From a virus (lineage: Duplodnaviria; Heunggongvirae; Uroviricota; Caudoviricetes): a stretch of DNA of 8,554 bases. Where the stretch lies: the IMG/VR virus record IMGVR_UViG_2609459863_000010, positions 1 through 8,554 of that record. The stretch is one strand, 5' to 3'. This document shows positions 1 through 8,554 of the stretch, piece after piece. The position numbers and the translations under genes are program-made. The notes below the pieces were generated by a model that was not told where the DNA came from, did no database searches, and was given only the letters and a program-made list of their open reading frames with translations. Positions within the stretch are counted from its first letter, which is position 1. Each line of letters opens with the position of its first letter.

Positions 1-97
1 GAACATCACCAGTCCTGCAAATCCGCGCGAGACGCAGCCGCATTTCTTCGAATCCCGATTCCCTGAGCTGTTAAAGCTGCTCGATACCGTTCATTGA
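1..97 (+). CDS. 3' end of an upstream phage ORF (partial; frame unresolved)
   Basis: Frame 2 is open from the window edge to TGA 95-97 (...FPELLKLLDTVH*), with its stop overlapping the GAGG ribosome-binding site of the next gene. Frame 3 is also open, to TAA 72-74, so the frame cannot be fixed from this fragment. Confidence 0.3.
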   Translation, partial: NITSPANPRETQPHFFESRFPELLKLLDTVH

Positions 98-98
98 G

Positions 99-1094
99 GT
101 GACCGTGAGAGCACTACTGACCCCTGAAATTGCCCCGCGTATGGGGATCGTATTGTTCAGACCAGGTTCAGAGCTGATGCCCCTGTTTATGCAGGGGCGT
201 GTCCTGCTGGAGCCTGAGCCGGAGCGTTATTCATCTTTCGCCAGTGGTGCCGTTCCGGCGGCATCACAACCGCTGGCGGATGATCCTGCCGTTCGGGCCG
301 TGTTCCGCAATGAGGCAGTGATCCGTCGTGCTGGTGGCGTGGAATGTCTTGAAAGCTGGTTACTTCGTGAAAAAGGCTGCCAGTGGCCTCATTCCGACTG
401 GCACAGCGAGAACATGACCACAATGCGACACGCTCCGGGTGCAATCCGTCTGTGCTGGCACTGCGATAATCAGCTGCGCGATCAGTTCACGGAACGGCTG
501 GAATCAATGGCAACGGATAACTGTGCCCGCTGGGTGTTGTCTGTTGTGCGTCGGGATCTCGGTTTTGATGACAGTCACGTTGTGACAATGCCGGAACTGT
601 GCTGGTGGCTGATTCGTAATGATCTGGCGGATGCCTTACCGGAAAGTGCAGCCCGTAAGGCCCTGAGATTACCGAAGCCTGTTGTGCCGTCTGTCACCCG
701 GGAAAGTGACCTTGTGCCTTCGGTTACTGCCACCAGCATCATCCAGGATAAGGCGAAAAAGGTGCTGGCGCTGAAAGTGGATCCGGAGTCGCCGGAGTCT
801 TTTATGTTACGCCCAAAACGTCGTCGCTGGGTTAATGAAAAGTACACGCGCTGGGTTAAGACGCATCCGTGTGCATGTTGTGGTAAGCCAGCCGACGATC
901 CTCATCACCTGATTGGTCATGGTCAGGGTGGAATGGGTACAAAAGCGCATGACCTTTTTGTGTTGCCTTTGTGCAGAAAACACCATGACGAACTGCATGC
1001 GGATACCGTGGCATTTGAAGAGAAGTATGGTTCCCAACTGGAGCTGATATTTCGTTTTATCGATCGTGCGCTGGCAATTGGCGTGCTGGCCTGA
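99..1094 (+). CDS. DUF968-family phage protein (YdfU-like) with a C-terminal Cys/His cluster, possibly an HNH-like zinc-binding nuclease fold
   Basis: 331-codon ORF; GTG at 99 or, more plausibly, GTG at 105 with GAGG at 96-99. C-terminal motif HPCACCGKP...DPHHLIGHG...PLCRKHHDELH matches my recollection of DUF968 proteins found just upstream of Q in lambdoid prophages. The stop at 1092-1094 lies just before the RBS of the next gene. Confidence 0.8.
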   Translation: MTVRALLTPEIAPRMGIVLFRPGSELMPLFMQGRVLLEPEPERYSSFASGAVPAASQPLADDPAVRAVFRNEAVIRRAGGVECLESWLLREKGCQWPHSDWHSENMTTMRHAPGAIRLCWHCDNQLRDQFTERLESMATDNCARWVLSVVRRDLGFDDSHVVTMPELCWWLIRNDLADALPESAARKALRLPKPVVPSVTRESDLVPSVTATSIIQDKAKKVLALKVDPESPESFMLRPKRRRWVNEKYTRWVKTHPCACCGKPADDPHHLIGHGQGGMGTKAHDLFVLPLCRKHHDELHADTVAFEEKYGSQLELIFRFIDRALAIGVLA

Positions 1095-1111
1095 TTTTGT
1101 GGAGAAAGTTG

Positions 1112-1474
1112 ATGCGTGATATTCAAATGGTTCTGGATCGTTGGGGAGCATGGGCGGCGAGTGATAGTTCAGGAGTAGACTATTCTCCTATAGCTGCTGG
1201 GTTTAAAGGGCTTCTTCCCTATACAAGCAAAACACGTCAGGCTTGTTCAGATAGTGATGCATTAATTATTGAAGGTTGTCTTGCTCTTCTTAAAAAGCGA
1301 AAACCGTACGAGCATTCTTTGATTGTGGCCCATTACCTGTATGGCATCTCGAAAAGAAAGCTTGCAAGAGCTCGCAAAAAAGATGAGAAATTGATACGTA
1401 TAGAGATACAGATGGCTGAAGGGTTTATTGATGGATGCCTTTCAATGCTGGATGTTAAACTTGAAATGGAGTAG
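1112..1474 (+). CDS. Q: Late-gene antitermination protein Q (QuuD / Phage_antitermQ type)
   Basis: N-terminus MRDIQMVLDRWGAWAA... closely matches the recalled QuuD-type Q N-terminus (MRDIQMVLERWGAWAA...). ATG at 1112 is preceded by GGAGAAAG at 1101-1108. The ORF track starts at TTG 1097, which I consider less likely. Stop TAG 1472-1474. Confidence 0.88.
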   Translation: MRDIQMVLDRWGAWAASDSSGVDYSPIAAGFKGLLPYTSKTRQACSDSDALIIEGCLALLKKRKPYEHSLIVAHYLYGISKRKLARARKKDEKLIRIEIQMAEGFIDGCLSMLDVKLEME

Positions 1475-1499
1475 AAAAAAGGGCATTTCTGCCCTTTTT
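1475..1499. terminator. Bidirectional intrinsic terminator shared by Q (+) and the convergent membrane-protein gene (-)
   Basis: AAAAAA, then GGGCA-TTTC-TGCCC hairpin, then TTTTT. The A-run/hairpin/T-run reads as a terminator on both strands. The stop of the minus-strand gene (1498-1500) overlaps the T-run. Confidence 0.7.
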
Positions 1500-1941
1500 A
1501 AATGTGGGGGAGTATCCAGTTTACTTTTCTCCATGTAAAGGCAAAAGTTATTACTGAAATGATAAGAAGAGATAAAGATTCGATAATTAAAATAAATTCT
1601 ATTTTTTCTCCATGTAACAATGTCTTTTCATTGGCAAACATTGCTATCAAAGCAATAACGCATGCCGTAATTAAAGATGCACCTGCGGTTAATAGATTTA
1701 CAATAATAACTTGAAGTATGTTGTTGTTTTTTAATGCTTTTATTATTCCATTTGAGTTTTCGCTAGCAGCACTAAAAATTGATATTGTGGCTAAAATAAA
1801 ACCAAATAAAATACCGGATACAGTTGAAATAACCCCGGAGGCTGTAAGTATGTCAGCATGCCCCATCTGAGGGATATACCTCAGTAGGAACAAGGTGCAA
1901 AAAACACTTACAATCAGGTTTCTTAAGTATTTCAATAACAT
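1498..1941 (-). CDS. RexB-like small integral membrane protein (about 4 predicted TM helices); putative membrane effector of an abortive-infection pair
   Basis: 147 aa, strongly hydrophobic with about four helical segments. Same size class as lambda RexB (144 aa). The LFLLRYIPQMG segment resembles the recalled lambda RexB LLFRHYIPG. ATG at 1941 lies 3 nt after the upstream gene's stop (1945-1947), indicating translational coupling. AT-rich. Confidence 0.72.
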   Translation of the reverse strand: MLLKYLRNLIVSVFCTLFLLRYIPQMGHADILTASGVISTVSGILFGFILATISIFSAASENSNGIIKALKNNNILQVIIVNLLTAGASLITACVIALIAMFANEKTLLHGEKIEFILIIESLSLLIISVITFAFTWRKVNWILPHI

Positions 1942-1944
1942 ATC

Positions 1945-2886
1945 CTATACCTTCTTTTTGCTGATATCGTATTGCTTAAGGTATTCATTGTTATCAATTT
2001 TAGCAGAAATCATGGCTTGCAGAACATCACTATCAGTGCCATAACCATTAACGGTATATATGTTTTTTTCTGAAATGAGTACCTGATCAAGAAGACTTTG
2101 TTCAACGGTATTTTTGGGCTGTGTTACTGCCGCTTTTTTTACAATTCCCGGCATTTTTTCAAGGAGTTCTTTAATACCATCCTTAACGAGATCTGATAAA
2201 TAACCTTTGACTTTTACTCTCCCTGATGCACGTCCCCTTAGATTTAACTTGAGACGTGTTCCACCCAGCCCTACCATCATATTTACCAGTTCCTTAGAAA
2301 ATGAACTATTTAGCTGGTAATTTGTTGCATCAAAGTTCCTGGGAGCAGCCAGGACAATATCACAACTTCTCAAAGTACTTCCTGTTTCAAGTAGCTCTTT
2401 GACGCTCTCTTTTTTCCAGATGGCTTGGAATGAAAAGTTATTTCCAGGATTACCACTCTGGCTGTAAAGCAGATAAGCTAAATCCGATTCTTTCGGCCCA
2501 AGATGATTTTGAGTTAATATTAAAATATCACTATCGTAATAATATAAAAAATAGGTTCTTTCGACTATGTATTTTTTATCATCTAGTGGTATGTTGTGCT
2601 CATTCCAGTGTTCATCACCAATATAAGGAAGGAGATACTCTTCTCGTGAGCATGACATGTAGCCGAAGAAATATTTAGCTTTTGTATCTTTATTTATAAA
2701 AGCTATTTTTAACTTTTTATTTCTATAGATGGTATCAAAATGATTATTCGTAACGGTTACGCAAGTATTATACAGATTTTCAATTGCTTGCTTAGCAACT
2801 GAATGGCTGCGGATAGTCCCAGAACTGCTGGTGTAAAAACCAATTTTAAGTTTTTTTTGTTTCTTTGATTGCGCAATAGTAGCCAT
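1945..2886 (-). CDS. RexA-like cytoplasmic protein; putative sensor/activator partner of the downstream membrane protein
   Basis: 313 aa, no TM segments. Local resemblance to recalled lambda RexA: KIGFYTSSS vs KNGFYATYRS near the N-terminus, GPKESDLAYLL vs GPTTSDLTDFL mid-protein, CDIVLAAPRNF vs LDIVIKPKFK. AAGG lies 7 nt upstream of ATG 2886 on the minus strand. AT-rich relative to flanks. Confidence 0.75.
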   Translation of the reverse strand: MATIAQSKKQKKLKIGFYTSSSGTIRSHSVAKQAIENLYNTCVTVTNNHFDTIYRNKKLKIAFINKDTKAKYFFGYMSCSREEYLLPYIGDEHWNEHNIPLDDKKYIVERTYFLYYYDSDILILTQNHLGPKESDLAYLLYSQSGNPGNNFSFQAIWKKESVKELLETGSTLRSCDIVLAAPRNFDATNYQLNSSFSKELVNMMVGLGGTRLKLNLRGRASGRVKVKGYLSDLVKDGIKELLEKMPGIVKKAAVTQPKNTVEQSLLDQVLISEKNIYTVNGYGTDSDVLQAMISAKIDNNEYLKQYDISKKKV

Positions 2887-3019
2887 GTTAAACCTTAGTA
2901 TACTAATAATTTCTTATGGATCTTATTTTTTATATGGCTTTAATTTAGCAAAAAAAATTACCGCGGTCCGCAAATTTTATCTTAATCTGTTAAGAGTGGT
3001 TACTTCGCCACACAACTTA

Positions 3020-3043
3020 AACCCGCCACTGAGCGGGTTTTTT
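3020..3043 (+). terminator. Intrinsic terminator on the + strand in the divergent intergenic region (candidate tR'-like site)
   Basis: AACCCGC-CACTGA-GCGGGTT hairpin followed by TTTTTT. The T-run is on the + strand only, so it terminates a rightward transcript that would start in 2890-3010. Confidence 0.55.
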
Positions 3044-3141
3044 GTACCTGTAAACTTGGTGCAGTACAGTAAACACGCTGGTGGTCGTGAATACTGACTT
3101 TTTATCTTGCTGGCTTTTTAGACAAGAGTTATTGGTATGTC

Positions 3142-3363
3142 ATGTTAACCAGAAGGGAAAAAGACATGCTAAAACAGCAAGATATGACCGAAACCGCCAG
3201 AGTGGTGTTTAATGAATTGAGCGTCACCGAACCGGCGACTGTCGGGGAAATTGCGCAGAATACTTACCTTTCACGTGAACGCTGCCAGTTAATACTGACT
3301 CAGCTTGTTATGGCGGGTCTGGCAGATTATCAGTTCGGTTGTTACAGACGCCTTCAGCCCTGA
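3142..3363 (+). CDS. Small winged-helix/HTH DNA-binding protein (FaeA/PapI-like fold suspected)
   Basis: 73-codon ORF. The more likely start is ATG 3166, preceded by AGAAGGGAAA (65 aa). The pattern ...TVGEIAQNTYLSRERCQLILTQLVMAGLADY... is typical of a recognition helix plus wing. Its stop overlaps a terminator hairpin. Confidence 0.55.
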   Translation: MLTRREKDMLKQQDMTETARVVFNELSVTEPATVGEIAQNTYLSRERCQLILTQLVMAGLADYQFGCYRRLQP

Positions 3364-3377
3364 AGGCTTTTTTATTT
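3350..3377 (+). terminator. Intrinsic terminator overlapping the stop codon of the small HTH gene
   Basis: GCCTTCA-GCCC-TGAAGGC, a perfect 7-bp stem, followed by TTTTTTATTT. Confidence 0.7.
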
Positions 3378-3513
3378 GTGGTAATGGGCGGCTGGTGGGT
3401 GTTAGCGGCACCTGCCAGCCATCTGCTCATGCGTTGGGGTCACAAGCAAACCTCAGGCCCATCTGCTTTGCGCAAAAGCAGAATGAGCCTATCAGAGACA
3501 GGCTTAATGATCC

Positions 3514-4572
3514 ATGCTTAATACTGTAAAAATATCCAGTTGTGAGTTAATCAACGCCGACTGCCTGGAATTTATCCGGTCGTTACCCGAAAATTCTGTT
3601 GACCTGATAGTCACGGACCCGCCGTACTTTAAAGTGAAGCCCGAGGGCTGGGATAACCAGTGGAAGGGCGACGATGATTACCTGAAGTGGCTGGACCAGT
3701 GTCTGGCGCAGTTCTGGCGGGTGCTGAAACCTGCCGGAAGTCTTTACCTGTTCTGTGGTCATCGCCTGGCATCTGATATCGAAATCATGATGCGTGAACG
3801 CTTCAGTGTGCTGAACCATATTATCTGGGCGAAGCCGTCCGGACGCTGGAACGGATGCAACAAGGAAAGCCTGCGGGCGTATTTCCCCGCCACAGAGCGC
3901 ATTCTGTTCGCGGAACATTATCAGGGGCCGTATCGTCCGAAAGATGCCGGGTATGAGGCGAAGGGCAGGGCACTGAAACAGCATGTGATGGCCCCGCTGA
4001 TTGCTTACTTTCGTGATGCGCGCGCTGCCCTGGGGATAACGGCAAAACAGATTGCAGATGCCACAGGAAAGAAAAACATGGTGCCGCACTGGTTCAGTGC
4101 CAGTCAGTGGCAGCTACCGAACGAAAGCGATTATCTGAAATTACAGTCGCTGTTTGCCCGGGTGGCAGAAGAGAAACATCAGCGCGGGGAACTGGAAAAG
4201 CCACACCACCAGCTGGTCAGCACATACAGTGAGCTGAACCGGCAGTATATGGAACTGCTGAGTGAATATAAAAATTTGCGGCGGTATTTCGGTGTGACGG
4301 TGCAGGTGCCGTACACCGATGTGTGGACGTATAAACCGGTGCAGTACTATCCAGGGAAACATCCGTGCGAAAAACCGGCAGAAATGCTGCAGCAGATAAT
4401 CAGCGCAAGTAGTCGTCCTGGTGATCTGGTTGCGGATTTCTTCATGGGGTCGGGTTCGACAGTCAAAGCCGCGATGGCGCTGGGGCGTCGTGCTACAGGC
4501 GTTGAGCTGGAGACTGAACGTTTTGAGCAGACGGTCAGGGAAGTTCAGGATTTAGCCAGTCAGAACGGATGA
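3514..4572 (+). CDS. Beta-class DNA methyltransferase (N6-adenine or N4-cytosine; N6_N4_Mtase family), apparently orphan
   Basis: 352 aa. Motif IV DPPY (IVTDPPYF) is near the N-terminus and motif I FxGxG (DFFMGSGST) near the C-terminus, the circularly permuted order that defines beta-class amino-methyltransferases. About 200 aa between them would form the target-recognition region. No restriction endonuclease gene is adjacent. Confidence 0.88.
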   Translation: MLNTVKISSCELINADCLEFIRSLPENSVDLIVTDPPYFKVKPEGWDNQWKGDDDYLKWLDQCLAQFWRVLKPAGSLYLFCGHRLASDIEIMMRERFSVLNHIIWAKPSGRWNGCNKESLRAYFPATERILFAEHYQGPYRPKDAGYEAKGRALKQHVMAPLIAYFRDARAALGITAKQIADATGKKNMVPHWFSASQWQLPNESDYLKLQSLFARVAEEKHQRGELEKPHHQLVSTYSELNRQYMELLSEYKNLRRYFGVTVQVPYTDVWTYKPVQYYPGKHPCEKPAEMLQQIISASSRPGDLVADFFMGSGSTVKAAMALGRRATGVELETERFEQTVREVQDLASQNG

Positions 4573-4612
4573 TATTGCAGGATTAGTTACGTACCGTTAT
4601 TATCCTGCGCCC

Positions 4613-4688
4613 GGCCCTTTAGCTCAGTGGTGAGAGCGAGCGACTCATAATCGCCAGGTCGCTGGTTCAAATCCAGCAAGGGCCACCA
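4613..4688 (+). tRNA. tRNA-Ile2 (anticodon CAU, lysidine-type, reads AUA); would be scored as tRNA-Met by anticodon alone
   Basis: 76 nt. Acceptor GGCCCTT/AAGGGCC, D-arm GCTC...GAGC, anticodon loop CTCATAA with CAT at 4646-4648, T-arm GCTGG-TTCAAAT-CCAGC, discriminator A, encoded CCA. Resembles E. coli ileX/ileY and the ileZ of Stx phages. Confidence 0.9.
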
Positions 4689-4695
4689 TCACATA

Positions 4696-4772
4696 CCGCC
4701 ATTAGCTCATCAGGAAAGAGCGCCAGCCTTCGAAGCTGGTTGCGCGGGGTTCGAGTCCTCGATGGCGGTCCA
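4696..4772 (+). tRNA. tRNA-Arg (anticodon UCG)
   Basis: 77 nt. Acceptor CCGCCAT/ATGGCGG, anticodon stem CCAGC/GCTGG with loop CTTCGAA (TCG at positions 34-36), T-loop TTCGAGT, encoded CCA. Confidence 0.88.
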
Positions 4773-4785
4773 TTATCGGTATTCT

Positions 4786-4862
4786 GCGTTGTTAGCTCAG
4801 CCGGACAGAGCAATTGCCTTCTAAGTAATCGGTCACTGGTTCGAATCCAGTACAACGCGCCA
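4786..4862 (+). tRNA. tRNA-Arg (anticodon UCU, reads AGA/AGG)
   Basis: 77 nt. Acceptor GCGTTGT/ACAACGC, anticodon loop CTTCTAA (TCT at 34-36), T-arm GGTTCGAATCC, discriminator G, encoded CCA. Confidence 0.88.
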
Positions 4863-4875
4863 CACTTATTTTCCT

Positions 4876-4902
4876 GGCTCGCTTCGGCGGGCCTTTTAAT
4901 TT
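4876..4902 (+). terminator. Intrinsic terminator closing the tRNA cluster
   Basis: GGCTCGC-TTCG-GCGGGCC, a 7-bp stem with one G-U pair and a UUCG tetraloop, followed by TTTTAATTT. Confidence 0.7.
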
Positions 4903-5168
4903 GCTGAAAAAGAAAACATCAGATGGTTAGTCGGGTATCAGTTATCTGGTGAAATTTTTAAATACCTCACAATTCAGGAAGGTGATTATTGTTTTTCTGG
5001 TGGGGAATTTGTTAAAAATCACTCCGCATGATGAATCCCCCTAAGCGGTGGGGCGACTGGCAAGGCTCCATTACGATGGTCACAATCCGCAGATTTAGTT
5101 TGCCAGGCTGAATCTACCGGGAGGCACCCGGCATCATGCATAATGTGGAAAATTGGAAATGTATTCAG

Positions 5169-5200
5169 GCCTCTACGAATTTTAGTAGAGGCTTTTTTTT
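5169..5200 (+). terminator. Intrinsic terminator of module A
   Basis: GCCTCTAC-GAATTTTA-GTAGAGGC, a perfect 8-bp stem, followed by TTTTTTTT. Confidence 0.75.
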
Positions 5201-5204
5201 GAGT

Positions 5205-5231
5205 AAAAAAAGCCCGTCTATGGCAGCGGGC
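5205..5231 (-). terminator. Minus-strand intrinsic terminator, back-to-back with the module A terminator
   Basis: On the minus strand: GCCCG-CTGCCATAGA-CGGGC followed by TTTTTTT (+ strand AAAAAAAGCCCG...CGGGC). Confidence 0.55.
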
Positions 5232-5582
5232 AAGTATGCATGAGAATACATTTTTTATTATTTGCCTGAAAATAGTACCCTGAGGTTATTGTTGTTTTCA
5301 ACAGGCTGATTTGTGTTCTGATCGGGGATGTGACAAGGAACATACGTTCTTATGTGAAAATGTTAAATTCTTCACATTTCAGTGAGTTGAGTGTTGATTT
5401 CGTTTTATCTTTTTTGTTAAAAAAGTATTGCATGGTGAATCCCCCTGTGCGGTGGGACGACTGGTGACAACAATTCATCATCCGTGATGACCCAGAAGAG
5501 ATCGCGGGTTCAGTGGCACCGGGCTGAACTCACCGGGAGGCACCCGGCACCATGTTCATGGTGATACAGAAATGCGGCTTCA

Positions 5583-5606
5583 GCCCCTCTCCGGAGGGGC
5601 TTTCTT
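5583..5606 (+). terminator. Intrinsic terminator of module B
   Basis: GCCCCTC-TCCG-GAGGGGC, a perfect 7-bp GC-rich stem, followed by TTTCTT. Confidence 0.65.
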
Positions 5607-5612
5607 ATGGAC

Positions 5613-5640
5613 AAAAAAGCCCGCGCTGGGAGACGCGGGC
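5613..5640 (-). terminator. Minus-strand intrinsic terminator, back-to-back with the module B terminator
   Basis: On the minus strand: GCCCGCG-TCTCCCAG-CGCGGGC followed by TTTTTT. Confidence 0.55.
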
Positions 5641-5707
5641 GGCAAGGAATAAACAATAAAACGTGAAGTAATATTTCAGCTGGCGAATAATACCCCATAG
5701 TAATCAC

Positions 5708-5731
5708 TCTGCGCAACTGCGCGGCCTTTTT
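5708..5731 (+). terminator. Intrinsic terminator-like hairpin upstream of the esterase gene
   Basis: CTGCGC-AACT-GCGCGG, a 6-bp stem with one G-U pair, then CC and TTTTT. Confidence 0.45.
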
Positions 5732-5833
5732 CGTATTGCGGGCTGTAGTCTCCCTTCTGCCATTGTCCTGTAACTTCCGGACTTCAGCTCGCTCCTTATC
5801 TGACTCACAACATTATCCCGACCGGGAGGATTC

Positions 5834-7813
5834 ATGACATTTAAACACTACGATGTGGTCAGGGCGGCGTCGCCGTCAGACCTTGCGGAGCGACTGACAC
5901 AAAAACTGAAGGAGGGGTGGCAGCCATTTGGCAGCCCTGTCGCCATCACGCCTTATACCCTGATGCAGGCCATTGCGGCGGAAGGTGATGTCACCACACC
6001 TGTGGTGGTGAAGCCGTCGGATGGAGAAGGCACAGTTATCAGCACCACCAGCGAACCGGAGTATTACTTTGTTGTTGTTCTGGCGGGGCAGTCAAACTCA
6101 ATGTCTTTTGGGGAAGGGCTGCCGCTGCCGGAGACATATGACCGTCCGGACCCGCGTATTAAACAGCTGGCGCGTCGCAGTACGGTGACGCCGGGTGGTG
6201 CCGCCTGTAAATATAACGACATCATTCCGGCAGACCACTGTCTGCATGATGTGCAGGATATGAGTAACCTGAATCATCCTCATGCAGACCTGAGTAAGGG
6301 ACAGTACGGTTGTGTGGGGCATGCTCTGCATGTTGCCAAAAAGCTGCTGCCGTTTATGCCTGCGAATGCGGGTATCCTTCTTGTTCCATGTGGCCGTGGC
6401 GATTCGGGATTTACTGCGGGGGCCGAGGGGGCGTTTAACGAAGCGTCGGGAGCGACCGCAGGCTCGTCCCTGTGGGGGGCGGATAAACCGCTGTATCATG
6501 ACCTGGTCAGCAGAACCCGTGCGGCCCTGAAGAAAAATCCGAAGAACGTGCTGTTATCAGTGATCTGGATGCAGGGAGAAAAAGATGTCAGTTCGGGGAG
6601 ACATGCAGAACACAATGCGCTTTTCCTTGCCATGGTAAATCAGTTCCGTACGGAACTGGCAGATGTGGCAGAGCAGTGTACTGGCGGGACAACGGCCAGC
6701 GTCCCGTGGATTTGCGGTGATACCACGTACTACTGGAAGGAAAGGTATGCAGCGCCGTATGAGGCGGTTTACGGTGGGTATAAAGGCAAAGCTGCGCAGA
6801 ATATTCACTTTGTGCCGTTGATGACGGATGAGCATGGTGTGAATGTGCCGACAAACGAGCCGTCAGAAGATCCGGACATTATCCCGGCGGGATACTATGG
6901 CGCTGCGTCACGCACTGCCAGTAACTGGACGTCAGCCAATCGTAAAACGCACTTCAGTTCATGGGCGCGAAGAGGCCTTGTTTCAGACCGTCTGGCAGGT
7001 GCCATTTTGCAGTACGCCGGGCGGACATTATCGTTCCTTACCGGGCAGAGCGCACCGCTGTCGGGTGGTACAACTCCTGTCAGTCCGGGGACACCGGATG
7101 TTGAGAAACCGCAGGATGGCGGTGTTGCTGGTACTGGTCATGATGAGGCCGTGAGCAGTACCAGGACGGTGGCTGAATATGATGCGAACAGTGGAAATGG
7201 TGTATGGACAGAGCAGCAGTGGGGGGCTGCCGGTGGCAAAGGCACTGTGACTGATGACGGTGGACGGAAAGCGCTGCGACTGGAAAAACAGCCCGGTAAA
7301 CTGACGTCCTGGAAAATGTTCCGTACTGTTGCAGTGGAGGAGGCAAAAAATCTTCTCAGCAAGGGGGGTGAAATTGCCGTACGGTTCAAAATTCCGGATG
7401 GAAGCGAACTGGTGAACGGACAGTTTGTCTTTGGTCTCTACTGGCCGGTGTCGCAGTGGGCGTCAGGCGCGGCAGCAAACAGTATGCTGGCATCATTCTT
7501 CCTTCAGACGGATGCATCAAATCTGAATCTTATGCACCACAAGGGCACGTCGAATGCACAACTGGGCACATTTGGTGCGTTTGACCATAACTGGCATACG
7601 GTTGTTTTCCGCTTTGCGGGAAATAACAGCGAAAGAGTCGTTCCGGTGATTGATGGTGCAGAGCAGACGGCGTTTGACCTTGTGATGTGGACAAATGATG
7701 GCTTTACAGCAGATACGCTGACGCTGACAGATATCACGGGGGCAAAAGCGACGTATCCTGTACTGCTTGATACGGTCACTGTCAAAGTGAAAGAAAGCGA
7801 AGCAGCGGCATAA
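5834..7813 (+). CDS. nanS: Prophage sialate O-acetylesterase (NanS-p type): N-terminal DUF1737, SASA/SGNH-like esterase core, C-terminal extension
   Basis: 659 aa. N-terminus MTFKHYDVVRAASPSDLAE... matches the recalled NanS-p/DUF1737 start. The catalytic-serine block VVLAGQSNSMS is the GQSN motif of SASA esterases. RBS GGGAGGA at 5824-5830. In Stx phages this gene sits immediately downstream of stxB. Confidence 0.9.
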   Translation: MTFKHYDVVRAASPSDLAERLTQKLKEGWQPFGSPVAITPYTLMQAIAAEGDVTTPVVVKPSDGEGTVISTTSEPEYYFVVVLAGQSNSMSFGEGLPLPETYDRPDPRIKQLARRSTVTPGGAACKYNDIIPADHCLHDVQDMSNLNHPHADLSKGQYGCVGHALHVAKKLLPFMPANAGILLVPCGRGDSGFTAGAEGAFNEASGATAGSSLWGADKPLYHDLVSRTRAALKKNPKNVLLSVIWMQGEKDVSSGRHAEHNALFLAMVNQFRTELADVAEQCTGGTTASVPWICGDTTYYWKERYAAPYEAVYGGYKGKAAQNIHFVPLMTDEHGVNVPTNEPSEDPDIIPAGYYGAASRTASNWTSANRKTHFSSWARRGLVSDRLAGAILQYAGRTLSFLTGQSAPLSGGTTPVSPGTPDVEKPQDGGVAGTGHDEAVSSTRTVAEYDANSGNGVWTEQQWGAAGGKGTVTDDGGRKALRLEKQPGKLTSWKMFRTVAVEEAKNLLSKGGEIAVRFKIPDGSELVNGQFVFGLYWPVSQWASGAAANSMLASFFLQTDASNLNLMHHKGTSNAQLGTFGAFDHNWHTVVFRFAGNNSERVVPVIDGAEQTAFDLVMWTNDGFTADTLTLTDITGAKATYPVLLDTVTVKVKESEAAA

Positions 7814-7827
7814 CAGGCGAAAAAAGA

Positions 7828-7870
7828 GCCAGCGCCGGAGGGAAAACATATAAAGGAGCCGGGCGCTGGC
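7828..7870 (+). repeat. Inverted repeat (11/12-bp arms, 20-nt spacer) immediately after the esterase stop
   Basis: GCCAGCGCCGG ... CCGGGCGCTGGC with spacer AGGGAAAACATATAAAGGAG. No T-run follows, so it is not a canonical intrinsic terminator. Confidence 0.4.
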
Positions 7871-7960
7871 CAAACAAGGCAGCAAATATTGCTTAACTCT
7901 TATGTCCGTAGTTTTGTACCTTTTTTTACTGGATGTTTCAAATAATAACGGTAAGAAATT

Positions 7961-8155
7961 ATGACGTTAGTTCATCAGTTCATGCTGTACTTCTGTACGG
8001 CGGTATGCGTGCTGTATCTTCTTTCGGGTGGGTACAGGGCAGTGCGCGATTTCTGGCGCAGGCAGATTGATAAAAGGGCCGCAGAGAAAATCAGCGCCAG
8101 TCAGTCAGCCGGAGCAAAAACAGAAGCCCCACTCATTCCGGAACAACCTTCTTAA
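7961..8155 (+). CDS. Small hypothetical membrane protein (single predicted TM segment)
   Basis: 64 aa with N-terminal hydrophobic stretch LVHQFMLYFCTAVCVLYLLSGGY and a basic/charged tail. Weak RBS. Confidence 0.45.
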   Translation: MTLVHQFMLYFCTAVCVLYLLSGGYRAVRDFWRRQIDKRAAEKISASQSAGAKTEAPLIPEQPS

Positions 8156-8180
8156 TAACCCCTTTCAACGAGAAAATCCT

Positions 8181-8471
8181 ATGTCAGAAATAAAATCGCT
8201 GGTCACTGCTGAGGCAGTGAAGGAAGTCCTGCGCTCTGAAGAAGTCCGGAGCGCACTGAAACAGCAACTTCGGCAGAACCTTGAGGCGCGTCTTGATGCA
8301 GAAGTGGATGCCATTCTGGATGAATTGCTTGGTGCACAGCCGGAACCATCCCCGGAACTGCTTCCGGAACCACAGGCGGAAGATGTCACCACGGAAAATG
8401 GTGATATTCAGCCGGAGCCACCGGTGACGGATATGACAGACACACAACCCGAACCGGGCACAATGCTGTAA
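8181..8471 (+). CDS. Hypothetical acidic protein with a Pro/Glu-rich (PEP-repeat) C-terminal tail
   Basis: The ORF track gives 8028-8471, but the 5' part overlaps the preceding ORF. ATG 8181 (MSEIKSLVTAE...) is in frame and follows that ORF's stop. A strong terminator lies immediately downstream. Confidence 0.55.
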   Translation: MSEIKSLVTAEAVKEVLRSEEVRSALKQQLRQNLEARLDAEVDAILDELLGAQPEPSPELLPEPQAEDVTTENGDIQPEPPVTDMTDTQPEPGTML

Positions 8472-8481
8472 CGGCGGGGCA

Positions 8482-8519
8482 GGGCCATCAGTAAAGAGCT
8501 GGTGGCCCTTTTGTTGTTG
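8482..8519 (+). terminator. Intrinsic terminator
   Basis: GGGCCATCAG-TAAAGAG-CTGGTGGCCC, a 10-bp stem with one G-U pair, followed by TTTTGTTGTTG. Confidence 0.75.
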
Positions 8520-8554
8520 TGAGCTTCCGAGTACGGGAGACGGGGTATGTACCA

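Follow-up and report, generated by a model that had tools for sequence, protein, structure and literature searches.

Gene organization downstream of Q

What does a pair of AT-rich genes, placed antisense to phage transcription directly downstream of the late antiterminator gene Q, do for the phage that carries it? We addressed this question in a tailed-phage sequence of 8,554 nucleotides (IMG/VR record IMGVR_UViG_2609459863_000010, positions 1 to 8,554), hereafter the window. The original prediction had read the pair as a relocated RexA/RexB-like abortive-infection module made of two tightly packed minus-strand genes. The open reading frames bear out this arrangement. Gene A (1945-2886, minus strand; 313 aa) encodes a Pfam DUF6731 protein with a predicted RexA fold, the presumed sensor or activator. 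Gene B (1498-1941, minus strand; 147 aa) encodes an inner-membrane protein with four predicted transmembrane (TM) helices, a putative remote relative of RexB and the presumed effector. Because 3 nt separate the TAG of A from the ATG of B and the motif AAGAAGG lies immediately 5' of the B start, translational coupling of the two genes, predicted as a fact, is plausible.

The pair is bordered on the left by Q (1097-1474, plus strand; 125 aa; Pfam Phage_antitermQ PF06530, E 5e-52). A bidirectional intrinsic terminator at 1476-1499 separates the stop codon of Q from that of B and, as had been predicted, is common to both. It reads A6-GGGCA-UUUC-UGCCC-U5, giving a U-run on either strand, with folding energies of -13.0 kcal/mol on the plus strand and -13.4 kcal/mol on the minus strand (z about -3.2 and -3.3). 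GC content in sliding windows was 0.30-0.40 over 1500-3000, compared with 0.45-0.58 in the left flank and 0.45-0.56 in the right flank; by gene, it was 0.35 for A, 0.32 for B and 0.42 for Q. The AT-rich antisense cassette of ~1.47 kb (about 1475-2949) is an island of 32-35% GC against flanks reaching 50-58%, in agreement with the prediction.

A cargo slot between Q and a conserved element

The pair had also been credited with an AT-rich promoter region of its own upstream. This description fits only about 2887-2949 (minus strand), an AT-rich leader that varies in length and sequence from locus to locus; the remainder, 2950-3045, is instead occupied by a conserved element and a hairpin terminator that probably belong to the late operon. 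The promoter of the pair is presumed to lie in the leader solely because no known phage transcript reads that strand. A promoter scan upstream of A found no consensus sigma-70 promoter for the pair, and hand-picked candidates, such as TATACT 13 nt 5' of the ATG of A, were unconvincing and were dropped.

The conserved non-coding element (2950-3010, plus strand) forms the right border of the slot. Its core at 2963-3000 reads GCGGTCCGCAA-N-TAnnnTGTTAAGAGTGGT, a pattern also written GCGGTCCGCAA...TAAGAGTGGT, and the element holds the palindrome GCGGTCCGC. Wherever the pattern was matched, loci of this Q subtype carried one copy, which in all cases lay between the cargo and the late genes. The element is common to relatives with other cargo or without cargo, and lies 12 bp past the Q stop in the Stx2d phage Stx2_112808, in which the slot is empty. 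Judging by its position and an invariant T-A-n-n-n-T, it is probably the late promoter PR' with the Q-utilisation (qut) site, of the late operon. Beyond it, a hairpin followed by U6 (3019-3045, plus strand; -13.7 kcal/mol, z -4.2) forms a putative tR'-like terminator, and a comparable hairpin was seen at the same position in five of the seven other aligned loci.

Every enterobacterial A/B pair sampled was convergent to a PF06530 Q and lay between the Q stop and the conserved element. Among five related phages examined, four carried AT-rich antisense genes in the slot, a TIR-TM gene being one of these cases, and the fifth slot was empty. Phage mEp390 has a TIR-TM defence gene there, and SfIV a small membrane protein of 108 aa. 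Identities of Q and of the pair were uncoupled (88% for Q vs. 44% for A), as expected for cassette exchange; co-evolution of the pair with Q was thereby ruled out. Among 5,426 complete E. coli genomes, the three allele types of the pair that were searched turned up in 25, 73 and 18, which adds up to about 2% provided that these sets do not overlap. This census was built on exact-protein look-ups; a profile search of genome contigs with the A family returned only 3 loci. The slot downstream of Q is therefore variable, holding the pair, a TIR-TM gene or nothing in related phages, and the description of the pair as relocated, accessory and horizontally acquired is upheld.

Protein A and the RexA fold

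Protein A matched Pfam DUF6731 (PF20505) over residues 34-260 with 41.4 bits (E 1.7e-10), above the gathering score of 27 bits, and an identical protein in RefSeq is labelled DUF6731 family protein. Clustered at 50% identity, the family comprises at least 230 groups (E up to 0.001), and our literature search found no paper mentioning it. Curated RexA HMMs (Pfam PF15969 and PADLOC RexA) did not match A at E up to 1; lambda RexA, used as a positive control, gave 1e-97 and 9e-110, respectively. Searches of PDB sequences with A and its family profile by phmmer and hmmsearch did not retrieve RexA either, and BLASTP between A and RexA was not significant (E 0.25).

We then compared the structural model of A with the PDB by Foldseek. 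The top match was lambda RexA (8TWQ; E 3.3e-8, probability 1.00), and the second-ranked match was RdgC, a known structural relative of RexA. The confident AF2 model of A comprises an N-terminal beta-sheet domain, an inserted alpha/beta domain, and a C-terminal strand with helices. RexA is built from split globular plus dimerisation domains (PMC11077077), and the order of secondary structures in the model agrees with this split-domain architecture. A is thus predicted to carry the RexA fold, with a split globular beta-sheet domain and an inserted alpha/beta dimerisation domain, at an identity of about 9-14% in structural alignments with lambda RexA.

Profile-profile comparison of A with RexA depended on the breadth of the family alignment. 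With a 36-sequence profile of the A family, hhalign gave a probability of 0.7%. A 169-sequence profile of the DUF6731 superfamily aligned with RexA collinearly over 253 columns (A 15-307 to RexA 3-270) with an E of 0.0027, a link that is formally weak at a probability of 11%, or 36% in global mode. The score of 27.7 exceeded those of all 200 composition-preserving decoys (mean 14, sd 2.4, max 23). Lambda RexA is a homodimer with non-specific DNA binding involving residues R219/K221; near these residues the alignment was too uncertain for mapping them onto A.

Protein B and RexB

The membrane topology predicted for the 147-aa protein was confirmed at the level of sequence and model. B has four hydrophobic segments (1-20, 31-61, 74-105 and 112-137), and AF2 predicted a helical bundle (pLDDT 84). 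The TM segments and a basic central loop have counterparts in lambda RexB at corresponding positions, and B has the RexB-type layout in length (147 aa vs. about 144 aa), number of TM segments and position directly 3' of A. Curated RexB HMMs (Pfam PF15968 and PADLOC RexB) did not match B; lambda RexB as a positive control gave 8.5e-92 and 8.6e-61, respectively. BLASTP between B and RexB was not significant (E 0.012). In a Foldseek search of the BFVD library with the B model, all matches were uncharacterised proteins of phages (best E 0.015); RexB, which that library may or may not contain, was not among the top 50. No experimentally solved structure of RexB was found for comparison.

Narrow early alignments gave about 1% for both A and B, and a signal appeared only after distant family members had been added. 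For the B family against the RexB family, hhalign probability rose from 1% with 11 sequences to 46% with 20 and 72.5% with 22 (E 3.3e-5), and a distant B subfamily by itself reached 82.7% (E 9.6e-6, 119 columns). Scores against RexB were 35.1-38.5 compared with at most 24 for decoys, and none of 100 decoys reached the scores of the 72.5% or 82.7% matches. An HxD motif before TM2 is common to the B and RexB families, and the loop motif RRLxxK(M/I)(K/R)EYG of lambda RexB recurs in distant B partners.

Conservation of the pair across genera

We sampled A/B pairs from E. coli (the three allele types), Pectobacterium, Yersinia, Citrobacter, Xenorhabdus, Vibrio, Pseudomonas phage AUS531phi and three metagenomic lineages. 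In nearly every lineage, the gene after DUF6731 belonged to the B family or was of B size; on one Pectobacterium contig (L042), no partner was called. A and B are conserved together in different genera, with 44-62% identity for A and 48-54% for B and many invariant residues. B partners from enterobacteria and Vibrio align as one family, three distant partners matched the B-family profile, and so did the partner from AUS531phi, at 93% probability. In AUS531phi, the gene order cI(S24)-DUF6731-membrane protein is the lambda rex arrangement. A DUF6731 pair adjoins an integrase in a Vibrio element, and one distant pair adjoins AbiEi/AbiEii on a plasmid-like contig. When we looked for RexApp of P. 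putida among the ten cluster representatives nearest the AUS531phi DUF6731 protein, we saw Halomonas and metagenome-assembled (MAG) entries only.

Weighing defence against other functions

Overall, the deep methods, and these only, support remote homology of A to RexA and of B to RexB. The predicted likeness to RexA/RexB is supported: the Pfam and PADLOC models found no match, but the fold of A, the enlarged profiles, the pairing and the cI-adjacent position in AUS531phi speak for it. The short RexA- and RexB-like stretches named in the original prediction were not significant by BLASTP, but profile-profile alignment later selected the same stretches in register. A search of PADLOC-DB v2, one of the defence-system sets named with the prediction, matched no family to either protein (E up to 1). 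We consider it fairly probable that the pair is a very divergent, relocated member of the RexA/RexB superfamily working by the mechanism that homology suggests. Most likely, the module is an abortive-infection defence. It would be no new kind of system, since other RexAB-type systems that structure alone reveals, as with RexABpp of P. putida, have been validated before (PMC12894663).

Homology by itself does not fix the function of the pair, because lambda RexA also has a non-defence role: it acts on the bistable CI/Cro switch independently of RexB (PMC11077077). The pair might accordingly serve the prophage's own development, with A tuning the late switch (Q/PR') or the lysogeny-lysis commitment, or with leftward transcription interfering with Q in an antisense or convergent manner. 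The A/B operon is indeed convergent on Q, and alleles only 44-62% identical occupy exactly one place at all enterobacterial loci sampled, a fixed position that is more simply explained by conserved flanks promoting cassette exchange. We regard this reading as unlikely. The family also occurs away from Q, beside cI, an integrase or AbiE; slots beside a closely related Q are in some cases empty or filled by a TIR-TM gene that is unrelated; Q and A/B identities vary independently; and the strong bidirectional terminator insulates Q. It is distinctly improbable that A is functionally wired to the late switch by binding the post-Q element at its palindrome or by sensing Q-modified transcription complexes. 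Such wiring would let A either check the late gene expression of its own prophage or detect late promoters brought in by superinfecting lambdoid phages, a late-switch counterpart of what lambda RexA does at the CI/Cro switch.

Other membrane-acting functions that need no infection sensing appear very unlikely, whether superinfection exclusion through a block to the entry of DNA or an addiction module of toxin-antitoxin type in which A regulates the toxin B. B is a small multi-pass membrane protein, the slot holds other small membrane proteins such as that of SfIV, and the Rex-like pair of mycobacteriophage Butters acts by sequestration rather than activation (PMC12894663). Against this, the two proteins are equally conserved and A has the predicted RexA fold, the homologous lambda, Sbash, CarolAnn and RexABpp systems need both partners for abortive defence, and neither protein matched a model in PADLOC, the defence catalogue searched here. 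We give almost no credence to chance frames or decaying remnants in AT-rich filler. Long ORFs arise readily in AT-rich DNA and both products are called "hypothetical protein" in most records, but the conservation of the pair across genera with its invariant residues refutes this explanation; confident AF2 models for both proteins and the membership of A in a large curated Pfam family also speak against it.

Proposed mechanism and significance

By functional definition, RexAB-type systems need both genes to exclude specific phages, for example T4 rII, and their B protein, once activated, depolarises or damages the membrane. Reasoning from homology to lambda RexAB and to RexABpp of P. putida, we propose that A, a soluble protein of RexA fold and by analogy dimeric and DNA-binding, would sense a product of a superinfecting phage in the lysogen, possibly a DNA-protein intermediate. 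A would then activate B, the small four-helix, RexB-related inner-membrane protein, which would compromise the membrane. Growth or energy supply would stop and the infection would be aborted, protecting the lysogen population. The antisense direction of the pair and the bidirectional terminator insulating Q would make expression from its own promoter in the lysogen possible. Dimerisation, DNA binding, A-B interaction, membrane depolarisation, the defence phenotype and lysogen expression are the points that we infer.

No known abortive-infection system is older than RexAB, whose triggering and mode of action are still unresolved. Only five Rex-like systems have been described so far, according to the 2026 paper on RexABpp. 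A link of RexA/RexB to DUF6731 and the four-TM partner, which has no name as yet, would provide a functional hypothesis for the 230 or more clusters of the family, and the many natural A/B variants could be compared to learn what RexA-like sensors recognise. The link would also show that present defence annotators miss such pairs, as the PADLOC result for A and B illustrates. The slot defined here between Q and the post-Q element could be mined for further prophage defence genes.

Comparison with known systems

Accessory-gene (moron) cargo near Q, such as stx and the APSE toxin cassettes of lambdoid phages, likewise has foreign composition and varies between relatives. In Stx phages, stx lies on the late-gene strand downstream of the post-Q element, a DNA methylase gene and tRNA genes, whereas the A/B cassette precedes that element, runs on the other strand and sits behind a terminator. 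RdgC (2OWL), which scored much lower than RexA as a match to A, is a recombination-associated DNA-binding protein encoded by a chromosomal housekeeping gene without a membrane partner. Lambda rexAB adjoins cI and is co-transcribed with it from PRM. The A/B pair, in contrast, is not cI-adjacent and is beyond the reach of transcription from PRM; placed antisense between Q and the putative PR', the cassette has a terminator of its own, and A is about 35 aa longer than lambda RexA. RexABpp of P. putida prophage P1 (PP_5643/PP_5644; Rosendahl et al. 2026) directly follows a gene for a Cro/CI-type repressor. HHpred links RexApp to RexA at 98% probability (PMC12894663), so that RexApp, judged from its description, appears closer to RexA than A does. 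The actinobacteriophage pairs Sbash gp30/31, CarolAnn gp44/43 and Butters gp30/31 likewise combine a soluble RexA-like and a membrane RexB-like protein in temperate phages. Set beside A/B by description, they differ in having Gram-positive or mycobacterial hosts and a position in or near the immunity region. These Rex-like pairs give heterotypic defence, with RexA homologues that dimerise and bind DNA non-specifically (PMC11077077), and in Butters the two proteins have exchanged roles (PMC12894663).

Gene content of the window

The window is the late-regulatory region of a lambdoid E. coli prophage. A DUF968 protein gene (99-1094) precedes the antiterminator gene Q (1097-1474; PF06530, E 5e-52), followed by two minus-strand genes of the predicted sizes, B (1498-1941, 147 aa) and A (1945-2886, 313 aa). 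Beyond them lie a small winged-helix ORF (3142-3363), an N6-adenine DNA methyltransferase gene (3514-4572, plus strand; PADLOC MTase_II model, E 1.6e-165), a plus-strand cluster of tRNA-Met(CAT), tRNA-Arg(TCG) and tRNA-Arg(TCT) (4613-4862), a DUF1737-SASA-DUF6645 esterase gene (5834-7813) and the start of the lysis region. Two full-length plus-strand copies of the STnc100 sRNA (4996-5204 and 5400-5612; Rfam RF02076, 122 and 140 bits) lie past the tRNA cluster and ahead of the esterase gene. Many lambdoid phages retain the methyltransferase gene in this place behind the winged-helix ORF. No gene for a restriction enzyme is apparent close to it in the window, and its product is probably an orphan, self-protective methylase. 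The tRNA order and flanking methylase are the same in the Stx2d phage Stx2_112808, where stx2A begins about 90 bp past the cluster; the window carries no stx genes.

Only 3 nt separate the A stop from the B start, with a purine-rich stretch immediately 5'. Protein B has four hydrophobic segments, in line with the roughly four TM helices predicted, and its AlphaFold2 (AF2) model is helical and confident (pLDDT 84). The module is, as anticipated, AT-richer than both flanks (sliding-window GC 0.30-0.40 inside vs. 0.45-0.58 on either side; A 0.35, B 0.32). The gap from the Q stop (1474) to the B stop (1498) contains A6-GGGCA-UUUC-UGCCC-U5; because this hairpin folds (~-13 kcal/mol each strand) and has a U-run on both strands, it constitutes the bidirectional terminator that Q and the pair were expected to share. 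Phage cdtI (AB285204) is 99.6% identical to window 1400-3200, and its counterparts of the pair, orf53 and orf54, are each labelled 'hypothetical'. The DNA of E. coli O139:H1 W13-16 (4099-4467 of the locus) does not differ from the window, yet PGAP places the start of B at Met26 (122 aa), so that TM1 is lost. In vB_EcoS-733R5 and vB_EcoS-716R3 (ON470608, ON470622), an 87%-identical A homologue is mislabelled 'portal (connector) protein'.

Relationship of A to RexA

The original prediction read the pair as divergent and RexA/RexB-like, a candidate relocated defence system. Profile searches against Pfam RexA/RexB, NCBIfam and all PADLOC models gave no match for A or B. Lambda RexA and RexB themselves matched the Pfam and PADLOC Rex models (E 1e-61 to 1e-110); the failure of A and B therefore reflects real divergence and not a library gap. 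A matched Pfam DUF6731 (E 1.7e-10, exceeding the gathering score) and phrog_7651, while the sole family match of B was phrog_8552; neither PHROG family has a known function, and DUF6731 was not mentioned by any paper in the library searched. An HMM of the A family searched against PDB sequences did not recover RexA.

We modeled A with AF2 from 36 homologues (pLDDT 80, pTM 0.70). Foldseek ranked lambda RexA first among PDB structures (8TWQ; E 3.3e-8, probability 1.00) and E. coli RdgC next, which has been reported as the structural relative of RexA (PMC11077077). The model runs from an N-terminal β-sheet domain through a middle α/β domain to a C-terminal strand with helices, an order that agrees with the topology published for RexA, whose globular domain is split and carries an inserted dimerisation domain. 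TM-scores over the whole chain were low (0.35-0.39), which a different hinge angle may explain.

An exhaustive A-family profile search yielded 230 clusters at 50% identity (E up to 0.001; 10 of the 230 with E < 1e-30). With the enlarged profile (169 members, Neff 6.6), hhalign aligned A 15-307 collinearly with RexA 3-270 (E 0.0027, or 6.5e-5 in global mode). None of 200 decoys made by shuffling RexA alignment columns inside short blocks equalled its score of 27.7 (decoy mean 14, sd 2.4, maximum 23). The best block paired A 112-140, YFLYYYDSDILILTQNHLGPKESDLAYLL, with RexA 92-119, and was also hinted at by BLASTP. The short Rex-like stretches of the original prediction were not significant by BLASTP (A vs. 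lambda RexA E 0.25; B vs. lambda RexB E 0.012).

Relationship of B to RexB and pairing with DUF6731

A gene of ~143-152 aa follows nearly every placeable DUF6731 gene, with a gap of 0-30 nt or an overlap. The enterobacterial lineages comprise E. coli (three allele types), Pectobacterium, Yersinia (two), Citrobacter and Xenorhabdus (two); the others are Vibrio (two contexts), Pseudomonas phage AUS531phi and three metagenomic lineages. On one Pectobacterium contig, no partner was called beside DUF6731. The translated enterobacterial and Vibrio partners align with B as one family, and three distant partners, each with three or four hydrophobic segments, match the B-family HMM.

Adding partners from distant DUF6731 loci to the B alignment lifted its hhalign probability against RexB (14 sequences) from 1% first to 46% and later to 72.5% (E 3.3e-5); a profile of only the four most distant partners reached 82.7% (E 9.6e-6, 119 of about 145 columns). 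Scores were 30.7-38.5, with no decoy above 26. Both families share an HxD motif on the N-terminal side of TM2 and a basic loop after TM2, and the distant partners carry RRLxxK(M/I)(K/R)EYG, close to RRLAKIREYGY of lambda RexB. RexB was not among the listed matches of a BFVD fold search with the B model, so the link to RexB comes from sequence profiles and topology only.

The DUF6731 membership of the AUS531phi protein is genuine (Pfam E 8.6e-13; 97.8% by hhalign against the A family), and its partner, annotated at 118 aa, reaches 93% in alignment with the B family. In this phage, a cI-like S24 repressor, DUF6731 and the membrane protein follow one another on one strand, which is the cI-rexA-rexB arrangement of lambda. 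Another distant pair lies inside a lysogeny module, with a faint Phage_CI_repr match on one side and an integrase on the other. A distant DUF6731 and four-TM pair (L056, 647-3759) adjoins AbiEi/AbiEii on a contig with a Rep_1 replication gene, an arrangement suggestive of a small plasmid-borne defence cluster. In Vibrio phage 10N.286.54.F4_PE001 (Vinavirales; 181-2896 of the locus), the cargo past the integrase begins with a pair of 351 aa and 150 aa. The host element is a tectivirus-like Vibrio prophage of 14.6 kb; non-tailed temperate phages are therefore carriers of the module too.

A variable cargo slot downstream of Q

In every enterobacterial locus, the pair converges on a Q gene of the PF06530 family. 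By aligning the region past the A start in seven enterobacterial loci and phage mEp390, we found a conserved non-coding element (window 2950-3010; core 2963-3000, GCGGTCCGCAA-N-TAnnnTGTTAAGAGTGGT), followed in most aligned loci by a comparable hairpin terminator (window 3019-3045). The element holds the invariant palindrome GCGGTCCGC and TGTTAAGAGTGGT (window 2963-3000, plus strand; mEp390 locus 3819-3856; Stx2_112808 locus 3409-3446; others). Wherever the pattern matched, it was present once per locus, regardless of cargo. Its position directly after Q, an invariant T-A-n-n-n-T and the downstream terminator suggest that it is most likely the late promoter/qut region, and it may combine a late promoter with a Q-binding or pause site of this Q subtype.

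The Q-downstream slot proved variable among relatives. In Stx2_112808 (Q 73% identical), the element starts 12 bp past the Q stop with no intervening gene, and the small ORF, methylase and tRNAs follow as in the window. The mEp390 slot (Q 86% identical; L005 2928-3746) holds a bidirectional terminator and one antisense gene matching PADLOC TIR-TM (1.6e-57). SfIV (L006 3862-5284) carries antisense genes for a 356-aa protein and a 108-aa membrane protein, and mEp460_4F5 (L007 3905-4831) one for a 308-aa protein with faint DUF6731 profile similarity (11 bits), all of unknown function. Cargo GC in these three phages is 30-37%. The empty or differently filled slots indicate that A/B is a ~1.47-kb cassette (window about 1475-2949) between Q and the element. 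The upstream promoter region attributed to the pair shrinks accordingly: 2950-3045 belongs to the shared element, but a pair-specific leader of about 63 bp stands, in which no consensus promoter was found.

The module also proved accessory rather than core. Among 5,426 complete E. coli genomes, 25 have the window allele, and two further types (A 44% and 62% identical) are present in 73 and 18, with at least 99% uniformity inside each type; of 50,697 phage records, only 6 contain an A homologue. A and B are AT-rich in all alleles (30% to 41% GC). Q identity is uncoupled from A/B identity (e.g., Q 88%, A 44%, B 50%), which cassette exchange between conserved flanks or rapid diversification would explain.

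A candidate RexAB-type defence module

Given the A fold, the enlarged-profile matches, the B topology and the pairing, the RexA/RexB-like reading was right in substance. Homology of A/B to RexA/RexB, taken alone, is very probable; that the pair is a RexAB-type defence module is the best-supported reading and a reasonably likely one. According to the model published for lambda, Sbash, CarolAnn and the P. putida prophage pair RexABpp (PMC11077077; PMC12894663), infection triggers the soluble RexA-like protein, which activates the RexB-like membrane protein; membrane damage then brings the cell to arrest, and the infection is aborted. Fold, topology, pairing and mobile context were observed here, and from this analogy we infer every functional step: phage infection would trigger soluble A, A would activate B, and B would damage the membrane, leading to cell arrest and aborted infection.

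Some probability attaches to a developmental role of the pair at the late switch, as lambda RexA has a defence-independent role, and some to a different membrane-acting exclusion or addiction function, as the roles of the two proteins are reversed in the Butters system. The finding does not reveal a new principle. It connects DUF6731, a domain of unknown function, and a membrane family without a name with the classic Rex system, brings to light pairs that escape current defence annotation, and defines a Q-adjacent cargo slot. In the lambda rex operon, linkage to cI/PRM is defining, whereas the window pair lacks it, and A and B fail the sequence-family tests for RexA and RexB; we thus treat the pair as a relocated RexAB-type variant that falls outside the Pfam RexA/RexB families.

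Follow-up and report, generated by a model that had tools for sequence, protein, structure and literature searches.

Lambda Q and Q933W are encoded directly beside their promoter. In the E. coli lambdoid prophage studied here, a backward-facing two-gene cassette of about 1.5 kb follows Q instead, which raises the question of where the late promoter lies. The window, the whole 8,554-nucleotide stretch of DNA analyzed (IMG/VR record IMGVR_UViG_2609459863_000010), was examined by alignment to relatives, fold prediction and comparison with known late switches (Table 1). We consider it highly probable that the locus is a normal lambdoid late switch, made up of Q, PR', a Q-loading site and tR', that has been split by a cargo cassette of ~1,475 bp (about 1471-2949). 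Because Q acts in trans, its separation from the promoter should be harmless.

Table 1. Positions of genes and regulatory features in the window; promoter coordinates are relative to the predicted start.
Feature	Position	Strand	Remarks
Antiterminator Q gene	1097-1474	+	Q21/Q933W family, QuuD-like branch
Two-way intrinsic-terminator hairpin	1475-1499	both	A6, GGGCA, loop TTTC, TGCCC, T5
147-aa membrane protein, RexB-like partner	1498-1941	-	Four hydrophobic segments
313-aa DUF6731 protein	1945-2886	-	RexA-like fold
Candidate promoter of the antisense operon	2942-2950	-	Extended -10 TGcTAAATT; from a pattern search
A-tract, UP-element-like	2950-2957	+	-45 to -38; left edge of conserved block
CGCGGTCCGCA with dyad GCGG-T-CCGC (GCGGTCCGC), candidate Q-binding element	2962-2972	+	About -32 to -24
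-10 hexamer TAATCT of PR'	2983-2988	+	7 nt upstream of the start mapped in the DLP12 homologue
Near-invariant TGTTAAGAGTGGT	2988-3000	+	Contains AAGAGT (2992-2997), then GG
Predicted transcription start A2995 (+/-1)	2995	+	Homology to DLP12 Cappable-seq start
tR', terminator of the ~50-nt late leader RNA	3020-3049	+	ACCCGC-CACTGA-GCGGGT, then T6
First terminator past tR'	3350-3373 with tail	+	Hairpin 3350-3367; -10.5 kcal/mol; tail T6; after small TrmB-like ORF 3142-3363
Terminator after tRNA Met/Arg/Arg cluster	4876-4902 with tail	+	Hairpin 4876-4893; -13.6 kcal/mol
Terminator at 3' end of first STnc100 copy	5167-5202 with tail	+	Hairpin 5167-5194; -18.4 kcal/mol, z -5.2; tail T8
Strong terminator after DUF826 ORF	8481-8519 with tail	+	Hairpin 8481-8509; about -22 kcal/mol

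An antisense cassette separates Q from the probable late promoter block

The Q open reading frame matches PF06530 in a Pfam search (E 5.2e-52, above the curated cut-off), one of the recognised families of lambdoid Q, and it also falls in PHROG 79 ('anti-termination protein Q-like'). It is 49% identical to K-12 QuuD, with a weak match to the Q21 structures 6P18 and 6JNX (E 0.0018). The gene ends in a TAG stop codon (1472-1474), and translation may begin at ATG 1112, the start annotated in phage cdtI.

The hairpin directly after Q is predicted to fold as a terminator on both strands, at -13.0 kcal/mol (z -2.9, U5 tail) on the + strand and -13.4 kcal/mol (z -4.3, U6 tail) on the - strand; a consensus terminator scanner missed it by taking the A/T runs into the stem. 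Antisense coding then spans 1498-2886 on the - strand as a convergent two-gene operon, and the stop codon of the membrane-protein gene (1498-1941) lies inside the T-run of the hairpin. The original prediction had described a bidirectional terminator directly after Q that also ends the convergent membrane-protein gene, followed by 1.4 kb of antisense coding, and folding and the two open reading frames bear out each of these points. Its further proposal, that the antisense module was inserted between Q and its target promoter, is upheld by alignments to three relatives. Stx2_EH2201 (L001) shares the Q type of the window; there the homologue of window positions 84-1470 ends just before the Q stop, and that of 2950-4897 begins at the last base of the Q stop codon. 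The same direct junction is present in L016 and L084. Because the Q stop runs straight into the homologue of 2950 onward in these same-Q relatives, which lack the insert, we interpret ~1471-2949 (1,475 bp) as an insertion. The late promoter stands directly downstream of Q in all three, a position taken in the window by antisense cargo.

The cassette has further properties of a moron. It comes and goes between genes that are neighbours in related phages, and its G+C content (30-36%; 0.34 for the cassette) is unlike that of its flanks (50-57%). The terminator is convincing by folding, and the candidate promoter is a match to the TGcTAAATT pattern, from which a transcript would be expected to start near 2935 and to run ~49 nt before the ATG at 2886. 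The cassette is probably a self-contained antisense operon, with its own promoter region beside PR' and its own two-way terminator beside the Q stop. The same module occurs in phage cdtI at 99% identity and in 25 of 5,426 complete E. coli genomes.

The hairpin at the Q-proximal end appears to travel with the cargo. Each of 20 cargo types examined has its own, different hairpin at this place, with a folding energy of -13 kcal/mol or lower in 19 of the 20, compared with 20% of random windows, and relatives with an empty site have none. Because its sequence changes with cargo type and it is missing from empty sites, we assign 1475-1499 to the cargo rather than to Q. It would end the antisense operon, and would also stop transcripts coming out of Q that are not antiterminated.

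A conserved, probable late promoter unit lies beyond the cassette

Alignment of 23 different cargo contexts revealed a conserved non-coding block that starts exactly at 2950 in every case. It comprises a probable late promoter unit (2950-3049) with an A-tract, the dyad, a -10 hexamer, a predicted start site, TGTTAAGAGTGGT and tR'. All 23 contexts have a TAnnnT or CAGTAT hexamer at 2983-2988 or displaced from it by a few bases, with variable middle bases. No convincing -35 hexamer was found, the best being TTACCG with a 19-bp spacer. In a published Cappable-seq table, a + strand start maps to the homologous block of DLP12 at U00096.2 576452 (NC_000913.3 577229; L086 4730), the A of TTAAG[A]GTGG, which is the base equivalent to A2995. 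The signal is a weak one, with a relative score of 1.7; it belongs to a locus with another Q subtype, and alignment carries it over to A2995. The K-12 SMRT-Cappable-seq and Term-seq supplements have no entry at the DLP12 site.

An intrinsic terminator follows shortly downstream of the promoter. The 3020-3043 hairpin has a predicted energy of -13.7 kcal/mol (z -3.7). Of 54 unique relatives, 41 show a strict terminator hairpin whose end falls 88-105 nt into the block, compared with 76 of 3000 random windows (2.5%). Its position is conserved though several different stem sequences occur. SfV and Ayreon have this same terminator behind their phage-82-type late promoter, and it is annotated as a terminator there.

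The original prediction had named 2890-3010 as the first place where a rightward late promoter could sit, followed by a + strand terminator at 3020-3043 that would give a short PR'-to-tR'-like RNA of roughly 50-130 nt. Conservation and the DLP12 start narrow the promoter to 2950-2995; folding, relatives and the SfV/Ayreon annotation agree on the terminator; and the predicted RNA, at ~50 nt, falls at the low end of the range. The expectation of at least six further terminators downstream held in part: four are convincing (Table 1), and two on the + strand are marginal, 5582-5601 with a poor U tail and 5709-5724 with a z of -1.3.

Several candidate elements in this block were rejected. TATCTT (2978-2983) as the -10, which would give phage-21-like spacing to TAAGAG, lacks conservation in relatives and is at odds with the DLP12 start. 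An extended -10 promoter at TGtTAAGAG would place the start at ~3003, in disagreement with the Cappable-seq start. A 5' hairpin in the leader (+2 to +17, GUGGU...GCCAC) is predicted by folding, with unsupportive covariation (152 of 500 shuffles reach its score; one compensatory change). No Rfam family covers the PR'-to-tR' RNA; a sub-threshold STnc130 match lies on the opposite strand.

Together, homology and the mapped DLP12 start suggest that RNA polymerase would initiate constitutively near A2995 with the help of the -10 TAATCT and the upstream A-tract, and in the absence of Q would stop at tR' and release an RNA of ~50 nt. When Q is present, a Q dimer on GCGGTCCGC would probably load onto polymerase held at the start-overlapping, -10-like AAGAGT-GG. 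Polymerase modified in this way would pass tR' and the later terminators, through the TrmB-like gene, a methylase, the tRNAs, the STnc100 RNAs and an esterase, toward the lysis genes.

A dyad that changes with Q subtype is a candidate Q-binding site

The dyad GCGGTCCGC is unique in the window and invariant within its own Q subtype. Across six Q clusters, the 10-mer at this position differs from one to the next, with a dyad in each. Because the dyad changes with Q subtype, it is likely the Q-binding site, at -32 to -23; the co-variation is correlative and covers six lineages. In phage 21, the Q-binding element (QBE) is instead built from a pair of 8-bp direct repeats, in tandem within the spacer of the promoter (ATTGAGCA, AATGAGCA; -27 to -12), whereas the candidate here is a palindrome of 9-11 bp lying further upstream. 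A direct-repeat QBE is a property of phage 21 and not necessarily of the whole Pfam family. A minus-strand terminator called at 2973-2961 was rejected, having no fold (-3 kcal/mol, z +0.35).

TGTTAAGAGTGGT is near-invariant in 51 unique sequences. Its AAGNNT frame keeps the second A and the final T constant among the variants AAGAGT, AAGGCT, AAGAAT and AAGGGT, a -10-like pattern of conservation that tentatively marks AAGAGT as a candidate sigma-dependent pause element. Its counterparts are AACGATGGG in lambda and 82 and TAAGCTG in phage 21. The role is uncertain because AAGAGT overlaps the start (-3 to +3) and lies closer to the -10, at 9 nt downstream, than the 12-13 nt seen in lambda and phage 21.

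Comparison with phage 21, DLP12 and lambda

The annotated layout of phage 21 runs from a -35 through a QBE in the spacer, a -10, the start and a pause element to a terminator. The locus studied here resembles it in having a Q of the same Pfam family, a candidate Q-specific element upstream of the -10, a -10-like TAAG element at the transcript start and a terminator directly after, with an RNA of ~50 nt. Unlike the window, PR'21 begins 7 bp past the Q stop rather than 1,475 bp, has a consensus -35 and carries its pause element at +2 to +8, clear of the candidate's overlap with the start; the two Q proteins are only distantly related.

The closest parallel in arrangement is the K-12 prophage DLP12 (quuD, nmpC, essD), in which the antisense porin gene nmpC separates a PF06530 Q from the same TGTTAAGAGTGGTTAC-plus-terminator block, with a dyad at the same distance from the start and a start mapped in the block. 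Q-type control of its lysis cassette is reported in a passage of PMC7918800 that cites Rueggeberg 2013. DLP12 differs in its cargo, its dyad (TACGTACGTA), its Q subtype and in being a defective prophage.

Lambda Q belongs to a different protein family, and the PR'-to-tR' RNA of lambda is 194 nt long. The logic of the lambda PR'/6S RNA/tR' unit and of StxS is similar to that proposed here, in that a constitutive late promoter is stopped just downstream in lysogens to give a short RNA (258 nt for StxS of Stx phage, compared with ~50 nt predicted here), and Q lets polymerase read through many terminators in lambda and Stx phages (PMC7547250).

The Q/promoter junction accommodates many cargoes

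Among 184 unique relatives, 173 carry cargo between Q and the promoter block (37 types; 165 antisense, 8 sense) and 11 are empty. As judged from these alignments, phages of the QuuD-like Q branch have a general slot for cargo that is bounded by the Q stop on one side and by the PR' A-tract on the other, with the conserved flanks and many alternative cargoes (37 clusters) of a hotspot. Other cargoes in the slot match KAP NTPase/PDC-S20, TIR-TM, the HNH protein PDC-M68A, PDC-S42, NYN and SDH protease. When 10 other cargo proteins were tested, four gave strong and one a marginal PADLOC match, and four matched defence-typical Pfam domains (raw counts).

The slot resembles the morons of HK97 and HK022 and the P2/P4 defence hotspots (PMC9122126) in its fixed flanks and interchangeable, low-G+C cargo, which has its own terminator and promoter (here a candidate) and often resembles defence genes. 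It differs from them in lying between a regulator and its cis target, and in its strong strand bias. We found no earlier description of a slot at the Q/PR' junction in a limited literature search. The overall arrangement is of a known kind, the moron; the slot and the details of the dyad are new leads.

The cassette encodes a Rex-like gene pair

The cassette resembles lambda rexA/rexB as a two-gene operon with the same gene order, in which a soluble protein of ~300 aa with a RexA/RdgC fold is followed by a four-helix membrane protein of ~145 aa (here 147 aa). Like the lambda pair, it is carried by a lambdoid prophage and placed for expression in the lysogen. The RexA fold of the DUF6731 protein was found in a structure model and fold searches, with Foldseek TM-scores of only 0.35-0.39. 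Kyte-Doolittle segments of the membrane protein (1-20, 31-61, 74-105 and 112-137) are laid out much as in lambda RexB, to which it has a weak BLASTP match (E 0.012 in one single comparison); it belongs to PHROG 8552, of unknown function.

Unlike lambda RexA and RexB, neither protein matches Pfam RexA (PF15969) or RexB (PF15968), even at E<=5, in searches that recovered the lambda controls at 1e-97 (RexA) and 8.5e-92 (RexB). An hhalign comparison of the DUF6731 protein with RexA was not significant, and neither cassette protein matched a PADLOC model. The location also differs, between Q and PR' rather than beside cI, as does the use of a candidate promoter of its own instead of PRM. The DUF6731 gene and its membrane partner are conserved as a pair outside phages, in Vibrio, and the partner occurs in other E. 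coli prophages as well. A limited literature search on DUF6731 returned nothing relevant. The cassette most likely encodes a prophage-expressed phage-exclusion (abortive-infection) pair.

Alternative explanations

We considered whether the late promoter could lie inside the 3' end of Q, with 1475-1499 as the real tR' and Q-modified polymerase reading antisense through the cassette. The hairpin has a + strand U5 tail and occupies the place of the lambda PR' region, but there is no + strand promoter-like site in 1300-1475, the hairpin varies with cargo type and is missing from empty sites, which makes it the cargo's own, and the conserved promoter/terminator block with its DLP12-mapped start is on the far side of the cargo. 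We give this arrangement hardly any chance. There is a small chance that 2950-3049 is a mere constitutive small-RNA gene or a relic, and that the Q-responsive promoter is further downstream, for example beyond the methylase close to the tRNAs, or ahead of the esterase gene. PR'-to-tR' RNAs such as StxS can regulate in their own right, Stx phages have an extra promoter for tRNAs between tR' and stx (PMC7547250), and several terminators follow the block here. A plain small-RNA gene would have no need of a dyad that co-varies with Q subtype, however, and in relatives with an empty site the block directly adjoins the Q stop, like PR' in phage 21; the small-RNA and late-promoter roles are also not mutually exclusive.

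The slimmer prospect is that of a cryptic prophage in decay, whose Q has lost its working partnership with its target and whose arrangement carries no regulatory meaning; it draws on the window being only part of a prophage and having no stx or other obvious payload, and on the defective state of DLP12. Yet Q, the dyad, the -10, the invariant block and tR' are all intact, the phage cdtI that carries the same module is inducible, and cargo-bearing arrangements dominate the 184 unique sequences, which come from viral contigs. The split late switch remains our preferred reading.

Implications for late regulation and cargo carriage

A wider reading joins these observations, and we regard it as quite possible, if short of probable: in the QuuD-like branch of PF06530, the gap between the Q stop and the A-tract would be a dedicated, mostly antisense defence slot, Q would read the dyad, and DUF6731 with its four-helix partner would form an unrecognised, widespread RexAB-like exclusion family. 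The dyad half-sites (T-G/A-N-N-N) would then set subtype specificity, in a mode of reading that differs from the Q21 direct repeat. If this is true, convergent placement would let antiterminated early transcription from Q silence the cargo after induction.

For annotation, the late promoter cannot be assumed to lie beside Q in this large group of E. coli prophages, which includes Stx2-converting phages and the cdt phage, and in the window its position can be resolved to a few bases. The six natural Q/site pairs are directly testable and bear on how Q21-family proteins read DNA. With fixed flanks and 37 cargo types, the slot offers a simple route to new candidate defence systems, and DUF6731 gains its first functional lead, as a RexA-like protein. 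In related phages the promoter immediately downstream of the cargo drives stx, and recombination in the slot could move toxin-phage late regions between Q types.

The Q-PR' junction carries an inserted antisense module

The window is the late-regulatory region of an E. coli lambdoid prophage that resembles Stx phages but is stx-negative; its genes and RNAs are listed in the table below. Among phage records, the cdt-converting phage cdtI is closest, at 99% identity across 900-3198. Similarity to cdtI, mEp460, Ayreon, and Stx2c phages ends at approximately 3198, within the small TrmB-like ORF, which marks a recombination boundary inside a gene. The tandem STnc100 copies, each with a terminator at its end, lie after the tRNAs and before the esterase gene, the position of the stx genes in related Stx phages. 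Between the second copy and the esterase gene, a strong terminator-like hairpin (GCCCGCG...CGCGGGC, then T6) is present on the minus strand at 5640-5619, with no obvious minus-strand gene for it to end.

Genes and RNA features of the window
Feature	Position	Strand	Match
DUF968/HNH gene	99-1094
Q (late-gene antiterminator)	1097-1474		PF06530, E 5.2e-52
Two ORFs	1498-1941 and 1945-2886	minus
Small TrmB-like ORF	3142-3363
N6/N4 DNA methylase	3514-4572
tRNA Met, Arg, Arg	4613-4862
STnc100, two tandem copies	4996-5204 and 5400-5612	plus	Rfam, 140 and 122 bits (gathering score 47)
NanS-p-like esterase	5834-7813
DUF1378 and DUF826 ORFs	right of esterase

Directly 3' of the Q stop codon (TAG, 1472-1474), the sequence A6-GGGCA-TTTC-TGCCC-T5 at 1475-1499 forms a hairpin with a U-run 3' of the stem on both strands (plus strand, -13.0 kcal/mol, z -2.9; minus strand, -13.4 kcal/mol, z -4.3). 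The convergent membrane-protein gene has its stop codon within the T-run of this hairpin. Sequence and folding on both strands confirmed the two-way hairpin at the Q stop and the convergent antisense coding described in the original prediction. The G+C content of the antisense stretch is 30-36%, compared to 50-57% in its flanks.

The original prediction also proposed that an antisense module was inserted between Q and its target promoter, which was borne out by alignment to Stx2_EH2201, a phage without the insert. The window Q type is shared with many Stx2 phages whose locus is about 1.45 kb shorter. In the Stx2_EH2201 alignment, window 84-1470 runs to just before the Q stop, and window 2950-4897 begins at the last base of the Q stop codon; therefore, the insert spans about 1471-2949. 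Along with both genes and the sequence upstream of them, it brought in the hairpin and a new stop codon for Q. In the relatives that have no cargo (Stx2_EH2201, L016, and L084), Q has a short C-terminal extension, DDWLLKK in Stx2_EH2201, whose codons overlap the promoter A-tract, and the left recombination junction is therefore within the last codons of Q.

A conserved block carries the putative late promoter and its terminator

We searched for the promoter-plus-terminator block in 80 viral contigs whose Q is closely related to that of the window. A homologue of window 2950-3050 was present 680-2210 bp past the Q stop in 75 contigs, while the block adjoined Q in two (L016 and L084), as well as in the phage record Stx2_EH2201. 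In one contig it was missed at the first threshold, and in two, both cut by the contig end, it was not found. Aligned across 23 different contexts, similarity begins exactly at the A-tract (window 2950), and the order is A-rich sequence, invariant CGCGGTCCGCA, ten variable bases, a TAnnnT hexamer (TAATCT in the window, 2983-2988), invariant TG-TAAGAGTGGT, ACTTCGCCACACA-CTTAAAC, and a terminator. The record of phage 21, whose Q is in the same Pfam family, annotates a -35, a QBE in the spacer, a -10, a start, the pause element TAAGCTG, and a terminator, none of them more than 90 bp from the Q stop, and the RNA is about 50 nt long. The prophage DLP12 of E. coli K-12 shares the layout of the window, with quuD, hairpins, antisense nmpC, ...TACGTACGTAAAAAATTGGTTATGCTGTTAAGAGTGGTTACTTCG...terminator, and essD.

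A Cappable-seq table for MG1655 reports a plus-strand start at U00096.2 576452 (PMC4782308), with a weak signal (relative score 1.7). This position is NC_000913.3 577229 (an offset of +777 between genome versions), the bracketed A in TTAAG[A]GTGG, which follows TATGCT by 7 nt. The offset agrees with the coordinates of essD and places a neighbouring strong start 7 nt after a TATTAT hexamer. By homology, the K-12 start corresponds to A2995 of the window, which lies 7 nt past TAATCT. Together with the block conserved from 2950, this supports a rightward late promoter in the 2890-3010 region, as anticipated. The leader RNA is predicted to begin at 2995 and end near 3044; its length of roughly 50 nt is within the 50-130 nt expected of a short PR'-to-tR' transcript. 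In DLP12, a strong start (relative score 90), far stronger than that of the block, maps to U00096.2 576081 on the plus strand (4359 of locus L086), just upstream of the nmpC start codon, facing away from nmpC and toward the late block.

Folding bore out the plus-strand terminator tR' at 3020-3043, a hairpin followed by T6 (-13.7 kcal/mol, z -3.7). SfV and Ayreon have the identical hairpin sequence as an annotated terminator after a phage-82-type late promoter (TTGCAT, 17 bp, TAAGAT). A strict terminator hairpin ended 88-105 nt into the block in 41/54 unique relatives, compared to 76/3000 random windows from the same loci, with varying stems (CCCGCC/GGCGGG, CCTCGC/GCGGGG, CCCTGCC/GGCGGGG, and CCCGT/ACGGG). 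Past tR', four plus-strand terminators were convincing (3350-3367, 4876-4893, 5167-5194, and 8481-8509) and two sites were marginal (5582-5601 and 5709-5724). To reach the expected count of at least six downstream terminators, both tR' and the marginal sites must be included.

We also noted variants of the tR' region. In cdtI and several relatives, the 3' arm (equivalent to window 3033-3038) is GCGG instead of GCGGG; the stem is shorter, and tR' may be leakier. Ayreon carries two copies of the window 3020-3043 hairpin, at 3057-3100 and 3736-3774 of its locus, flanking a plus-strand lipoprotein-like gene downstream of the 82-type PR', which suggests a second cargo site made by recombination at the terminator. 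Opposite the late transcript, 3011-3147 on the minus strand has a sub-threshold Rfam match to STnc130 (30 bits versus a gathering score of 55, E 0.005) that takes the reversed tR' hairpin as its terminator. This match may be due to chance or represent an antisense RNA overlapping tR'.

A candidate Q-binding dyad co-varies with Q

Extra loci were gathered using QuuD as the query and the exact pattern TGTTAAGAGTGGTTAC, bringing the set to 247 loci in which the block has a PF06530 Q upstream. Their Q proteins form six clusters at ≥72% identity, each with its own 10-mer at -32 to -23, and the sequence from the -10 element onward is common to all six.

10-mers at -32 to -23 in the six Q clusters
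Q cluster	10-mer	Loci
QuuD-type	TACGTACGTA	108/115
Window-type	GCGGTCCGCA	97/106
2	(C/T)GCGTACGCA	19/19
3	TGTTATAACA	5/5
4	GCGGGCCGCA	1
5	TGGAATTCCA	1

All six 10-mers are dyads that fit T-(G/A)-N3-(N)-N3-(C/T)-A. The two clusters whose dyads are related (GCGGTCCGC and GCGGGCCGC) also resemble each other in a basic segment in Q's C-terminal half. From this correlation across six lineages, we infer that the dyad is the Q-binding element, which these Q proteins would bind as symmetric dimers. Q21 differs from them in that it binds two tandem direct repeats (10.1101/651190; PMC9388147) rather than a dyad.

In the AAGNNT frame (2992-2997), the second A and final T are constant while the middle varies (AAGAGT, AAGGCT, AAGAAT, and AAGGGT), as expected of a -10-like element, making it a tentative candidate for the pause element. 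GG comes next, as it does in lambda and 82 AACGATGGG. The AAGAGT candidate overlaps the start (-3 to +3) and is just 9 nt past the promoter -10.

The junction is a slot for diverse, mostly antisense cargo

Among 184 unique Q-to-block sequences, 11 were empty; cargoes were 585-3002 bp long and formed 37 clusters. The longest cargo ORF was antisense to Q in 165/184 and sense in 8/184. The sense-strand exceptions (L199, L200, L213, L253, L256, L265, L268, and L287) have ORFs of 187-253 aa. In the first set, a hairpin at or below -13 kcal/mol was present no more than 65 nt from the Q stop in 19/20 cargo types, compared to 20% of random windows. Because each cargo type has its own hairpin sequence, the hairpin travels with the cargo. 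Other cargoes matched KAP_NTPase, NYN, TIR_2, and SDH_protease in Pfam, and PDC-S20 (E 3.5e-176), TIR-TM (1.7e-57), PDC-S42, and PDC-M68A/HNH in PADLOC. The exact window module was present in 25, and its flanks in 1,406, of 5,426 complete E. coli genomes.

In sequence and profile comparisons, the 313-aa protein of the window cassette had no match other than DUF6731 and a PHROG of unknown function; for the 147-aa protein there was no match of known function, and neither protein matched the Pfam RexA or RexB models. An AlphaFold2 model of the 313-aa protein was built from 22 homologues (pLDDT 80.7, pTM 0.77), and Foldseek against the PDB returned lambda RexA as the top match (8TWQ, E 4.5e-7), followed by RdgC. 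The downstream 147-aa protein has four hydrophobic segments placed as in lambda RexB (144 aa), with weak N-terminal similarity to it (E 0.012 in a single comparison), and the gene order matches rexA then rexB. Other E. coli prophages carry the pair at 44% identity, again convergent with a PF06530 Q, and Vibrio has it in a non-phage context. We therefore regard the cassette as Rex-like in architecture and fold, though not as a demonstrated Rex family member, and infer that it could function in exclusion.

Collectively, the original prediction holds in both its observation and its interpretation. A moron placed between Q and PR', as here, is a known kind of organization for which DLP12 with nmpC is an old example; the new leads are how general and strand-biased the slot is, the co-variation of the dyad with Q, and a RexA-like fold for DUF6731.

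Follow-up and report, generated by a model that had tools for sequence, protein, structure and literature searches.

Two stacked, convergent pairs of sRNA genes predicted between the tRNA cluster and the nanS-p-type gene of a Caudoviricetes virus

The interval between the tRNA genes and nanS-p

We analyzed an 8,554-nt stretch of viral DNA (positions 1 to 8,554 of the IMG/VR record IMGVR_UViG_2609459863_000010; hereafter the window), in which a 971-nt interval (4863-5833) separates a tRNA cluster, on its left, from a gene encoding a nanS-p-type esterase, on its right. The genes of this region are arranged in the order Q, methylase, tRNAs and nanS-p. The tRNA cluster contains (i) tRNA-Met(cat), (ii) Arg(tcg) and (iii) Arg(tct), the first of which is annotated as tRNA-Ile in RefSeq relatives, and the same cluster is annotated in the Sakai prophages Sp4, Sp5 and Sp9. 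The interval itself has been left unannotated in the RefSeq records examined. Minus-strand genes located between Q and the methylase gene were also considered as a possible defence system; this reading was rejected, as PADLOC and NCBIfam searches gave no match.

Four sRNA genes are predicted within the interval, in two convergent pairs (dyads). Dyad A consists of STnc100-A (plus strand) facing candidate A (minus strand), and dyad B of STnc100-B (plus strand) facing sRNA B (minus strand). The features of the locus are as follows:

4613..4862, plus strand: tRNA cluster (ileZ-type CAT, argN-type TCG, argO-type TCT; ARAGORN and Rfam tRNA matches)
4876..4902, plus strand: intrinsic terminator of the tRNA cluster (GGCTCGCTTCGGCGGGCC + TTTTAATTT; hairpin 4876-4893 followed by T residues, -13.6 kcal/mol)
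4903..4965, no strand: spacer that separates the first sRNA module from the tRNA terminator (junction comparison with Sp5, KH16-043, Sp4 and Sp9)
5010..5018, plus strand: predicted extended -10 element of STnc100-A (TGtTAAAAA), ending 7 nt upstream of G 5026
5026..5202, plus strand: predicted STnc100-A sRNA, ~177 nt (Rfam RF02076, MFE fold, compensatory pairs)
5167-5194 plus T8, plus strand: STnc100-A terminator (-16.5 kcal/mol)
5206..5265 (5265->5206), minus strand: candidate A, a predicted 60-nt AsxR/AgvB-like short sRNA, convergent with STnc100-A
5232-5213 plus T7, minus strand: candidate A terminator (bulged stem; the 62-nt RNA folds at -13.2)
5272..5301, minus strand: predicted sigma-70 promoter of candidate A (TTGAAA - 18 nt - TACTAT; promoter scan), with a start at ~G5265
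5415..5423, plus strand: predicted extended -10 element of STnc100-B (TGtTAAAAA), ending 7 nt upstream of G 5430
5430..5606, plus strand: predicted STnc100-B sRNA, ~177 nt (Rfam RF02076, alignment, pair counts)
5582-5601 plus UUUCUUAU, plus strand: STnc100-B terminator (-17.3 kcal/mol)
5612..5805 (~5805->5612), minus strand: sRNA B, a putative EcOnc08/EcOnc21-type sRNA of ~182-194 nt (homology; presumed 5′ end)
5640-5619 plus T6, minus strand: sRNA B terminator (-16.9 kcal/mol)
5709..5731, plus strand: weak hairpin with T5 (CTGCGCAACTGCGCGG CCTTTTT; terminator scan; hairpin 5709-5724, -9.1 kcal/mol, z = -1.7)
5812..5840, minus strand: predicted sRNA B promoter (ATGTCA - 17 nt - GATAAT; promoter scan)
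5834-7813: SASA/DUF1737/DUF6645 esterase gene (nanS-p type)

The original prediction placed this interval at the position occupied by the toxin genes in Stx phages and stated that it lacks both toxin genes and any ORF with coding character. The position is correct: stx2A and stx2B lie between the tRNAs and nanS-p in Sakai Sp5 and in the Stx2a phage KH16-043, and a junction comparison, together with ORF and Rfam maps of the loci, places the stx2AB insertion point of Stx2 phages at the spacer 4903..4965. The lack of credible ORFs is confirmed as well. The longest ORF overlapping the interval encodes 68 aa, and none of its nine small ORFs matched Pfam at E<=0.01 (best E=0.09). A DUF3927 annotation sits under some matches of the interval in other genomes; a remnant of this gene was sought in the interval and was not found. 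Homology to sRNA modules covers the whole interval, with the exception of two spacers (~4903-4965 and ~5305-5370).

The interval is enriched in intrinsic-terminator-like hairpins. A scan of positions 4500-6000 detected six such sites (five distinct), compared with 1.6 +/- 1.3 in shuffled sequences, and five of the six first-listed sites of the whole-window scan fall within the 971 nt. The four plus-strand and two minus-strand terminators originally proposed do all exist as hairpins, but two of them had to be reinterpreted: that at 4876-4902 terminates the tRNA cluster, and that at 5708-5731 is weak and internal to the minus-strand sRNA B gene. The former hairpin is also present 3′ of argO in Sp5 (upstream of stx2A), Sp4, Sp9 and KH16-043. 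The latter (5709 hairpin) is the weakest of the set, with 12 of 200 shuffled sequences folding as well. It is nevertheless kept in Sp5, Sp9, KH16-043 and S19-651, it is present as the PasD2 terminator, which it matches in position, and the same hairpin adjoins the promoters of AsxR, AgvB and EcOnc03; it may constitute a backup terminator ahead of nanS-p. The terminator of candidate A was missed by the pattern scan because its stem contains a bulge. The U-tail of the STnc100-B terminator is interrupted (UUUCUUAU), a point that we count against the interpretation favored below.

The four predicted sRNA genes

The original prediction had proposed an Rfam scan of the interval, and this revealed two full-length STnc100 genes (RF02076), both on the plus strand. 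STnc100-A (4996-5204) scores 122.1 bits and STnc100-B (5400-5612) 140.3 bits, against a gathering score of 47, and each match spans positions 1-206 of the 206-position model. The whole model and its structure are thus matched in both cases, and the copies do not differ from the STnc100 family in any essential respect. The start of the Rfam model precedes the likely 5′ end of the RNA by ~30 nt, and the model therefore includes promoter sequence.

In STnc100-A, a closing stem (GCAUGAUG/CAUCAUGC) surrounds a multi-hairpin body, which is followed by an unpaired A/U-rich linker of ~27 nt (5139-5166), the presumed seed, and then by the terminator (5167-5194) with U8. The MFE fold of this RNA reproduces the STnc100 architecture (closing stem, internal hairpins, unpaired linker and terminator). 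STnc100-B likewise has a closing stem (GCAUGGUG/CACCAUG), and its unpaired linker (5556-5581) is followed by the terminator. This copy is of the subtype found downstream of stx2B in the Stx2a phage KH16-043 and is 92% identical to locus L001. An RNAalifold analysis of six sequences (the two window copies and four relatives, a small sample) yielded 36 pairs, 6 of which are changed on both sides; for example, a G-C pair in the closing stem of STnc100-B is replaced by A-U in STnc100-A. With z-scores of -0.4 to -2.0, the folding of the whole RNAs is unimpressive.

The predicted 5′ ends of both STnc100 RNAs were placed by analogy with PasD2 of EPEC, whose RIL-seq reads start at the equivalent G. 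The -10 element (TTTGTTAAAA), the only promoter element assigned to the two window copies, is kept in eight of the nine listed STnc100-type copies, in which TGtTAAAAA lies 7 nt upstream of the GCAUG start, while the PasD2 copy carries TTTATTAAAA (TAtTAAAAA). STnc100 was first reported in Salmonella and is present in about 11 copies in EDL933; the copies of this strain are transcribed (RNA-seq) and one is northern-positive. Probe mapping ties EcOnc05, EcOnc06 and EcOnc27, homologues with Hfq-CRAC and northern evidence, to STnc100 copies.

Only three bases (5203-5205) separate the end of the STnc100-A U-tract (5202) from the predicted 3′ end of candidate A (5206). From its 5′ end, candidate A consists of (i) an (ARN)4 tract, AAUAAUAAAAAA (5262-5251), (ii) the core CUCAUGC..UUGCCCG, which it has in common with AsxR, AgvB and EcOnc03, and (iii) the terminator with U7. 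The ARN repeat, read from the sequence as AAU AAU AAA AAA at RNA positions 4-15, follows the definition of the Hfq distal-face motif given by Tree et al. (2014, PMC4104026). The same authors describe AsxR and AgvB as primary transcripts of 51-60 nt, in which ~42 nt on the 3′ side are conserved and 14-18 nt on the 5′ side are variable. For candidate A, a length of 60 nt is predicted, as counted from its predicted promoter; it contains the core, but its terminator stem differs. Like AsxR and AgvB, it is convergent with an STnc100-type sRNA and located 3′ of PR′ at the moron site.

None of the minus-strand RNAs reached an Rfam gathering score. Candidate A obtained 20.7 bits with the AsxR model (RF02703; gathering score 63) and 15.9 bits with the AgvB model (RF02702; 56), although both alignments run end to end on the minus strand (5205/5207-5264). 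A family model of our own (R1), built from four family types with candidate A left out, scored it at 23.5 bits (E ~7e-4), which was the only significant match in the window. The -35 element of its predicted promoter (TTGAAA) is weak; the promoter is kept as TTGAAA/TAATAT in an 82%-identical variant of strain 550, and this diverged variant also retains the 5′ tract and the core.

Candidate A was detected in 6 of 5426 E. coli genomes, being 99.5-100% identical in these six unrelated strains; NCTC9112, S1-CAM-02-A, DETEC-S792 and STEC17-183 are among the carriers. A 20-nt candidate-A pattern, scanned against viral and metagenome contigs, matched mostly unrelated coding sequence, with three true viral contigs and no true match in the metagenome contigs. 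A viral scan with the core pattern (CTCATGCN{1,6}TTGCCCG) recovered, after filtering, the known family types and a fourth type; this pattern is too short for genome contigs, where it produces chance matches. On its sequence, candidate A is the only one of the four predicted genes that represents a rare, undescribed variant. By analogy, its mode of action is most likely that of AsxR and AgvB, so that it would be a short class-II-like RNA or a sponge.

The second minus-strand gene, sRNA B, is convergent with STnc100-B and antisense to the 5′ leader of nanS-p. Immediately 5′ of its terminator (5640-5619 with U6) is the seed, CCUUGCC (5647-5641). By eye, sRNA B is ~95% identical to the EPEC E2348C_1409.E2348C_1408.IGR sRNA and to the Sakai Sp4 RNA (EcOnc08/21), while the alignment tool gave a mean column identity of 87% over all five sequences. 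The homology extends over the whole RNA, and the seed and terminator stem are identical to those of the EPEC and Sp4 RNAs. The EPEC sRNA corresponds to EcOnc08/EcOnc21/EcOnc42. Its ends have been estimated, and its RIL-seq partners include cfa, dppA and tir, with the target motif GGCAAGG (Pearl Mizrahi et al. 2021, PMC8550237); EcOnc08/21 are represented by Hfq-CRAC peaks in Sakai. Published sizes for RNAs of this type are an estimated 182 nt in EPEC (PMC8550237) and, from northern blots of EHEC, about 271 nt.

The predicted sRNA B promoter, whose -35 element (ATGTCA) is weak, overlaps the ribosome-binding site and start codon of nanS-p on the other strand. It is kept in four of five loci, a conservation that is confounded by the nanS-p translation signals. 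We also considered a short AsxR-type RNA at this place; the long form is preferred, given that the homology with EPEC and Sp4 runs for ~190 nt. A short isoform of sRNA B may arise from an internal TGaAATATT element. A weak match to OmrA-B (5612-5700; 21.8 bits, E=0.26) is accounted for by the terminator, and was dropped after the EcOnc08/EPEC homology had been found.

Relationship to known prophage dyads

Convergent sRNA pairs located downstream of PR′ at the moron site have been described in eight Sakai prophages (Tree et al. 2014, PMC4104026). Sakai Sp4, Sp9 and Sp10 also have the layout of tRNAs, dyad and nanS-p; Sp5 has it too, with the addition of stx2AB. The core sequence ACCGGGAGGCACCCGG is conserved.

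The Sp5 dyad, located downstream of stx2B, is composed of EcOnc27 (sRNA103, an STnc100 copy) and AsxR (EcOnc02) (Tree et al. 2014, PMC4104026). It resembles the window in that a plus-strand STnc100 gene abuts a short minus-strand RNA between the tRNAs and nanS-p, and the two loci have the CTGCGCAACTGCGCGG hairpin and nanS-p leader in common. Candidate A is similar to AsxR in its core, predicted size, ARN-rich 5′ end and orientation. It differs in its 5′ region, in its bulged terminator stem and in its promoter (TTGAAA/TACTAT, whereas AsxR has a TAAAAT promoter next to the hairpin). The linker (seed) sequences of the STnc100 RNAs also differ between the two loci and, unlike the window, Sp5 carries stx2AB upstream and a single dyad.

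Over positions 5501-5833, the window is 87-88% identical to the Sakai Sp4 locus (EcOnc05/EcOnc08-EcOnc21) and to the locus of the EPEC PP6 sRNA (E2348C_1409.E2348C_1408.IGR). The order of tRNAs, dyad and nanS-p, without stx, is also that of Sp4. Both loci differ from the window in having one dyad, and the linker of EcOnc05 is distinct from that of STnc100-B.

The PasD1 and PasD2 sRNAs of EPEC E2348/69 (Pearl Mizrahi et al. 2021, PMC8550237; Zhu, Shabalina and Storz 2026 preprint) also lie directly upstream of nanS-p. They are similar to the window copies in their 5′ start (GCAUGGUGAAUCC), promoter element and related fold, and have a terminator like the 5709 hairpin. In contrast to these copies, they have a shortened body and a UGUGAG seed, and no convergent partner. 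This seed was not found in the linkers of STnc100-A and STnc100-B, and the BLAST match with PasD2 covers only 36 nt at the 5′ end. Judged from these comparisons, the window copies are related to PasD at the level of the STnc100/PasD superfamily only.

Interpretation and significance

We consider it very probable that the interval consists of two stacked convergent sRNA dyads, i.e. four predicted genes, placed between the late promoter/tRNA cluster and the nanS-p and lysis genes, where lambdoid prophages of pathogenic E. coli carry dyads of this kind. In each dyad, an STnc100-family gene on the strand of the late operon is paired with an oppositely oriented gene, and the two meet tail to tail at their terminators. 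The interval probably encodes four regulators. The biology of such dyads has been described before, and the novelty is modest, namely the rare anti-sRNA-like variant and the stacking itself. The expectation that the region contains several short transcription units, and is neither a leader nor a decayed stx operon, is supported by the two full-length STnc100 genes and the two homologues of Hfq-bound sRNAs. The parallel drawn with Hfq-type regulatory RNAs at the equivalent position is likewise supported, given the homology of the minus-strand genes to published Hfq-bound prophage sRNAs and the dyads of Tree et al. (2014).

Judging from the homologues, each gene would be transcribed in the lysogen from its own promoter, with the transcript stopping at its own terminator, and Hfq-binding surfaces should be offered by the stem and U-tail and, in candidate A, also by the ARN tract. 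The STnc100 RNAs combine a conserved, structured 5′ body with a differing unpaired linker before the terminator; because these linkers differ, different target sets are expected. sRNA B keeps the CCUUGCC seed; in EPEC, this seed is ligated on Hfq to the GGCAAGG-bearing mRNAs of cfa, dppA and tir. The abutting terminators, the tRNA terminator and the 5709 hairpin should halt unmodified RNA polymerase before it reaches nanS-p and the lysis genes, while Q-modified polymerase starting from PR′ would be expected, from established Q biology, to read through them on induction. Cross-pairing of the four predicted RNAs (RNAduplex, compared with shuffled sequences) was uninformative (z from -1.5 to +0.65).

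Dyads A and B are diverged (72-86% identity in their shared parts) and mosaic, which indicates that the stack arose by prophage recombination and not by a recent duplication. In a Stx2a phage that shares dyad B with the window, stx2AB is found at the place of dyad A. The original idea that terminator-rich DNA replaces stx needs correction: Stx2 phages also keep one dyad, between stx2B and nanS-p, and only the extra dyad A sits at the stx position. It is possible, though rather doubtful, that candidate A is a functional anti-sRNA or class-II-like sRNA of new specificity, with its own promoter and a 5′ (ARN)4 tract absent from the described members, that the STnc100 body and flanks act as recombination handles for the stacking and swapping of dyads, and that a dyad and stx2AB are interchangeable cargo.

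The location in the stx slot of Stx phages might suggest a decayed stx operon or a scar of toxin-gene loss. This is practically out of the question: with the Sp5 stx2AB queries, tblastn of Stx2A and Stx2B gave nothing better than E=2.8 in 4863-5833, blastn of stx2AB DNA matched only the 32-nt tRNA-trailer terminator, and sRNA-module homology accounts for the interval apart from short spacers. A degraded stx operon, the alignment of which was named at the outset as the finding that would contradict the original prediction, is thereby refuted for stx2. It is also hardly probable that STnc100 carries, in its 5′ part, the coding sequence of a small, nearly leaderless peptide (M-V/M-N-P-P...). An AUG is present 2 nt from the predicted 5′ end, and some EDL933 copies have high ribosome coverage values (up to 3.2), but coverage is low in most of them, no Shine-Dalgarno sequence precedes the ORF, the sequence changes follow RNA pairing and not codons, and the ORF length varies (copy A encodes 27 aa; by our own reading, copy B and Sp5 encode 11 aa and PasD2 8 aa). 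Small-protein genes were rejected on the basis of this variation and the Pfam result for the nine ORFs.

The rarity of the full arrangement (6/5426 genomes), and the fact that related loci are mosaic and interrupted by ISs (L010, L011; the STnc100 copy of EPEC PP6 is split by ISEc13), would fit non-functional recombination debris, i.e. pseudo-sRNA genes of a cryptic prophage. We regard this as very unlikely, since the model is matched over its full length by both STnc100 copies, whose pairs are kept by compensatory changes and whose promoter elements are also kept, sRNA B retains its seed, terminator and ~95% identity to the EPEC/Sp4 RNAs, and candidate A is both almost invariant among its six strains and preserved in promoter, 5′ tract and core in its variant. 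Somewhat less improbable, but still unlikely, is that the interval acts mainly in cis, as a bidirectional insulator with antisense control of the late operon, any trans targets being incidental; the hairpins would shield nanS-p and the lysis genes from read-through and the minus-strand RNAs would dampen leaky late expression. Such a role is consistent with the placement of five of the six first-listed terminator-like sites just upstream of nanS-p and the lysis genes, with the mutual complementarity of the U- and A-tracts of the abutting terminators, and with the fact that sRNA B spans the nanS-p leader and has a promoter overlapping the nanS-p start codon. It is opposed by the many trans partners of the homologues on Hfq (such as cfa, dppA and tir), by the proven trans activity of AsxR and AgvB (Tree et al. 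2014, PMC4104026), and by seed regions that are conserved or vary as in trans-acting sRNAs. A cis role and the two stacked dyads are compatible and not mutually exclusive.

Returning to the dyads, variation of the STnc100/EcOnc27 region downstream of stx2B is among the features predictive of HUS (PMC12711010), and the range of dyad types and their exchange provide a useful background for such prediction work. What the present locus contributes is one rare variant of the family and a clear case of stacked dyads, and not a new kind of system. AgvB and AsxR sponge GcvB and FnrS, and homologues of the RNAs of this interval plug into the Hfq network of the host; non-toxigenic lambdoid prophages may thus still re-tune the metabolism and virulence genes of their hosts.

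Gene order and the stx position

The window represents the late-regulatory region of a lambdoid prophage, with the following gene order.

99-1094, DUF968 protein
1097-1474, Q antiterminator (PF06530)
1498-2886, - strand, two genes of unassigned function
3514-4572, DNA methylase
4613-4862, three tRNAs
4863-5833, the interval in question
5834-7813, SASA/DUF1737/DUF6645 esterase of the nanS-p type
Downstream of the esterase, DUF1378 and DUF826 genes

Sakai Sp5 and the Stx2a phage KH16-043 have these tRNAs and this esterase too, with stx2A and stx2B located in between; the original prediction was therefore correct in designating the interval an stx slot. It was also right that the interval lacks a coding ORF: the longest ORF overlapping 4863-5833 does not exceed 68 aa, and none of the nine ORFs tested produced a Pfam match at E≤0.01. 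A search for a degraded stx operon, using the Stx2A and Stx2B proteins and stx2AB DNA against the interval, gave a sole match, in the 32 nt trailing the tRNA cluster.

Six terminator-like sites were observed in 4500-6000, compared with 1.6 +/- 1.3 in shuffled sequences, and in a scan of the whole window the interval, which makes up 11% of the length, contained five of the first six listed sites. All six previously predicted hairpins exist and fold, that at 5709-5724 only weakly (-9.1 kcal/mol, a stability reached by 12 of 200 shuffles). The - strand hairpin 5232-5213 was missed by the pattern scan because its stem is bulged.

Several neighboring features were also recorded. The first tRNA (4613-4688) is assigned to Met (anticodon CAT) by ARAGORN and to tRNA-Ile (ileZ type, lysidine-modified) by RefSeq in related prophages, which is an ordinary naming discrepancy. 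The minus-strand insert between the Q and methylase genes (1498-2886), flanked by a bidirectional terminator (1476-1500), encodes a 147-aa protein (phrog_8552) and a 313-aa DUF6731 protein (phrog_7651), neither of which was matched in PADLOC or NCBIfam. Strain S1-CAM-02-A has a prophage that is similar apart from lacking this insert, which looks like a moron at the expected place of PR'. Two further + strand hairpins resembling intrinsic terminators, 3021-3046 (aaacccgccactgagcgggtttttt) and 3350-3376 (GCCTTCAGCCCTGAAGGC+T6), precede the methylase gene; one of them may be the tR' of the late promoter, in which case a short StxS-like leader RNA would be defined. Directly after the nanS-p stop codon (7816-7900) there is a strong - strand terminator (GCCAGCGCC...GGCGCUGGC + UCUUUUUU), preceded by CCUUGUUUG. 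This region resembles the terminator and seed arm (GAGCCAGCACC...GUGCUGGCUGUUUUUUU) of EPEC PasA, located in PP2 between the esterase and holin genes, and probably constitutes a PasA/PasC-like sRNA gene.

Four predicted sRNA genes of the interval

The terminator density had been taken to imply several short transcription units, and an Rfam scan indeed revealed two complete + strand STnc100 genes (RF02076; gathering score 47): copy A (4996-5204, 122 bits) and copy B (5400-5612, 140 bits). Each forms, with a convergent - strand sRNA gene whose terminator lies tail to tail with its own, a dyad: copy A with candidate A (5265->5206) in dyad A, and copy B with sRNA B in dyad B. Our analyses demonstrate the homology, predicted structures and arrangement of these four genes; the promoters and 5' ends of their RNAs are predicted. 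By analogy with homologues, the RNAs would bind Hfq and occur as discrete transcripts.

Both copies were aligned with those of Sp5 (EcOnc27), Sp4 (EcOnc05), KH16-043 and EPEC PasD2. What is conserved among them is the structured 5' body (GCAUGGUGAAUCCCCC...ACCGGGAGGCACCCGGCACCAUG); the unpaired linker before the terminator differs, and these variable linkers presumably act as seeds. Six of the 36 consensus pairs are changed on both sides with pairing retained, e.g. in the closing stem (GCAUGAUG/CAUCAUGC in copy A, GCAUGGUG/CACCAUG in copy B). An extended -10 (TGtTAAAAA) is located 7 nt upstream of GCAUG in eight of the nine listed copies (TAtTAAAAA in PasD2), and the RIL-seq reads of EPEC PasD2 start exactly at the G of GCAUG (Pearl Mizrahi et al. 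2021, PMC8550237). On this basis, the predicted RNAs were placed at approximately 5026-5202 and 5430-5606 (about 177 nt each); some 30 nt of the Rfam model seem to be promoter sequence. The northern probes of Tree et al. for EcOnc05, EcOnc06 and EcOnc27 map to the STnc100 copies of Sp4, Sp10 and Sp5, respectively, so the + strand partner in the published dyads is of the STnc100 family.

The sRNA B gene, ending at the - strand terminator 5640-5619, can be aligned, between 5612 and the start of nanS-p, with two RNAs from the literature: (i) the EPEC PP6 sRNA E2348C_1409.E2348C_1408.IGR and (ii) a Sakai Sp4 RNA seen as Hfq-CRAC peaks EcOnc08 and EcOnc21. Identity was about 95% by eye, but only 87% as the mean column identity computed for five aligned loci. 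The EPEC sRNA has an estimated size of 182 nt, listed homologues EcOnc08/21/42, the target motif GGCAAGG, and chimeras with the cfa 5'UTR (767), the dppA 5'UTR (197), tir and others (PMC8550237). sRNA B retains the complement of GGCAAGG, an unaltered CCUUGCC (5647-5641), immediately 5' of its terminator and would, by analogy, share trans targets of this type. A promoter-like site (ATGTCA - 17 nt - GATAAT, 5840-5812) predicts an RNA of about 194 nt; its conservation is not independent evidence, because it overlaps the ribosome-binding site and start codon of nanS-p. In EPEC E2348/69 PP6 (locus L006), the STnc100 copy (1578 and 3121-3297) is split by ISEc13 (transposase 1612-2985), and its convergent partner, the RIL-seq sRNA, is intact and expressed.

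The hairpin at 5709-5731, predicted as a fourth + strand terminator, does exist but lies inside the sRNA B gene. It also occurs beside the AsxR, AgvB and EcOnc03 promoters and is the PasD2 terminator, and so marks an old boundary between modules that these loci have in common; in the + orientation it may still act as a weak backup terminator.

In candidate A, GUAUUCUCAUGCAUACUUGCCCG precedes the - strand terminator 5232-5213 and U7, matching the conserved core (GUAUCUCAUGC..UUGCCCG) of the anti-sRNAs AsxR, AgvB and EcOnc03 (51-60 nt). The predicted promoter (TTGAAA - 18 nt - TACTAT, 5301-5272) would yield a 60-nt RNA from G5265 with a perfect (ARN)4 tract at its 5' end; such a tract is an Hfq distal-face motif reported in AgvB and AsxR (Tree et al. 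2014, PMC4104026). The Rfam AsxR and AgvB models align candidate A end to end, with scores (20.7 and 15.9 bits) far under their thresholds. Our own family model, built from AsxR, AgvB, EcOnc03 and a fourth type from viral contigs, with candidate A left out, scored it at 23.5 bits (E ~7e-4, a rough value), the only significant match on either strand of the window. Given these sub-threshold Rfam scores and the match to our model, we classified candidate A as a putative diverged relative that the curated test of Rfam does not admit to the family; its role may be sponge-like. The fourth type, found in four IMG/VR loci (L151, L213, L227 and L229), has a 5' variable region (CGAUUAUAAAAAUGUAUAU-CUCAUGCUGUUGCCCG...) absent among the three named anti-sRNAs, and its AAAAAUGUAU stretch resembles candidate A.

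Candidate A is rare. Its 205-nt segment (5196-5400) is present in six of 5426 complete E. coli genomes (99.5-100% identity), and an 82% variant retaining the promoter, 5' tract and core in four more. The GenBank phage collection contained no match, and of 2.9 million IMG/VR contigs three carry candidate A, one of them being identical to window 3835-8355.

Dyad stacking and its possible role

Pairs of sRNA genes in convergent orientation, placed 3' of PR' where morons insert, were described in Sp3, Sp4, Sp5, Sp9, Sp10, Sp11, Sp15 and Sp17 (Tree et al. 2014, PMC4104026), and a later review refers to them as dyads, situated after the late promoter and before the lysis genes. In our comparison, Sp4, Sp9 and Sp10 showed the order tRNAs, dyad, nanS-p, as did Sp5, where stx2AB lies upstream of the dyad. 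The window carries two dyads in series at this place. Phage KH16-043 has a single dyad, 92% identical to dyad B, and between the conserved tRNA terminator and this dyad it contains stx2AB, whereas the window contains dyad A. Dyads A and B share only 72-86% identity in their common parts and related loci are mosaics, so the stack originated from inter-prophage recombination rather than a recent duplication.

Stacking also occurs elsewhere: between its tRNAs and nanS-p, strain S19-651 carries STnc100 about three times (one copy is partial), and strain 550 (NZ_CP058223, locus L010, 951-3913) has four within 3 kb. The latter are interleaved with an STnc490 match, a group II intron fragment and IS200/IS630/IS21 elements, and one is convergent with the 82% variant of candidate A.

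This kind of element and its general layout, together with three of the four genes, had already been published or entered in Rfam; a 2026 preprint (Zhu, Shabalina, Storz) linked PasD to STnc100 and to the esterase neighborhood. The new points are the rare anti-sRNA-like variant and the explicit stacking of dyads at the stx position. Judging from lambda Q biology, unmodified polymerase would stop at the terminators of the interval in the lysogen, sparing nanS-p and the lysis genes, and upon induction Q-modified polymerase would read through them. Both - strand RNAs are antisense to any such late read-through transcript, and may also act in cis.

What the first reader, a model, noticed from the sequence alone, without database searches (positions are those of the whole stretch)
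5011..5640. Two tandem paralogous candidate sRNA genes with compensatory changes in a closing helix
Modules A (about 5011-5231) and B (about 5415-5640) share, in order: a TGtTAAAAA extended -10-like element, a conserved 5' block, a variable middle, a conserved 3' block containing the hairpin CCGGG-AGGCA-CCCGG, and a terminator. The two conserved blocks end in inverted repeats that differ between copies by compensatory substitutions: GCATGATG/CATCATGC in A versus GCATGGTG/CACCATGT in B. Preservation of pairing under substitution is the classic signature of selection on an RNA helix. The predicted transcription start, about 7 nt after the -10, falls exactly at the 5' arm in both copies. The reading frame after the conserved ATG is not conserved between copies, which argues against a peptide.
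Basis: seen in the sequence. Interest (0 to 1): 0.75.

Follow-up and report, generated by a model that had tools for sequence, protein, structure and literature searches.

The report
Two tandem STnc100 prophage sRNA genes
The two repeated modules are real small-RNA genes, but they belong to an already catalogued prophage sRNA family (Rfam STnc100, also called EcOnc27 or sRNA103, related to PasD) that sits where Shiga-toxin phages carry their toxin genes, so the finding is a correct rediscovery and not a new kind of element.

Summary
Modules A and B are full-length matches to Rfam RF02076 (STnc100), at 122 and 140 bits against a gathering score of 47. The window is the late region of an E. coli lambdoid prophage, ordered Q, methylase, three tRNAs, the two modules, sialate esterase. 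Module A occupies the slot where Stx2 phages carry stx2AB. Module B is the homologue of the sRNA found about 75 nt after stx2B (EcOnc27/sRNA103), which binds Hfq. The closing helix is real: 90% of cells pair across 101 family members, and all eight pairs show changes on both sides. The predicted start at the 5' arm matches the RNA-seq 5' end of the relative PasD2 (172 nt). No peptide is conserved. First, the family is already known. Second, the second hairpin of each module is the terminator of a convergent minus-strand sRNA. In A this is AsxR/AgvB-like; in B it is 95% identical to an EPEC Hfq-associated sRNA. Third, the core also carries a short P3 helix and a pseudoknot, neither marked in the Rfam consensus. 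The pseudoknot shows compensatory changes between A and B. Tandem copies recur in other prophages, but this exact pair is rare (6 of 5,426 E. coli genomes). Novelty: already known. Interest: low to moderate.

The parts
5010..5018 (+). Extended -10-like promoter element TGTTAAAAA of module A. The hexamer TAAAAA (5013-5018) ends 7 nt before G5026.
   Evidence: Sequence. Best promoter-like site for this copy in the family scan.
5026..5203 (+). STnc100-family sRNA, copy A (about 178 nt). P1 5026-5033/5132-5139. P2 5038-5041/5050-5053. P3 5054-5055/5088-5089. Pseudoknot strand X 5057-5063 pairs with the P4 loop 5100-5106. Variable loop 5064-5087. P4 5091-5098/5108-5115. P5 5117-5121/5127-5131. Tail 5140-5166. 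Terminator 5167-5194 plus a U run.
   Evidence: Rfam RF02076, 122.1 bits, model positions 1-206. The MFE fold reproduces P1, P2, P4, P5 and the terminator. Terminator scan. Family covariation.
5205..5264 (-). Convergent minus-strand small RNA, AsxR/AgvB-like (anti-sRNA type). It has the conserved 3' part GUAUUCUCAUGCAUACUUGCCCG...CGGGCUUUUUUU and a different 5' variable part.
   Evidence: Full-length but sub-threshold matches to RF02703 AsxR (20.7 bits) and RF02702 AgvB (15.9 bits). The same convergent layout in 933W carries a bona fide AsxR at 88 bits. Weak evidence: below the gathering score.
5272..5301 (-). Promoter-like site TTGAAA-18-TACTAT on the minus strand, placed to start the AsxR/AgvB-like RNA near 5264.
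   Evidence: Consensus scan. Pattern match only.
5415..5423 (+). Extended -10-like element TGTTAAAAA of module B. The hexamer (5418-5423) ends 6 nt before G5430.
   Evidence: Sequence. Family promoter scan.
5430..5608 (+). STnc100-family sRNA, copy B (about 178 nt), homologue of the sRNA that follows stx2B in Stx2 phages (EcOnc27/sRNA103). P1 5430-5437/5548-5555. P2 5442-5445/5454-5457. P3 5458-5459/5503-5504. X 5461-5466 pairs with the P4 loop 5517-5522. Variable loop 5467-5502. P4 5506-5513/5524-5531. P5 5533-5537/5543-5547. Tail 5556-5581. Terminator 5582-5601 plus UUCUU.
   Evidence: Rfam RF02076, 140.3 bits. 91% identical to the post-stx2B region of Stx2a phages. Terminator scan.
5613..5793 (-). 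Convergent minus-strand sRNA (about 180 nt), antisense to the leader of the esterase gene. It has the seed-like CCUUGCC next to its terminator (stem 5619-5640).
   Evidence: 95% identity over 5600-5840 to the E2348/69 locus of the RIL-seq sRNA E2348C_1409.E2348C_1408.IGR (1444797-1444978, minus strand; EHEC homologues EcOnc08/21/42). Minus-strand terminator and a promoter-like site at 5840-5812. The ends are transferred from the EPEC estimate and were not measured here.
4613..4862 (+). Context: three phage tRNA genes (CAT read as Ile2/Met, Arg-TCG, Arg-TCT) followed by a terminator at 4876-4893. In Stx2 phages the same trio precedes stx2AB.
   Evidence: ARAGORN. Rfam. Annotation of L001, L002 and 933W.
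5834..7813 (+). Context: DUF1737/SASA/DUF6645 sialate O-acetylesterase (nanS-p type). It is the conserved ORF downstream of the moron slot.
   Evidence: Pfam. RefSeq annotation.

Best explanation
Modules A and B are two paralogous genes of the STnc100 sRNA family (Rfam RF02076; EcOnc27 in Sakai, sRNA103 in EDL933; PasD1/PasD2 are diverged relatives). They lie in the 'moron' slot of a lambdoid prophage late region, downstream of Q/PR' and the phage tRNAs and upstream of the sialate esterase.

**Anatomy (shown here).** Each module is an independent transcription unit. An extended -10 promoter starts transcription at the first base of the closing helix P1. The RNA of about 175-180 nt folds into a conserved core in which P1 encloses P2, a 2-bp P3, P4 and P5. 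The 6-7 nt that follow P3 pair with the apical loop of P4 to form a pseudoknot. This arrangement loops out a 24-36 nt hypervariable segment. After the core come a variable single-stranded tail of about 26 nt and an intrinsic terminator.

**Mechanism (inferred from homologues).** Hfq binds the 3' part, meaning the tail plus the terminator. The tail, and possibly the variable loop, base-pairs in trans with host and prophage mRNAs or sRNAs. The conserved core acts as a stabilising scaffold. Two copies with different loops and tails would give two target specificities.

**Convergent partners.** Each module is paired with a minus-strand sRNA: AsxR/AgvB-like for A, and EcOnc08/21/42-like for B. This is the convergent sRNA pair layout described by Tree et al. 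2014. In a lysogen the units are expressed from their own promoters. After induction, Q-modified polymerase should read through their terminators.
For: **Family membership.** Both modules give full-length CM matches at 122 and 140 bits against a gathering score of 47.

**Context.** Q (PF06530), methylase, tRNAs and SASA esterase are all present. stx2AB sits exactly where module A lies, and one STnc100 copy follows stx2B.

**Structure.** P1 pairs in 90% of cells, P5 in 99.8%, and P3 pairs 34-99 and 35-98 in 100% and 94% with up to 6 pair types. None of 500 shuffles reaches the observed values. When copies were found through the 5' block alone, the P5 variants were compensatory: CCTGG/CCAGG and TCGGG/CCCGA. 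For the pseudoknot, matched X/loop duplexes average -9.2 kcal/mol against -5.4 +/- 0.23 for permuted partners, with 0 of 2000 permutations as low. That is as strong as P1 and P4. A and B differ by two compensatory pairs in the pseudoknot: CUGGCAA/UUGCCAG against CUGGUG/CACCGG.

**Start site.** The -10 is positioned consistently across promoter classes, and the PasD2 5' end falls on the G of the arm.

**Expression and Hfq.** EDL933 has 11 transcribed copies and one Northern blot. The EcOnc27 Hfq CRAC peak covers the 80 nt just before AsxR, and one EcOnc27 Northern species is destabilised without Hfq. The PasD seed UGUGAG lies next to the terminator, and RIL-seq chimeras map to the 3' 50 nt. sRNA103 overexpression raises fimZ and espA transcripts.

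**Convergent partners.**
Against: - No expression data exist for this particular prophage, and RefSeq annotates nothing over the modules.
- The EcOnc27 Northern sizes (about 235/247 nt) exceed the roughly 172 nt promoter-to-terminator distance.
- The role assigned to the conserved core (scaffold) is a guess. Its loops and junctions are nearly invariant from Pantoea to E. coli, which is more than a passive scaffold would need.
- In a fixed column register the pseudoknot pairs in only about 57-67% of cells, because the register shifts by 1 nt between subfamilies. Its support therefore rests on the alignment-free test.
- Covariation cannot say whether P4 and the pseudoknot form together or alternate.
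- The minimum-free-energy fold of module B prefers an alternative hairpin that uses the 3' arm.
- The module A partner matches AsxR/AgvB only below threshold.
Confidence: 0.85

Rival explanations
1. The conserved pseudoknotted five-helix core is itself the functional part. It would be a specific binding module for a protein, a small ligand or a conserved RNA partner, for example a phage or host factor or a defence or anti-defence component. The variable loop and tail would be secondary. On this reading STnc100 RNAs are a structured-RNA class and not ordinary seed-plus-Hfq sRNAs.
For: - The core sequence is nearly invariant across Enterobacterales genera, while the promoter, loop, tail and terminator all change.
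- The invariant positions include unpaired ones: AAUC, the P2 loop GCGG and the P5 loop AGGCA.
- The junction is compact, with linkers of 4, 0, 1, 1 and 0 nt, plus a pseudoknot.
- Tandem arrays of 3-5 copies exist.
- Published seeds lie outside the core.
Against: - No partner is known.
- No Rfam riboswitch or ribozyme family matches, and ARAGORN does not call the modules tRNA-like.
- PasD2, a validated Hfq sRNA, has lost half of P5 and the X segment, so the full core is dispensable for at least that relative.
- Hfq and target data already explain an sRNA role.
Confidence: 0.1
2. The modules encode a short peptide or are dual-function RNAs. Translation would start at the ATG in the 5' arm (MxNPPxRWxDW...), or at the ATG in the 3' arm that follows the GGGAGG of P5.
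For: - An ATG lies in both arms, and the first 11 codons are similar in A and B.
- Some EDL933 STnc100 copies have ribosome coverage values of 1.5-3.2.
- P5 contains a Shine-Dalgarno-like GGGAGG.
Against: - Across 159 copies the arm codon is ATG in only 56.
- ORF length ranges from 0 to over 100 codons.
- Variability is highest at codon position 1 (0.51 bits) and lowest at position 3 (0.11), the reverse of coding sequence.
- No Shine-Dalgarno sequence precedes the 5' ATG, which sits 2 nt from the predicted start and inside helix P1.
- The ATGs follow from the palindromic CATG in the helix.
Confidence: 0.03
3. The paired arms are terminal inverted repeats of a small mobile element (MITE-like), or the units are only transcription insulators or terminators of the late operon with no RNA function of their own.
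For: - There are many copies per genome (11 in EDL933).
- Copies lie in recombination-prone moron slots.
- Convergent terminators lie inside a Q-dependent operon.
Against: - The arms have no flanking direct repeats: CACTCC/ATAATG for A and GTATT/TCATG for B.
- The conserved promoter and terminator lie outside the arms.
- Arm variation preserves pairing through strand-specific G-U wobbles.
- Copies occupy the same syntenic slot and not random sites.
- Homologues are stable, Hfq-bound RNAs with defined targets.
Confidence: 0.02

Closest known systems
STnc100 (Rfam RF02076), equal to EcOnc27 of E. coli O157 Sakai Sp5 and sRNA103 of EDL933, the sRNA encoded about 75 nt downstream of stx2B
   Same: - Full-length covariance-model matches.
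- The same promoter element, P1, P2, P4, P5, tail and terminator.
- The same slot between the moron or tRNAs and the esterase gene.
- The same convergent partner layout.
- Module B is 91% identical to the copy in Stx2a phages.
   Different: - Two copies lie in tandem with no stx genes. Module A takes the place of stx2AB.
- The variable loops and tails differ from 933W/Sp5, so the targets probably differ.
- Module B's convergent partner is not AsxR. It is the longer EcOnc08/21/42-type sRNA.
PasD1/PasD2 of EPEC E2348/69 (Pearl Mizrahi 2021; Zhu, Shabalina and Storz 2026 preprint)
   Same: - The same promoter and 5' arm (GCAUGGUGAAUCC...).
- The same position directly upstream of the SASA esterase (PasD2).
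- 172-173 nt, abundant in Hfq RIL-seq, with the seed in the 3' tail next to the terminator.
   Different: - PasD2 lacks the 3' half of P5 and the X/pseudoknot segment, and has a shortened P2 loop.
- BLAST does not link PasD to STnc100 according to the preprint.
- The tail and seed sequences are different.
AsxR and AgvB anti-sRNAs (Rfam RF02703, RF02702; Tree et al. 2014)
   Same: - They are encoded in the same moron slot as the convergent partner of an STnc100-type gene.
- Module A's minus strand carries the conserved 3' region of this group.
   Different: - They lie on the opposite strand, are 51-60 nt long and lack the structured core.
- The window copy scores below the gathering threshold and has a different 5' variable region.
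Tandemly duplicated sRNAs such as OmrA/OmrB or PrrF1/PrrF2
   Same: Adjacent paralogous sRNA genes with conserved and variable parts, each with its own promoter and terminator.
   Different: - Those are core-genome sRNAs with a conserved seed and simple hairpins.
- Here the conserved part is a large structured core and the presumed seeds are the variable parts.
- This is a resemblance in layout only. Homology was not tested.

Membership tests
STnc100 (Rfam RF02076) | Covariance-model score at or above the curated gathering score (47 bits) over the full model | tested here: met
   A: 122.1 bits. B: 140.3 bits. Both cover model positions 1-206 of 206.
STnc100 (Rfam RF02076) | Closing helix enclosing the P2, P4 and P5 hairpins, followed by a terminator hairpin | tested here: met
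   CM alignment. The MFE fold of A reproduces these helices. Pair counts on 101 sequences.
STnc100 / EcOnc27 | Location in a lambdoid prophage late region, in the moron slot 3' of PR', next to the conserved esterase ORF | tested here: met
   Q at 1097-1474, tRNAs, and esterase at 5834-7813. Synteny with Stx2 phages and 933W.
STnc100 / EcOnc27 / PasD | Discrete transcript of about 170-250 nt that binds Hfq | not testable with these tools
   Known only for homologues. No expression data exist for this locus.
Convergent sRNA pair of Tree et al. 2014 | A second sRNA gene on the opposite strand, converging on the first and with its own terminator | tested here: met
   Minus-strand terminators at 5214-5233 and 5619-5640. 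B's partner is 95% identical to an EPEC RIL-seq sRNA. A's partner aligns full-length to AsxR/AgvB.
AsxR / AgvB (RF02703 / RF02702), for the minus strand of module A | Score at or above the gathering score (63 / 56 bits) | tested here: not met
   20.7 and 15.9 bits. Only the conserved 3' region is shared, so it is filed as AsxR/AgvB-like and not as a member.
tRNA-like element | Recognised as tRNA or tmRNA by a tRNA finder | tested here: not met
   ARAGORN reports only the three upstream tRNAs.
MITE / small mobile element | Terminal inverted repeats flanked by target-site duplications | tested here: not met
   No direct repeats flank the arms. The promoter and terminator lie outside the arms. 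Pairing is maintained through G-U wobbles.
Small protein gene | Conserved ORF whose substitutions concentrate at third codon positions | tested here: not met
   ORF lengths range from 0 to over 100 codons. Entropy is 0.51 at position 1, 0.23 at position 2 and 0.11 at position 3.

The most novel reading that the evidence does not exclude
STnc100 RNAs are more than Hfq sRNAs with a hairpin scaffold. Their near-invariant five-helix, pseudoknotted core would be a dedicated structured-RNA module that binds a specific partner (protein, ligand or RNA). It would present a hypervariable loop, making it a programmable display scaffold that prophages across Enterobacterales multiply in tandem arrays. The P3 helix and the X/P4-loop pseudoknot reported here are absent from the Rfam consensus shown, and no pseudoknot is mentioned in the 2026 preprint.
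Probability: 0.12. Interest if true: 0.6.

Novelty: already known. Interest (0 to 1): 0.25.

Why it matters
As a discovery it adds little. The family has been in Rfam for years, and its EHEC and EPEC members have been detected by Hfq CRAC, RIL-seq, Northern blots and RNA-seq.

Three points have some value:

- **Annotation gap.** The locus is unannotated in RefSeq although it holds up to four sRNA genes in 800 bp, at the site where Shiga-toxin phages carry stx. Sequence variants in the stx2-linked copy have been reported as predictors of haemolytic uraemic syndrome.
- **Tandem pair.** This prophage carries two STnc100 paralogues, with different variable loops and tails, in place of a toxin. This is a natural example of sRNA diversification by duplication within a moron slot.
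- **Structure.** The family-wide analysis adds a covarying 2-bp P3 helix and a pseudoknot to the accepted secondary structure. It also shows that the core is conserved far beyond E. coli. That raises the question of what the core does, since published seeds lie outside it.

Tried and rejected
- **Other Rfam families.** A permissive E-value scan of 4860-5840 and 7700-8554 found nothing credible on the + strand apart from STnc100. A weak OmrA-B hit on the minus strand (21.8 bits, E = 0.17 over the region) was treated as chance.
- **Fixed-register pseudoknot counts.** On an alignment with the variable loop excised (A3), the pseudoknot and P4 pair in only about 57% of cells, because loop length and X offset shift by 1-2 nt between subfamilies. 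Selecting sequences by P4 register raised this only to 61-67%. I therefore relied on the alignment-free test of matched against permuted duplex energy.
- **Custom covariance model.** I considered building one to realign the pseudoknot. I rejected it because a covariance model cannot represent the pseudoknot, so the register problem would remain.
- **Genome-contig scan.** The 16-base 5' block returned about half chance matches in unrelated phyla. These were filtered out by requiring the 3' block.
- **Peptide, MITE and tRNA-like readings.** All were tested and rejected.
- **PADLOC on the two reverse ORFs next to Q.** No hits.
- **Not done.** I ran no protein-database, structure-prediction or metagenome searches because the element is non-coding. 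IpeX was not compared.
Full report
**1.

| Element | Module A | Module B |
|---|---|---|
| TGTTAAAAA | 5010-5018 | 5415-5423 |
| 5' arm | GCATGATG, 5026-5033 | GCATGGTG, 5430-5437 |
| Hairpin CCGGG-AGGCA-CCCGG | 5117-5131 | 5533-5547 |
| 3' arm | CATCATGC, 5132-5139 | CACCATGT, 5548-5555 |
| + strand terminator | 5167-5202 | 5582-5606 |

A pairwise alignment gives 77% mean column identity, with conserved 5' and 3' blocks around a variable middle. The A-U to G-C exchange in the closing helix is real. Module B also has a G-U at the outermost pair.

**2. Both modules belong to a known sRNA family**

Both modules are full-length matches to Rfam RF02076, 'Gammaproteobacterial sRNA STnc100'. B scores 140.3 bits (5400-5612) and A scores 122.1 bits (4996-5204), against a gathering score of 47.

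The window is the late region of an E. coli lambdoid prophage. Its gene order is:
- DUF968, 99-1094
- antiterminator Q (PF06530), 1097-1474
- a DNA methylase, 3514-4572
- three tRNAs, 4613-4862
- the two modules
- a DUF1737/SASA/DUF6645 sialate esterase, 5834-7813

The 4900-5700 stretch is 99.9% identical to E. coli DETEC-S792, where RefSeq annotates nothing over the modules.

In Stx2a phages the same methylase and tRNA trio is followed by stx2AB. A single STnc100 copy (160 bits) lies after stx2B, and then comes the esterase gene. So module A sits where the toxin genes sit in those phages. Module B is the homologue of the post-stx2B copy, at 91% identity.

Phage 933W shows the canonical layout. 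STnc100 scores 207.7 bits on the + strand and is followed directly by AsxR at 88.1 bits on the minus strand.

**3. What the literature says**

- Tree et al. 2014 (PMC4104026) described 'convergent sRNA pairs' in the moron insertion site 3' of PR' in several Sakai prophages. In Sp5, EcOnc27 and EcOnc02 (AsxR) lie 3' of stx2B.
- Their supplementary table puts the EcOnc27 Hfq crosslinking peak on the 80 nt just before AsxR. Northern species are about 235/247 nt, and the larger one is destabilised without Hfq.
- Paganini et al. 2025 equate EcOnc27 with sRNA103 of EDL933 and with the Infernal call STnc100. They note that overexpression raises fimZ and espA transcripts, and that sequence variants within this sRNA predict HUS.
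- EDL933 has 11 STnc100 copies, all transcribed, and one was confirmed by Northern blot (PMC5331693).
- A 2025 paper places STnc100 75 nt downstream of stx2 and detects it in outer membrane vesicles.
- The 2026 preprint of Zhu, Shabalina and Storz concludes that PasD1 and PasD2 of EPEC share an ancestor with STnc100. It states that the function of the Pas sRNAs has not been elucidated.
- Pearl Mizrahi et al. 2021 give PasD1 and PasD2 as 173 and 172 nt and rank them among the sRNAs with most Hfq RIL-seq interactions. Their seed UGUGAG lies next to the terminator, and chimeras map to the 3' 50 nt.

**4.

I collected copies by exact-pattern scans of viral contigs using the 3' block and of one genome per species using the 5' block. 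This gave 173 copies, of which 145 have unique cores. They come from E. coli, Salmonella, Klebsiella, Enterobacter, Kosakonia, Raoultella, Citrobacter, Pantoea, Superficieibacter and others.

About half of the genome-scan hits, all in unrelated phyla, lacked the 3' block and were discarded as chance.

Results on 101 representatives below 92% identity (alignment A2):
- P1 pairs in 90.2% of cells, and all eight pairs show changes on both sides.
- P5 pairs in 99.8%, and P2 in 88.7%.
- No shuffle out of 500 reaches the observed values on any measure.
- Sliding the partner by 1-3 columns drops pairing to 44-52%.
- In the six inner P1 pairs, G-U wobbles (25 cells) outnumber all other mismatches (10 cells). 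This asymmetry is expected for an RNA read from the + strand and not for DNA inverted repeats.
- Among copies found through the 5' block alone, P5 is CCGGGAGGCACCCGG in 61 of 65. The exceptions include the compensatory variants CCTGG...CCAGG and TCGGG...CCCGA.

**5. Two structural features absent from the Rfam consensus**

- **P3.** The C and the next base after P2 pair with the two bases that precede the C before P4. Columns 34-99 pair in 100% of cells (CG 88, UA 7, UG 6). Columns 35-98 pair in 94% with six pair types.
- **Pseudoknot.** The 6-7 nt that follow P3 (X) are complementary to the apical loop of P4 (X'). The helix sequence differs between subfamilies: CUGGUG/CACCGG, CUGGCAA/UUGCCAG, CCAGUC/GACUGG, CUAGAC/GUCUAG, UAAUGAC/GUCAUUG, GAUACC/GGUAUC, UUAACC/GGUUAA and others.

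In an alignment-free test, the X window of each sequence was folded against its own P4-loop window and against those of the other 100 sequences. Matched pairs average -9.2 kcal/mol. Permuted pairs average -5.4 +/- 0.23, and none of 2000 permutations is as low. This is the same order of effect as for P1 (-11.4 against -8.0) and P4 (-8.8 against -5.2).

In a fixed column register the pseudoknot pairs in only 57-67% of cells, because the register shifts by a base between subfamilies. The column-level evidence is therefore weaker than for P1.

The geometry looks feasible by inference. X' is contiguous with the 3' strand of P4, and the 1-3 nt linker from the 5' strand of P4 would have to cross the deep groove of a 6-7 bp helix. 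Covariation cannot tell whether P4 and the pseudoknot coexist or alternate.

The resulting picture is a junction of P1, P2, P3, P4 and P5 with linkers of 4, 0, 1, 1 and 0 nt. The variable 24-36 nt segment is looped out between X and P3.

**6. Start site, length and coding potential**

- The best sigma-70-like site upstream of each of 159 unique copies has its -10 hexamer ending 9-12 nt before the GTGAATC anchor in 92 cases. That is 4-7 nt before the first base of P1. This holds across unrelated promoter sequences, and a reversed-sequence control is scattered.
- The published RNA-seq 5' end of PasD2 (741157) maps onto the G of GCAUGGUG.
- The predicted lengths of A and B are about 178 nt, and the family median estimate is 167 nt. 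PasD is 172-173 nt. The 235/247 nt reported for EcOnc27 is unexplained.
- The ORFs that start in the arm are 27 codons in A and 11 in B. Across 159 copies the arm codon is ATG in 56 and GTG in 80. ORF length ranges from 0 to over 100 codons.
- Per-site entropy is 0.51, 0.23 and 0.11 bits at codon positions 1, 2 and 3, which is the reverse of a coding pattern.

**7.

The second hairpin of each module is preceded by an A run and lacks a following T run. It is a terminator for the minus strand.

- **Module A.** The minus strand from 5264 to 5205 aligns over the full length of the AsxR and AgvB models. It shares their conserved 3' region (GUAUUCUCAUGCAUACUUGCCCG...CGGGCUUUUUUU) and has a different 5' variable part. 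The scores are below threshold, at 20.7 and 15.9 bits. A promoter-like TTGAAA-18-TACTAT lies at 5301-5272.
- **Module B.** The minus strand from 5840 to 5600 is 95% identical to the E2348/69 locus of the RIL-seq sRNA 'E2348C_1409.E2348C_1408.IGR'. That RNA is about 182 nt, its EHEC homologues are EcOnc08/21/42, and its target motif GGCA(A/G)GG is complementary to CCUUGCC. Transferring the EPEC coordinates places the window copy at about 5793 to 5613, antisense to the esterase leader.

The 800-bp interval therefore probably holds four sRNA genes arranged as two convergent pairs.

**8. How it most likely works**

*Shown here:* family membership, the helices, the promoter and terminator geometry, and synteny.

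*Taken from homologues:* independent transcription, Hfq binding on the 3' part, a seed in the tail next to the terminator, and trans-acting effects on host and virulence transcripts.

*Inferred:*
- A and B act in the same way but on different targets, because their tails and loops differ.
- The core acts as a stabilising scaffold.
- Q-modified polymerase reads through the four terminators after induction.

One post-hoc lead: module B's loop carries ACAACAAU (5467-5474). The same 8-mer occurs in the GcvB-binding variable region of the AgvB consensus.

**9. Rivals**

- A peptide is contradicted.
- A MITE is contradicted by the absence of target-site duplications, by the promoter and terminator lying outside the arms, and by the wobble asymmetry.
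- A pure insulator role does not explain the promoters or the Hfq and target data for homologues.
- The most interesting alternative is that the core is a partner-binding module in its own right. Its unpaired positions are nearly invariant from Pantoea to E. coli, while published seeds lie outside it. Against this, PasD2 is a validated sRNA that has lost half of P5 and the X segment, and no known riboswitch, ribozyme or tRNA-like model matches.

**10. Novelty and verdict**

The sRNA family, its location and its convergent partner are all published, so the finding is already known.

The exact A+B arrangement is rare, covering at least 80% of the query in 6 of 5,426 complete E. coli genomes. Tandem STnc100-type copies do recur elsewhere: pairs about 484 nt apart in L021, L045, L065 and L091, four copies in L012, and arrays of 3-5 copies at about 253-257 nt spacing in L022, L035, L078 and Superficieibacter electus L186.

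The P3 helix and the pseudoknot are not in the Rfam consensus printed. No pseudoknot is mentioned in the 2026 preprint. They are a modest structural addition that needs chemical probing.

Noticed in passing
window 7818-7905, minus strand: Between the esterase stop and the DUF1378/DUF826 ORFs lies a minus-strand unit with GCCAGCGCC followed by a terminator (…GGCGCUGGCUCUUUUUU). It resembles PasA/PasC of EPEC, which occupy the same position. It aligns loosely to the E2348/69 PasA region, and no Rfam family matches.
   Followed up: partly
window 1498-2886, minus strand: Two reverse-oriented ORFs (147 aa with no Pfam hit, and 313 aa DUF6731) are inserted between Q (1097-1474) and the methylase. 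They look like a moron of unknown function. PADLOC gives no hit. The closest E. coli match (DETEC-S792) has a different module (RusA, DUF1133) in the corresponding region upstream of the methylase.
   Followed up: partly
L022:376-996, L035:1728-2341, L078:4383-5457, L186:6366-7006: Arrays of 3-5 STnc100-type genes lie at about 253-257 nt spacing in viral contigs and in Superficieibacter electus. Each copy has its own upstream region, and their variable loops differ.
   Followed up: partly
window 5548-5564: In module B the 3' arm CACCAUG can also pair with a downstream CAUGGUG (5558-5564), and the minimum-free-energy fold prefers that hairpin over P1. Similar CAUG(G/A)UG repeats follow the 3' arm in several Stx-phage copies. 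This may be an alternative conformer or a duplication remnant.
   Followed up: no
window 5467-5474: Module B's variable loop contains ACAACAAU. The same 8-mer occurs in the GcvB-binding variable region of the AgvB consensus. This is a post-hoc lead that copy B might pair with GcvB.
   Followed up: no
window 5709-5733, + strand: A further + strand terminator-like hairpin (CTGCGCAACTGCGCGG plus a T run) lies between module B and the esterase gene, inside the minus-strand sRNA. It is conserved in 933W and Stx2a phages. It resembles the terminator of PasD-type copies (GGCTGCGCATGGCGCGGCCTTTTTTTT).
   Followed up: no
L243:2237-2483 (933W) and Sakai 1268411-1268490: The published Northern sizes for EcOnc27 (about 235/247 nt) are 60-75 nt longer than the promoter-to-terminator distance of about 172 nt, whereas PasD1/2 are 172-173 nt. 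Read-through into the convergent AsxR unit or an upstream start could explain the difference.
   Followed up: no
window 4985-5009 and 5386-5414; L002:2974-3002: About 35 nt upstream of the -10 are conserved among E. coli copies (TTGACnGTTGyCTG...). In Stx-phage copies this region forms the palindrome TGACAG-TTGC-CTGTCA. The TTGACA lies about 25 nt from the -10, too far to serve as a -35, so it may be a regulator binding site.
   Followed up: no
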